This document shows, one piece after another, positions 1 to 64,000 of a stretch of DNA of 64,000 nt. The translations under genes were made by a program, and so were the position numbers. The notes below the pieces were generated by a model. That model was not told where the DNA came from, made no database searches, and saw only the letters and a list, made by a program, of their open reading frames with translations. How positions within the stretch are numbered: position 1 is the stretch's first letter; each line of letters begins with the position of its first letter. Source of the DNA: a virus; IMG/VR virus record IMGVR_UViG_3300041964_000076, positions 1,498-65,497 of that record, one strand, 5' to 3'.

Positions 1-103
1 CAGCACTTAGTCAGACGATCGCTGCTTTAAGAGCTTTGATTTTCCCCAACTCACGCCGATCGCCCTTGTTTGGCACTCAAAGCCTCACCCATCGCATCAC
101 CTC

Positions 104-484
104 TTAGTCAAACGAAATTTGAGGGGCTAACGCATCCCAATCAACACGACTGATGGTTTTCAAATCATCAATACTAGTGAAGCGTTGATCGGGTCGGGTA
201 TTCCGTAGCATGACAAGTTGCCTTGCTACCTTTAGCCCAACACCGCTTAAACCATCAGCGATCGCTTCAGCCGTAGCCGTATTGATTGCGATGGCTTGCG
301 GTGGTTCTATTTCTTCCTGAACTTCGATGGATGGTGTTGCCTCCTCAGTTGTAGGGATTTCGACTGGGGCGATCGGTTGTATCGTTAGCCCCAGCGCTTC
401 TGCTAAATCATCAGGAATGTCAGCCTCACCTGCTGGGTAAAACTGACCTTTCCACCCGTAGCTTCTGTCTAAGGTCGTTTTCAC
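104..484 (-). CDS. Helix-hairpin-helix (ComEA-like) DNA-binding protein
   Basis: C-terminal INTATAEAIADGLSGVGLKVARQLV...FTSIDDL matches the HhH_3 pattern. Confidence 0.75.
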   Translation of the reverse strand: MKTTLDRSYGWKGQFYPAGEADIPDDLAEALGLTIQPIAPVEIPTTEEATPSIEVQEEIEPPQAIAINTATAEAIADGLSGVGLKVARQLVMLRNTRPDQRFTSIDDLKTISRVDWDALAPQISFD

Positions 485-492
485 TTAACCTC

Positions 493-1625
493 CTAAGCTG
501 CTACTGGCTTTTGAACGTTAATCACAGCAACGCTTTCCGGTTCCTGAATGACCGGGAAGGCTGTAGCAAAGCCCTGAGCATCTAAGCCCACAGGTTTCAT
601 GTTGCTAGACCGTGCCCGAATCACACGACCGGGGCGATCTTCCCCAACGGCAGTGCCGATCGCGTAGTAGCCTAGTGTGTCTTCGACAATCTCAAACTCA
701 TTACCATCAGTGCCCGTTGCAAACTCTTCGGTTCGTCCCGTGGCAGCACAAAGTACGAGAGAACCACGCGGCTTGAAGAAGTGAGTATTAATTTGATCGC
801 GGTATCGTAGGTCATAAAGCTCCATCGGTGGCAGACCCATGTTGCCAGTCAAGTAAGCGTTGATGGAAGCGGCATCAACCAACCCACGCGAGATGTAAAG
901 GCACCATTGTTGATCGCTAGTGATCCCATTTTCTGCTTTAACAGCAGGGTTTTTTGCCATTGCTGAAAGGATCTGGGTGTCGCCAATCATTCGGTTAACC
1001 TGATAGCCCTTGTCAGATAACAACGCAACCTGGTTGAAAATATCTTCAAACGGATCGTAGGTGCCGTCTGTTTCGTACCAGCCTGCGGGGTTTGCTGTCG
1101 TGCCACCTGGATGGTGATGCGGATGTCCCAGCCGGATTAGAGATAGGAATCTCATACGGCTACTTCATCCAATTGGGAAATCGTGATCGAAGCGTTACAA
1201 ATCCCTTGCCAGCGCTGCGCTTCTGCCTTTTCGATCATTGCCAGGATTGCAAGCGGTATTGATCCAATTGATCAGCGCTCGTTTAGGCTGCTACAGGGTC
1301 GCTAGCAGCAACTCATTTTATATTGTCGAAAATCCTTGCCAGTCAACTGTCTCGCAATGTCAATCTCACCCAGTCTCACTGAGAAGCTACCAAGCAATTC
1401 GCCCTTTTTAGTTGTGGCTCTGAATAGCGGGTGCCGTCATTGGCTACGACACTGAATAAACGATCCGATCTTCGGTAAATTCGTTAGATGGCACTAACCG
1501 TCAGGCAGTAGGGTTGCACCTAAGTAACGCCGTTGCTCCGTACCAAATTGCACCATTGGGTTACGAGCGATCGCCATCGGCTCATCCGATTCGATCAACT
1601 CACGCATCAAGCTCCAAATATCCAT
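493..1625 (-). CDS. Major capsid protein (frameshifted; ORF 493-1155 is the C-terminal part)
   Basis: AGGAGG RBS and ATG at 1625 (MDIWSLMRELIES...); position after decoration and scaffold genes; capsid-like C-terminus FPVIQEPESVAVINV. Confidence 0.7.
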
Positions 1626-1638
1626 TGATCAAGTCCTC

Positions 1639-2313
1639 CTATGCTTGCCCTTTGAGGCAGTTGTAATTTGCTCGAATCCAGGTCTTTTGAGGCGTGGGAA
1701 GACTTGCCCAATTCGGCAGAAAGTTTTCATAGACAACGTTTCCAGCTTTCGCCATGTACATTTCGCACTCTGGATCGTCAAAGGCGTTATGCACGTCGAA
1801 AAAGAGGATGTGGATCTCGTCATCTGGTGTGGTTACATCAGCAGGACCGTAGCCAATACCTGCATCACGCTCGGCATAGGTGCGACCAATTAAAGTGCCC
1901 GCTTCCACATAAAGCGATCGGCTACCTGATGGGTTGTAACTAGCGGTATCAGCAGCGACTAAGGCTTGTGGCAGTGCTTCAACGGCGATCGTGGTTGCGC
2001 CCTTCATCGCGTTGGCAGTCGTCTTGGCATACTTGCCTGCGCCAGTGAAGTCTAGAAGTGTGCCAGCCGGAATCAGAATGGTTGTGTTCGTCGTTTCAGC
2101 ACGGTTATCAGTTAGCGCTGTGACTGTGACGGAGGTTGCGCCCTGTGCAGCATTGGCACCAACGGTAACGACGATCGCATTACTAGACGCAGTAAAAGCA
2201 GCAGCATTCAAGAATGCGCCACCTGGAACAAGAACTTTTGGTTGATGTTGCGGAGTGCCTGACCATGCAGGCGATACCCGATCGAATGACTTGGCTAAAA
2301 CGCGAGGACGCAT
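1639..2313 (-). CDS. Head decoration/capsid accessory protein
   Basis: Ala/Thr-rich, EAGTLIGRT motif, immediately upstream of capsid. Confidence 0.6.
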   Translation of the reverse strand: MRPRVLAKSFDRVSPAWSGTPQHQPKVLVPGGAFLNAAAFTASSNAIVVTVGANAAQGATSVTVTALTDNRAETTNTTILIPAGTLLDFTGAGKYAKTTANAMKGATTIAVEALPQALVAADTASYNPSGSRSLYVEAGTLIGRTYAERDAGIGYGPADVTTPDDEIHILFFDVHNAFDDPECEMYMAKAGNVVYENFLPNWASLPTPQKTWIRANYNCLKGQA

Positions 2314-2320
2314 AAAAGAA

Positions 2321-2366
2321 ACCCTTTGTGTGGGATAGGGGTTGAATCCTTCCCCTCACAAAGGGT
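2321..2366 (-). promoter_or_regulatory. Stem-loop immediately upstream of the decoration gene start
   Basis: ACCCTTTGTG...CACAAAGGGT inverted repeat ending a few nt before the ATG at 2313. Confidence 0.4.
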
Positions 2367-2454
2367 CTGGTGCGCTCACAGAGCAAATACTTTGGCTACA
2401 CAGTAACCGTTAGATTTTTCAATACAGTCTCATCTGAGACTAATGTAACCCAAG

Positions 2455-3169
2455 TTTAGAAAAGCGCAACTATGCCGTCTTCTTTTTGGGAGGACCCGTA
2501 AAAGTGCTAGCCAGAATAGTATTAGCATTAACCTCTTTTTTCAGTTCCGTTGGTGGCGCTGATGGTGTTCGTCGGGGTGCTGGATCGTTGCCAGTCGGTG
2601 CAGCTACTACAGGGAACAAAGCGTTTTCTACCCAACTACCCTAGCCCTTGAGCGTGTTCTCTTAAAGGCTTTTTATTTGTTTTCGCCTCATCAAGAACAA
2701 AAACATCATTGTCTTCAATCAGGAAGCGATCGCTCGGTAGATTGATTAAAGTCGCCAATGCATCTGCATTCGTTCCAACTTTTGAAGCAATACGCTCATA
2801 GGTTAAACCTTTTTCAAGGTTGCCCATCTTCGCCTCAGTTTCAGCCAGCTTTGTTTCTGCGGTGGTGCGTGCTGCCTCTGCCTCAGTAATTTTGTGGTGA
2901 GGTCTTTAATCTTGCTAATTTCTCTTCGACGTCTCACCTTCTGCCACGTGGACACTGTTTCATCCAACAACTTTTGCAACTGCTCAGACTTTTGTTGCAG
3001 CTTCTTTTTCTCGTTTAAGATTTCAGCCTTGGAAGTGATGACGCGATCGCGCTCCTCTTCAAGTCGGCTTTATTTTGCCAATCTCACTACTTACAGCCGC
3101 ATAAATATCGGCACGGTTAGGCAAAGCATCACAGTTTTGAATGGCGGCAAGAGCGGCTTGAAGATCCAT
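2455..3169 (-). CDS. Capsid scaffolding protein (frameshifted, end approximate)
   Basis: ATG 3169 MDLQAALAAIQNC; coiled-coil E/K-rich middle; Pro-rich tail; located between head morphogenesis and decoration genes. Confidence 0.5.
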
Positions 3170-3277
3170 GTGTCGGGTAAGTTGTCAAGAGCTTTATAAA
3201 CATTATGCCCTAAGCGCTATGAGATGGCGATCTTAAGCAGATAGAGTTGATTTGGATCGTTATTGAGCGATCGCTTG

Positions 3278-3628
3278 TTAGACCCAGCGATCGCATAACC
3301 TTTCGCCTTCCAAGTAAAATTCACGTTGACCAGTTCTGACTAAGCTCACTATCAAAGCCGATGAATCTTCATGATCTATGACTTCTAATTCACGGGTCAC
3401 AGAATCAGGAATGCCACCAGGAATACTTTTCCCGTACTCTAAAAGATGGGCTTTGGTTTCAGCGTTTCTTTCGTCTTGCCATGTTTTAATTTTCGCTTTG
3501 GCAGTGTCGCCATCCAAACTGAAGCGATCGGCAACGTGTTGAATGAGCCACGCTCTAGCAGTTTCATTTGTCAAAACTGGTGCACTCTCTGGCTTTGACG
3601 GCATCACAAAACCTTCTTCTTTTAACAC
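3278..3628 (-). CDS. Hypothetical protein
   Basis: ORF in head operon. Confidence 0.35.
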   Translation of the reverse strand: MLKEEGFVMPSKPESAPVLTNETARAWLIQHVADRFSLDGDTAKAKIKTWQDERNAETKAHLLEYGKSIPGGIPDSVTRELEVIDHEDSSALIVSLVRTGQREFYLEGERLCDRWV

Positions 3629-3720
3629 TTCACTAGCTAGGCTTGGCTCAGGATGTCATTCATTGCTAACCTGCTAAAGATTGCTGCTATCAATACTAAG
3701 CGATCACGGTTTGCGCCAGG

Positions 3721-4347
3721 CTATGAAACAACGGCATCGCCCTGAGCAACTGCAATTGGTGCCAGTGGTACAATCTCGGCAGCAGGTACAAACTGACCTT
3801 GTGTGCTGTAGATGGGGCACTCGGGGCAATGTTGAGCCTGTGGATCAAGGCTGCGCTTACCCACGAAGCCATCTCTAATTTTTGTTGTTTTCTCGGCTTG
3901 ATGGAATGATAGCGCGGTCGATCGCCCGTACTGTGATGCTCTCGCAAGTGCCTGCTTCTCAGTAACTTCTCCTCTCGCCAAAGCTTGAGCAAACTGGTCG
4001 ATCGCCTGATACTCTTTTGCTAACCTTGCCCCGACAAAACCATACTGCTGTTGAGTCATCTGGAGCTTGCCACCACTGCCCATAAGGGCTTGACGTAAAT
4101 GACTACTCTTGACGCTAGCTGCCATGCGCTCCTGCCATTCAGAGAGGCTAATTTTTCCCGATGCCATGAGGCGGGTATGCCCTTGCAGTTGGATGGCGGT
4201 ACGTTGCGCTTCTGCGTCTACGACTTGCAGGACGGTAGCGCGATCGACAAACCGTTTGCTCTGAGCATTGCGGAATGCCCTAGAGTCTTGACGTATTCCA
4301 GTGTCGTGCGAGTGCCACCAATGAGTTCCGTGATCATTAAAGTCCAT
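3721..4347 (-). CDS. Head morphogenesis (minor capsid, gpF/gp7-like) protein
   Basis: C-terminal AQHCPECP motif, helical N-terminus, head-operon context. Confidence 0.6.
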   Translation of the reverse strand: MDFNDHGTHWWHSHDTGIRQDSRAFRNAQSKRFVDRATVLQVVDAEAQRTAIQLQGHTRLMASGKISLSEWQERMAASVKSSHLRQALMGSGGKLQMTQQQYGFVGARLAKEYQAIDQFAQALARGEVTEKQALARASQYGRSTALSFHQAEKTTKIRDGFVGKRSLDPQAQHCPECPIYSTQGQFVPAAEIVPLAPIAVAQGDAVVS

Positions 4348-4356
4348 TAAAGTATT

Positions 4357-4793
4357 TCACTTGTAGAGATGATCAACGATTTGCCGCATACAGCTACCAA
4401 CGCAATAAGCTAACAGTTCCTCGTCATTGTCTATTTGTTCGCCAAGCTTGAGGCGATCGATTACTCTCAAATAGCTAGTGGCTAGATGTACTGACTCGTG
4501 GCTGATACACTCAGATCCCAACCTTTCCTTACTGAAAGGACATCGCCAATCTTGGGTGCTTTTACAATTTGCCCATCGTTTGTATAACGTTCGCGCCACA
4601 CGGGGACCGTTAAAGCACCGTAGCCACCATGTTTATCTCTGTCATGCGTTGACACCTTTGCACCAAAAGCCCACATCGCCTCATTGTCAGCAAAGATGTG
4701 CACATTGTAGTAATGCCTCATCGTAAGCTTGAATGGGTTCCACTTGCCTGGGTTGATGCTGAACTTAGCTATGCGATCGCTAATCCTCACCAT
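4357..4793 (-). CDS. Putative zincin-like (HExxH) metallopeptidase, two frames joined
   Basis: ORF 4482-4793 joins 4357-4599, which carries ISHESVHLA and a distal EELLAY. Confidence 0.5.
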
Positions 4794-5289
4794 CGCACTA
4801 GACCTCTTCGATTTTGATTGTCACCAATGAGTTGCGCTGTCATAGCAACAAGTTAAAAGGATATACCGTACGGGCATAGATACACTCTCCATTGAAGTGA
4901 ATGGTTTCTACCTCGTCATCGTCAGGGCAAACCGTAATTGCTTTTGCAAGAGCGATCGAGTGATTGGCAGCTTTATACGGGTTTGACTTCAGCCCGTATT
5001 TGCTTTTAGCAAGATAGCTAGACTTGCCATAGCCTTCAATTACTGAGAAAGTTTTGTTGACCTTGTTTTTGTTTTGGAGGTATTTACTGATTATAGAAAC
5101 CGAACAAAATAGAACCCTAAGCTCGGAAAAAGCTGATGTGATCTTTCTTGTTGTTATTTGAACTACTCCAGGTTTTGCTTCTTCAATGCCCCAAATCTCC
5201 CAGCCTGAAGCTTCCCAAACTTTAAGGTCAGTCTGAGACTCAACAACCCAATACTCATCGCCGTGTATATCTTGCTCATCTTCATGTGG

Positions 5290-5490
5290 CTAACGATTTG
5301 CCGCATCAATGTATTGCGCAATCTCTTTGTCACCTTCAGCGATCGCCCGGTTCACATCGCCTTGAGTCAGGACAACTTCACCGCGATCGTTCGTCGGTTG
5401 CGACTTGACGAGTGAAATAGGTTGACCCACTGGTTTAATTGTTGGTTGTGGTTCGGTTGACATTAGGGATACTCCGGTAGTGGCATCCAC
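5290..5490 (-). CDS. Hypothetical protein
   Basis: Short ORF in head operon. Confidence 0.3.
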   Translation of the reverse strand: MDATTGVSLMSTEPQPTIKPVGQPISLVKSQPTNDRGEVVLTQGDVNRAIAEGDKEIAQYIDAANR

Positions 5491-5972
5491 GCGATCGCGT
5501 CAATCTCCCAGTCGCGATCGTCGGGGGTGAAGCCATTGGGATACTTTGCAAAACCCAGTTCAAAAGTCCCAGAGACGCATTCTACTTTTGCACCATCTCG
5601 ATAAGCAATTAAAACTCTTTGCTGGTTCTCAGGGCTTTGCTCCTCTATGGGTATCCATTTGGCTTTAGTTGTTTCCGACTGCTGTTGTGCATTGTTATCA
5701 GGATTCACAGCAGGTTTGGATTGCGTCTCATTTAACAACCTATGAGCCTCTAGCACACGCGCAAGCCTGTTCAGCATATGCATTGACTTTTCTAAGTTAT
5801 CCCGTTCAGCACCGACAATAGGATAAAGAAGTTCATGATGCTTGATAAGATCAGTTTTCTGTAGCCAATACCAGTCCAGAGCGTTTGAGAAACGTGAAAG
5901 CTCCCTTCGGATCGACAAAGCTTGATCGATCATTGACTCAAGACTGAAGTTAGCTTTCTGCTGCTTTTTCAT
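5463..5972 (-). CDS. Hypothetical protein with C-terminal DUF551-like domain
   Basis: WIPIEEQSP...VLI...AIAWMPLPEYP. Confidence 0.55.
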   Translation of the reverse strand: MKKQQKANFSLESMIDQALSIRRELSRFSNALDWYWLQKTDLIKHHELLYPIVGAERDNLEKSMHMLNRLARVLEAHRLLNETQSKPAVNPDNNAQQQSETTKAKWIPIEEQSPENQQRVLIAYRDGAKVECVSGTFELGFAKYPNGFTPDDRDWEIDAIAWMPLPEYP

Positions 5973-6207
5973 TGTTGTCAGGGTTTTAGTGGTTGATCAG
6001 TCATCGCGTCTAGTTTTTAGAAAGAAGTGGGCAGCTAGTAAATTACAGACGAGCGAGATTAAGCGGTGAGATTCAAAAAGAGGAGCGTTAAAGGCAGAAA
6101 AATTGCCTTGTATAAGAGATTTTTTGGTGCAGTACGGTTCAAGTCGCTCTCGGAAAGCCATCAAGTCTTCTTGAAGCTTCTGACCCATTTGGATTAATTG
6201 TTCTTCA

Positions 6208-7818
6208 TCAGATAGCTGTCTCTGCGGCTCGATCGCCATTAGCATCTCCTGGGTTTAGTGGTCTGTTTGGATCGCTAGGTGTCACGCTTGCTGGAATCAA
6301 GCCAAGCTCTTGCAACGCCAAGATTAATTGCTGATTGTCAATCTGACCTAACGTGGCCAGACTGGTCAGCGTAGTAGCAGCGTTTTCTTCTGATGCCTCA
6401 TCCTTAATAAGTTGCTGCTCCGCATCCGTATCCTCTATGCCTGCTGCTGACATTGCCGTGGAGCGCGATCGTAGTTTAGCCGCATAATCTTCACGGTTCT
6501 CTCTCCTTTCCTCAGGCAATGGGCTAGACGTACTCAGGCGCAACTGTACGGCTACGTCTAAGCCTTCATAGGCTTCTGGGTTATCCACCATCAGCATCAG
6601 GGCAGCGCCGAGAATCCCACCGATCGCGCTTTGCACCGTGTTCCGGTGTTCTTCTAGCGTGGTGTCAAAGTCCTGTCTAGATTGCACTCTGGCAATACCA
6701 CTCATGTTGAGGTCAGTGGCTAACAGATGTCCTTGCCCCATCTGGTGATAGATGATGGAGGTAGCGAGAACGTGCGATCGCTCAAACGTTTCAACGTTCA
6801 CAGGTTCTCGATAATTTACCGAGGGGTTAGAGTAGCCCGTTATATTATCTTCAGCATCAAAGTTCGGTGTGCCCTGGATAAATGCGGTTTGCCCAACTCC
6901 GATCTTAAAGTTGTTATCAGGCACGAAAGTCTTGACACCATTCACTTCATCCCAGTGCCCCGGTGGTTGAGCGCCCAGGATGATTCGCTCTAAGAACCCT
7001 GCCTGTTCCAGATTCCGCATGAGCATCGTGAGGACAAAGTTAGCAGCGCTCTGCGCGTCTCTCGCTGATTGAGTGATCAATGATGGTGCAGACATCTTAT
7101 AGACGGTGTAGCGCCCGCCTAGATTCAAGCGGATCTCTTCATCATCTAGAAGCCTGTTTCTCATTTGAGTCTAGAGTTTGGATGACAGTCTCGCCTGTCA
7201 CCTCGTCAATAATTGAGACTCAATAAAGTCAACGTTGTCTATCTGATAGCGGTAGTAAATTTTCTCTAGAAACTTATCAGCATCATAGATAAGCTCGATC
7301 GCTCCCATATCAGGCGAGTGAATGGCAACACGACGAATCGGATCATCGGCATTCTCAAACCGCTTCGGAGTCCAGATCCTTAAATATGCCTCGCCTGCTA
7401 CTGCTAAATCTTTGACAGCCTTCTTAAAGGGATCGCCCATGTCTGCTTCTTGAGTTTGACTCAAAGACTGAATGCGATCGATCCACCGTCTGTATCAATA
7501 ACTCGGCTTCAGTTGCCGCTGAGTTGGCGCTTCTCCTTCGTGCCTTCTTCCGGTTCAGTCTCCACCCGATCGCCGCTTTCGTCCTTAAAAAACCAGTTAG
7601 GGAAGCGACCAATCAGCGCACGTACATGGCGATCGATGCAGTTGCGGATCAGGTTGTTGGTTTGAGAAACCCGCTCGATCGCCGCATTAAACTCTTCAGC
7701 ATTGGGGTCGTTCTCGTCAACCTTGGGGCCAATCCAATAATCGAACAGATTCAGTCCCTCATAGTAGTCGAGGTTCTCTTGTCTCCAATCCTTCCGCCAA
7801 CTACTTTTTTGCCTTCAT
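6208..7818 (-). CDS. Portal protein (split into several frames)
   Basis: Directly downstream of TerL; fragments LDYYEGLNLF..., NLIRNCIDRH, 7198-7464 and 6208-7164 read as one protein of about 530 aa. Confidence 0.7.
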
Positions 7819-7838
7819 GATGCAATTTTACTCTGGTG

Positions 7839-9155
7839 CTAATAAGTGGCGTAAGAAACAGCGGCGATCGGTCTATGCCGTGCATTTTTCTTGTTTTTGA
7901 TCAGTGGCGATAGAGCGTATCTTCCAGAATCCCAACAGTGGTTAAACTTATCCACGATCGCAGGCAGTATGTCACCAGCGGCATTGGTCTTGTATTTATA
8001 CAGTCTGCATTCTTCAATGGTTTTAGGGCATTGCGGATGCACAATAATCTGATCGAAGTTTCTTAGAAAAGCAATCCCGTCCTCAACCGACCCTTGCCAC
8101 TTTTCAGCCCCAACCAGCTTAGGAATGCCCGTGCGTCTGACAAAGTTAATCGTGTCAGGTCTTGAGCTATCAGCCCTAACTACGTGCTGCTCAATGCCTG
8201 GAAGGTCGCGCATCCAACGATCGGCAATCTTGTCAAGTTCAAGACCGATCGCCCATGATTCGCGCTCAACATAAAGACGGCGATCGTTAATCCATAGCTT
8301 AATTGCTGCTGTTGGATCAGCAGCAAAGCCCCAGTCTCCACCAAAGTACGGCCCATCCCAATCGGGCATCGGCTCAAACTCATCAATCTTCCATTTGCCG
8401 CTGAGTACCTGTAGCTCAGATTTAACGTTATAGCCACCCATCCAAACGTGATGGTAATAATCAGGATCGCGTGCCCGGTCGATCGCCATTTCTTCGAGCG
8501 ACTCTTGTGGCAGCTTCGGATTGTCGCAGTAGTTCACTTCAACAACGATCGCACCCTTTGGTAAGCCTTCATCCCCTCTAAAAAACTGATCAACGGCATC
8601 CGTAGGTTGATCAGGGTTCCAAGTAAACCAAATCTCAGAACCAGGGGCACGAATGGTTGGACGCAGCAGGGAGAGCGATCGACCGCTTAAGTTTTGCGCT
8701 TCTTCTACCCAGGCAATGCCAAAGCCTTCTAATGACTTAATCGAGTCTGCTGTATGGTCTTGCATCCCCTGAAAGATGATGATGCCGTGTCCATCTTTGC
8801 GCCGGATCTCAGTCGTCAAGACTTCAAAAAGATGGGAGACTCCTAACGCTTGAATCTTGTTCTCAATCAGTGCTTTAGCCGAAAACTTCAGCGACTTCTG
8901 GATCTCACGGATGCACACCGATCGCAGGTTACTATCCTCAACCATTCTCTGAACCAAGCGCTCTGCAAAGTGGTGAGACTTGCCGCCTGATCTGCCACCG
9001 TGTGCCCCTTTGTAGCGAGAGGGGGCAAGTAGAGGCGATGCCCATTCAGGCACGTCAATTTCTAGCGTTTTTGAGATGTGGCTAGGTTGCTGTCGTCTGC
9101 GTTTGTCTCGCAGTCCCTTAAGCGTGTTGACTCGACTGATGATCGACAGGCTCAC
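7839..9155 (-). CDS. terL: Terminase large subunit, PBSX family
   Basis: Walker A GGRSGGKS, WVEEAQ Walker B, FTWNP, DWGFAADP and DKFNHCWDSGRYAL nuclease motifs. Confidence 0.95.
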   Translation of the reverse strand: MSLSIISRVNTLKGLRDKRRRQQPSHISKTLEIDVPEWASPLLAPSRYKGAHGGRSGGKSHHFAERLVQRMVEDSNLRSVCIREIQKSLKFSAKALIENKIQALGVSHLFEVLTTEIRRKDGHGIIIFQGMQDHTADSIKSLEGFGIAWVEEAQNLSGRSLSLLRPTIRAPGSEIWFTWNPDQPTDAVDQFFRGDEGLPKGAIVVEVNYCDNPKLPQESLEEMAIDRARDPDYYHHVWMGGYNVKSELQVLSGKWKIDEFEPMPDWDGPYFGGDWGFAADPTAAIKLWINDRRLYVERESWAIGLELDKIADRWMRDLPGIEQHVVRADSSRPDTINFVRRTGIPKLVGAEKWQGSVEDGIAFLRNFDQIIVHPQCPKTIEECRLYKYKTNAAGDILPAIVDKFNHCWDSGRYALSPLIKNKKNARHRPIAAVSYATY

Positions 9156-9501
9156 TTAATGCCTCATACGCTATTTTGAGTTCTCCAACAATCTTGCAAG
9201 CTCCAGCGATCGCATGAATAACTTTCGCATCCTCTTCAGTAGCAGCAAGAGGCATCCGACGATTGAGTTCAGTCAAGCCCACCTTAATTGTCTTGGTAGC
9301 GTCTGATTGCCAGTCAATCATAAGGATGCGCTTTTTAAGGGTGAAAGATTCGGAAAGTTTAGGATCTGAAGCAGATCTTCCCCTGTAATTGTAGATGGTT
9401 CGGCTTGTGATGCCCCAACGTTTAGCAGTAGCATCATCGCCAAACAGTTCTGCCTCTGCCAGTATTGATGATGCCTTCTCGTAAGGGAACTTTTGAGCCA
9501 C
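9118..9501 (-). CDS. terS: Terminase small subunit
   Basis: N-terminal HTH (AKRWGITSRTIYNY), overlaps TerL start. Confidence 0.7.
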   Translation of the reverse strand: MAQKFPYEKASSILAEAELFGDDATAKRWGITSRTIYNYRGRSASDPKLSESFTLKKRILMIDWQSDATKTIKVGLTELNRRMPLAATEEDAKVIHAIAGACKIVGELKIAYEALSEPVDHQSSQHA

Positions 9502-9823
9502 CCAAAAACCTTCTAATTAAATTGGCATTATCCAATCATGCCCTAGATACAAGGCTTTGCGCTAACCATCAGTGCCGCCAAGTTCATTTATCATTAGCCT
9601 TAACCTTTCAAGTTCAGAGCCAACGCTTTCTGAGTCGATAAGTTTTGCGGTTTTAAGATGGCAGCAAGCCTCGCTGATTTCTTTTAGCGCTTGATTAGCT
9701 TTGATAAGGTCGTCTAAACATTGACTGTCGCCAGTCTCTAATCGTCGGGAAAGCGCCTTCTGAGATTCCCAAAGGCAGCTTTGCATGACGTACGCAATCT
9801 GATAACTAAAATTCGTTGGGGAA

Positions 9824-10237
9824 TCACTCATTACTTTGCCCACGCACTGCCAAAGCCTCGTCGATCGCCTTTTTTGCTTGCTCTAACGCTTCCAAAGGGC
9901 TAGCCACAAAGACAATTTCCATTTGAGCGCTGGCAACATCGGCACCAGCAAACCACTTATAGGCTATGCAAACACCATCACGCATTAGCTCAAAAACTTG
10001 TATCGGCTGTCCTTCGTAAGTGGCTACACACGCTAAGTTTTCTTGTACAGGGTCTAACGCAGCTTCTTCCGGTTCTGGTTGGCTGTCAGGCACTATCTTA
10101 GGGCGCTTGAAGACAAAATAATCCGTAGTGACACAAACCAACTCCCATCCCTGTGAACCCTCCTTGTTCAGGCGATCGGCTGGATTAAAGGGAGAAAATA
10201 CATCTGGCAGCGTTTTATATTCCCAGGTGACAGCCAT
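9824..10237 (-). CDS. DUF4177-like domain protein
   Basis: MAVTWEYKTL...LNKEGSQGWELVCV. Confidence 0.5.
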   Translation of the reverse strand: MAVTWEYKTLPDVFSPFNPADRLNKEGSQGWELVCVTTDYFVFKRPKIVPDSQPEPEEAALDPVQENLACVATYEGQPIQVFELMRDGVCIAYKWFAGADVASAQMEIVFVASPLEALEQAKKAIDEALAVRGQSNE

Positions 10238-10521
10238 CAATCCTCCGTTAAATGCCGATCGGTCAATTCTTCGGGTAAGCAGCGCAGCAAACGGGCGATC
10301 GGTGGTAGATGTTCTGCTTTCAGTTGAGTTCTCCCCTGTTCCACTCTGGCGATATATTGCACGTTTACCGCGATGCCATCTGCCAACTCTTGTTGTGTCA
10401 TCTCCCAAAAAGCACGGGTGCGGGCAATGTTCCTACCAATGATATTCGGTTGTTTAATGCCTGTCTTTCGTCGGATAGAATCGGTCACTATCATTTTTCG
10501 ATAGCTAATATCATTTATCAA
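10237..10521 (-). CDS. XRE-family HTH transcriptional regulator
   Basis: IGRNIARTRAFWEMTQQELADGIAVNVQYIARVEQG. Confidence 0.85.
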   Translation of the reverse strand: MINDISYRKMIVTDSIRRKTGIKQPNIIGRNIARTRAFWEMTQQELADGIAVNVQYIARVEQGRTQLKAEHLPPIARLLRCLPEELTDRHLTED

Positions 10522-10582
10522 TAGTAACGCCGAATTTTGAAACCACAGCGGCTAGATTTGAGGCGTAGCGTTCATACCTGCG

Positions 10583-11017
10583 ATGTTCTTACGCGCTGAA
10601 CAAGTCATTAATTCATTGCCAGCACCAACTTACTTGCGTCCTAACTTGACGCTGAGTTTTACCGTTTCTGACGGGGCAAGAACAACTGATAGCGCTGGTA
10701 ATGACATCTCAGGCAGACGCTTTGTGATCATTAAAGCTTCGGTGAAGGAACCCACACGGCAACCCACCGACGAGACAAGCCCTGGTGCTGGTACTGCCAC
10801 GATGCTACTTGAAGGTCGCTTAGTCGATCCAAAGTATTTACCTGAAGGCATAAGTCAAGAGTCGATCGCCCATGCCGAATTGAAAGATGAGACAAGTGGC
10901 GCAACCATTACGGGTGACTTTAGGTTTCTGCCAACCACGCAAAACCGAACGAGCGCCATTACTAAAAAGTTTGGTCAAAGAATAGTTGGAGAATTGTTCT
11001 CAGGGAGTGCATCCTGA
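10583..11017 (+). CDS. Putative head-tail joining/closure protein
   Basis: First gene of tail operon; beta-rich; position only. Confidence 0.45.
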   Translation: MFLRAEQVINSLPAPTYLRPNLTLSFTVSDGARTTDSAGNDISGRRFVIIKASVKEPTRQPTDETSPGAGTATMLLEGRLVDPKYLPEGISQESIAHAELKDETSGATITGDFRFLPTTQNRTSAITKKFGQRIVGELFSGSAS

Positions 11018-11406
11018 TGGAACTCAAATGGAATCCTCCCACAAGCAAAAACATCACAGCCACTTTTGGCTGGGGCAATGAACAGGTGGATTATGCCGTA
11101 GATGTAGCGTTGGGCGTTACCTATCTGGGTGGCAATCGTGGACCCGCTCGTGACTGGACTGAAGTGGCGATCGCTCGGAATAATTTACCCCAGGTCTTTG
11201 CTGCCAATTACAACGGCAATATCAGAGAAGCCTTTTTAGATGTCGTTGATCACATGAAAGGCGATTTTAGCGATGTAATCGATCACTACGACTGGGGTAT
11301 TCCCAGCAATAACACCAAGCAGTATAGAGAAGGCGTGCCCACCTGGAAAACCATTTCGGATTCAGGCGCACTCAGAGACTCCTTGCAAGTCGAGGTAAGC
11401 GAATGA
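11017..11406 (+). CDS. Putative neck/tail completion protein (HK97 gp10-like)
   Basis: C-terminal DSGALRDSLQV motif; position. Confidence 0.5.
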   Translation: MELKWNPPTSKNITATFGWGNEQVDYAVDVALGVTYLGGNRGPARDWTEVAIARNNLPQVFAANYNGNIREAFLDVVDHMKGDFSDVIDHYDWGIPSNNTKQYREGVPTWKTISDSGALRDSLQVEVSE

Positions 11407-11835
11407 ACGCAACACCAAGGCAACCTGCTGTATCAGAACTAGCCAAGACCGTGCGATCGCTCCTCAAGGATCAACTTGGCACCTTTGCCGATGGTGGGAG
11501 TGCAATCTGGGTGGAACCGCCACAAGCCCCGCAATCAGGTAAAGGTGTACACGTCTATATTCAGCGGCATTGTTCGCAACTCACCAGCGCTTTGTACCAG
11601 TGGCGCGTGTCGCTTGTGCTGCGTGGCGGCAAAGGGCAGGACTGATGCTGAACACGCTACCTATGAACAGAATTTACAGAGGTATGACCAGGCGATCGCA
11701 TTGATGCGCCAAAAGTTTCCCAGCTCTCGCGAAATCTCTACACCGTACCGCGAAGATTTACCCCCTCAAACAACCTTTTTGGTGGCTGTTGTGCAGCTAA
11801 TGTCTACCCAAAAAATCATCGTCCAATCCCCTTAA
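11403..11835 (+). CDS. Putative tail terminator (frameshifted)
   Basis: ORF 11403-11645 continues in the 11476-11835 frame; directly before tail tube. Confidence 0.4.
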
Positions 11836-11848
11836 TTGGAGTTCCTAA

Positions 11849-12779
11849 ATGGTTTCCCTCTCAACAGTCAAGCTGAACGGTCCCTCAAACGCACTTGTGA
11901 CCACTAATATCCGGTTACAGATTGCCGAATTGCCGCTCGGTATTCGCGTCCCTCCTGTTTACACAATTACGGTTGCTACACCTGGAACGGCTCAATCCGT
12001 CACGGTGGGTGTCGCGGCACTAATCGGTGCTACAACTCTCACCGTTACTGCCCTCACAGCAGCGCTGCCTGCCTTCTCAATTCTGACACTAGGCGGCTCC
12101 GGTGCGGTCGTCACCTCTGCGGCGGCGGCTAGTGGCGCAACAACCATCACCGTATACCCGATTAACTTTGAAATTGCAGCGGCTACAGTCTTTGCCTACG
12201 ACGCTGGCGCCTTTAACGATCGGCTCAACGATGATCGCGGTGCACAGCCTTGCCAGTCATCGTCGATGTCGGCACTATCCTTACCTTTGGCGCTCAATCT
12301 GTCATCGTGACGGGTCGTAGCCCAGCGGGTGCGGTACAGCTTCGTGTCAGCGCCCTTGGCACAGCATTGGTTGCTGGCGACACAGCGACGACTAAAGGCT
12401 TGTTTACGGTCTATGGTTGTACGTCTTCTCCCGTGCCCAGCCCTGAGCCAAAGGTCGTTGATACCACCAACCTGCTGTCAGGGATTGGGATGGAATCGAA
12501 GATCACGGCGGTCAAACAAACCATGACTGTTAACTTCAACGTGGTTGCTGGCGACTTAGGTGGCGGGCTACTGGTTGACATTCTGCGAAACAAACAGAAA
12601 TACAACCGAGAGTTCTACTTCGAGGTATCGCTCGACTACAACGAATTGCACACCGGAGCGGCGATCGTCACCGCTGGCCCCGAATCTGGTGAAATCAAGA
12701 CTTGAGAAAGATTGCTGCCACCGCTCAGGTGCAAGGCGATTCTTACGAATACACCAAGCCTAACTATGTCTTCTTCTAA
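11849..12779 (+). CDS. Major tail tube protein with Ala/Thr-rich accessory domain (frameshifted)
   Basis: Fragments 11849-12310 and 12250-12705 plus a tail to TAA 12779; VVDTTNLLSGIGMESKITAVKQTMTVNFN pattern. Confidence 0.65.
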
Positions 12780-13032
12780 GGTCGAAGCTTACGACTACTT
12801 AGGGGCTGCTAATGGTGAGATTTTGCTGATTAATTGCGACCTCAAAGACGATCGGGTGCTGTGTGGTTTAGTCTATGCAACACCCGGACTACCCCCAAAG
12901 GTCGTGCTGTGTAATCCCAGTGGCAGGCAGATAGGCTTTATTCGCCATCCCTGACTCGATCAGAACATGGCAACCACAGTGCTACACCAGTCGAAACGAT
13001 GACATTGAGTTTTCATTCACAAGGTACTAATC

Positions 13033-13311
13033 ATGGCTGACAAAGGTAAAGACGTTGAATTGATTGCGGTTACTCCCTGCTTTGACCATCAAGCAAAGGT
13101 GCGACATGAAGTAGGGCATCAATTCACGGTGGACGAACAGCAGGCTAAAGACTTCCTCGAGATGGGTGCAGCGGTCAAGCCTGACGACAAAAAGGCAGAA
13201 GCATTGATCGCCAATGCCCATGCGATCGCTGACAAAAATGCAGGCGCGATCGCTGCCCTCCATGAAATCGACGCAAACAAAACTGTAACCAACCCTGGCA
13301 ATCTGGTCTAA
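13033..13311 (+). CDS. Hypothetical protein
   Basis: ORF in tail operon. Confidence 0.4.
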   Translation: MADKGKDVELIAVTPCFDHQAKVRHEVGHQFTVDEQQAKDFLEMGAAVKPDDKKAEALIANAHAIADKNAGAIAALHEIDANKTVTNPGNLV

Positions 13312-13313
13312 CT

Positions 13314-14579
13314 ATGACTTTTAGCGCTTTCGGTCAACTCCGCTCCATTCCCACGCCCGTGATAACCCTGCCTGATGGGGACACCATTTACTTCATCAGC
13401 ACAGGTGGAGTTGATGGCAATATCTATCCCGTTTCTTTCCAAGAAGAGGAACGGGAAAAGCAGGCACAAGTAACGATGCTGCTGTTCCAATCGTCGCGCA
13501 ATCTGGCAAGCGATCGCGGCATCACGCCTGAGCTTGCCCTCGATCAAATGATGGCGCGAGATGGTGAAACCATCAACCCACTCAGCTATCTCGATGAAGT
13601 AGCAGGTAAAAACTATCTGCGACTGGTTTCCGAGAGCGCCAAGCTGAAGCTAGAAATGGTTGCCAACCTGATCCGGCATCGCGTTGCGTTTCACATCGTT
13701 GTCTCTCAACCCTGCAAAGCCAAGTCGAAGCAGTTGTTTATCAAGTGCCCCTGGTTCCTAGAGAAGCGTGCGATCGAGGTGGGTCAGTGCTTCCAATTCC
13801 CATCCTTCAAAGTACAGATCGTAGAACCGTACGATCCTGAATCTGAGTCGATCGTAGTGACAGCGATCGGCGGAACTCTCGAACCGGGTGCCGTTGGCTT
13901 TTTGCTGAAGGCAGACAACAAGACCTATGCGATGGGCGATCCGAGCTGGTCAGCCGAAGAAACCCAATCGCTGACGCTGGTTAACGCTGACGGGTCAAAA
14001 TCGCAGATTGATCAAATTTACGACTTTTACCTAAGCGAGTCGGGCAAGCTGCCTGAAGCAGAAGCCGAAAGCGGAGGGAAACGAATTAGCCTCGACGAGC
14101 GAGAAGAAAGGCTTCGAGAGTGGCTCCGGTCAAAGCTTATTGACTGGGACGAACTCTACTGGAGAATCCAACTCAGTGGATGTAGAGATCAACGGTTCAG
14201 CGCTGAAAACTTTGGAGACTGCCCTAGCTGGTTAGTGCTTCCAATGTGTTGAGCAAATCAGCAAGCGGGAACGGCAAAACGCGAACGTGATGGCAAAAGT
14301 CACTCGATCGGCTGGAGTGGACTCTTCAATGGTTTTGGTGGCAAGGATAGCCCGAAAACCGAATGGTCTGAACTCTTGCCGTTTCCGATGGATGATGCGC
14401 TGGCGAATGACAAGCTCAGAATCAGCCAAGCAACGGCTGTTATTTTTGTTCGCTTGCACCGCAAAGGCTTGATTCCACCACACGTTACAGGGGCACTCAC
14501 CCCTAATCGACGAAATCGAATCTCTCACTGGCAGCAAACTCTGATCGTAGGTGTGAAGTGGCAGCAGGCGTTTCTCTAG
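13314..14579 (+). CDS. Tail assembly chaperone G/GT-like
   Basis: Between tail tube and tape measure; contains GGGAAAC slippery heptamer. Confidence 0.55.
14076..14082 (+). other. Candidate programmed -1 frameshift site (G GGA AAC)
   Basis: X XXY YYZ heptamer in the chaperone gene; one frame gives an S/T-rich short tail ending at a TAG, the other the DWDELYW T-like frame. Confidence 0.5.
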
Positions 14580-17500
14580 GGTCACTTTATTTAGAGCTTG
14601 GACTCAGCACAGGCGACTACGATCGAGCGCTGTCGGCGGCGAAGTCTGCTGCCATTGGTGTGGGCAGAGATATTGAAAAAAGTCTCAAACTCAAGCCAAC
14701 GGTTGACCACGCTGAACTTAAAAAGCTCAATCAACATCTGGACTTAAAGCAAAAGCACGTTGCCCAGGTTAATAGTTATTTTCGCTCTAACCCGCTTACG
14801 CCCAGAGTAGACACAAGCGAGGTTGACGCAGCCTCATCAAAGCTCAAAGCACTTAAAGCCAACAACGGTGGCACTATTCGCGTTGCTGTCTCTCAAGCCG
14901 TAACAGGTGTAGCAGTGGTTCAAGCAATGGAGTAGAGAGAGCGATCAATGCCTTACCCGATCGCATTGCCAAAGCCATCAAGCCCGGTGCGTTGGGGCAA
15001 GCTGCGGGCAGCATTGGTCGCGCTGTGTCTAGTACGGTTGGTTCGCTTGCAGGTAATGTGCTGTCCATCCCCGCAAATCTGGCAGCAGAAGCCGGAAAGG
15101 GTCTTTTGTATGGCATCACACAGGAAGTCTCTAAAAATCTAGGGGGAGGGCTGTCTACTGCCCTAGAACGTGCAGCATCCACCTCGATCGGCTCGACTCG
15201 ACTGCTAGGCGATAAGCTAGGCGGGCAACTCGGCAGCATGGTCGTTGAGAGCTTTAGCGATCGCCTGAGCTTGCTGACAGAAGTTGCCGAAAAAGCGGTA
15301 GAAGGCATCTCTGATCAGAAGCTAAAGAAAAAACTGCAAGAGACGATCGCTGATGTGAAAGCCGCGCCACAAGCGATCGCTTCGCAAACACAGGCGGCGA
15401 TCGGCAGTGAGGCAATTGTACAAGAGGGATTGTACCAAAGAGGTCAGCAGCGAGAGGCGAACAAATCTAGAACTCCGCTTGTTAGAGAGCAGGCAGTAGA
15501 GGAATGGAGGAGTGCCGTAGTTGTTTCAGACAAACTCGCAGGGGCTAGGACTGAAAGAATCAAAGCGCAAGCCGTTGCTGCAACTCGTCAGGTAGCTAGT
15601 GCTACCAAAGCTCTTAGCAAAATTGATTCTCTGACTCAAGACAAATTTGGTCTTTCTGCATCTGACTTTAACTTAAAAGCTGCACCAATCTTGCAGCAAA
15701 GGAAGCGTAGTCAATTTGATTTAGCGCTAACACAAAATCAAATTGGCACAACACAGGCAAGCCTTCAATCAGACACAGAAGGCTTGCCAAAACTAGAAGC
15801 CTTGCAGAAACGAGCGACTAAAGCTGGCGACACTGGCTTAGCTGATCAATTAGCTAACGAGGTTTCAAACGCAAATTTACGTGTACAAGAAAACACAAAA
15901 AAACTAAAGGCACTTAGCGCCAAGCAAGCAGTTCAAAATGACAAACTTGCAGAATACGACGCTTCAATCAGCGAAACTTTTGGGCAGTCTGCTGAAGAAG
16001 TTATAAGATACAGCGCTTCACTGTCAAAGGCTCAACAAAAAGCGATTGCAGGAAAGCAAAAGCTTGGGGGCGCTAAACAGCAAATGCAAATAGCCAATAT
16101 TGCTGCACAAAAAAAAGCGCAAAAATTCTTACAATTCAAAGCAGTAGCATCGCCTGATCAGCCACAGCAATACGAAGAGATTGCCCGCACGCTTTACGGT
16201 CAAGAGTTTGATACTGAAAAACTACCTCAGATGGTGGTTGCTGATGCCAGCCTCAAGCAATCGGGCGCGGTCAGCCAGTATGACCCGTTGCGAAACGCGA
16301 TCGAGGTCACAACTGAAATGTACGAACAGGTGAAGGCGGGCACGCTCACACCGGAACAAATTACCGTACTCAGTGAAGAATTAGCCCATGCCAGAGATTT
16401 TGATTTTGGTTCCTATCAAGGCATTCAGGCAGCACGACAAAATCGCACGGTGGGAGAAACTACGGCACCCACACCGGAAGAGTTCAGTGAGATAGCGCCA
16501 AATCTGGGTTTATATGGCGAAGATCGACGTGCCCTAGAGTTGAGTGCCAAAACTGAAGCGTTGCGGAATACTCAAGCCTATCTGCAAAGACAAAAGCAAG
16601 GTAAAGGCTTTAGCAATGCTTCAGTTTTTGCTACTGGCAAAGACTTTTTTCAAAATAAAGAACAGAGTTAAACGCTCGGTTGGCTGGCTTTCAGGCGATG
16701 GCGGCGAAGCTGGGCGGGAACGTCGATAAAGTGGTCGAAACTTATAAAGAAGTGTTCGACAAAATTAAAAGTGAATTTAATGAACTTGCTGATCAAGCGG
16801 TCGCTGATGCCGCTACAGGTTCATTAGATGAAGCCAAGCTTGCAGACTACTCGAAGCGTCGGGAAGCCTTAGGCAGTCAACTACAAACGGTTGAGGGCAA
16901 GTTAACAGAACGAATTGCTAATTATAAGGTAGAGCCACCACCCGCACCAGTCGCAACCCCAGAAATGGGTCAACTTTTGCAAATGCCTTTGGCAATGCAG
17001 AGGCAACCTGAAATGGTAGAAGTTGCCACTGCTAAACCTGTAACGCCTGAAATAAAACGTGCGATCGCTCCAGCACCGACACAGGTTAAAACGCCTGCTG
17101 AAAGCGTTAAACAAGCGGCTTCCAGCGCAGGGCAAGTGGCTCGATCGACCATTGAAGCAGCGCAAAAGGCGAGTGCTACTGTTCAGCCAGCGCAAGTTGA
17201 TATTGGCAACGCACTCAACCAGGCAAAAGAGGTTTCGAGTAAGTTTTCTCAAGCCTACACCGCTCTCAAACAAGCGGTTAAAGCGGGCGATTTGACCAAG
17301 GCTGAAGCGTTCCTGGGTGTCATCCAAGCCAACGCAGAACGAGCTAAGGCAGAGGCTAAGACGGCTTACGCAGCGATGAAAGACCAGGGTGCAAGTCCTG
17401 GCGAACTATCGCAAGCTTCAAGTCGTATCGGTCAAATCAGCAAAGCAGAAAAGCTCGCTCAACAGCAAGTCGCTAAACTTCGCAAGCAGCAAGCTAAGGC

Positions 17501-20500
17501 GATCGATGATGCGTCAGGTGCAGGGCTTAAGGCAGCGTCACTGGCACCCATGAAAGGTACAGCAGCAGTCGCAGCAGTGCCCCAATTAGCCAAGTTAAAA
17601 GAGCGCATTCAGACGCGTGTTGCCGTTAGCAACGATGCCAAAGCTTCAGGCGATGACTTAAAGCTCAAGCGCTGAATGTGGCTGGCATCTCTCGCAGCCT
17701 GAACAGCAAGCGGCAACAGATGCTAGAGCAGGTTGAGCAGCAAATCGGTAACGCGATCGATGCGCTCACGCTCACTCTGCAAAATCAGCCCGACCTGATT
17801 GACAATGCCAAAGTGAACCGCACGTTACAGCGGCTCAATGATATGACCGAACGCTTACTCGATGAGCGGACTGAAATCATTGATGATGTTTTTGAAACTG
17901 AGATGCGGCGGGCAAATGATGAGTTGCTAGCGATTGGAGCAAAGGCGCAGCAGAAAGTAGATAAAGCTCCCTGACGTTGGCTTGTTGGCAGACAGAGCGA
18001 TCGACAACCAAACGCAAGACCAGTCTCAAAAAGTCATCCGCGAGAATGAACCTGAGATCAGACAAAATCGCCGCAAAGCCTATCAGATGGAGCGCGAAGG
18101 TGGGGCAGTCGTTCAAGAACGGTTAAAAGTTCTCCCACCGTCAGAAGTGCAAGGCTTTGGTAGTGGGCTACTGAAGCAGGCAAAAAGCACTGTTAGCTGG
18201 CATCAATCAAGACATGAATACCGCTGTCCAAAAGCGGGTTGCTGTCTTGCTCACTGATGCTAAATCGCTATCCAATGACATTGAAACATCGCGCATTGTT
18301 GCCAAGGGGGAAGGCGACAAACAGCAAGCGAAAGCGTTAGGCAAGGTGGGCGGGCAAGCATCTAGCGCGATCGCGAAAGGCGATGCGATTCTGGCTAAAC
18401 CTCAAGCAAAGTTACGGGCAAGGATCTGGCTGAACTTAAAGCGGTTGAGCAAGCGCTCAAGAAAGTATACGCACAGGTCGATCGACCCTTGCCACCTGAC
18501 GCTGGTGGGTTTCGGCGGATTGGCTGCCAATGCGGGCGGTTTGCTCAATACGTTAAAGGGTCTGGGGCTTGGCTTTGCTGCTTTCCAGGGCTTGCAAGCG
18601 GCTGGGACTTTTCTCAAAGACTTCACCATGCGGTCTTTGGAAGCCGCTATGACGGTCGATCGGCTCAGAGTCGCTATGGATTACGCAGCAGGGGGAGCGG
18701 CTAAAGGTGGTGACGATTGGAAGTATGTGCAAAAAACGGTAGAAGACCTGAACACGCCTTTAGCGCAGTCACGCGAAGGTTTCAAACAACTAAGCGCTGC
18801 CACCAAGGGCACAAATGTGGACGGGGAAACAACCAGAAAGCTTAACACTGGTATTTCGCAAGCCTCTGTCGCTCTAGGAATGTCACCAGAACAGCAAGAA
18901 CGTGCTAACACCGCTATATCACAAATTGCGCAAAAAGGAAAGGCCCAAGCGGAGGAGTTAAGGGGTCAACTTTCAGAAACTGGCATTTCTTTCCAGTTGG
19001 TTGCCGACTCGATGGGCTTGACGACTTCCGAATTAAACAAGCAGTTGGAAACAGGCAGCGTACTTGCTGAAGATCTGCTACCTAAGCTTGCTGACAAACT
19101 ACAGCAAGAGTTTGGAGCGTCAGCGGTCAATGCCGCAGGCAACGCTCAGGGCGCACTCAACAAATTTAATAACTCTGTACTGACCACGCAAGAATCATTC
19201 GGCAAAATGATTCAGCCTGCACAGGTAGCGATTCTTAACACCTTGTCAGCCGTTCTTAAACCTTTGGGTGAAAACATTCAGTTAGTAGCGCTGATTGTCG
19301 GCGCTTTAACGGCTAGTTTCGCTGTTTTTGGCGTAGGGGCACTTGGTTCTATTGGTGTAGTGTCTACAGCGTGGAAAACAGCAACACTGGCAGCAGCAGC
19401 GGGCGGGAAGATGCTGCTAGCCTCAATGGGACCCATCGCTGCCGCCTTTGTGGCGCTTTACGCCACAATCGAAGTCGGGAAAAATGTCTTGACTCGCTTC
19501 ACCCCCTCTGACTTTGGCAAAGGTGTGATTGAGTCCTCTAACAAGATCGAAGAGAGTCTCACCAGAATTGCCAATAAAGCCGCGATCGCTCGTGGAGAGA
19601 TCAGTCAGATTACACCACCTAAGCGCCAATCGTCTGGCTGGATTGATGATCTTCAGGTGAAGTCAGATGAGTTTTTCAGTGGTGCAGCTAGCAAGGTTGG
19701 TATTAAGTGGCAGAACACCAACACAGCCGCAGAGGATCAAACCAAAAAAGATATAGAAGCGACTCAGAAGGCGGGCGAAACCGCTAAAAAGTTAGCCACG
19801 CAATTTGACAAAGAGTCCCTAGTCAACTCCCTGAATCAAACCAAGCAACGCGATGAAGACTTGAAGCGCTTAGGCTACAAAAAACAGGCATTGCAGGGTG
19901 CATTGACTCCAGACAAGCAGGCGATCGAGAAAGTTGATGTTGAAATTGCTGCGAAAACAGGCGATCGCAAAAAGGCGGCTGAAACTTTCAGCGATCGCTA
20001 TGGCGCTGTTTCTAGCGCCCTGAAAAATTACCAGGAGCAACTAGCGAAAGTTGACACTCTTGAAGTAGATGACAGCGTCAAAGAACAACTCAAAAAGCCT
20101 TTGCAAGAGTCGGTCACAGCGCTGAAAACTGCCAAAGAGGAGATGGATGGACTGCAAAAGTCGGTCGGCACAGTAGTCGATCCAACACAAAAACTGCTGT
20201 CAGCGTTTGAAGGAATTAACACAGCCCTAGAAGAAACAAGGCGTAAAGCCGATGCTGCTTTTGCTCAACGCACCTTAAAAATTAATACGGATCAACTGAC
20301 TGGGTTTAACAATGATATTGATGCTGGCGGCAAAGCAAATGTAGCTAAAGCGGAAGCAGAACGCGATCGACTCTCAGCCCAAGTTTCCGGCTCTCAAACT
20401 GCTATTAGCAAAACAAAAGAGCAGTTAAGTGATCCGATGGTGCAAGATATGCTGAAGTCGGTTACAACCACTTCAGGCGCAAGCATTACACCCGATTCAT

Positions 20501-23317
20501 CGATCGCCCAAATTGAAGACGCAAAAAAACGTCTTAGCGACAAAGACTCTGGTAAGAAAGACGTATTAGACCAACTCAAAGCGTACCGCGAACAGCGTGA
20601 TAAGTTGCCGGAACTGCAAGGGCAATTAGCAGGTTCTAAACTTCAGGTGAAGGAGGCAGGGCAGCAGCTAGTACTGACGCAGTTAGGACGGCAAACCGCT
20701 GATGATGAGAGCAAGGTCAAACGGACGGAAACCGATCGCAATGCCAAACTCAGGAGTCAACAGTCAGCGGTCAATGTCAAGCGATCGAAGAACCTTTTCT
20801 ACTCTGATGCTGATGCGGGTATTGCTGAAGCCGACCTGGGTATCAGACAGGCGGAATCACAGCGCACGTCTGCAACTACCAGAGAAGGCAATGTAGGGGC
20901 TAGCCTGAGGCGGATCAAGGAGTCATTTGATGCAGGCAAAATTAGCAAGGAGGAGTACGTTCGCCAAGAGCGCGAGCTGGGCGATCAGTTGGTGGAAGCG
21001 CGATCGAAATCGGCAGAGGCAGAAGCGCAAATTGAAGAGGCAAGAGCCAAGAAGTTTGAAGCCGTCAACCGTCGGCGTATCGAGAAGGTGCAAGAGTTAA
21101 ACGCTGATGAGGAATCCATACTCAAACGGCGCGAGACTTTAGCCAATGCCGGATTTAGTGCCAAGCAAGCCAGTCTGAGCATGGCAAAAGCAAGAACACG
21201 TTTTACAGTGAGGCTGATGCAGGAGTCGCTGAAGCTGGGCTGGGCGTTCAACGTGCTGCCAGCCAACAGCAGTTTGCAGGCGATCGCGCTGACTTGGTAG
21301 ACAAGCAGCTACAACGAGTACGGCAACTTTATAAGCAAGGTGCCATGTCTGCGTCAGAGTTCCACAAACAGGAACGCGACTTGATTGATCAGGCGACGGA
21401 CGCGAGAGCCAAAGGGACTGAAGCTGCTGCTGCCTAGAGGAGGCTTACGCCCGTAGAATTGAAGCCGTCAATCGTCAGCGGATTGAAAAAATCCAAGAGA
21501 TGAATGCTGATGAGGAGTCGATCCTCAAACGGCGCGAAAGCGTGGCGAATGCCAAATTCGTGGCACAGCAAGCGGGTCTGAGCATGGCAAAAGCCGAAGA
21601 ACTCTTTCTTTAGCGAAACCGAAGCCGGGGTTGCTGATGCTGATATTGGGCGTTCAGCGTGCTGTGAGTCAGCAACACAGTTGCAGCGATCGCACTGGAC
21701 TCCTTGAGAAGCAACTGCAACGAGAGCAGCAACTCTACAAACAAGGGGCAATGAGTGCGTCAGAGTTCCGCAAAAAAGAGCGCGATTTAGTAGACCAAAT
21801 TACAGAGGCACGCACTAAAGGGACGGAAGCGGCGGCGGCTCTAGAGGAGGCCGTATGCTCGTAAGGTTGAAGCGGCTAACCGTCAGAAGCTTGATCAGAT
21901 TGAACTGCTAAAGAAGAAGGCAGAAGCGGGCATTCAGCTTAAGTCCACTGACCAACAAACAGCGCTACAAACCAGCTTGCTGAGTAGCCCTGCGGCGGGC
22001 GAGCAAGAGCAGTCACAGGTAGCCCGATCGATCATCTTGATTGAGCAATCAGCTTCTACGGCTCGGATGGCGTTGAAGCAAAACGAGCTAGCACAGACGA
22101 AGCAACTGACAGCAGAGGGCGTGATCAGCGCCAAAGATGCGATCGAGAAAGAAATGCAACTCACTCAAGAACTGAGTGATATGAGACTGCAAGCGGCTCA
22201 ACGTGAAGTGCAGATGGCGCAAATGGTCAAGGACAGTCGCGCTAAATTGTTGACCGAATTGGCACGACTAGAGAATGAGCAGATCGATCGCTCCAAACAA
22301 CTACTTGATTCTCAGGCATCGCTTGCCAAGGCACAATCTGACCTGTCGATCGCCCGTAGTTCAACCCAACTGAATACCACCGATCGCGCCTTTGGGTTGA
22401 GAGAACGGCTTGAAACGGATAAAAATCTAAACCCTGAAGTGCGGGCAACGATCGAACGGCAGTTAGGGCAGTCGGGCTTTGGCGGGATGGATTCTACAGG
22501 CATCCTCAAACAAAGAGCGGCAATCGAGAATGATATTGCTGCCAAACAGGTAGCAGCACGTGAGACAGAGTTTGACTTTGCCCGCAAATCACTAGAAATT
22601 GATTTACGGAAACAGGAGATTGCCAACAAAACGCTGGCGATCGAGGCTCAGAAATACAAGCTAGACAGCGATCGCGCCAAGCTCCAAGCGATCAAGGATT
22701 ACAGCACGGCTCAGGCATCCGGCGACGAGTCAGGGATGCGGATGGCGGGCATGAGCCTTGATACTGCTGCCAATATGAGTAAGCTGGCTGACGCTCAACT
22801 GGCAGCCGCTCAAGAGAATATGGGCGTACAGAAACAAATTGCCGAAAACTCGCGCATTCAGCTTACTTTGAGCCAAGAAAAGATTCGCGAAGAGTTTGCA
22901 GGGCAAGACAGTATCAGGCGGCAAAACAATGAACTGAGCATCATTGAGCAAGCGGTAAAAGCCAAAACCCCTGCGAGAGCTTTGGGTGGACCCGTTAACG
23001 CTAGTCAGCCCTATCTCGTCGGCGAACGTGGACCCGAATTGTTCGTGCCTAAAGCAGGTGGGCAAATTTACAATGCCGATGATACTGCTAAAGTTTTCAG
23101 CGCCTCTGCTGCCACACCAACGATCGGGGGTAGCAGTAGTGGCTTCAGTGGGATGAATGGCAGTAGCGTCGATGCCAAGCTCGACAAGCTCATTAACGTA
23201 ATTGGAGCGGCTTTGGGTCGCCCACACCTCACAGTCAGCAGTCCTCAACCTGTCAACGATGCCGCTCGTATCTACTCAGAAATTAGTGCTCAACAAGTCT
23301 CTAACGCGAATATATAG
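14558..23317 (+). CDS. Tail tape measure protein, about 2900 aa when frames are joined
   Basis: Tape-measure domain (ISQIAQKGKAQAEELRGQLSE) at about 18650-19200; Ala/Gln-rich coiled coils; C-terminal GGPV...YLVGERGPELFVP; several frameshifts. Confidence 0.9.
20660..21900 (+). repeat. About 400-bp degenerate tandem coding repeat in the tape measure gene (about 3 copies)
   Basis: GCCGTCAA-starting units at 21061 and 21464, related unit at 21872; shared GCTGATGAGGA...CTCAAACGGCGCGA...CTGAGCATGGCAAAAGC. Confidence 0.8.
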
Positions 23318-23324
23318 GAGAAAA

Positions 23325-23543
23325 ATGCAAGACTTTTCAATTGCAATTACTTTCAAAAATCCAAGCAAACAACCCATTACTCATGCTGATATTGATAGCT
23401 ACGTAAAACTTGCCGTACAAGTGGTGGGAGAATCGCGCCAAATCAAGCAAAAGTTAATTGTTAGCAGTCCACACCCAATAAACGACGCGGCTAGGATTTA
23501 CTCAGAAATCATTGCTCAACAAGTGCCCAACGCAAATATCTGA
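23325..23543 (+). CDS. 72-aa protein whose C-terminus duplicates the tape measure C-terminus
   Basis: VSSPHPINDAARIYSEIIAQQVPNANI versus TMP VSSPQPVNDAARIYSEISAQQVSNANI; GGAG RBS. Confidence 0.7.
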   Translation: MQDFSIAITFKNPSKQPITHADIDSYVKLAVQVVGESRQIKQKLIVSSPHPINDAARIYSEIIAQQVPNANI

Positions 23544-24049
23544 TGGCAATCAATTACCTTAGCTTTTCCATAGCAGGCATTACCATTCCCATCTATGCGG
23601 CGACGGGTGAGATTGTCTTTCACAAACAAGATAATTTCCCACGGCTGCGAGCGGATGCACCAGGCGTTGAGCGCAGTGCTTACAATACACCCATCAAATA
23701 TGGTGGCTTTCTGCCAGAACCGCACATCTGGACGGTGAAAGTTTTAGCACCGATCGCGCTTCAGCCCGTTGTGCAAGCCATGTATGACATCCATAACGAC
23801 CTGTTCACAAAGCGGCAACCAGCGGAAATTCGGCTGATTGATGCTTACCAGATGTTTAATGAACTAGGCGATCGCACTCGCGCTGTAGCACCTGCACCGT
23901 TTGATGCTGTGACCACCAATGCCTATGGACTGACTGAGTATTTTGCTCAGTTTGATGTGTGGTTCTCAAAGCGTCCCGAATTTACCCTCGAAGGGGGCAG
24001 CGTGATTATTGACTTAGCCTTTGAAGAGTATAAGGTCGTGCCTGCCTGA
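23543..24049 (+). CDS. Putative distal tail (Dit-like) protein
   Basis: Position right after the tape measure; TGATG coupling. Confidence 0.5.
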   Translation: MAINYLSFSIAGITIPIYAATGEIVFHKQDNFPRLRADAPGVERSAYNTPIKYGGFLPEPHIWTVKVLAPIALQPVVQAMYDIHNDLFTKRQPAEIRLIDAYQMFNELGDRTRAVAPAPFDAVTTNAYGLTEYFAQFDVWFSKRPEFTLEGGSVIIDLAFEEYKVVPA

Positions 24050-25836
24050 TGGGAATTAACGCCACTGCCAGCAAGATCAGAATTTTAGTCGGTCCCGACG
24101 CGATCGACTTTAGCGAAGCGATCGTTAGTTTTGTGGCGGGTTTTGATAAGCGCGATCGTTCTGGGCAGTGCAAAGTCAGCGGGACACTGGTGCTGACAGC
24201 GCTGGATAACAACCTGGCTTTACTCAACCCTAGATTGAATTACGACATTGGCGGGGGCATTAACCCGCGGGCGCTGTGGAGTCGTGGTCAATTCATTCGC
24301 ATTCAGTCTACTGATGCGAGTGGCACCTTAATCGATCATCGGTTTAGTAAGCTTTATATCCTCAAAGAACCACTACCACCAAAATCACCCCAACCTCAAG
24401 ACGCGCGGATCACGTTAGAACTTGGCTGCGAGTTAAAGCTACGCGATTTTGCAGCACCGAATCCTAATCCCGTACTGGCGTGCGACCCTGAAGATCCAAC
24501 ACTTTCTCATGTGGGTATTGAGCAAAGCCCTAGCGAAGTGATCCGTAAATTACTGGTAAAAGCAGGGGTGACGGGCACCTGGGAAGGCGTGATTGAAAAC
24601 TATCCATTCTCCTACCCTGTTTCTAACGACAGTGGCAGCTATTTAGCTGTGGCAGGGGAAGTCGCGTTTGCACGGTTCTACTCATTGGTGCAAAAGCGAT
24701 CGACGGCAGGCAATATCACCGCTGTAGACTATCGCGCTACTGCCGATGCCACACCACTGCTGACAGTGACGATCGGGGAAGACGAGGCTGAATATGAACC
24801 CGTCTCAGGGCAAGAAACACCGTGCGAAGCGTTGCACTGTGAAGGCTCTACTTATGATGTGACAGATACATGGCAGGATGTGACGTTCTGCAAGGTTTTC
24901 TACGCCCCTGGCTCTAACTTGGTCACACGGTTAACGTGTACGAGAGACGCACAGAGCGCTACTGAGATCTTGCATGAGGTGACAGAGTTAGAACCACGCG
25001 GACTGTTAGCGCCAGACGATTTCCCTGGCAGTGATTCGCTCATCTTCAGTCGTCGCACAACGAATATCAAAACCTACGAGGCTAATGTTTGCGGCAACGG
25101 CAAGCTGCTGCAAGAAGAGACGATCATCGTCCGTCCGTTTCGTGTCGCCGTCAGCGAGTTCTGGAGTGGGCTGAGTACGGCTCAGAAAGCCAATTATGCT
25201 GCTTTTAGTCCGTCAATCGACACTCGCACGATCGTTTATTACAGCTACACCGAAAAAGAAGTAATCAAAGAGATTGAAAGCCGTACTAGCCGGATGCTGG
25301 CAAGTGTACTACCCAGTGTCGATCCAACGACCGCAGGCGTAATTTTTCAAGTGCCTGCTGCTAGCGAAATTCAGACCTACCGTGAAATCTGCCCAGGACA
25401 ATGGGAGTACACGCAAGCATCAGCTTCACCACTGGTTGATGTTTACCCTGATGCGGTGCCTGATAGCGCGTCAGTCAGCGAGAAAATTAGGTTAGCAACA
25501 ACTGACCCAATCTCAACTGTTTCCGCTAGTGGGCAGAACAATCCGCCTGCTACCGAGAGAAGACCACAGCGCTATGCCCGTAACGAACGGCAGTTAGAGG
25601 GTGTGGCACTCTTTGGTAGCTTTGCAGGCGCGAATCAACAAGATCGTAAGCGCTTCGTTTCAATCCCCTGGATGGTCAGCAATGAGCAGGCAAGCGCGAT
25701 CGCTCAACACTTAGGCGCTGAACTAATTGGACGCAGACAAGGGGCACAAATCCTTTTAGCCTTAACTGATGTTTGGCTGACCAATGAGAACCCTTATCCA
25801 GTCATTCACGTCAGAGAAGCCGCGTCTGGTGTTTGA
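24049..25836 (+). CDS. Baseplate hub/tail tip protein (probably continues by frameshift into the LamG region)
   Basis: Large ORF after Dit; the frame can be extended through 25860-26280. Confidence 0.55.
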   Translation: MGINATASKIRILVGPDAIDFSEAIVSFVAGFDKRDRSGQCKVSGTLVLTALDNNLALLNPRLNYDIGGGINPRALWSRGQFIRIQSTDASGTLIDHRFSKLYILKEPLPPKSPQPQDARITLELGCELKLRDFAAPNPNPVLACDPEDPTLSHVGIEQSPSEVIRKLLVKAGVTGTWEGVIENYPFSYPVSNDSGSYLAVAGEVAFARFYSLVQKRSTAGNITAVDYRATADATPLLTVTIGEDEAEYEPVSGQETPCEALHCEGSTYDVTDTWQDVTFCKVFYAPGSNLVTRLTCTRDAQSATEILHEVTELEPRGLLAPDDFPGSDSLIFSRRTTNIKTYEANVCGNGKLLQEETIIVRPFRVAVSEFWSGLSTAQKANYAAFSPSIDTRTIVYYSYTEKEVIKEIESRTSRMLASVLPSVDPTTAGVIFQVPAASEIQTYREICPGQWEYTQASASPLVDVYPDAVPDSASVSEKIRLATTDPISTVSASGQNNPPATERRPQRYARNERQLEGVALFGSFAGANQQDRKRFVSIPWMVSNEQASAIAQHLGAELIGRRQGAQILLALTDVWLTNENPYPVIHVREAASGV

Positions 25837-26005
25837 GGGTGGGGAAATGACGGTGGTGCATGACACGATCGTTTATCAGGTTGATGCACTCAGTTTTGAG
25901 CACGATCGCACTCGCGCTACGGTCGGGTTGTGAGTTGATCTGGCTGGCAACCATTCCCGCAGGGCGCAACAGTGCCAGTGCTGCCTTATGTGCCGACCGT
26001 CATGC

Positions 26006-26300
26006 GATCGGGTGTGGCACCTGTACTCAGTCTGAGCGGTGTTGCAGGTGAGTTTGGATCACTCGATCACGCGATCGGGTGTGGCACCATTAATCAAACT
26101 GTTTGCTCGAGCGGAACAGGGGCAACAACGATCATCCGCTCGGGCGTAGCACCTGTACTCAATCTCTCTGCTTTGAGTGGTGACTATACCTTGCCTGTCA
26201 TTCCGCTCGGTGTAGCACCTGTACTCAGATTGAGTGCTTTAGGTGGTAGTCGAATGCTTCAGTCGAGCGATCGGGTGTAGCACCAGTGATGAATTTGAGC
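26006..26300 (+). repeat. Five about 66-bp spaced coding repeats (RSGVAPV-like)
   Basis: CGATCGGGTGT(G/A)GCACC variants at about 26006, 26072, 26136, 26204, 26269. Confidence 0.75.
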
Positions 26301-27017
26301 ACTTTGACGGCGCAGATTGGTGCGCTGCCTTCCGGTGCTCAACCTTCCGCCTACTGGAACCTAATCGCAAACGGTAACACTGCTGTGGGTACACCCAACC
26401 TCACGGCTGGGTCAGGGGTATCCTTCGCCAGTGGCACCCATGCAGCGCTTAATGGAAGCACTAGCGCCACGCTTGCAGGGGCAGATACGGCAGACATTAG
26501 CGTGGGTAACGAAGCCTTCACGATCGGCGCTTGGGTTTATCTCAATAGCACAGCCTCTCTTCTTGCCTTCATGCAAAAAGGCTTGGGCGGGTCGGGCAGC
26601 AATTATACGGGTGCTGTGTTTGAGTATCTTGTTTACTACGATCAGAGCGCCTTACGCTTTAGGGGTGCCTTGTATGACACGACTTCGCTTAATAGCTCCG
26701 GAGTTGCGATTGTTACGGCTTCAACCTTTGGCGCTCCAGCGATCAACACTTGGTATTACCTTGTGTTCTACTACAAGCCTGGATCGCCCAATACGATTGG
26801 GCTGAGCGTGAACAATGGTGCGTTTAATACGCTCACGACCACAATCAATCATGTTGACACGGCTACCAACATGACGCTTGGTTATCGTTCTAGTGATAAC
26901 TTCAATCTCAATGGCAGGATGAGGTATGCAGGATTCTGGAAAGATCTACCAGCCGATGCTGGAGGAAGTATCGATCTTGCCTATTACTACAACGGGGGAG
27001 CTGGTCGTCCCTTGTAG
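26286..27017 (+). CDS. LamG/concanavalin A-like domain tail protein (candidate receptor-binding)
   Basis: AFTIGAWVY...INTWYYLVF...GLSVNNG...LNGRMRYAGFW LamG-like pattern. Confidence 0.8.
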   Translation: MMNLSTLTAQIGALPSGAQPSAYWNLIANGNTAVGTPNLTAGSGVSFASGTHAALNGSTSATLAGADTADISVGNEAFTIGAWVYLNSTASLLAFMQKGLGGSGSNYTGAVFEYLVYYDQSALRFRGALYDTTSLNSSGVAIVTASTFGAPAINTWYYLVFYYKPGSPNTIGLSVNNGAFNTLTTTINHVDTATNMTLGYRSSDNFNLNGRMRYAGFWKDLPADAGGSIDLAYYYNGGAGRPL

Positions 27018-28093
27018 CGGACAAAATGACGCTCTACTGTCCAGTAGAACAACCAGCCAACAACAACGGCAAAAACCATCGCAAGAGCAAAAAGCATAAG
27101 GGGGTTGCGGTAGCCGATCGTCATGGCAATCGCTTTCCAGCAAGCGAAAACAGGATAATGCACCAAGTAAAGCGAGTAGCTAAACGACCCTAGCCAAATG
27201 AGCCAACGTGAACCAAAAAAGCCTTCTAGCCAAGTTGGTTGCGTTCTGTCGACGCTCAGTTGAAAAAGGCAGGCTAACAACAATCCCGTCACCAGATCAA
27301 ATTCCCAATATCGATTAAGGTGATCTCCAAAGAACAGCAAGCCGCTCAACTCGTTGCGATCGCCCATGATGGGAAAAGCCCAGAACAGGCACAGCAAAAG
27401 GGTAGCAGCAAACCAAGCAAAAGCTTTTGGCTCTGGCAATGCTTTTTGTGACGCGAGAAAGCTAAGTGCAAAGATGCAAAAAAACCAAAGCCCTAAAAGC
27501 CATCCGTTAAAGTACCAATTCAGCCAGCAAGCCAAACCGCTGACAGCAATGGCGAACAAAAGTACAGCTTGAGATCCGAAGCGGCGGTGCAACCATACCA
27601 GCACAGGGAAGAGCAGATAAATTCTAAGTTCTAGTGCCACTGTCCAAAGTGGACCTGTCTCCAGGGTTTCATCAACAAAGACATCATTAAGTAACAGTAA
27701 GTTGAATAGCATTTGTCTCTGGTCTGGTAGCCAGTCGATACCCAAAACCTGAAACCGCAAGGCGGCAAGCGCGATCGCCAATAGCGTCAGCGCATAAACA
27801 GGGGGCACAATGCGCCAGAAGCGTCGTTTGAGGAACGGTAGCACCAGGAATGGTCGATCGGGTTTGACTTGTAAACCAAGCGTGAAGCCACTGATAGCGA
27901 TAAAAATAGTGACAGCCAAATGCCCGTAACCCAGTACGTGAATGAGTGGGTAAACAAAGCCAGTCGGGTTGCGTTGTAAGAATGAAGCGCTGGCATGGCA
28001 AGCGGCAACATAGAGAGCGCAAAAGCCGCGTATTCCGTCAAGATAAGGTAGTCTCACAAAAGAAGTCAGAAAGACACCCTCATCATGCCCCAT
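26987..28093 (-). CDS. Acyltransferase family 3 (OafA-like) O-acyltransferase
   Basis: LDGIRGFCALYVAACH, FIAISGF, FLKRRFWRIVP, LWTVALELRIY, LGSFSYSLYLVH; many TM helices. Confidence 0.92.
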   Translation of the reverse strand: MGHDEGVFLTSFVRLPYLDGIRGFCALYVAACHASASFLQRNPTGFVYPLIHVLGYGHLAVTIFIAISGFTLGLQVKPDRPFLVLPFLKRRFWRIVPPVYALTLLAIALAALRFQVLGIDWLPDQRQMLFNLLLLNDVFVDETLETGPLWTVALELRIYLLFPVLVWLHRRFGSQAVLLFAIAVSGLACWLNWYFNGWLLGLWFFCIFALSFLASQKALPEPKAFAWFAATLLLCLFWAFPIMGDRNELSGLLFFGDHLNRYWEFDLVTGLLLACLFQLSVDRTQPTWLEGFFGSRWLIWLGSFSYSLYLVHYPVFACWKAIAMTIGYRNPLMLFALAMVFAVVVGWLFYWTVERHFVRYKGRPAPPL

Positions 28094-28152
28094 TGCTTTC
28101 GCAAGATAGCCATTGAAGCAATCGTTCCTTTCCTACGCCGTACAGCCAAAAC

Positions 28153-28740
28153 CTAGCGACAAAGCCGTATCTTTGTAGCAGTAGCGCTTTCCGATCGCGC
28201 CAACTCATCCTTAAACTTTTGCTGCTTCTGCTCATCCAATAAACCGGATGCTGCATCTTTCGCCGCCTGCACACTTCTCTTATTCGACTGATCGACTTCT
28301 GCCGTTGCCTGTCCACAAGTCCAGGGGTAGCCTTTCAGGTAAACCATAGCGGCGATCGCGGCTATAGCAGGGCAAGGGCGATCGAGCCACCGATAACGAG
28401 TGAGTTTTGTTTTGCGACATTTTTGGTTTAGCCTAGCAGTCGCAAGGGCGATCGGCAAGAATCAAGAGTTAAGAGCAGTTTTAACTTCCTGTAAGACCTC
28501 AAAATAATCTGGAGAACTTAAGGCTTCCGGTTTGGCTGCCAATCCGCTAACGAAACGATCCAACGCTTTTACTTCTGCACTATCCAGCGTCACGCTCTCT
28601 AAAAAGTTCTGTTTGGCGACGGAGGCTAATTCGTCAATGCCGACTTCTTGACTTATCGCCAAAGCAGAATTAAGAACGATCGCGCTACCAGTTCTAAGTT
28701 TGACAGTTTTCGCTGAACTAGACATTTTAACCACGCTCAT
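28153..28740 (-). CDS. Two small hypothetical proteins upstream of the acyltransferase (one membrane-anchored)
   Basis: ORFs 28462-28740 and 28153-28458, co-oriented with the acyltransferase. Confidence 0.4.
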
Positions 28741-28765
28741 AAAAAATCAACCATAACATAGACCT

Positions 28766-28909
28766 ATGAGTACAGATGTCACAGCACTTTTAGAAGCGAG
28801 ATCGCAGGCACGGTCAGAGCGCAACTGGGCAGAAGCCGATCGCTTGCGTAAACTGATTGAGGATCAGGGCTATCAAGTCGTCGATCGCAAGACGGCACCA
28901 GCGAACTGA
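28766..28909 (+). CDS. Stand-alone CysRS C-terminal (anticodon-binding)-like domain
   Basis: MSTDVTALLEARSQARSERNWAEADRLRKLIEDQGYQVVDRK, and DGTSELK after a 1-nt shift; below the ORF-track size cutoff. Confidence 0.65.
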   Translation: MSTDVTALLEARSQARSERNWAEADRLRKLIEDQGYQVVDRKTAPAN

Positions 28910-29219
28910 AGGGAGGGCAAACACCGTCAGTCGTGAGCGATCGACCGCATCAAGACTCAAACCACAGTCAGGGTGTTGACGCCGATGGTAGTCTTTGGGG
29001 CTATGCTCTCAGCACATGGATAGTGCCAAAAAGCGATCGGTGAGAGCTTGCCGGATCAATGATGTCAGAAGCCAATCAATAGACACTATCAGAGCGATCG
29101 CACAACATCGCGCCAACTGTCGGGCTATGTGCCTTCTTTGCGGGACGCAGCCACCGATACAGTATTGATTCAATACACTTGACAGGTGGCACAATATAGG
29201 CATTGTCACTACTCTTCCC

Positions 29220-29870
29220 ATGCCTCCAGTTATTCCCAATCGCCTCTCATTGGATTTTCTCACAGCTTACCTGCCTAATGCCACGACGATCGACGCTCAC
29301 CTGTTGACTGCTGCCCCGGCTGAAACAGCAAGCACAGGAGCCGATTTAAGCATTGTCTCTGGCGGTAACTACACTTCTAAAAACTTTACCCTCACTGCAC
29401 CGTCTGCGGATGGCTCAGGGGCAAAGACAGTGCCCAGCGTTACCTCACTGAACTGGACAGGGCTATTCGCTGGCGCGGCAACTGCGATCACTCACATCGG
29501 CTTTACCAAACGTGCAGGGGGTAGTTATGCCTCTTCTGATCCTTTTGTTGATGCGATCGAACTAACGGCGGACACAACGATCGCGTCAGTCACAACCGCA
29601 ACCGGGTCGCCCATATCAGCACGACAAACAGCTTTGCAGCGCTGACTGCTGGCAAACCATCACGGGCACTGGTATCCCCTCAGAAACAACGATTCTGGCA
29701 ATTCCAACCAGTACAACGATCGTCCTATCCAAACGTGCAACGGCATCGGGCACCGTCACGGTTACGATTAAAACCCCGTCATCCTACACGCCACCAACGT
29801 CTTCTAATGGTGCGTCTGACTTCGCTTTTACGTTTCCTGCTTACCTACTCAAACTTGATGATTACCTGTA
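29220..29870 (+). CDS. Putative tail structural protein (frameshifted)
   Basis: Thr/Ala/Ser-rich, LLTAAP...GGNY motif typical of phage tail proteins. Confidence 0.5.
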
Positions 29871-29871
29871 G

Positions 29872-30786
29872 ATGGCTGACGATGTAACGGCAGAACTGCG
29901 AAGCCGTCTTGACGCAGCAAGAGGTGACTATAACAAGAGAGTTTTAGCGGCTCATAATGACCCGACTCAGGCTCAATCGTTTGCTGTGGGCTGGACAGGC
30001 GATCGCCTCTTGGTGCGTGGCAATGATGGCACCCTGACAGCAAAACAGGTGATCACAAATGGGGCGATCGGGCTTGGCGATCCGGTCACTGTGAGCGGGG
30101 ATACTGCCAACGAAATGCCACGGGTGAAGCGGCAACCAAAGATCAGCGAGAGTCGCCCTGAGATTGATCTAGAAATCACGTTTGAGAGTATCGGCATCAA
30201 CAGTCAGCCGTTCATGTTTAGCGTTAATGGCAGGACGCGCGAAATCGCTTATGATCTTGCTCAACGGTTTGACGTTTTTGGGCGCGGCTTGATGACGTTG
30301 CCTATGCGGACACGCGATCGCAAGCTGAAAATGACGCTACACGCTGAAAATACTGGCAGCAATCTCGACACATCTGTAAATGCCTTTTTCTATCCTGCCA
30401 GAGTGCGAAATCTGGATGTGACCATTACCTGTGAGACTCAGGTTAAGAATTGGTACAGCAACAACCCACAGCCTGATTCACGTTTTGTCAACTGGCTGAT
30501 TTTGGATGACTTTAAACTACCGACTCAAGACTTTTTTAGCTTTCTGGACACAGCAACGCTAGCCTATCCACCGTATCCCGTTAGCGCCAGTGGGTTTGTC
30601 AACGATGGCATTTTTGGCACGATCGACGCTGAGAAGATTGTTGGTAAACTGAACGGCACAATTAGCCAGGGTGGACAAAATAGCGGTGCTAGCATTTTTA
30701 TCTTCGCTCCCTTCACCGCTATTTCAACCCTTAGCGATGTTGACGCTTTCACTTACACGACCACTTACACTTTTACCTTCAAGTAA
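29872..30786 (+). CDS. Putative tail tip/fibre protein
   Basis: Beta-rich; N-terminus paralogous to the next ORF. Confidence 0.45.
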   Translation: MADDVTAELRSRLDAARGDYNKRVLAAHNDPTQAQSFAVGWTGDRLLVRGNDGTLTAKQVITNGAIGLGDPVTVSGDTANEMPRVKRQPKISESRPEIDLEITFESIGINSQPFMFSVNGRTREIAYDLAQRFDVFGRGLMTLPMRTRDRKLKMTLHAENTGSNLDTSVNAFFYPARVRNLDVTITCETQVKNWYSNNPQPDSRFVNWLILDDFKLPTQDFFSFLDTATLAYPPYPVSASGFVNDGIFGTIDAEKIVGKLNGTISQGGQNSGASIFIFAPFTAISTLSDVDAFTYTTTYTFTFK

Positions 30787-31061
30787 TGTCTGACGTTACC
30801 GCTAATCTGCGAAGCCAGCTAGACCGCTCTCGCAGTCGCTACAACGATCGCGCCAATGCTGTAAAGCCAACACCCGGTACAGGTGTTGTGGTTGGCATGA
30901 GTGGCGGGCTGTATCAAGTACGGGCGATCGATGGCAACTTGTATACGTGTCGCAGTATTTCGACTGGCAGCATCGAAATCGACCCCAATGGACAGGGGAA
31001 ACCTGTGGCGCTCCATATCACCAATCAGGGCATACCAACGATTAGCGTGATGCCTGTTTAA
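30786..31061 (+). CDS. Small putative tail protein
   Basis: MSDVTANLRSQLD resembles the N-terminus of 29872-30786. Confidence 0.45.
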   Translation: MSDVTANLRSQLDRSRSRYNDRANAVKPTPGTGVVVGMSGGLYQVRAIDGNLYTCRSISTGSIEIDPNGQGKPVALHITNQGIPTISVMPV

Positions 31062-31387
31062 GGTGTGCTTGCTTCTATAAGTGCCGCCGCCGCTTTCACT
31101 GCTTCAGCGATCGTTCTACCAAAACCGACAGGCTCAACATTGCCGTCTAATTTGAGGTACTTTTCCCACGCTGAAAAATAGGCGTAACTGAATACGCCCG
31201 CATACCAAAGCCCCTCATCTTCATCAGGAATTACAGTCAGACGATGCTTGGCAATTAAAGCAACGATCGCGTCACCATCGCTGCCATCTGTATTAACCAT
31301 TGTTCACCTTTGCTGCGATTGTGGTGGGAGAAGATGCGATCGCCCCTCAATCATATGCCAGAAACCACGCAAGCCAAGCGCTGGTAC

Positions 31388-31696
31388 TTAGGACTTAAGG
31401 TATCGAAAGTAAACTGCCAACGCTTCCTCTATCACCTGGATCTGTGTAGTCTCTTGACTGAGTGATCGCGCCACCACTTGATCCCACAGATCACGATTGA
31501 CCCTGAGCTTGACAGGAATCTTGGGGCGATCGCCTGCCTGCCTGTTGCTGGCTTTCTTGCCAGAGATTGTCCCTAGACAACGCTGACAGGTCACTTTTTC
31601 AATGTCAGAGGTGACGCGATCGGGTTCAGGCGTTCCCATGCCGCAAGCGTGGAAGCGATCGCTGAATTTTGGGTGCCGATAGTGGATGGCTTTCAT
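31388..31696 (-). CDS. Small protein with CxxC and ribbon-helix-helix-like C-terminus
   Basis: VTCQRC; VKLRVNRDLWDQV...QVIEEALAVY. Confidence 0.45.
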   Translation of the reverse strand: MKAIHYRHPKFSDRFHACGMGTPEPDRVTSDIEKVTCQRCLGTISGKKASNRQAGDRPKIPVKLRVNRDLWDQVVARSLSQETTQIQVIEEALAVYFRYLKS

Positions 31697-32064
31697 GCTA
31701 GTGAGGCAAGCTTGGTTGTGATTTGGTCAAAGCCTTCAGGTTTAAGGTGAGGCATCAAACTGTATACGGTTAAAGCCTTTTCATGCCGAGTAGCAATGTC
31801 GCTTACTACGTTGCTTAATGGGTTTCTGTTTAGCTTGGCTAGCGTTCTTTCTACATCTAGCTTGAACTCAGTAACGCGAGGCAAGTAGATTTTGTCGCCT
31901 GTCAATTCTGGATTGCCATGCCAACTTGTTCCTGTTAGTTCAACTGGCTTACCAATACTGCTGTCTGCAACAATTCCAGCATTCACCCCTGACATTATTT
32001 GCGCTGTCTTGAGATCAATCGTGCCTTCGTTCTGACTGTACAAACTTAAAATCGCTGCGTTCAT
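31693..32064 (-). CDS. Hypothetical protein
   Basis: ORF overlapping the next gene by ATGA. Confidence 0.4.
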   Translation of the reverse strand: MNAAILSLYSQNEGTIDLKTAQIMSGVNAGIVADSSIGKPVELTGTSWHGNPELTGDKIYLPRVTEFKLDVERTLAKLNRNPLSNVVSDIATRHEKALTVYSLMPHLKPEGFDQITTKLASLA

Positions 32065-32545
32065 CTCGGTGCCTCGTTTCTCTCTACCCTTCTAATGTAC
32101 ACCCATTAGAGTGGATTGGCAAGAGGGTGAGCGAAAAAAGTTGGAGTAGTGCGATCGCCCCAGCACAAAACGGCACGAGCGATCGTAAATCTTTCGCGCA
32201 ATCCCTAGCGTACAGGTCAAAATGGTAGTGTCGATCGCGGTTGACATATGCCAGGACTACCAGACACGACAGACGATCGCCTTAACCATCTGGGCAAACT
32301 GATGCACGAACAGGATGACGAGCAGATGGCACGCATCCAACGACTTGAGGAGCGTCAAGGCTTCCTTCTGAGCGCTGTGGCTCAATTGCAGAGGTATCTG
32401 CCTAAAGACATCATGCCAGTGCCAATATGTGACGTGGGAGAAGGGATAAGCGATGCACAAGCGATCGCGGCTCTACTGAACGCTGCTGACGTTGCAGGGC
32501 AGATTGAGCAAGGGAAAGGAACGGGCACTTATACAGGTGATCTCA

Positions 32546-32971
32546 ATGATTGAAGTTGAGCAAGCGCAAGTGGTAGTAGTGCGATCGCTGTTGGATCTGA
32601 ACCTGTTCGTTGCAGACTATGTGATGGGCTGGGACGATCGGTATTTTTTTGAGGAAAGACCAGGTATTCCGCATTACTGGGACCCTGACACGAAAACTTG
32701 CTACACATATAATCAATGGTCTCCGTCAGAAAGCATTGAAGACGCTTGGCAGGTTGTTGAAAAGTTAGAACACCTTACACCCGTTATTGAGGCGTTAACT
32801 CAGACAGAGCAACAATCAGCTAAATGGCGTTGTCTGTTTGCAAATATAAGCGAACTTGGACTGAACCACGGGTGGCATCTATCTGACAGTTCTACCGCAC
32901 CGATCGCCATCTGCCTCGCTGCCCTCAAAACCGTAGGCATAGAAGTGCAACTGGAGCTAAATGATGCCTGA
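32546..32971 (+). CDS. Phage ABA sandwich domain-like protein
   Basis: LNLFVADYVMGW...WSPSESIEDAWQVVEKL...APIAICLAALK. Confidence 0.7.
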   Translation: MIEVEQAQVVVVRSLLDLNLFVADYVMGWDDRYFFEERPGIPHYWDPDTKTCYTYNQWSPSESIEDAWQVVEKLEHLTPVIEALTQTEQQSAKWRCLFANISELGLNHGWHLSDSSTAPIAICLAALKTVGIEVQLELNDA

Positions 32972-33605
32972 ACCACGATTCCCACTGCCATACGAGCAAA
33001 TCAATAAACTTTCGTTTATTGTGAAGCAGCATCGGCAAAAGGCTGTTGAGGAGCTGGGTCAAACGAATTTCAGACTGGAACAATTACGTGGCGATATAAA
33101 TGCGATCGCCCAAAAAACCCGCGATAGGGTGGGTAGTCTGAAAGCGGTGGCAATCATAGCGATCGCTCTGTCCATCATCAATCTCGGTCTAATCATCTTC
33201 TGGAAGCGTTAAATGTCCAACATCACCCCAGAACACAGCCATAACGCTCGACCACTTGATGAGCAAATGGCAGCGCTGACCGATCGCGTGGATGGCGATA
33301 TGGCAGCAGTCTTTGAGCAGTTGGACGAACAGAGCAAAATGATTGTGGCACTCAAGGCTAAGATTCAAAACCTGGACGATCGCCGGGGCTGGGTGGATGA
33401 GATTGCCCTAATTCTCAACTGGGCAGAACGCAACCATAGATGGGTGTGGGGAGTTGTAGCGGCGGGGGCAGTAACAACGCTCTTGCTCAACATCTCGCAG
33501 GATGGCAAAGAAAAGCTAGTGGAACGATTGACCACAGTAGAAGCGATTACAGCACTGGCGATCGTTGCAACGGCTGGCGCAAAAACGGCATTAGATAAGA
33601 AATAG
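32961..33605 (+). CDS. Two coiled-coil, C-terminally membrane-anchored proteins (holin-like lysis candidates)
   Basis: ORFs 32961-33212 and 33213-33605 with TM segments upstream of the endolysin. Confidence 0.45.
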
Positions 33606-33680
33606 TGGTGAAAAATGGATAAGTTACTAGACGTTGTTTATTTCCAGTTAATCCGACCCGTCAAGATGGGCACATACCAA

Positions 33681-33905
33681 CTACTTCAAACCAAGATCAA
33701 AAATAGCTTTTGCTATTTCTCTAATTCTTCGCAGGCTAGCAGATTGATACCTTGTTGATTCATACCGCTGAATTTGTTGTTCTTTCATGCCCAGCTTTTC
33801 AGCGACATCTCTTTGCGTCAGTCCTAAGCGTTGCCTTTCCTCTATAAGCATTTCAGGTAGTTTATCAATCAAGTGATCAATAAATTGGGGGATCTGGTTT
33901 GGCAT
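33681..33905 (-). CDS. XRE HTH protein (HigA-like C-terminal domain)
   Basis: ERQRLGLTQRDVAEKLGMKEQQIQRYE. Confidence 0.8.
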   Translation of the reverse strand: MPNQIPQFIDHLIDKLPEMLIEERQRLGLTQRDVAEKLGMKEQQIQRYESTRYQSASLRRIREIAKAIFDLGLK

Positions 33906-33958
33906 AAAAACACAACAAAATAGTTGTATAATAGTATCATAGTTTTTGCAAACAGAGC

Positions 33959-34435
33959 ATGATACCTAAATTTAGTACGGCAGGCTGTATATACTCAAAA
34001 CACTGCCTTTCCAAGACTGGATACCCTGTTAAGACCTTTCAGCGTAAAGTTCAAAAAATTAGTCGTCTTGTTTTAGCAGAAAAACTCGGTAGACCGATAA
34101 AAGACGGAATGGTTGCTTGTCATACTTGTGATAACAGGGCTTGTGTGAATGCAGAGCATTTGTACGAAGGCACTCGAAAACAAAATATACATGATGCTAT
34201 GGAACGAGCAGGAATGCAGCAAGGCTCTAAAAACCATCAAGCAAAACTCAATGAAACGCTAGCCGTATTTGCGGCACACAGACTGCGAGAAGGAAAATCC
34301 GTTTTTGAAGTTGCGGATATGCTTAATGTTGCGCCTTCTACTATAAGTTCCATAAAATCTGGTCGAACATGGGCTAAACACACAGGTTTAAAAGAAGGGG
34401 ATTTGCCTGATAGACGACGTTTGCGCAGTCGTTAA
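33959..34435 (+). CDS. HNH homing endonuclease with C-terminal HTH
   Basis: ACHTCDNRACVNAEHLYEGTRKQNIHD. Confidence 0.88.
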   Translation: MIPKFSTAGCIYSKHCLSKTGYPVKTFQRKVQKISRLVLAEKLGRPIKDGMVACHTCDNRACVNAEHLYEGTRKQNIHDAMERAGMQQGSKNHQAKLNETLAVFAAHRLREGKSVFEVADMLNVAPSTISSIKSGRTWAKHTGLKEGDLPDRRRLRSR

Positions 34436-34515
34436 TTCAAAAGGTTGTACGGCGAATGATTTGATGATTAAGCTGGACATTAGTAAAACAAGTGCTTACA
34501 AGAAAATGAAAAAAT

Positions 34516-35136
34516 ATGTCTGACAAAATTCTCTCTGTCCCTTTCATGGTTCAAAACGATAACGATCTTTGGAGTGGTGTTCACGGCAGCGTTCAATGCT
34601 GCCCTACTGCTAACGCCATGCTAGCGGCGACCCTGGACAAGGATATGATACCGTTAGCGAAGAAGAACGGCTTTAGAGAGCCTGAGAGTTACTACAAGAG
34701 TAAGTTTCAACCATTGGGCTATAGTGCCGCAGACAGAGGCAACCACGACGCTCACACCAGAGTTTTAGAGTCAGCCTTCGGCATCAAATCACAATGGCGT
34801 ACTGACATCACTAGTAAAGACATCGTGCGATCGCTTGATGCTGACATCCCTATAGTGGTCGGCTTTGAGTATAAATATTCTGGGCATATATGCATTATTA
34901 CTGGCTACTACAGCAGCGAGGGTGGTGGTTTGTATGTCCATGACCCTTATGGACTCAGGGCAGGGTCGGACAACTATTACCACTACATCAACCCTGGTTA
35001 CGGTGATCAATCAGGCAAGCACGATCGCTACAGTTGGGGCTTGCTGAATCACGTTCTGTTTGAGCGTGGCACACCCAATAGAGGCGGCTGGGGTCGATGG
35101 GTTACGAGCGTAGCAGGGAAGCCCACAGGCTTGTAG
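34516..35136 (+). CDS. C39-like peptidase, probable endolysin
   Basis: QCCPTANAML (Cys), GHICIITGY (His), VHDPYG (Asp) papain-like triad. Confidence 0.78.
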   Translation: MSDKILSVPFMVQNDNDLWSGVHGSVQCCPTANAMLAATLDKDMIPLAKKNGFREPESYYKSKFQPLGYSAADRGNHDAHTRVLESAFGIKSQWRTDITSKDIVRSLDADIPIVVGFEYKYSGHICIITGYYSSEGGGLYVHDPYGLRAGSDNYYHYINPGYGDQSGKHDRYSWGLLNHVLFERGTPNRGGWGRWVTSVAGKPTGL

Positions 35137-35420
35137 AAATGGATCGCAACCCACTACCATCGCCCAAAGAAATCGCACTGAATGAAGTGGCAGGGTTGCC
35201 ACCTGAGTTGCAGGCGCACAGAGAAGCGATCGCCGCGATCGTTGAGAAGGTTGTACGCACAAGAGACTGGCAGACTAACGACATCCTTCAGCAGCATTTA
35301 GGTAATGTCAATTTTGCTGCCATTCAGTTGCGCGAGACGATTGAGAAGATGCTGCGATCGTAGGGGTTCAACCCGCCAGCGAAACCCGATCGCGCCCATC
35401 TTTTTGGTAAAATGGAATAT

Positions 35421-35448
35421 GCCCCCGCGTGCTGGAAACACCGAGGGC
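35421..35448 (+). promoter_or_regulatory. Leader hairpin upstream of the second HNH gene
   Basis: GCCC-CCG-CGTG/CAC-CG-A-GGGC stem just downstream of a TAAAAT -10-like box. Confidence 0.4.
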
Positions 35449-35481
35449 GTGGTCAACCTAACGGATTAAGAGAAGGTCAAC

Positions 35482-36190
35482 ATGACTAGGATATACAGAA
35501 AACCGACTGAATCGATCGGTGAAGTTTTTGGCAGCTAACAGTTTTAGGCATCGCAGGCAGAGATCACGCAGGGTTTGCGATCGCGGCTTGCCTTTGTGAA
35601 TGCGGTAAGAGGCACCAGACAAGGCTTAACAGCTTGAGAACGAATAAAGCTTTATCTTGCGGGTGTCTAGCAAGACGAAATCCATCTGCTAGTGACAAGA
35701 TTGTGACTCCGAATCATGGTTTTTCAGTAAAAGATCATTCGAGTCTGGAATATTTGACTTACATAAGCTGGAAAGCGCTTAGGCACAGATGTCAAAGATA
35801 GGCATTCAAATACAGAAGCATTATGGCTCTAGAGGCATTGAAGTCTGATTCCAGAGTGGAATAGCTTTCCTCATTTTTAGCTGACATGGGATTGCGCCCC
35901 AAGCAAAGCGCATCTGGAATCGATCGTGCTGATGTGAACGGAAATTACGAGCCTAGCAACTGCGACTGGGGCTACAGCGAAAGAGCAGGCGCCAGAACAA
36001 GCGGAACACGCGATGGCTCACCCTTTCAGGCAGAACGCGTTTGTCCTTAGCGCCGTGGGCTGAAGAATAGGTTTTCCAAGAGAAGTTCTTAAAGATAGGC
36101 TGGGTCGATTGGGCTGGAGTGTTGAAAGAGCTTTGACAGAGCCAGTCATGAAACAAAACAGGAAACGCATAACGCCCCCTAGTTTTACTC
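35482..36190 (+). CDS. HNH homing endonuclease (frameshifted, end approximate)
   Basis: CLCECGK...LSCGCL; SFLADMGLRP...IDRADVNGNYEPSNC; GWSVERALTEP. Confidence 0.75.
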
Positions 36191-37985
36191 TGTTGGGGAA
36201 CTACCACTTGGTTCTTGCCCTGCCTTTTTGCCTGCTCATAGCCGCATCAGCAGGCAGCCATCAGTTTCAGCTAGTGTCCTGCCACTCGTTGGATACATTG
36301 CAACCCCGATCGATGCGTCACCTGCCTAAGCATGGAGCCTCCGTAAGCCAGGTTGATTGCTGAGATTGCCTGTCGCAGTGCCTCAGCTTTGGCGATCGCG
36401 CTTGCCTCTGTGCAATCAACCAAAAGCACCACAATTTCATCGCCCCCTTTGCGTACTGGAACGTCCCCGTTACGGCAGTTATCTAGAAGAACACGCCCGA
36501 TATTCTGAAGCACAAAATCGCCAGCGGCATCGGATACTTCCTTGTTATACTGCCCGAAGCCGTCAGCATCAACGAATAAAAGCGCTAGCTGATAGCTATT
36601 GCGATCAGCTTTAGCGACTTCACGCGGGAACGTTTCGGCTAGATAAATATTGTTGAAAAGTCCAGTCAGATGATCACGAACTAGCATTTCCTGAGCTGCT
36701 TTGCGATCGCTCAGTGCGCTCAACGCCTGCCCTAACTGTTGCCCCACAATCTCAGCAATCTCGATTTCGACATTGGTCAAGGGACGATCGCGCCTCAAGT
36801 GCAACACGCCTAGAGTCTGTGTCTCGCGTCCGTAGAGAACAGAGGCACGCATAGATGGGAACCGCTCACAGGTTTGTGTAGATGTTCGCAGACCATTTCA
36901 GTTTCTTGATCCTCGCAGTAATGCACTTTCGCTTCTTTGAGCGATCGGCATTCATTCGGCATGAATCCCGCTTTGCTGCCTGCATCACTGCCCCAACTAA
37001 AGCGCCGCTCTGCGTACGATCGTGAGTTATCAATCAGAAAAGTTCGCCTGCCAGATAGGGGAAGAGTTTGCGACCCGCAACCCGCACAACATCGCCTGCC
37101 TCTTGGTAGGAGTCGCAAAGGTTGAGGCGTACTGATAACTCTGAGATCAAGTTGAGGTTCAAAACCATCAACGAGAGTCGGGTTTCTTTCTCGCGTAACT
37201 TTTCGTTGGCAGCAATCAATTTGCCTTGGGCGATTTGTTGATCGGTCACATCCAGACTAAAACCGCCGATGCATAACTCGTTGGTGTGTGGATCTGTAAA
37301 CCGAAACTTGCGGGTGTAATATTCTCGCGGCTGCCCTGTGGCATCTGGCACTACCTCAATAAATTCTGCCTCGCCGTTTTCCGCCACTAGGCGATCGTTC
37401 TGCAAGATTCTCGCTGCCTGTTCCTCATCTTTGAGAAAGTTGGTGTCATTCAGCCCAATCACTGACGATGCGGGTCGTGCGATCGCACGTTCACACGCCG
37501 GTTGAGCCAGATCATGGTCGAGTCACTAGCCCGCTTGCAGTAGATGGGGTAGGGCGATGAATCAATGAATAGATCACGAATGAGCTGATGCTGCTCAAGC
37601 CCTGCCTGATTCGCCTGAGATGATTGAACGAGCGCGATCGCCTGTGCTGCGAAGGGGGCAACCAGAGTGCTGCTACTAGAGAGACGATCGCGGTTACTGC
37701 CTTAGCTCGCTACAGACAGGCTGTACAGGGGCAAGAAGACGGTAATGACCTCGGCAATGTGCGAGATGCCACAGCAGACGATAAAGGCGCAAAACAGCCC
37801 AATGATTTGATAGAAGCGAAGGGGAACGCCTGCGAGTGAAACAGTTGCCGTGAGTAGTACAGGAGTGAGAGCGGGATAGCGAAGTAGGCGATCGCAATCA
37901 GCACGTCACTGCCGACTAACGACCAAAGTAGATAGGGATTCCAGTTGAAGCAATAACCGTGAGGCACCCAGGAGAAATGATCCAT
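36180..37985 (-). CDS. Diguanylate cyclase-like sensor: ethylene-binding TM domain, PAS, GAF, GGDEF (frames joined)
   Basis: PHGYCFNW...SDVLIAIAYFAIP; FIVCCGISH (37759-37776); KAVTAIVS; PAS/PAC LDVTDQQ; GAF; DHLTGLFN, RNGD I-site, GGDEI. Confidence 0.85.
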
Positions 37986-38723
37986 TAGCAACCAGCCGTG
38001 GCAGCACCGTACAAATGCCCTTGCACTAACAGTTGTAAGTTTGGAAAATGCCTTGCCAGAGCGATCGCCCTCGCTTCAATTGCTCCCGATTCCAGATGCT
38101 CTAGCACAATCGGTATGTCACGCCGATGAGCGATCGCCATTGCCCCAAACACAACGCATTCGCGCCAATGGTCGCGGCCATCAGTCGCACGATCGAGCCG
38201 TCAACTTCAAGAAATCAGGCTCGATCGCCAAGATCGCTGGAATGTTGGCATAACCTACGCCAAAGTCGTCAATGCCGATTGGTAAGCGTAGCTCACGCAG
38301 GGCACTCAAAACCTGCGTCGAAGGTAACATTAGTGCCTCTGTTTCGGTCACTTCACAGTATAAAAGCCGTGGATTGATGCCGCTCTTGTTGAGTTGCTCC
38401 GTCATGAAAGACGGAAACTGCAAGTCATTCAAACTTTGCCCACTCAGGTTGATTGCGTGCGGTATAGACGAGTGCTGCAAACGCTCCAGAGTGCCAACTA
38501 CAGCAGCGCGATCGATCGCCTTTAGCTGCTCAGGAGTTACGTCATTGATGAATCTTGCCGCCGGGATTATCTCGCCAGACGGCTCCCTCAGTCTGACTAA
38601 AACCTCAAACACGTAAGGGATTTCAACCCCAATTTTGAAAATGGGCTGACAGTGAAAGATCAGACTACCAGAGTCGATCGCCTGATCAATGCGCGATCGC
38701 CATTGCATGGATGTGTTCGGCAC
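37985..38723 (-). CDS. Stand-alone EAL c-di-GMP phosphodiesterase (C-terminus across frameshifts)
   Basis: QPI, EVLVR, INLS, EVTE, IDDFGVGY, K-DG, VLEHLE, VQGHLY; its TAA overlaps the DGC ATG. Confidence 0.9.
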
Positions 38724-38829
38724 AGTGACTAGCGTTCAGGATAAGTCCATCTTAGTCCCTGTGATGGAAGGGGCTGATGTTATGGGGCGATCGACTTCCT
38801 TTCTGTCTCACTTTATTTCTGCTGAAACC

Positions 38830-38859
38830 TTGACAAGGTTATAATCCTTTAGCTATAGT
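38830..38859 (+). promoter_or_regulatory. Sigma70-type promoter
   Basis: TTGACA-18 nt-TATAGT. Confidence 0.6.
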
Positions 38860-38886
38860 GGGTTCAACCACCTAGAGGGCAGACAA

Positions 38887-39183
38887 ATGGATTTAGCTAA
38901 ATTTTGCACAGAAGAAAACAAAAGTTTGACCAAGCGTGAAACTGTTTGGCGTGTCCCTTCAGAATACAGCACTGAAATTGAAGCGTACGCACTGTCTCTT
39001 GGAGTTCGCAGATCGGTATCTGGAGAGTTGTTTGTAGCTTCCAGTAAAACAAATCAAAATTTGGGAATTAAAAGCCACGGACGCAACAACGATAAGTATT
39101 TTGTTTTTGCTCCTTACACAAAATCTCAATCAAGTCAGGTGTTACATGCACTTGCTCAAGCTGCAATTGAAGCTAGCAACTAA
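38887..39183 (+). CDS. Hypothetical protein
   Basis: ORF with GAGG RBS after the promoter. Confidence 0.5.
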   Translation: MDLAKFCTEENKSLTKRETVWRVPSEYSTEIEAYALSLGVRRSVSGELFVASSKTNQNLGIKSHGRNNDKYFVFAPYTKSQSSQVLHALAQAAIEASN

Positions 39184-39190
39184 ATAAACA

Positions 39191-39241
39191 AAACCCGCGA
39201 TCGCATTCTCAAGAACCACCTAGAGTCGCGATCGCGGGTTT
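39191..39241 (+). terminator. HIP1-containing hairpin, terminator-like
   Basis: AAACCCGCGATCGC...GCGATCGCGGGTTT. Confidence 0.5.
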
Positions 39242-39245
39242 CTTT

Positions 39246-39455
39246 ATGGAGCATAACACGATGCCTAACACCAGAAAAACCGATCGCGACGAAGTGAAGC
39301 GTAACGCAGGCTTAAGCCTTACTGGGAAGCGAATTGACCAATTAGACAGTGATGCTAAGAAATACGGCTACAAATCGCGTGCGGCATTGCTAGAAGCATT
39401 CTTTGAGCAGCAGTACCCCGCATTCCTCTATCAGTTGATGCTCAACAAGGATTGA
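39246..39455 (+). CDS. Ribbon-helix-helix (CopG-like) regulator
   Basis: LSLT...IDQLDSDAKKYGYKSRAALLE. Confidence 0.6.
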   Translation: MEHNTMPNTRKTDRDEVKRNAGLSLTGKRIDQLDSDAKKYGYKSRAALLEAFFEQQYPAFLYQLMLNKD

Positions 39456-40121
39456 AAGATTGAAGGGGCGATCGCCCTTCTCACAAATCAAACTGTCCAA
39501 ACGTTGCACACTGCCTAGAATAGAAGCAGTGGGGTGTAGCCATTGGCACAATTGTTTGGTGATAACGTCCAAAATGGAAACTCCTAAACCCGAAAAGAAA
39601 GAGCAGTGCTTAGAGGACTCCTTGGCAGACGAAAAGCAGAAAGAGTTGCTTCTGCGTTCGGGACAGTTTTTATTAGTCACTGGAGCGCCGAATATCGCGG
39701 CGAGATCCCTGCCACGCCTGGAGTCGTGCATAACTTATTTGCATGTCCAATCAAACCAGCAGCAGCCAAAATCCTGTTGGCAGAAGGATTTAAGCCTATT
39801 GGAGGCGCATTACCAACCCACACGATTAAGTGCAATACGGCGCTTCTTCGTGACTCGTACAATCCTCGTGGTCTCTTCGATCTCTTTTTTGATCTCTCGG
39901 ACTTTCCGCCGAATGATGGACTTTGGATCACGATCGAAACGTGCAAAAGATTGAAAAGCGACTGTTTACCTGCACTGAAAAAGCGTTGCTGATTCGGTGC
40001 AGATCTGAAAACGAGTTCCGTGGTGCTGTGATAACGAGACGATCGACATTGCTTGGCTGGATGATGGCAGCCGTTGCTTGGCACTGACGATCGCAGAGTA
40101 TCGCAAAAAGGTCGGCATCCA

Positions 40122-40577
40122 ATGAAGCAAACCGCAGGCTTCACCTTGATAGAGCAGTTGTCTGTGATCCTCATCATCACAATTTTGGCAGCGATCGCTC
40201 TACCTGCATTGTTCAATCAAGTCCGTAAAGCGCAGTCAAAACAGGCGGATGCCGACATTTCAGCAATGAAGACAGAAATCATTGAATGGTATCAGAAGAA
40301 CGATCGCTTCCCACATGATGTGCAACCCAATGTCGCTCCAGAAAACAACAGCGTACCCAGTTTTAAGGTGCAACCAGATACGCCTAACGATAGCCCCTAT
40401 GACTACGATCACCACTGCTTGCAAAAGCCAGAGGATGATTTTAAGACACGGTTTGTACGGGTCGTGTGGTTTGGCTGGGACAAGAAGCGGCAACACAACC
40501 ACGAGAACACGACAATTAAAGATGTTGGGGATGATGTTGTGATTACTGTGTCGGAATCTGAACAGTGCCCTCCGTGA
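40122..40577 (+). CDS. Type IV pilin/pseudopilin (class III signal peptide)
   Basis: MKQTAG|FTLIEQLSVILIITILAAIALP: PilD cleavage site, E5, hydrophobic helix; two C-terminal Cys. Confidence 0.9.
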   Translation: MKQTAGFTLIEQLSVILIITILAAIALPALFNQVRKAQSKQADADISAMKTEIIEWYQKNDRFPHDVQPNVAPENNSVPSFKVQPDTPNDSPYDYDHHCLQKPEDDFKTRFVRVVWFGWDKKRQHNHENTTIKDVGDDVVITVSESEQCPP

Positions 40578-41073
40578 TTGAAGGCTAGAATTGAGGAAGT
40601 ACAAGCATTCCATCACAGGGTTCTAGCGTTTACAGCTTAGAAATTGGAGCGACAACCGCCCGAAGACGATGGCATCAAAATTCATTCCAGGGATGCCAGT
40701 GCGTCCTTTGAATCCTTTCAAGATTCCGCCTTGGTTCGGTTGGTATAACGATCAGTGGTGTTTTTACATCTCTACTGAAGCGCAAGCGCCTGACAGAATT
40801 GCTATACGCCCAAGCATCTTTTTCAAAGATCAGATAGTTATTCACTTGCAAGTCTGCCGCTACGCCCAAGGAGTCTTCCAAAACTTCTTTGCTTGTTGGC
40901 AGTGGGAAGAAGACTTTGAACTGGATAACGATTTGGAAGACAATCAGCAAGCCCTCAGTACTAGCAAGTCCTCAGTATCCGCATTTCTACCACCCTCAAA
41001 ACTCAGGTAATCTCTGCCTGTGTACTCTCTACCTCTAAAGACATAGTAGAGGCATCAGCTTGAGGGGCATGGT

Positions 41074-41199
41074 ATGAAAGGATTTTTGAGTCTGGTGTTG
41101 GTCGGAGCGATGATGCTGCAAGCCCGTGCAGGTGCCCCAGGTCGTCGTATTGGGGGTGGCACCAGGATGCAGGAGGTTAGTCATGTTGACCAGTATTGA
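41074..41199 (+). CDS. 41-aa putative secreted peptide
   Basis: MKGFLSLVLVGAMMLQARA signal-like segment followed by GAPGRRIGGGTR; below the ORF-track cutoff. Confidence 0.5.
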   Translation: MKGFLSLVLVGAMMLQARAGAPGRRIGGGTRMQEVSHVDQY

Positions 41200-41361
41200 T
41201 TATGTAGCACTCGACCCAGCATTGAGTCCGATCAGCATCTATTAGTTAGGCATCAACGGGGTAGTAGCAAAGGCGATCGACGATGCAACGCCATACCCGA
41301 CCGCAGTGGAAGTGCGAACCGTGTTAGAGAATGTTTGAGGGGCATGGATTGTGGTTGGAGC

Positions 41362-41934
41362 TTAACGGCGCTTTGGTGGCTTGAAGAAGTCTTTCTTTTT
41401 AATCTTCACCATGCGCCCGTCTGGATGGTGCCACACGATGCCTTCAATCTCTCGATCGTTCAAGTATTCTTTAAGCCCTTCAAAATCTGTAGGTACAGCT
41501 TCTTTGATGATCACGCCGTCATGTGGCACTAGCACATGGCTAACAAACTTTTCAGGGTTGCCTTGCACCTTGGGTCCGCACAGTTCATAAGTACCGTTCT
41601 TGAGCGGTTGACTGAAAGCATCAACACCGCGATCGTATGCCTCTCTAAACCATTGATCCTCTTTTCCATCGCCAACGGGTAGCCATCCTGGATGATGCCC
41701 TGTCACTGGATCAGGTTCTTGAGCAGGTTCAAAACCTTCAGGTGGTGTCTTACCTGCTTTTGCGTCGTACCGCTTATACAGTTTACCGTCTCGCATCATG
41801 CAACAAGTGCCATCAAACTTGCGAGTAGCAACGCCTTCGCCTGCCTGTACCCATTCACTGCCTTCTACGACTTCGTTGCAAACTAGGCGATCGCCGTCAT
41901 AGTTACGCTGAAACAAAGAAATGATTTTTTTCAT
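41362..41934 (-). CDS. RNA ligase, DUF5565/RLIG1-like nucleotidyltransferase
   Basis: ATRKFDGT (motif I KxDG), TYELCGP, IEGIVW, MVKIKKKDF; own RBS AGGAG before ATG 41934. Confidence 0.75.
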   Translation of the reverse strand: MKKIISLFQRNYDGDRLVCNEVVEGSEWVQAGEGVATRKFDGTCCMMRDGKLYKRYDAKAGKTPPEGFEPAQEPDPVTGHHPGWLPVGDGKEDQWFREAYDRGVDAFSQPLKNGTYELCGPKVQGNPEKFVSHVLVPHDGVIIKEAVPTDFEGLKEYLNDREIEGIVWHHPDGRMVKIKKKDFFKPPKRR

Positions 41935-41944
41935 AATTCTCCTA

Positions 41945-42363
41945 CCTTTTAGAAACACGTTTGACCGTCCTGGCTTTGCGTTTGCGTGCCGGACGCTTAG
42001 AGACTTTTTTGCGGGTATCAACGCCGATCGCAGCCTCTTCACAAACCCTGCCTGATTCCGATTTCCTAACTCTGGGTTCTTAGCATTCCATACCCAATTT
42101 TGTGGGGCGTGCGCCTCTTTGTGATGCTTGAGGCAGAGGGGGAAGCAGTCGATTAAGGGGCGTTCACTACCTGCAATGCTTACCCACTTCCCACCGTCCC
42201 AGACACCGTATCTCACATGATGCACTTGTCTAGCCTTGCATCGGCACAACGTACACTTGCCACCCGTCGCCTGAAATGTGGCAGTGCGTATTGAGTGCCA
42301 ATTAGGGGCGTAACGATGGGGGAAGGCTTGTTTGTGCAAGGCGGTGCGATCGCTGCAACTCAT
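41945..42363 (-). CDS. HNH endonuclease (CxxC...HH...CxxxH)
   Basis: KCTLC...QVHHVRY...PLCLKHHKEAH. Confidence 0.75.
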
Positions 42364-42389
42364 TCAACGTTAACGCAAGCCAACTTGGC

Positions 42390-42782
42390 TTATTCATCTT
42401 CCGTTTTGTCTGCTGCCCCAAAAAAGACATAATCGATCGCCTGTTTAATTAAGCGATCGCCCCTCCTTCTTTCTTCCTGAAGCAAATAGTTAAGGTCGCC
42501 ATCTTCGTCAAACGTGGCTGCTAAAATACCAGCTTTTGCTAGCGCAACCTTTAAACCGTAATCCCATCCAGAATTGCCAAAAGGTCGTTTGCCGCTAAAG
42601 CCCTCTCCTTCAGCCCATAACGTAGTCAGCAAGTCGTGCAAGTAGGATCGCACAGTGCCACTGCCATGCTCGTATTCAAGTGGCGCTGCTAACACCGCTT
42701 CAACCTCAGTCATTGATTCTGCTGATACAACAGGTGGGGCTTTGATGTAACGATCGCCATTGATAATAACTTCGAGTGCCAT
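42390..42782 (-). CDS. Phage hypothetical protein
   Basis: FSGKRPFGNSGW motif; RBS present. Confidence 0.5.
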   Translation of the reverse strand: MALEVIINGDRYIKAPPVVSAESMTEVEAVLAAPLEYEHGSGTVRSYLHDLLTTLWAEGEGFSGKRPFGNSGWDYGLKVALAKAGILAATFDEDGDLNYLLQEERRRGDRLIKQAIDYVFFGAADKTEDE

Positions 42783-42966
42783 GATTTTTACCTTGTAGTG
42801 GTTAACCGCGTTTCTTGATGTATTTGTCGATCGCCTCCATCAATACATCCTTTTCACTTTTGGGCTTTGGCTTGGGCTTATCCAGTAGCAGGCAGAGGGC
42901 GATAGTAACAGCGACGATGCTGACTGTAATGGTTCCTGCTGGCACTAGAAAGCAAGTCCACTGGAG

Positions 42967-43380
42967 TTACACAAACAGTAAGCGAAAAGCCATGTTAACC
43001 ACGTTTACCCAGCTTGGTTCTGTGTTTGCGGGTAGCACGCTTGCGGGCTTTCTTACGGGTGCTAGCGAGGCTTGCAACCGCTCCACAAAGGCGGGTTGAT
43101 TGTGATTACCTAACGCTGGATTCTGCTTGTCCCAAACCCAATTCTGTGGTGCATGGGCGAGAGTGTGGCAAGAGTTGCAGAGCGGAAAGACATCAACTAA
43201 GGGGTGCTCCTTGCCAGCAATCGACTGATAGCGCTTACCGTCCCAAAGCCCATAGCGAGCGTGATGTACTTCTTTAGCTCTACCCGCACAAAGGCAGCAG
43301 CAACCGCCCGTTAATTGCAGTGTCTGCTGTCTGATGCTGCGCCAGTTGGCAGCGTAACGGTGGGGGAAAGATTGACTCAT
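42967..43380 (-). CDS. HNH endonuclease, paralogue of 41945-42363
   Basis: CCLC...EVHHARY...PLCNSCHTLAH. Confidence 0.78.
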   Translation of the reverse strand: MSQSFPHRYAANWRSIRQQTLQLTGGCCCLCAGRAKEVHHARYGLWDGKRYQSIAGKEHPLVDVFPLCNSCHTLAHAPQNWVWDKQNPALGNHNQPAFVERLQASLAPVRKPASVLPANTEPSWVNVVNMAFRLLFV

Positions 43381-44788
43381 TTCGCCCTCGTCCAGACGGT
43401 CAGACCTTTGCTGTTGTAGACCGCGATCGCTCGTTCTCTGGCACGCTGAAAGAGGCGACTGGTTGAACCGCGTGGGTAACTCCAGAAAGCCTCCACAAAT
43501 GCGGTGGGTGACTTGATGCCGTGGTCTAAGGCAAGGTCTACGATCGCGTGCGCTAGTGCCTCCTCTGATACCCCGTCAATTTGCTCAAATTCGGAGTCCT
43601 CCAAATTGTCAGCACTAGCACTGTAATCTTCAAAGTCCTCGTCCCAAGGGTCTTCTGGGTCGTGCTGAGTCGAATCGGTCAAAGCGTCCGTGCTGCCATC
43701 GTGCTGCGTTGGTGCTAGTCCCAGCCCGGTTCCCAGCGATCGGCTGAACAAATAGAAGCCCATCGGGGCAAGCGTCGTCAGGATCAGGGTTTCATTGAAC
43801 TCTTGCCCACGCAAGCCGTCAAGCTGCTCCTGATAGTCCTTTGCCTTTTTGCCTTTAATCTGGTACTGAATGAGATCCTCGATCGAGTCGTAGGCACCTT
43901 TACGCCCCAACGCCAGGAAGGAGACGCTATCTAGCACGCCCGTATTCCAGCCCCAGTCCTCTACGCGAGAAGTGTGGGAGCTGGCACGGAGGTAGATCTT
44001 CTCAGCCGCCCCTTGCAGCAGAATCCGCTTCGTCTCCCGGCTGAATTGAACGGCTTTCTCTCTGCCCTTTGTCTCCCCTGAGTCATCGTCAGAACAGGTA
44101 TCACGGACGAGGTTGAACTCGTCAATGAAGAGGCTGATGGTTTCGCCCTTGCCGCCATCTTGCCGTCGCCTGAGTTCTGCCAGCAGACGATCGAGCAACC
44201 CAAAAAGATCAGCCACTTTCTCAGGGCTGTTGCAATGGGTATAGGGCACGTTTGCCGCTTGGCAGAAAGCCCGCAAATCTTTGTCGCCCTTGCCGTCGAT
44301 CGCATAGACCGTATGCCCTGCCTGGAGCGCGTAAGCGATGGTTTCGATGAAGAGGGTTGTCTTCCCTGATCTCGTCTTTGATACCAGTGCTATTTGCCCG
44401 TCGAGCGCTGCGATTTCTGCCGCTAGATTCCGATGTGGGGGCAGCGCTGCCACTAGAGCAGGAGCATCTTGCGGCTCAATGTTGTACTGGATCTCTTTGG
44501 CTGTCAGCCGATCGTATAAAACCTTTTGCATTGCCGAGAGGTAGACCGAATCAATATCGTTTTTCAGTCTGCGAGTAGCTTTCAACGTGCGAACAGCAGG
44601 GGCAGAGACAAACTGTACTGCCCACCAGCCCGCGCCAAACAGCGCTGTACGTGATGGGTCGGCGCTGCCCAGAAAGAGTGAGGCGGTGAGCGTTGCCCAA
44701 CCCAAAAAGCCAGCTTGCCAGATGACCTTCTGGGAGTGGTCGATCGTGGCTTGCTGGCTTTGATGGGTGACAGGATGAAGTCTTGCAC
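43377..44788 (-). CDS. Membrane-anchored FtsK/HerA/TraD-superfamily P-loop ATPase
   Basis: SKTRSGKTT Walker A, AIDGKG, LFIDEFN Walker B; N-terminal TM segments; start frameshifted from GTG 44788. Confidence 0.75.
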
Positions 44789-44792
44789 AGGT

Positions 44793-45409
44793 TAGCCCTT
44801 GAGCAGTTGGATAAGTTCTTGGTGGTAGGCAAGGCAGACCCCGATCGCAAGCCAGAACAGCCGATAGCCCACAAAGAAGCGGCTTTCAGGGAATCTTCTG
44901 CGCGGCATAGGCACTGCACAGAAAGCCTGCGATCAGCATGAGGGCGATCGGGATGGCTAGCTGTGGGACTACAGGCACTAGCAGCCGTAGGACGCTAATC
45001 AGGGTGGCAGAGCCGAGGATGTAGGACAGCACTTGTAGATTCAATTCGGCTAGCGTGGCAGGGAGTGCTAGGTCTTGCAGCCACTCCCATTTTGTCTCGG
45101 TCGCCTGGTTAATCCGGTTGGTGTCAAGCTTGATGGCTTCAGGCTTTAGCCCTGTATTGACGACGATATTAGGGCTCGCCTGGGGCTTGCGTCTGCACTT
45201 GCTGCTTGCTCACTCATCATTGCCCTCCTCGGTGGGTTCTAAACTTGCCCACCAATGGCAACCACCAAACATAACGAGCGTGAAGACGGTCGGGACAAAT
45301 GCGCCTGTAGCGATGCTGACACCACAGAAGATTAAGTTGATCCAGCCAAGCCCTTGGAGGGTAGGGCTGTCAATTCTGATGTATAGGGTACGTCGGAGGC
45401 ATGGTTGTT
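44793..45409 (-). CDS. Two small membrane proteins (missed or split in the ORF track)
   Basis: Translated segments LQVLSYILGSATLISVLRLLVPVVPQLAIPIALMLIAGF and LGWINLIFCGVSIATGAFVPTVFTLVMF. Confidence 0.45.
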
Positions 45410-46132
45410 ACGGGGGCTAGAAATGGCTGAATTGATGTAAAGGCTAAGGAAGAAGACAGGGACGGCAATACAAGTGAAGAGCAAGCCAATGCTGACGCGC
45501 TCCCAGGTCTGGCGCGAGATAGTGGGTAAGCTCCGCCCCTCGCTCGTTTGCACGGTGTAGTTAATCGTGCCTTGGTTGATAATCACGGAGCCACCTACAC
45601 GCTTCGGCATACCTACCCGCAGTCCTTGAAAGCCCAGCAAATTAGGGTTAAACGGCTGATCTACCCGCGCCAACTCGCCGCCGCTGTTATCGTCAACGTG
45701 CCAGTCAGAAGCCTGGAGTGGGGAGGCTTTCGGCTCCAATCGTTGCAACTCACCACCATCATCGACTCGCGCCATCCGGTAGGTAGTGTCAACGGGGGTA
45801 ACTGCTTGAGGTTGAGCAATGACGATCGCGCCAGCGTCAGCATTGTCAGCGCGGTGAGAGCTGACCAAACGGGCAAACTCCAAGGCTTTCGGGGTGTTGA
45901 GCTTTTGAGCGATCGCCTGAATGCCTGACTGGGTGTAGCAAATGCGCTTTGAGTTGTTCTGGGCTGGGTCGCGATACTCTAGCCAATCTTGCCCCTGCTG
46001 GAGATTGGAGCGAAAGCCCTTCATTTTGTCGCCAGAGGTGCCTAAGCCAAGAGCGGCATAGGTTTGAGCGAGAAGCCAGGGGTATCCTTTAGCGGTGAAA
46101 GCTTGCTTGAGGGGGTGTTGCGTTGCGTTCAT
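45332..46132 (-). CDS. ORF6N/Bro-like N-terminal DNA-binding domain plus C-terminal TM helix
   Basis: LQQGQDW...ICYTQSGIQAIAQKLNTPKA; VSIGLLFTCIAVPVFFLSL. Confidence 0.45.
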   Translation of the reverse strand: MNATQHPLKQAFTAKGYPWLLAQTYAALGLGTSGDKMKGFRSNLQQGQDWLEYRDPAQNNSKRICYTQSGIQAIAQKLNTPKALEFARLVSSHRADNADAGAIVIAQPQAVTPVDTTYRMARVDDGGELQRLEPKASPLQASDWHVDDNSGGELARVDQPFNPNLLGFQGLRVGMPKRVGGSVIINQGTINYTVQTSEGRSLPTISRQTWERVSIGLLFTCIAVPVFFLSLYINSAISSPRNNHASDVPYTSELTALPSKGLAGST

Positions 46133-46195
46133 GGTGACAGCGGGGGTAGAGGGTGGAAAGGAGGAGTGCGATCGCCCCTCCAACAACGAGGAGGA

Positions 46196-46728
46196 TTAGG
46201 ACTTTCCCAGGTCTTGCAATGCCGCTAAGGACTGCTGCAAGGCATCGGTTTCGCTGGTCTGAGCAGTGTCAATCATGTGAGTCTGCTGCTGATAGAGCCG
46301 CTTTTCGAGATGCAATTCGGCTGCTTTACGGGCGATCTTCTCCTTCGCCTGTCGCGTCTGATTAAGCTTGGCTTCGCGCCGCTGGATGTCTTGCTGCATG
46401 GCGCTTGTGACCATATCTGCCGCTTCAAAAATTGATTAGCAAGCGTCAGTGGATCTTCAAGCTGGATTGACTCATCCGATCGCAAGCTGTCGAGCGAAAA
46501 GGTTTGCGGCAGTTGGGGGTTGCCCATCACGATCTGATGGTTGCCTACTTCCACCGTGATTTCAGGGGTTTCGACGGTTGGCTCCAGGTCAAACTCATGC
46601 AGCAAAGTATTGAGATCGACGGGCGTGAGTCCGTCTGTCGTCTCAAGATTTAGTTCCTGGCAGCGGCGATAGACGGTGGACTTAGGAAGATTGTGGTCTT
46701 TGCAAAACTTGGTGAGGGATGTCTTCAT
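46196..46728 (-). CDS. HTH plus coiled-coil protein (frameshifted)
   Basis: SLTKFCKDHNLPKSTVYRRCQEL HTH; Q/K/E-rich coiled-coil C-terminus. Confidence 0.55.
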
Positions 46729-46750
46729 GATGGTTTTGGTGAAAGGCTTG

Positions 46751-46848
46751 CTGGAACTGGGTTGGAACGAACTGGAACGGGTTGGAACACGATTCTCTCG
46801 TTCCACGTTGAGGGAAGTCAGTTCCCATCGCGTTCCAAGGGTGTTCCA
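46751..46848. repeat. Helically phased inverted array of GGAAC/GTTCC motifs
   Basis: GGAAC at 46753, 46764, 46774, 46784; GTTCC at 46800, 46821, 46832, 46843. Confidence 0.8.
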
Positions 46849-46960
46849 CGCATGAGATCAAGCTAGCACATATAACCCCATATATCACCCCCTATCTACA
46901 CTTAATTTGCTTGATTGTGCTTAAGATGGCAGTGACGAGCCGGATAATATAGGGGGATAT

Positions 46961-47214
46961 ATGGCAGGAGAATCCAACGTGGTAGCTAAACCCGTAAAGA
47001 AGTTGATTGAAACCAGGGTCGGGACTGCTGATGATGACGCAGCTCGTAAACTGGCAGAAAGAAAGGGATTGCGATCGCTGATGTTTACAGCCAAGCAATC
47101 GAACGTGGTTTGCCAATCCTGATCGAAGAAGACAACAAGCTGAATTGGTGGCACGCATCATCAGCCAAGGCTGAGATCAGGAACTTGCTAGACTCCTTGC
47201 CCGAAGAAAGCTAG
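46961..47214 (+). CDS. Ribbon-helix-helix-like regulator (frameshifted)
   Basis: IETRVGTADDDAARKLAERKG, then ADVYSQAIERGL; imperfect inverted repeat 46878-46895/46949-46964 overlaps its start. Confidence 0.45.
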
Positions 47215-47271
47215 CGGCGGCGATCGCACAGCTTGAAGCCCTTAAAACCTCTTAACGGGTTCACATAGCAA

Positions 47272-47305
47272 AACCCCGGCGATCGCGCCATAAATTGCCG
47301 GGGTT
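47272..47305. terminator. Hairpin between convergent genes
   Basis: AACCCCGGC...GCCGGGGTT. Confidence 0.5.
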
Positions 47306-47776
47306 CCCTTATTCATTTTTCTCCGCACTGATTAGAATGGCAAAAAACGTGGAGGCTTGACCGATGCAGCAAATGTACTGGAAAAGACAGTCCGATAACT
47401 CACTCATCCTCTACGCCCAGACAGATCGCGGCTGGCAACCGTGCCCACAGCAAGGACGATCGCGCTCTCATACTGCCGTTGACCACATAGCCCACGCGAT
47501 CGCCCTTGCTGATGCCGATCGCTTCAGCGGGTAGCGCTTTAAGGGTTGTCATGTCTTGCCTTCTTTCTACTTTTATCAGCCTCAAGTCTTGCCTCAAACT
47601 CAGCGTAATCAGATCGTGCCAGCGTTTTGAGCGCTACCAACCCATCGATCGCGGCTTGCAGGGCTATTGCCACATCTTTCACTTCATGCGGGGAGTAGCG
47701 CCAGGTGCGAGATCGAGTTGAGATTGCAAGCGATCGACTAACTTTTCTTGGCTTTTAATTTTGTCTTCTATCGTGA

Positions 47777-48367
47777 TCATGGCTTCACCAACACAGCGCG
47801 AGTGTAATCAGTCTCACAAAGTTTCATGCCAGCATTGGCAGCGTAAAAAGCATCAATTGCCTGCTGCAACGCTTCAACACCTTTCATCTCAGAACAATTC
47901 TCTTCCCCTACTTGCTCATACCAGTGCTCTGTAAAAGCATCAGTAGTCAGCTTTTCAGGCTCAACCAGATTCACGCACCAAAGATAAAGGGATGGTTCAA
48001 CCTCGTTGTCTTCGCACTCTTCTAAATAGTCTTCGATTTCGTGGTAAATCTTCTCGCCATCAGACTCGATCACCGCTTCGCAGTCTTTTGGATCAACGAT
48101 CGCTGCCTTTTCAAACCTTTCTCGCTCGTATTTAGCCCAAGCTTCTTCGTCTCTCTCCCACGTCTTGCTTTCAAGCTCCGATAACAAGACTTGAAACTTG
48201 ACCACAGAAGAAGCAGCCGTAACATCGCTGGCGACAGCGATCGTCGCCATCTCACCATCAAGACTAAGCACTTTGGCATCCAATCCCGCCTTGTACGGCA
48301 ACTCAGGGCGGACTTTTACCCACCACGTCACCCATTCATCAGTTTTGATTTCTGCGCGTTTTCTCAT
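47777..48367 (-). CDS. Acidic hypothetical protein
   Basis: In-frame ATG 48367, E/D-rich. Confidence 0.45.
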   Translation of the reverse strand: MRKRAEIKTDEWVTWWVKVRPELPYKAGLDAKVLSLDGEMATIAVASDVTAASSVVKFQVLLSELESKTWERDEEAWAKYERERFEKAAIVDPKDCEAVIESDGEKIYHEIEDYLEECEDNEVEPSLYLWCVNLVEPEKLTTDAFTEHWYEQVGEENCSEMKGVEALQQAIDAFYAANAGMKLCETDYTRAVLVKP

Positions 48368-48902
48368 GACCTCGAATCCTCCATCGCTTTTTGTCGTGCT
48401 GCCAATGCGTCTAGCTCGATAGTTAGCCGTGAGAGCGTAGACTGCCAGCGATCGTCCTTCATCAACCCATCTAACAGCCCTGCCTTGACAGGCCAGGGTA
48501 AATCGCCAGAGAGCAACCGCAGACATTCGAGAGCGTGATGGGTGCCGATCGCTTCGGCTGTGGATAGTTGAAGGTTAATCATAGGTTGCTCCTGCTAGTA
48601 TTTGCCCAATATCGTCCAAAGCGTCGTCACTTAGTTTCTCCCACTTCACGGTTTTGAGTTGTGCCAGCAATTGTTGTCGATTCAATGCCGCTTCTAACTC
48701 TGGAGTAGGTTTAAGCATTTGACGATGAGGGGCATAACTTTCTGCGCCTATTTCTCGCCCGTTCGCCTTAAACCGATGCTGACTCTTCAGCGTGATTTGA
48801 CCTGTGGGGCTAACGCTTTTAACAGACGTAGCAATTAACGTTGTTGTACCGTACTGCTGGCAACGCAAAATGACGCGATCGCCTTTGCTCCATGTGGTTG
48901 TT

Positions 48903-49148
48903 TCATTCATCACTAGCATCCTCACTTTTTCCCAACTCTCGCTGCAACTGAGTATCAAAATGCTCATCGATCCAGCGAATAGATCTTTCAATAAACTCGG
49001 AACGTGTAACCCCACATTTAACCGCTAAAGCGTCTAGCCGTTCTGACGCAGTATCAGTAAGCAAAAACTGCTTAGGCTTTTTAGTTTCTCCATAGGAGCC
49101 AGCTTTGGCGCGGTTGTCTTTAGGCATATCAATTAAATCCATAGCCAA
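48903..49148 (-). CDS. Ribbon-helix-helix (CopG-like) regulator
   Basis: QFLLTDTASERLDALAVKCGVTRSEFIER. Confidence 0.75.
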   Translation of the reverse strand: MAMDLIDMPKDNRAKAGSYGETKKPKQFLLTDTASERLDALAVKCGVTRSEFIERSIRWIDEHFDTQLQRELGKSEDASDE

Positions 49149-49201
49149 CCTTTTTAAACTACCCCTTTATCGTACTCCTTCAATATACTGAGGTCAACAT
49201 A

Positions 49202-49230
49202 TTGACGTATGGATATGGGGATGACATACT
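49202..49230 (+). promoter_or_regulatory. Sigma70-type promoter, divergent from the CopG-like gene
   Basis: TTGACG-17 nt-CATACT. Confidence 0.5.
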
Positions 49231-49548
49231 AAAGGTATGACAACACACCTCACGGAGGAGCGCTCAAATGCATGAACTTTGGACAACTCACAACTGGCAG
49301 AACGCTACTGAGGAGCAGATTATTGCTGCTCTTTTCAACGCTCCCCCTTTTATTTGTCCTGAAGATATGGGTGCAATCAAGCGGTTCAATCCGCAAGCGA
49401 TTCGCAAATATCAAGTGCTGTTTTACCAGGTGAAATTCCGAGTTACGCAAGCAACCCGCTCAAGCGTCGATAAACAGAAAGCGCTGCCCCTCCCGCGAAG
49501 AAAAAGCAGCGCCCTCTAACAAAGTCCCATTACTGGAACCTCACAATC

Positions 49549-49733
49549 ATGTCATTATTCCTCAAGTCACAGCGACCTTTTTAATCAGCGCCAGCATCAC
49601 TACAATCGCCCTGCCTGTTCAAGCGGCAAGCTGCGACGCAAACCATCGAGGTACTGGACGGCTTTGCTATCAGCCACCAGCAGACATTAACGGACCGAAA
49701 ACGACTGGCGGTACTGGTACACGTAACCACTAA
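49549..49733 (+). CDS. PatX-like secreted RG(S/T)GR peptide (needs a 1-nt indel near the start)
   Basis: Signal-like VTATFLISASITTIALPVQA then ASCDANHRGTGRLC; HRGTGR at 49644-49661. Confidence 0.65.
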
Positions 49734-50820
49734 CAATTAACTATCAGGTGTGTTCCCTATGATCACTCAATCCCTAGACCAGATTACGGCTGAAGTTGAA
49801 AGGCTCGAACAGCAGCGCGATCGCCTCATCCGTGAACTTAGCGGTGTCCCCACTGGCACAACCGAGGCTAACGCCGATGATATTGAAGCAGCAACTCGGT
49901 CTATCCGCAAAGAGCTAATGCAGGTTTGTGCCCGTGTCGCTAAGTTGGGCGATAGCTGCCTAACGCTGCAAAAGCTCATCGCTTATCGGCAAGCAGCGAT
50001 CGCGCAAGCCAAAGAGATTTGAAGAGCAAGGCGATCGCCCCTTCTCGCTGAAGCAAGGGGCACTGTAAACCTTTTTTGAGGATGACAATGCACTTAGTAA
50101 AGTCAAACAACAACAACGAGTTAATTCAACCGCCACTTAAGTTTGATGGCGAAGGCTTTGGTGATACTGGCGTTTTTATTGATGGTTCGCTCAGGCATCA
50201 AGTAAAAGCAATGATTCAAGACAAAGGCGTGATTGTCTTTGACTTTCTGGATTATCCAGGAACCCAGACAGTGCTACTAAGTCGGGATAACGCGATCGCT
50301 TTGGCTCAAGAAATACTTAAAACCTATGCGGAGTAAGCCCATGACGATCGCAGAACTAGCCAACAGCTTAAACGATGCCCAGTTGGAAGCGTTGTATAAC
50401 GCCTTAAGAACAAGGCAGTCGGCATCAGAGCTTCTGGAGTGCATTGCCCATCTGATCGACCAAAGAGGCGAGTGATGTACTGTGCTCACATCTATCTCAA
50501 AGATTCGCACCGCTGGACTTATCCAACGATCGCGGCTGCTAACTGGAGTGAAACTCTGAACATTGCAGAGGCGATCGCCCTTTGTCATGGGGCAAACGTC
50601 GATCGACCAGGCACCGCTGTCTTCTGTTTAGCGGAAATTACTTAGGTTTCAAGCGTACTGCTACAAACTTTAAAGACATTGCCCATTCGCTTAAAGTTTT
50701 CAGCAAAATAGCTGAAAAAAGAACTAAATCGCTTTTCTGTGCTTAGAAAGAGATATGTTTCTTTTTTTTCGCGTTGGCATAATGGAAACAGTTTGACTGC
50801 CCCCTTCACAATCTGAAACC

Positions 50821-51510
50821 GTGGACTCAACCGCTCTCGCCAAAGCCAGTGCCAAGCTCACACGACTCAGACAGCTTTTTGCCTTACCTTCAGACTGTCA
50901 AATCGCTCAAGACCGCATCGGGAAACCTGTCACAATTATCTGTGAGTCCCGTTCAGCTTTTCAAACATTGGGCGATCGACTTGTAGCGCTGGCAGCCGCC
51001 GCCGCCTGCGTTGATGCGCCAGTATTATCAATTATTGATCCGGATCGTCGTGCCCCCCTGACACTGAAACCAAAGCAAATTTTGCATTATTGGGGTGCTG
51101 TTATGCCAGGGCTAATTTTGCCACGTGGAGCCGATGGGTTGTTGGTGATTACCAGCAAGATCGAACTACAGCGCTTAGTGTTGCTAAGTCCGAACACGAA
51201 CGTGATTGAGATGGCAACGGACACAGGACTAGCAGCAGGCGCAAACTGCCACAAAACGAGCGGACTAACGCCAGAAGAATGGATTGGTCGCAAGATGTCA
51301 GAGGACACGCCAAAAGGTGTTCCCACATGGATACCGTCTGAAAAAGTCAAATTTATCGACGCTCTGACACAGCATCCAGATGGGGTAACAGGGTATGAAT
51401 ACCCTGCTTACAACTATCACGGTGATCCAATCCATCAATGTGTACGCGCTCAGCTTTGTCGACTCTGGGACGGTCGGATTGTGCGAATTGTCGAATCGCT
51501 CAATACCTAG
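50821..51510 (+). CDS. Protein with C-terminal PAS-like domain
   Basis: SGLTPEEWIGRKM...GYEYPAY...G...RAQLCRLWDG..VRIVE PAS/PAC-like pattern. Confidence 0.5.
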   Translation: MDSTALAKASAKLTRLRQLFALPSDCQIAQDRIGKPVTIICESRSAFQTLGDRLVALAAAAACVDAPVLSIIDPDRRAPLTLKPKQILHYWGAVMPGLILPRGADGLLVITSKIELQRLVLLSPNTNVIEMATDTGLAAGANCHKTSGLTPEEWIGRKMSEDTPKGVPTWIPSEKVKFIDALTQHPDGVTGYEYPAYNYHGDPIHQCVRAQLCRLWDGRIVRIVESLNT

Positions 51511-52187
51511 TCTTCTTCTTTCTTGCCAGAACCATTGCGTGTTTGTTCTGGCTGTGTTTCAATATTCGGATCGAAACCAAACAGCCGTTGCCACTCGTCA
51601 TAGTTAGTGCTGGAGACGCGAGAAGCGATCGCGGTAATAGTCAGCAAATCTGGGTCAATCGGCTGACCGAGCAGCAAAGACGCTAGCTTTTCGGAAGGAA
51701 TACCGATCGTGTGAGCAAAATTATAGACATCGCCTTCTAGATTGAGGCGTTGCATTTCAAGAATAAGTAGACGCGCAATTTCTTTCCAATTCGCTTCAGC
51801 CATCTTTAGCACCGATAGGGGTTGATCCACTAAGACGACCTCAGGCGAACAGTCAATTTCTATATTTTGCAGCAAAACGATCGCGCTTTTAAGTTTCGCC
51901 GCGATCGACTTTGGGGGCAGTTCTGCTACCCCCTTAATCTGTTGGCGCAATTCTTCGACAGAACAACCTTCTAGTTCTGCTAGCTTTTCCCACGATGAGA
52001 CAGCAATCTCATCAGGATCAACCGCTTTGGGGTTGCCAGGGTCAGCACAATGCTCCCATTTGTGGATTGTGCTGTTTGTCTTTCCAAACAGTAGAGCAAA
52101 CCCATGCTGGCTCAACTGCCTTTGAGTACGGAGTTTGAGCACCAATGCCGCAAACCTTTCTTGCTCTTCTTGCTTAGACATTGGCAA
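51507..52187 (-). CDS. CI-like XRE repressor
   Basis: LRTQRQLSQHGFALLFGKTNSTIHKWE; divergent from the early operon; second HTH-like C-terminal region. Confidence 0.75.
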   Translation of the reverse strand: MPMSKQEEQERFAALVLKLRTQRQLSQHGFALLFGKTNSTIHKWEHCADPGNPKAVDPDEIAVSSWEKLAELEGCSVEELRQQIKGVAELPPKSIAAKLKSAIVLLQNIEIDCSPEVVLVDQPLSVLKMAEANWKEIARLLILEMQRLNLEGDVYNFAHTIGIPSEKLASLLLGQPIDPDLLTITAIASRVSSTNYDEWQRLFGFDPNIETQPEQTRNGSGKKEED

Positions 52188-52199
52188 CCTGAATCAACG

Positions 52200-52330
52200 A
52201 CTTGAGTAAGCGCTTTAATCATAGCCGATTGTAAAGCTTGTGACTATACGGTTGATTTTCTACTCAAGTTGAGAGATTGTAGATCCAAGTAGTTAATCTA
52301 AGTAATTAACTTGATTACTTGAGTAGTTAG
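52200..52330. promoter_or_regulatory. Immunity region with repeated operator-like sites
   Basis: ACTTGAGTA at 52200 and about 52317, reverse complement TACTCAAGT at 52261, degenerate AAGTA(G/A)TT copies between. Confidence 0.55.
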
Positions 52331-52354
52331 ATCCACAAAAACATTCCTCATGTT

Positions 52355-52380
52355 GCCCCTGACTTCTACCAGGGGCTTTT
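52355..52380 (+). terminator. Intrinsic terminator (tR1-like position)
   Basis: GCCCCTG...CAGGGGC followed by TTTT. Confidence 0.6.
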
Positions 52381-52413
52381 CACAAGTCAACTTGTACCCA
52401 CTCGTACAAAGCA

Positions 52414-52632
52414 ATGCAGAACAAACCAAACGCTACTGGCTGGATTACGACTGTTGCTGTTTATAGCGGCGATCGCGCTTACAGCTACCCCGTCTATCGC
52501 TATCGGATGAACGGCAAACTGCGATCGGTTTCTTTGAAGGGTGAAGGTCAGATCGAGCGAGTGACCAAAGCCATTTACCAACGCGAAACGATTTCTAGCA
52601 TTCTCGCCATGCTCGGTCGCGCAGCAGCCTAA
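52414..52632 (+). CDS. Small basic hypothetical protein
   Basis: First ORF of the early operon. Confidence 0.45.
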   Translation: MQNKPNATGWITTVAVYSGDRAYSYPVYRYRMNGKLRSVSLKGEGQIERVTKAIYQRETISSILAMLGRAAA

Positions 52633-52679
52633 ATATTTGCGCCAGGAATCACCCTGGCTAGAAGCCTATACGCCCCGTC

Positions 52680-53486
52680 GTGAGCGGGACTCGACTAATG
52701 ACAACTGTAACAACAAGAGACCGTGTTAGTGAAGCAGCTTTGAGCGTATTGAAAGCTGCAACGTGCAACGAAACTCAGATCAAACTGAATAGCCCAAAGC
52801 TCGATCGCGGGTTGTACCTCGAAGTAAACGAAGTGCTAGAGCGATTGGGTGGCAAATGGAAAGGTGGCAGAGTGGCAGCGCATATCTTTCTCTTTGACCC
52901 ATCACCACTCTTTCAAGCGGTGCTAGACACAGGTTTACTGCCAGCTAAGAACCCGCTAGCCTTCTTTCCCACGCCTGAGCCAATCGTCAAAGAAATGATT
53001 GCTCTTGCTGGTGATTTGGACAATATGCAAGTGCTAGAGCCATCAGCCGGATTAGGGGCGATCGCTGACACGGTGAAAGCTATGTACCCAGCAGCACGAA
53101 TTGATTGCGTTGAAATTGACGATTTTAGAGCCTCAATCTTGAGAGCAAAAGGCTACACAACGGCTTGTGATGACTTCTTGCAGTATCCACTGCCTGAACA
53201 TTACGAAGTGATCCTGATGAATCCACCGTTCAGCGTGGATGGCGACAAAGCAGCAGACATCACCCACATTGAACACGCTTACAAATTGCTTGCCCCTGGT
53301 GGTCGTTTAGTAGCGATCGCATCACCTGGCTTTACGTTCCGCACTCAGAAAAAATACACCGCTTTTCGTGAGTTTGTTGAGCAAAACGGTGGCTGGAACG
53401 AAGTTGGTGAAGGTGCATTCAAGGCAAGCGGTACAGGTATCAAAACCGTCATGCTGTGGCTGGATAAGCCAGAGGTGGCAGCATGA
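52680..53486 (+). CDS. SAM-dependent amino-methyltransferase (NPPF type)
   Basis: FFPTP, VLEPSAGLG motif I, ILMNPPF motif IV. Confidence 0.85.
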   Translation: MSGTRLMTTVTTRDRVSEAALSVLKAATCNETQIKLNSPKLDRGLYLEVNEVLERLGGKWKGGRVAAHIFLFDPSPLFQAVLDTGLLPAKNPLAFFPTPEPIVKEMIALAGDLDNMQVLEPSAGLGAIADTVKAMYPAARIDCVEIDDFRASILRAKGYTTACDDFLQYPLPEHYEVILMNPPFSVDGDKAADITHIEHAYKLLAPGGRLVAIASPGFTFRTQKKYTAFREFVEQNGGWNEVGEGAFKASGTGIKTVMLWLDKPEVAA

Positions 53487-53887
53487 GCAACACAACCACA
53501 ACCGAACTGCTGCCACTGTTTCAAGAGTGGGCAGAGATGGAGAGCGATCGCTGCATTGTTAAACGCTACGGCGATCCAGAAGCTAACTGTTTAAACATTG
53601 AAGTGAAGTTTGTCTGTTGGGTGAGGGTAGTTACTTGCACAAGGGGCGATTTGTCTTTCAGCAAAACAGATCAGGCGATCGTGCAGGCAGTGGTGCAAGA
53701 AGCGATTAGCGATCATGGTTGGTTCGGATCTTCAAATACAGGCAAAGGATCTACTGTAGAAAATCCAACAGCTTTTGTGTCTAGAGGAGTTGGAATCTCT
53801 AGCGACTACTCGGAAGGATTAACCCCAGCGATCGCCCTTCTCGCCGCATACGTGCAAGCCATTCGAGCAGCGAGGGCAGCATCATGA
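53483..53887 (+). CDS. Hypothetical protein (ABA-sandwich-like C-terminus)
   Basis: TPAIALLAAYVQAI. Confidence 0.4.
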   Translation: MSNTTTTELLPLFQEWAEMESDRCIVKRYGDPEANCLNIEVKFVCWVRVVTCTRGDLSFSKTDQAIVQAVVQEAISDHGWFGSSNTGKGSTVENPTAFVSRGVGISSDYSEGLTPAIALLAAYVQAIRAARAAS

Positions 53888-54684
53888 GCGCCCAATATTT
53901 TGGCAGCAAAGCTTCCCTCGCCAAATGGATCTGCAACAACCTGCCAACACATACAACCTACATCGAACCATTCGCAGGTAGCGGGGCAGTCCTACTGCAA
54001 AAGCAACGCTGTCAGTCTGAGCAATTAAACGACCTGAACCAATCAGCCATCAACTATCTGTACTGGCTGCAAAGCGATGTCGCTGGCTTAGTGGATAACA
54101 TTCACCACTTGCAACCAGACTACACGATCGCCCTGCCCACAGAAGACCAGACGATCGCCTCTGCTGCATTCTTCTACCTCTACTCACAGCTCTCGTTTAT
54201 GGGCGGTGGGACTCGTTGGAGTACAGGCGCAAGTACGAACGGCTACCGAATCAACACCGGGCACCTCTGGCAGGACTCGCAGCGCTTGCAAGGCATAAAA
54301 CTGACCAGGCACGATGCCTTTGAGGTGATTGAGCAGGTGAGCGACACAGATACCTTACTTTATGTCGATCCACCCTATCTCGGCTCTGTACGCAAGTCGA
54401 AAGACAACCGTACAGCGAATCCCATTGAGTCGATGCCACGCCGCCAGTACGCCTATGAGTTGCTGAGTGAGGACGAACATAGAAGGTTAGGCGAGGTGCT
54501 ACACCGATCGCCTGCAATGGTCGTCTTAAGCGGTTTCCCATCGAGCTTATACGAGTCGCTGTTTGAAGTGCAGGGGTGGGCAGCAGCAAGCAAACGGGTG
54601 AACGGTGGGGTAGAAAGACTCTGGCTTAATCCTGCTGTACAGAAGCGGCTGCCGCAGTTGAGTTTGTTGGAGGTCGCAGCGTGA
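53884..54684 (+). CDS. Dam-family DNA adenine methyltransferase
   Basis: YFGSK, YIEPFAGSGAV, LNDLN, LYVDPPY. Confidence 0.92.
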   Translation: MSAQYFGSKASLAKWICNNLPTHTTYIEPFAGSGAVLLQKQRCQSEQLNDLNQSAINYLYWLQSDVAGLVDNIHHLQPDYTIALPTEDQTIASAAFFYLYSQLSFMGGGTRWSTGASTNGYRINTGHLWQDSQRLQGIKLTRHDAFEVIEQVSDTDTLLYVDPPYLGSVRKSKDNRTANPIESMPRRQYAYELLSEDEHRRLGEVLHRSPAMVVLSGFPSSLYESLFEVQGWAAASKRVNGGVERLWLNPAVQKRLPQLSLLEVAA

Positions 54685-55043
54685 ACCACTCACCATCGAG
54701 CCTCATCCACTACCTCATCCGCGCCGTGAGGCAGAGCCAAAGCCTCATCGCCACTGAACGCGCGATCGGCTCTCACCTCAAAAAGTCCCTCTGCACTCAA
54801 GCGATGATCCGTCTGGAATGCCTGTATCCCTACACCGTCATTTGGGATCTACAGGTGGTAGATGATGCCCTGTCGCTACTGCTACGCCTTGACTGCCCTT
54901 TTCCTGAAGCTTTCGACCTCTACACGGTAAGAGCGATCGCACTGGTCTTGCAGCAGGAACTAGGCGTAGAGAATTGGGCAATTTTGGGGAGTGACGATCG
55001 CGGCTACCGTGTCCACGGCTCGACTTTGGAGGTAGCAGCGTAA
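54681..55043 (+). CDS. Hypothetical protein
   Basis: Translationally coupled ORF. Confidence 0.4.
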   Translation: MNHSPSSLIHYLIRAVRQSQSLIATERAIGSHLKKSLCTQAMIRLECLYPYTVIWDLQVVDDALSLLLRLDCPFPEAFDLYTVRAIALVLQQELGVENWAILGSDDRGYRVHGSTLEVAA

Positions 55044-56119
55044 TGGCCATCCTTAGAACTTTAGATTTATTTTCAGGCATTGGTGGCTTCTCTCTGGCCG
55101 CTCGCATGGTGGGCGGTATTGAGACACAGCAATTTGTTGAAATCAATCCGTACTGCCAAAAAGTATTAGCAAAGAATTTTCCAGGTATTCCATGCCATGA
55201 CGACATCCGAACCTACACAGCTAAACCTGGAGCTTTTGATCTCATCACCGGAGGCTTCCCATGCCAAGACATTTCAGCCGCAGGTAAGCAGGCAGGCATC
55301 AAAGAAGGCACGCGATCGGGCTTGTTCTTTGAACTCATGCGAATCATTCGCCTGGTTCGACCCCGATACGTTGCTTTGGAAAACGTCTCAGCGTTGCTTG
55401 CTAATGGGATGGACATCGTACTCAGGGAGCTTTCCCAAAGCGGGTACGATGCAGAATGGTCAGTTGTTTCATGCGCCGATGTGGGCGGTGTCCACCTTCG
55501 AGAAAGGGTCTGGATTGTTGCCGACTCCAACGGCATCGGATACGCTCAACCGCAGACCTGGCAACCCTCACACGACGAAGAACGGCACGATTCGCCATGT
55601 GAACGCAGAAGGACATCAGAGCTTTATGCGACTGTCACAGGTTGTACAGTTGCTACCAACACCGCGCCGTACAGATTTCAAGGGAGCTGTCACAGCAAAA
55701 ACTGCTCAAGGATGCCTAGAAAGGGGCTACAGTCCCAACCTGCCAGAGTATTTGCAGTTGAGAAAAGCAGGATTACTGCCAACGCCCACAACACGAGACT
55801 GGAAGCACGGCAGCGCTGCTCAGGTAGACAAGCCACGATCGGAGCAATTGAACGATCGCTGTGCAGCGGCAACGGGCAAGACAAGGCTCAACCCTGTGTT
55901 TGTCGAAATGATGATGGGCTATCCGCAAGGATGGACAGACCTTACCTGATGACCCTGGAAGACTTGCCGCAGTTGTTGCCTTACGCAACCGATAGCGAAC
56001 AAGTAGCCAATCGCAAAGAGCGGTTAGAAGCCTTAGGCAATGCGGTTGTACCCCATGTCGCAGCGATCGCACTCCAACGAATCTTGGCCCTGGAACTTTT
56101 GCGGGAGGTGGCAGCGTAA
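55043..56119 (+). CDS. DNA cytosine-5 methyltransferase (large subunit)
   Basis: LDLFSGIGGF (I), GGFPCQDIS (IV), ENV (VI), RERVW (VIII), ALGNAV (X). Confidence 0.93.
   Translation: MAILRTLDLFSGIGGFSLAARMVGGIETQQFVEINPYCQKVLAKNFPGIPCHDDIRTYTAKPGAFDLITGGFPCQDISAAGKQAGIKEGTRSGLFFELMRIIRLVRPRYVALENVSALLANGMDIVLRELSQSGYDAEWSVVSCADVGGVHLRERVWIVADSNGIGYAQPQTWQPSHDEERHDSPCERRRTSELYATVTGCTVATNTAPYRFQGSCHSKNCSRMPRKGLQSQPARVFAVEKSRITANAHNTRLEARQRCSGRQATIGAIERSLCSGNGQDKAQPCVCRNDDGLSARMDRPYLMTLEDLPQLLPYATDSEQVANRKERLEALGNAVVPHVAAIALQRILALELLREVAA
55197..55949 (+). CDS. Nested alternative-frame ORF, candidate MTase small (beta) subunit
   Basis: 250-codon ORF wholly inside the C5-MTase; LLPTP repeats; RLNPVFVEMMMGYPQGWTD motif IX-like end. 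Confidence 0.7.
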   Translation: MTTSEPTQLNLELLISSPEASHAKTFQPQVSRQASKKARDRACSLNSCESFAWFDPDTLLWKTSQRCLLMGWTSYSGSFPKAGTMQNGQLFHAPMWAVSTFEKGSGLLPTPTASDTLNRRPGNPHTTKNGTIRHVNAEGHQSFMRLSQVVQLLPTPRRTDFKGAVTAKTAQGCLERGYSPNLPEYLQLRKAGLLPTPTTRDWKHGSAAQVDKPRSEQLNDRCAAATGKTRLNPVFVEMMMGYPQGWTDLT

Positions 56120-57665
56120 TGGGTGAAGCCAAACGCCGGAAGCAAAGAACTCCCAACTACGGACAGCCACAGTGCTACGTGCTGAACCTGTACGACGATC
56201 GCCACCAACCGATCGTCTCCATCCCCATGCCCGTCAAGAATCGCGCCAAAGCCTTGATGACAGACTTAAACGCCATCGGCATGGCAGGCTCGATCGTCTG
56301 GTACTTGGTCAATCCCACCGACTACTACTGGAGCAAGGTGCAAGGGGCGATCGCTCAATACTGTCAATCACTTGAGGCCATACCCGACTTCGCCACACTC
56401 CAAGAATGGGCGGCAGTCTTGCCTGAACGTTTCTGGGCGAATGTGGCAAGACCGGATGGGGCGATCGTCCAGTCCAGGGATAACGATCTCGGTCCCACTG
56501 GCGATGTAGTGATGGAGTCTCGCGAGAATGTAGCACCGAAGCAGGAAGGGACGAAGTGCGATCGGCTGACGGATAGAAACTTTATGCAGATGTTGAGGGC
56601 AAGTTGATGAGACTTAAACGCACGACTGAACTAACCGAAGGAATGCGAATCTGTCACCACAAAATGCAGGTTGGTCATCCGGCGTACTGGGAAGGGGCGA
56701 TCGCCCTTGACTCAACGCCGCAGAAGCATTACGTGAGCAATGTGGCGTACCAGAAAGAGCGCGACAGGAGCAAGGGCGTACACGCAACTTGGTATATCGA
56801 CGTGAAGTTTGCCAATGGGCGGATTGAGGATAAGGCGATTTCAGTAACGCGATTTATGGAAACACAACAGGAGGCAGCAGCATGACAAGCGCAACACTCA
56901 AACTGATTGATACCGAGTCCTACGAAACGGTTAAGACTGGCACTCTCAGCAAGGCAAACCTGATTGAGCTATGGGACTTGGGGCTAATCAACGCCACTGG
57001 CTATATTGCCGCTGCTCTCATGCTGGAAGGGGATGAAAAACCGCTAGACATCGAAGGCTTCTGCTTACGCTGGCGAGGTATTCCAGACCCTCAAACAAGC
57101 AAGGTAAAAGCGATTAAACCCAAGCAAGTCAAGTTAGCGCTGATCGTGATGGAAGAGAAAGGCGCGATCGAAGTGCCAGACACGCCGATTCAACTCCGGC
57201 TCAACTTTGGAGGGTAACCGCATGAACAAACCCCAAAGACCACCCGCGATCGACAAGCTTCGATCGGTGACTCACTTCAACACAGTGCTTGGAGCGCTCA
57301 TGCGACAGGGTTACGAAGAAAGCCGATCGCGCCTTGAGTATGAAGAGAATCGCACCCATCTACTCAACCTCTACCGACAGCACCAGCGCAAAGACAAAGT
57401 ACGGCTCTACCCGTTGCCGCCTGACTAGGTTTGTCGCGATCTCAATTTGAAACTTAGGAGCATTTTTATGGACTTAGCACAGCACAACGTACCGATGACG
57501 ATCGCGCAGATGGAAGGGCTAAAAAATCTGCTCACCCATTACTACAAAGACCTAGCAGGCAACCCCGTTTTAGATGCTGAGGCTTACATCAAAGTGTTAG
57601 ACGAAGCGATCGCCAAAGCAGAAGCTACAGAACGCGCGGTGGCAGAAGCAATCGACCTGTCTTAG
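56119..57665 (+). CDS. Five small coupled hypothetical ORFs
   Basis: 56119-56607, 56604-56885, 56882-57217, 57207-57428, 57447-57665. Confidence 0.45.
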
Positions 57666-57706
57666 GTTTGCCGCGATCGTCGGGGCAAAGAGGCGATCGC
57701 TTTTTC

Positions 57707-57934
57707 TCATTCATTAACTTTCAAGTGCGTGTCGTATCCTGCCGCCTTTGCAATTTCAGGCTTTTGCTGTAAAAACTCCATCCAGCGATCGCGAAATTCT
57801 AAACGATCTAAACCTAGCAACTCAGCCGCAAAACCTTCTGTAAGCTGCCCATGAGTGTAAGTAAACAAAATGCAATGGTGCAAACCGTTTAGCCTTACAG
57901 CCTCTTTCTGTTCATCACTTAATCGAACTGCCAT
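57707..57934 (-). CDS. UPF0175-like small HTH protein
   Basis: GQLTEGFAAELLGLDRLEF. Confidence 0.45.
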   Translation of the reverse strand: MAVRLSDEQKEAVRLNGLHHCILFTYTHGQLTEGFAAELLGLDRLEFRDRWMEFLQQKPEIAKAAGYDTHLKVNE

Positions 57935-58010
57935 GACTTCTCCTATAGCAAACAAATATCTAAGGGGCGATCGCGCTGCTGAAACGATGGGCGATCTCAC
58001 TTCTAAGCCG

Positions 58011-58664
58011 CTAAGCAGCCACAGAATCGCTTTCACCTTTCAGCTTTTTTCTGCTGACAAGCTCTTCAGGATGACAGCCAACAACGCTAACTATTGCGTC
58101 AACGATCGTCATGTCAATATCGCTGGGGATGCTGTCAGCGTTGCACCATTGCCGCAATTTGGCAGAACTGACTTTTATAGAAAAGCGATCGCGCAGTTCT
58201 GCCTGAAGTTTTATGCGAGTAACTCTTTGACTTGCCAACACAACTCTCAAAGACCAATCGCGCCCGTACCGATGCTTGCTCCAATCGTAAGGCTTTGGCA
58301 AAACATAGCGATACATCCTTGGAGGCTCTTTGCAAACGGAATACCGATATTTAGATCGGCGCTTGGTCGATGGGTCGTAGTTAAAAAACGGTTTCAGTCT
58401 GCTTATAAAGTAGTTTTCGTATTCATCCAGGAACTCACTCTTTGCAGGAAGCCACGCAATAACAGGAGTAACGTACGGCAAAGCAAGGTCATAAATACTG
58501 TGGGAGAGCCACCTAATAAGAATATTTTTGCTCTGCCCCACATAAAGAATTTCTCTGCGACTGATCACAAAGTAAATGCCAGATACAGCAGGCAAGTTCT
58601 TGCGATCGCGCAGTGGTACAAACGGCAAATCAAACGGATTAACAGAGTCAAGATTCATCGTCAA
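58011..58664 (-). CDS. GIY-YIG nuclease domain plus C-terminal Cro-like HTH
   Basis: SGIYFV...LYVGQSKNILIRWLSH...E...I. Confidence 0.8.
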   Translation of the reverse strand: MTMNLDSVNPFDLPFVPLRDRKNLPAVSGIYFVISRREILYVGQSKNILIRWLSHSIYDLALPYVTPVIAWLPAKSEFLDEYENYFISRLKPFFNYDPSTKRRSKYRYSVCKEPPRMYRYVLPKPYDWSKHRYGRDWSLRVVLASQRVTRIKLQAELRDRFSIKVSSAKLRQWCNADSIPSDIDMTIVDAIVSVVGCHPEELVSRKKLKGESDSVAA

Positions 58665-58912
58665 ATCTTCACTCCAAAGTCAGTGCCTAACACCTCTTCG
58701 ATTTTGCGAAGCGTCTCGACAGGTAGAGCAGACGGTTTGCCCGACTCAATTTTGTACCAGTTAGATGTGGTCATCCCGGCAGCAGCAGCCAACTCTGTGA
58801 TCGACCTGGAATCTGCCTCCCTTGCGGCTTTAATAAGCACTTCTAAGCCAGGTACATCTATAACCCTGCTAACCCTCATCACAGCTTGCACCATTAGATT
58901 TTCACCTTCCAC
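58661..58912 (-). CDS. XRE-family HTH regulator
   Basis: SITELAAAAGMTTSNWYKIESG. Confidence 0.85.
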   Translation of the reverse strand: MEGENLMVQAVMRVSRVIDVPGLEVLIKAAREADSRSITELAAAAGMTTSNWYKIESGKPSALPVETLRKIEEVLGTDFGVKI

Positions 58913-58986
58913 TATATGTTGTCATCCATCACTATACTACTTTCCACTATTAGTTGACAAGCATAAGTTGACATCTTATAGTGGAA
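58907..58986 (+). promoter_or_regulatory. Consensus promoter for the replication operon with operator-like sites
   Basis: TTGACA(58954)-17-TATAGT; TTCCACTAT at 58907 and 58942, inverted ATAGTGGAA at 58978. Confidence 0.7.
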
Positions 58987-59469
58987 TAGACAGACAAAAC
59001 GAATCGCCGCTGCCCAGCCCCGACCAAGAAGCAAGCAACGGCGATCGCTAAACCCTCACAAAGGATTCAGAACAATGGTATCAGCAACCCAAGCCCAAGC
59101 AGCATTAGCAGCTTACGCAGCAGGCGACATTGCCCAGATTCAAGCGCTCACAGCAGACCGATCGAAGATCGTCATGCATAAAGATTCCAGACAGCTTGGT
59201 TACGTCTCTGCCTGGTTCAACGTGATGGCAAGCAACAACGCCACAGGCAAGAGCGAACAGATTGACGTTTATATGCCGCTACTAGGGATTGACGCGGTAG
59301 CGATGGCGCAACGGACGATTAACGCTGCTTACAAAGGCTGCTACGTGGTAGTGAGCGCTCAACTGCAAGAGAACACACCGTTTTAATTTCTTCTCTACTC
59401 TTTCAGGTTGAAGCGGCTGAAACCTGAAAACTGCCGTACAACGTAAACCGCTAATTCAGGCAAAAACAA

Positions 59470-60474
59470 ATGAGTACTATTACTTTCAGCAACGAAGATT
59501 TTCCATCCTTGGCAGACAACGAGTATCTGAGTGAATGGAACCAGATTGGTTTTAGTGATTTGCGTGAAGGCGAACAAGCCTTGCTGCAACAGTTTCTAGC
59601 TTATACAGATATCGCTGAGATTGACTTTGAGAACCTGTTGCTAGTCAAAGCAGCGGATGGCGGTTTCTTCAAGAACGTTTACGGTCCGTCTGTGTTTCAG
59701 CGCGAGGGTGGCTTAATCGTCAAGGTTGGCGGCAACGAGCTGCCAATGGCTGAAGAGAAAGATGCAAAGGGTGCAATCAACCTGTTTCGGATTGGAACCC
59801 TGACCGGGACAATTGCGTTTGCTGATGAGCCGATTGAGATTGACCTGGATGTAGTTGACCCAATAACTAACAAGAAAACAGGTGAAAAAGCCAAAATTAA
59901 TTACTTTCCGGCTCGGATCGATTTCATGCCAGAAGACGGTACTGAGATTGAATACCGCATTCGAGTCAGCTTTCAGATAACAACCGAGCCGAGTCCAAGC
60001 AAAGTCAGGGCAGCGATGAAACGAGGTGATTCGATCGCTAAGTTTCTGCGCGAACCGGGTCAAGGCGGTGGCGGTGGTGACGCTGGCAAGATGCAAGAAC
60101 TAGGGAATGGTGAGTTTCCAGTTGAAAGCTACCGCGCGGTCGAAACCAACCAGTATGGCACTCGTTACATCATCAAGTTAGTCGATGGGCGAGAAGTCTG
60201 GAGTCGGGGTAATTGCGATATGCAGCTTAAGGATGAGCTGTCTCGTAGTTCAGTCGATCGCGCTTTAGCCGAAGGCAAGCCAGTCACGCTGACAACTGCC
60301 AACATCAAAATTGGCTCTGATGGCAAATGTCGCATGGATTGCGCTTTACGTTTACGTGCTCCGCGTTCTGCCGATGACTCACTTGGAGAAGCAAAAAAGC
60401 CTAACGTTACTCCTGTTAGAGAGTTGGCAGCAGCAGGCAGTGGCAAAGCCAGCAAAGACAATATCCCGTTCTAA
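59470..60474 (+). CDS. Replication/recombination protein, possibly SSB-like
   Basis: C-terminal DNIPF tip; upstream of the helicase. Confidence 0.4.
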   Translation: MSTITFSNEDFPSLADNEYLSEWNQIGFSDLREGEQALLQQFLAYTDIAEIDFENLLLVKAADGGFFKNVYGPSVFQREGGLIVKVGGNELPMAEEKDAKGAINLFRIGTLTGTIAFADEPIEIDLDVVDPITNKKTGEKAKINYFPARIDFMPEDGTEIEYRIRVSFQITTEPSPSKVRAAMKRGDSIAKFLREPGQGGGGGDAGKMQELGNGEFPVESYRAVETNQYGTRYIIKLVDGREVWSRGNCDMQLKDELSRSSVDRALAEGKPVTLTTANIKIGSDGKCRMDCALRLRAPRSADDSLGEAKKPNVTPVRELAAAGSGKASKDNIPF

Positions 60475-60569
60475 CCTGATTGCTTGAGTCAAAGAAAACC
60501 CCCTGCGTCAACAGGGGGTGTCCACTACACCGCTTTGCTTTTACACAACTAACGGGTTAGCTAAAAATT

Positions 60570-62229
60570 ATGGTACAGGTTTACAGACCACAAGCTAGGC
60601 ATCAAGATCCGATTGCAGCAGCGCTGCTCTGTTTAGCGACTGCCTGCGACGGAGCCAACCAGCGAGACAGCATTGGTTTTAATGCGACCGATACAAACTT
60701 TGGGCACTCACTAGCACAACAGGTACGTGATGACCGTGAACTGACAACCAATCAACGCCAGGCAGCGTTAGCCATGCTGAAGAAGTATCGACGGCAATTA
60801 GAAGCCGCAGATATTTTCTTGCCGACCATACCTGAACTGTTGGGATTGGTTGAGTCAGAAACGGAATCAGATGATGAAGACTATGAAGATTCAGAAGACT
60901 CTGAATTAGACGCAGTAACAAGACCATCTGAGTTTCGACTGAACCAACAGCAGCAAGCAGCGATCGCGCTAATGCGAGAGTTTTTAGGCTCAGACTCTAC
61001 CTGGTTTGTACTTAAGGGCTATGCCGGGACTGGGAAGACAACGACGATTCAGACCCTAGTCAAAGAATTTCAGACGCAGCGTAAGGGCTACATCTGCATG
61101 GCAGCACCGACCAATAAAGCGGTCAAAGTGCTGAAGCGGATGGCAGCGAAAGAAGGACTGCACAACATTGACTTTGCAACGGTCTATCAACTGCTGGGTA
61201 TGAAGCTAGAAGTGGATGACGATGGCAAAGAAAAGCCTGTCAGCGACCCCAACGGCAACAGTAGTTTTGATCAATATGACCTGATCATCTGCGATGAAGC
61301 CAGCATGATCAACAGCGAGATTTTGACCTGCATTCAAGGTGAGACACGCAAAGGTTTCCCCAAAGTCATCTTCATGGGTGATCCGGCTCAGTTGCCGCCT
61401 GTCGGTGAAAAGGAAAGCGCTGTCTTTGTGATTGAGCCACAAACTGAACTAACAGAAGTTATGCGCTACGGTTCAGTGATTGGCAATTTAGTCACCAAAA
61501 TCCGCACTGACTTAGAAGCAAAGACACCGCCATTCATGCGATCGGCTTGCTCAGACGAAGGTGAAATCAAGGTTTCTGATAAGTTTGATTGGTTGGATGA
61601 CCTGATTGCTGCTTACAAGTCAGAGGCGTATCAGCTTAACCCAGACCACTGCAAAGCGCTGGCATGGACGAATAAAACCGTTGATTGGCTGAATCGCTAT
61701 ATCAGAGACAACCTTTACGGTCTAGACGCAGAACAATTCATGCGTGATGAGCGCCTGATTGCTGTCAAGCCACTCGTACAAGAGCGCGAAGTAGTCATGC
61801 AGACTTCATCAGAATGCACAGTGCTGGGTGCAGACCGCGATCAGTATGTAACAGGTAAAGAAGTATGGCAATGCATCCGACTGCGCTTGCTGACTGAAGA
61901 CGATCGACGGATACGACGATCGCGCTTGCTGCATCTGAACAAGAACGATTGTCGATCGTTTTGCAGTCTTACGCGAAGCCGCCTTTAAGTTAGAGCGTGG
62001 CAGTGCTGAGTGCAAAGCAAAATGGCGCGAGTATTACAACCTGAGAAATGCCTTTGCACCGCTTAACTACGCTTACGCCTTAACGGTCCATAAAAGCCAG
62101 GGTAGTACGTTCAACGAAGTCTACGTAGCACTCAGCGACATCATGCGGTGCAAAGACATCAAGCAACGCAATCAATTGCTGTATGTGGCAATGAGTCGCG
62201 CCAGCCAAAAGCTTTTCATCTCAAAGTAA
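60570..62229 (+). CDS. Dda/RecD-like SF1B helicase (frameshifted C-terminus)
   Basis: GYAGTGKTT, APTNKA, ICDEASM, GDPAQLPPV, YALTVHKSQGSTF. Confidence 0.9.
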
Positions 62230-62241
62230 TGAGCTCCTGTT

Positions 62242-62265
62242 TTACTCCCTCAATTGAGGGAGTAA
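62242..62265. other. Perfect 24-bp palindrome between helicase and primase
   Basis: TTACTCCCTCAATTGAGGGAGTAA. Confidence 0.7.
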
Positions 62266-62295
62266 CCCGCTTCGCTGCACTCTGCGGTAATCGTC

Positions 62296-64000
62296 ATGCA
62301 TTGGATTGATTCAAGTGAAACTAAACCCTGCCCTGTTTGCGGTCGCACTCACGACGCTGATTGCCAGATAGCGGCTGATGGTTGACCGTACTCTGTCACA
62401 CACGCACTCATCCTGGTTCTAAGGTATCCCAGCCAGCCGATGAAACAAATGGTTTTAAGTTTACAGGCAAGATTGAAACAAATGGTGTGCGCGATCGCGC
62501 GGTCTATACTTTCGCGGTTGATCCTTTCCAAAAGCCAGTACAACCCAAGTCTGAAACGTTTTATTACTACCCCACACTGTCAGGCGAGGATCTGATCCGT
62601 GTAAAGCGGGTTGACTTTGGCAATGGTCAAAAGACCTTTAGCCAGCATTGGTGGAATGGTGAGCAGTGGATCATCCCTAGCAAAAAGCAACCTGATAGTG
62701 CCATTCCAGAAACGATCAAAGCACAAATTCATCTCTATAAAATTACTGAATCGCTCAACCAAAAAGCGATTCAGCAGGGTACTAAATTACTACTGGTTGA
62801 AGGTGAAGCCTTAGTAGACCGATTGCTAGCTTTGGGGATACCTGCTACGAGCGCGATCGGTGGGGGCAAGTCTGGGCAGCTTATGGCGGCAAACATGGCA
62901 ATTATCAAGCCGACTTGAAAAATGCCATTCAGGAAAGCTTAGTGATTTGCCCTGACCGCGATAAAGATGGCATCGCTAGAGGTTTGCAGGTTGCCAGTTT
63001 CTTCCCTCACGCTCAATGGTTGTACGCCAATCCTGACCATTACGCTTGGTCAAACCCTGAATTGGGCAGTGGTTACGACCTGGGTAACTGGCTCGATGAG
63101 TTGACAGCGCAAGGGAAGGATGAGGATGAACTGTTTAACACGGTGATGGGTGCTGTAGAAAAAACAGCCCGAACTTTTAAGCCACTGCCAGAGGTTGAAA
63201 GCAGACCGAAAGCAGTTGAAACACAGCAGCAGCTAAAGCCGAATTTTGAAAGTAAGCCAGATAGCGACTACCCTCACTTCACCGACCTAGAGCCATTAGA
63301 TGAAGTCAAGAACACAACTATTGATGACCATGTGTTCAAACGGATTTTTGAGGCTGGTAAAGGCGATTACAAAGTCATTAACAGCGCTTTTTATAAGTAC
63401 ACAGGTGCAGGCTACTGGGCGCACATTGACGACGAGGTAGTAGAGCAAACGATCGCTAAATACACGCGCAACGCCTACAAAGCTAAACGAAACGAACGGG
63501 GTGAAGTTGTCGCCATTAACTTTCCTTACGCCAAAACAGGTAATGTCAGCAGTGCGTTTAGTTTTTCACGCACGCTGCTTTCTTCCACCCAAAATACTCC
63601 TTATAACAGGCATTTACTCTGCTTCAAAAATTGCACGGTAGATCTTAGAACAGGCGACATTTTGGAGCATAACCAGGATGACATTCTGACCAGCACGATC
63701 GCGGCTGATTACGAACCGGGCTTACCCTGCCCTGATGCTTTTGGTGAGTTTGTTTACGGTGCGTTTGGCGAAGACATTTTTGAGGTCATTCAAGCAGTCA
63801 CCAGTATGCTGCTTGACCCGACTGCACCCTACGGTCAATTCCGCATTTGATTGGTCCGTCTGGTAGCGGCAAAGGCACGTTAATGAGTGTCTGGGAAGAA
63901 ATGTATAGCCAAGACAATGTGCGATCGGCGGCATCACTAAGCGAACTATCGACACCAGAAGGACGCTATCAGAATTTGATGGGCACCAGCCTATTTAAGT
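62296..64000 (+). CDS. Primase-helicase (Zn finger, TOPRIM, D5/P4-alpha-type), frameshifted and truncated by the window end
   Basis: CPVCG...C; VEGE...ICPDRDKDG; FKNCTVDLRTG D5_N; GPSGSGKGT. Confidence 0.85.

Follow-up and report, generated by a model that had tools for sequence, protein, structure and literature searches.

Organization of the locus

The window, by which the whole analysed stretch of 64,000 nt is meant, belongs to a phage contig in IMG/VR, 107,563 bp long, in which genes for a large terminase, a tape-measure protein and tail parts were recognized. A short reading frame was found in a 230-nt gap separating + strand ORFs (Table 1). In the first-pass annotation it had been described as a signal-like segment ending in PVQA, followed by an HRGTGR motif between two Cys, and the sequence was found to read in this way: after PVQA the translation continues as ASCDANHRGTGRLC (window 49549-49733, +). 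Frame 0 has no stop from 49434 until the TAA at 49731-49733 and reads ...IIPQVTATFLISASITTIALPVQAASCDANHRGTGRLCYQPPADINGPKTTGGTGTRNH*. None of the six frames of the window contains an RG[ST]GR other than this HRGTGR. The two Cys residues that bracket the motif, which are present in four of the five allele types and absent from P0006 (a related protein described below), could possibly close a 12-residue disulfide loop.

Table 1. Features of the peptide locus in the window and orthologous reading frames in related contigs
Feature	Position	Strand	Details
Divergent small regulator-like gene	48903..49148	-	weak match to a PHROG transcriptional regulator
Divergent promoter-like site	49197-49169	-	consensus match
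Promoter-like site	49202..49230	+	ahead of the operon: 83-aa ORF, peptide gene, 87-aa ORF, onward
Upstream 83-aa ORF, unassigned	49268..49519	+	stop 29 nt before the ATG
Peptide gene as defined by its relatives	49549..49733	+	61 codons and a stop once 1 base is restored behind 49561
ATG and first four codons (MSLF)	49549..49561	+	one base out of frame with the remainder of the ORF
1-nt deletion, codon 5	49561..49562	+	C-T in the window; CAC in L084; CGT in the X1 contig
Remaining signal segment	49562..49625	+	uncharged hydrophobic QVTATFLISASITTIALP, then V-Q-A (small at -3 and -1)
Predicted exported 35-residue peptide ASCDANHRGTGRLCYQPPADINGPKTTGGTGTRNH	49626..49730	+	translation and signal heuristics
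Cys-x4-RGTGR-x-Cys bracket	49632..49667	+	Cys codons 49632-49634 and 49665-49667
HRGTGR motif	49644..49661	+	same as the PatX6 hexapeptide
YQPPADINGPKTTGGTGTR	49668..49724	+	homologous to [FY]xPPx5PxxTxGGxSR of DUF928 N-terminal leaders
Downstream 87-aa ORF	49759..50022	+	start 25 nt past the peptide stop
L084 orthologue	778-960		ATG start; MTFFHQVTATILISASIITALPAQAANCDPGNRGSGRVCYQPPADINGPRTTGGTGTRNH
L082/L083 orthologue	L082:3852-4031		TTG start, AAGGAG-N6-TTG; ILSRIIATVLIFASIITALPAQAANCDPGNRGSGRICYQPP...
L080/L081 orthologue	L080:5177-5371		ATG start; MLSLKKLTLTVLLPVTAIAITTTAIALPVQAASCDTSHRGTGRLCYQPPSDIGEPKRTGAGSSR
L089 intact orthologue	922-1128		ATG or TTG start

The window copy is broken close to its start. 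None of ATG, GTG and TTG occurs in the peptide frame of this copy, and the ATG at 49549 sits in another frame, which runs into a TAA after 11 codons. The caveat given with the first description, that one indel must be assumed near the start codon, was correct, and the relatives allowed the indel to be placed at codon 5, where the window reads TTC C-T CAA, L084 reads TTT CAC CAA and the run X1 contig reads TTC CGT CAA. Because the deletion falls in a polymorphic codon, a consensus artefact is as likely as a true mutation. Judged from these alignments, the window copy is either dead or mis-assembled, codon 5 being polymorphic among co-occurring strains. The exact allele of the window over the break site had no match among the public contigs aligned to the region. 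A programmed frameshift at CCT TTT TAA was also considered and was ruled out, because the relatives need no shift.

The peptide gene is flanked by two small ORFs on the same strand, and two promoter-like sites lie back to back ahead of them; these sites are consensus matches only and were no commoner than in shuffles. At the position equivalent to that of the divergent regulator-like gene, L082 has a gene with a weak RHH_1 match. By its gene layout, the peptide gene adjoins the predicted control region of the phage.

Intact alleles in related phages

Searches with the peptide as the only query were empty. No match was obtained in the 5.8-billion protein index, IMG/VR, GTDB genome contigs or JGI metagenomes, nor by tblastn against phage GenBank; the six-frame search of 401 cyanobacterial genomes gave noise-level scores, and several of its weak matches were later recognized as DUF928 N-termini. 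The empty searches can be explained by the ORF being uncalled in four of the five related contigs and by collections that seemingly hold no records near that of the window. The downstream 87-aa ORF has homologues in the protein index, P0002 (97%) and P0003 (79%), and in their contigs (L080-L084) an orthologous peptide ORF lies directly upstream of the 87-aa neighbour. No related phages were found in IMG/VR by the 87-aa ORF, and megablast of 25 kb against plasmids and of 12 kb against phages gave no match.

Six alleles are known, namely those of the window, the X1 contig, L080/81, L082/83, L084 and P0006, and RG[ST]GR is present in all of them. The ORFs of the five related alleles, all from biocrust metagenomes, are intact. 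In the diverged allele of the X1 contig, a G inserted behind 49561 and two deletions totalling three bases put the ATG in frame, so that it reads MSLFRQVTASILISASLTTALPVQAASCDANHRGTGR... P0006 is a 68-aa protein (...ALPVQVNAISPPPIERGSGRQTAYTPPSDIGGPTKGTGGTGTRNR) that was obtained by a profile search of 1.84 billion representatives; its contig is syntenic and comes from the same metagenome as L082, and P0006 itself had been called as a gene. Further large matches of the profile, P0004 and P0005 among them, were cadherin/VCBS-like repeat proteins matching YTPxADxNG and were rejected as spurious.

The alleles differ from each other by indels that are multiples of three. The dN/dS between alleles was 0.24-0.59 in the mature part, the precursors are 59-68 aa long and the motif is internal in the alleles compared. 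The orthologous ORFs with starts in relatives indicate that the gene family is real despite the defect in the window copy. As far as sequence can tell, it is very probable that these genes encode a conserved phage peptide, predicted to be exported, that derives from a DUF928 leader and carries an invariant RG(S/T)GR.

Predicted signal segment and conservation of the motif

Heuristics applied to five alleles gave a signal-type segment of 24-31 aa in all of them, with an uncharged stretch of 19-25 residues within it. Basic residues were found in the n-region of three alleles by the same means. In the read-through of the window copy and in three other alleles (L080, L082, L084) the segment ends in V/A-Q-A, with small residues at -3 and -1; the residue at -1 in P0006 is V. 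In the profile alignment the phage segment runs collinear with the signal and AQA site of DUF928 leaders, where SLPAQA is the counterpart of the phage cleavage motif.

The motif occurs as HRGTGR, NRGSGR and ERGSGR. Among five alleles its R, G, G and R show synonymous changes only (first Arg, CGA or CGC; first Gly, GGT, GGG or GGC; second Gly, GGA or GGT; last Arg, CGG, CGA or AGA). The sole amino-acid replacement is S to T or the reverse at the middle position (ACT, ACA or TCT), which the known motif permits. The flanks vary, with DAN, DTS, DPG or PPI ahead, H, N or E adjoining, and L, V, I or QT behind. RGSGR is retained even in P0006, where the linker (SPPPIERGSGRQTA) bears no other relation to those of the remaining alleles and both Cys are gone.

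With uniform codons and six frames, the chance expectation per 64-kb window is ∼0.7 for RG[ST]GR and ∼0.02 for HRG[ST]GR, so that at the scale of a scan the motif alone is not decisive. It is its invariance in five further alleles, together with the cyanophage setting, that places the motif above chance. Conservation of the motif in related prophages had been proposed as a check at the outset, and the motif was kept in all the related alleles found. Conservation in the remainder of the mature peptide is at about the level seen in the motif, and this hints at a function that is either additional or different.

Origin of the scaffold from a DUF928 leader

When 371 genomes of the Nostoc order were searched in six frames with the profile of the phage family (A3), it matched in two places, in G353 (31 bits) and G313 (30 bits). 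Both matches are the N-termini of DUF928 (PF06051) proteins, each encoded between genes for a CHAT protease and a CHASE2 sensor; this gene order was checked in these two genomes only. Close homologues of the G353 protein are entered as DUF928 domain-containing proteins from Limnoraphis, Lyngbya and Capilliphycus. By hhalign, the phage family aligned with DUF928 N-termini at 96.7% and an E value of 3.3e-10; the aligned stretch, 40 columns without a gap, extends from ALPAQA to the last Arg. In this alignment the DUF928 leader reads SLPAQA-EKQSSQQRTRTSVA-FQPPPGQGMPRRTAGGASR-TG..C and the phage peptide reads ALPAQA-ANCDPGNRGSGRVC-YQPPADINGPRTTGGTGTR-NH*, with the same spacing. The collinear homology and identical spacing show the phage peptide to be a stand-alone derivative of a DUF928 leader.

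The element [FY]xPPx5PxxTxGGxSR is invariant across distant DUF928 proteins and is kept by every phage allele, and the phage ORFs end 0-2 residues past the invariant Arg of the leader. No Pfam match to the DUF928 domain (184 positions) was obtained in the phage peptides, and the point where the phage ORFs end is where the Pfam domain starts in L090 and L040 (residue 60). The phage peptide is thus like a DUF928 leader (e.g. L090:907-1692, -) in being collinear from LPAQA through [FY]QPP...P..T.GG..R, and unlike DUF928 proteins in that it stops before the domain and has RG(S/T)GR and two Cys in the linker. From these alignments, what the phage has retained appears to be precisely the part of the leader that ends at the conserved Arg, which may be a processing site in the DUF928 leader. 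RGxGR was found in none of the ten aligned chromosomal DUF928 leaders. The first and the last Arg of the motif align with basic residues of these leaders (RTRTS, LTR), and part of the motif may therefore be ancestral.

DUF928 leaders were located in L090:907-1692 (-), L091:1474-2259 (+), L040:1465-2253 (+) and L042:1462-2199 (+). They consist of a signal, a variable linker of ∼14 aa, [FY]xPPx5PxxTxGGxSR and a Cys, and lie mostly ahead of the Pfam domain, overlapping its first residues. CHAT and CHASE2 genes flank the DUF928 genes in L090 and L091; neither was found beside the phage peptide gene. The homology with the DUF928 leader opens a rival function for the phage peptide, which is weighed below, and the ancestry offers a handle on the uncharacterised CHAT-DUF928-CHASE2 module.

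Comparison with PatX, PatS and HetN

It was reported that PatX has a functional Sec signal, that its export is required for activity and that it is cut by the S13 peptidase PatP (Alr1666) (Xu et al. 2025, PMC12756182). The motif of most PatX alleles is RGSGR, and ERGSGR is known as PatS6 (PMC7761841; PMC12756182). The statement of the first-pass annotation that RG(S/T)GR is HetR-inhibiting agrees with published measurements, since HRGTGR of the window is exactly PatX6, which binds HetR with a KD of 88 nM and abolishes the binding of HetR to the hetP promoter (PMC12756182). The phage alleles thus show two known active hexapeptides, HRGTGR and ERGSGR, and in addition NRGSGR.

Family membership was examined with the PatX model NF047413 (Pfam PF28278; accession from Table S3, PMC12756182), which has a cut-off of 30 bits and matches 83 of the 401 sampled cyanobacterial genomes. 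It gave no match at E<=10 in the peptide (hmmscan) or in the six frames of the whole record. A local HMM was built from 53 collected real PatX sequences, which consist of a signal, a linker of 25-40 residues, [PE][HE]RG[ST]GR(R) and a tail that is short or absent; it gave the phage peptide 8 bits, a score equal to that of shuffles in which the motif was kept fixed. In hhalign comparison of PatX with the phage family, only 10 motif columns aligned, with 50% probability, and profile comparison showed PatX and the DUF928 leader to be unrelated to each other. An Atlas look-up returned sub-threshold leads only (PatX cluster, 0.77; Osc7112_2153 family, 0.80). By these comparisons the phage family is not a PatX homologue, and the likeness is confined to the motif. 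Of the original description as PatX/PatS-like, the Sec-type signal segment and the invariant RG(S/T)GR stand, and membership of the PatX family does not.

The phage peptide is like PatX (Asl2332 of Nostoc/Anabaena PCC 7120) in being a small precursor with an N-terminal Sec-type signal (predicted for the phage) and RG(S/T)GR, which in PatX mostly follows an H. In contrast to PatX, where the linker is 25-40 residues long and often Pro-rich, the phage motif lies 8 residues past the predicted cleavage site (9-10 in P0006), and the phage peptide has the Cys bracket and a conserved DUF928-type tail of 19 residues after the motif. Because of this short distance and the position inside the Cys bracket, processing by PatP cannot be assumed. 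In hetR-bearing genomes patX commonly lies upstream of hetR, and in heterocyst formers it has a DIF1 (TCCGGA) promoter, whereas the present gene is on a phage whose record is without hetR, and no DIF1 promoter was found near it; the nearest TCCGGA are at 26697 and 51039. A PatP-like or HetL-like gene was not found in the phage. The pentapeptide is shared with PatS (RGSGR, ERGSGR) and with HetN, where RGSGR is internal, and P0006 has the ERGSGR of PatS. Unlike the phage precursor, PatS is of 13-17 aa, has no signal and ends in the motif; the phage precursor is longer, with the motif internal. HetN is ketoacyl-reductase-like, and neither HetN nor PatS is related in sequence to the phage peptide.

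In some genomes, chromosomal patX genes were observed as tandem arrays of two or three copies (L060, which is G397:C29:229300-231600, and L061, L062, L092 and L093). The variants RGDGR, RGGGR and RGNGR were seen next to canonical RGSGR. The patX copy upstream of hetR in the G353 genome holds two motifs in one protein.

Host of the phage

The palindrome HIP1, GCGATCGC, occurs 93 times in the window where 1.3 are expected, an enrichment of ∼70-fold at 1.45 per kb (e.g. 49817-49824 and 49996-50003). It occurs 139 times in the whole record and 6-17 times in each sister contig, where it is equally dense. HIP1 is over-represented in cyanobacteria (PMC6604393). In searches of sequencing runs, the phage DNA was found in biocrust metagenomes only. 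That the carrier is a phage of cyanobacteria is well borne out by the HIP1 enrichment and the biocrust-only occurrence, and by these signatures the host is a cyanobacterium. The host is probably filamentous.

Other genes bear on the host to varying degrees. The phage carries a gene with an ethylene-receptor-type ETR1_N domain. An IS605-type TnpB was observed in the sister contig L080 (L080:2566-3795), 65-78% identical to Nostocales plasmid copies and closest to those on plasmids of Nostoc, Trichormus and Planktothrix. Strong TnpB homologues are present in 45 of the sampled genomes, and in 37 of these the PatX model has a match too (E<=0.001); the genome with the best TnpB match (G219) shows no hetR. 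In G353 and G313, which have the nearest DUF928 leaders, hetR is present with a weak patX-like match, below the cut-off, just upstream. The large terminase (TerL) had no prophage relatives among the 401 cyanobacterial genomes, and its best phage matches (Pseudomonas and Xanthomonas phages, 45-49%) are uninformative on the host, as are the Dda-like helicase, the acyltransferase and the Dam methylase on relatives or host.

Possible function of the peptide

The exact motif, its conservation through turnover of the linker, the H or E flank of active hexapeptides and an export like that of PatX argue for an inhibitor of HetR. We consider the chances about even that the gene product is exported and gives rise to a HetR-inhibiting peptide, its scaffold being a DUF928 leader captured by the phage. 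The precursor would be expressed from the operon adjoining the phage control region and exported to the periplasm, where its signal would be removed after V/A-Q-A. It would then be trimmed by host envelope peptidases, for which PatP, which matures PatX, or an Arg-specific exported CHAT protease are candidates; it might be speculated that it is the Arg-specific exported protease that frees the RG(S/T)GR end. The RG(S/T)GR peptide would enter cells of the filament, bind the hood domain of HetR and block its DNA binding, and HetR-dependent differentiation might be kept low in the infected cell and in those next to it. Here we infer export, processing, uptake, the binding of HetR in this sequence context and any benefit to the phage. 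The fuller proposal, in which the virus encodes a morphogen mimic, host proteases free a diffusible RG(S/T)GR peptide and HetR is turned off in infected and neighbouring cells via the shared periplasm, is put forward tentatively, as somewhat short of an even chance.

The ancestry of the scaffold allows another interpretation, that the peptide imitates the DUF928 leader, as a mimic or decoy, and acts on the exported CHAT protease or the CHASE2 sensor, the motif being incidental. It would compete with or replace the host leader and so rewire second-messenger or kinase output, and RG(S/T)GR would be a lineage-specific basic linker. The gap-free alignment with DUF928 N-termini, the matches of the profile to two DUF928 genes that both lie between CHAT and CHASE2, the retention of [FY]xPPx5PxxTxGGxSR in every phage allele with ORFs stopping just past its Arg, and the presence of GGDEF and EAL genes on the same phage are all consistent with such a decoy. 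Nevertheless, it leaves unexplained why an exact RG(S/T)GR, preceded by H or E, is found in a virus of organisms that use this peptide signal, and why the motif persists in P0006, whose linker has otherwise been replaced entirely. We regard an action as a decoy with an incidental motif as rather unlikely, though it is the main alternative. It is compatible with inhibition of HetR, and both can be true at once.

Two further explanations were weighed. Phage communication peptides and exclusion genes often sit beside control regions, and AimP, the arbitrium precursor, is a phage-borne pro-peptide with a signal and a short mature part that is encoded near a control region and needs host peptidases; its active peptide is C-terminal and its receptor AimR is adjacent. 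The present gene resembles AimP in being a short phage-borne precursor with a signal, its size and layout fit a phage peptide, and it adjoins a divergent control region with small regulator-like genes, so that it might encode a phage peptide of another kind, short and either exported or anchored in the membrane by its hydrophobic segment, for example an arbitrium-type communication pro-peptide or a superinfection-exclusion factor, with a motif unrelated to HetR. This is judged improbable. No receptor-like (AimR/TPR) gene adjoins it, the neighbours being unknowns of 83 and 87 aa, and the suspected target is a host regulator, unlike that of AimP. The conserved elements are internal and are accounted for by the DUF928 leader homology and RG(S/T)GR. 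A lipoprotein anchor, which a weak match to NF033817 had brought up, is unlikely because of the Asn at -1 before Cys in two alleles. It is less probable still that the locus is non-functional, a dead remnant or a non-coding spacer with the motif by chance. The missing in-frame start in the window, other broken genes in the record (ETR1_N/PAS/GGDEF and EAL), the failure of gene callers on most related contigs and the chance expectation of ∼0.7 RG[ST]GR per window would fit a dead or non-coding locus. Against this stand the five other alleles with intact ORFs, starts, in-frame indels and only synonymous change in the motif, the calling of P0006 as a gene, and the equal likelihood of a consensus artefact at the polymorphic codon 5; moreover, loss of function can apply to the window copy only and not to the family.

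The inhibition of HetR by a phage peptide, if true, would be of interest in several respects. The best-studied bacterial patterning system of the Turing type has RG(S/T)GR peptides as its inhibitors, and how these mature and are transported is only beginning to be understood; PatP was described in 2025. A full-text literature search found no paper on a phage-borne RG(S/T)GR gene. A phage gene that yields the same peptide from an unrelated scaffold would be the first case found of a virus interfering with HetR signalling, and it would provide a natural second substrate with which to ask which proteases and importers handle RG(S/T)GR peptides. A virus would govern development in a multicellular bacterium outside the one cell that it infects, and HetR would be linked to infection in non-heterocystous biocrust and mat formers.

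Other features of the record and its sister contigs

No tRNA genes were found. The ETR1_N/PAS/GGDEF gene is split into at least four frames and the adjacent EAL gene is truncated (window 36271-37991, -, and 38181-38723, -). A type IV pilin-like gene is present at window 40074-40577 (+), with an N_methyl match just below the Pfam cut-off. Three terminase-like genes occur in the 107-kb record (G000:C1:92885-93907, -; 105033-106490, +; window 7839-9155, -), and poly-C runs of 10-46 nt were observed near its end (G000:C1:100233-103175); this end may have been joined wrongly or may belong to a second phage. The sister contigs L080 (6996-8387) and L081 (1910-3217) carry a TGT (DpdA-like) gene together with a DUF6884 gene, which suggests 7-deazaguanine DNA modification.
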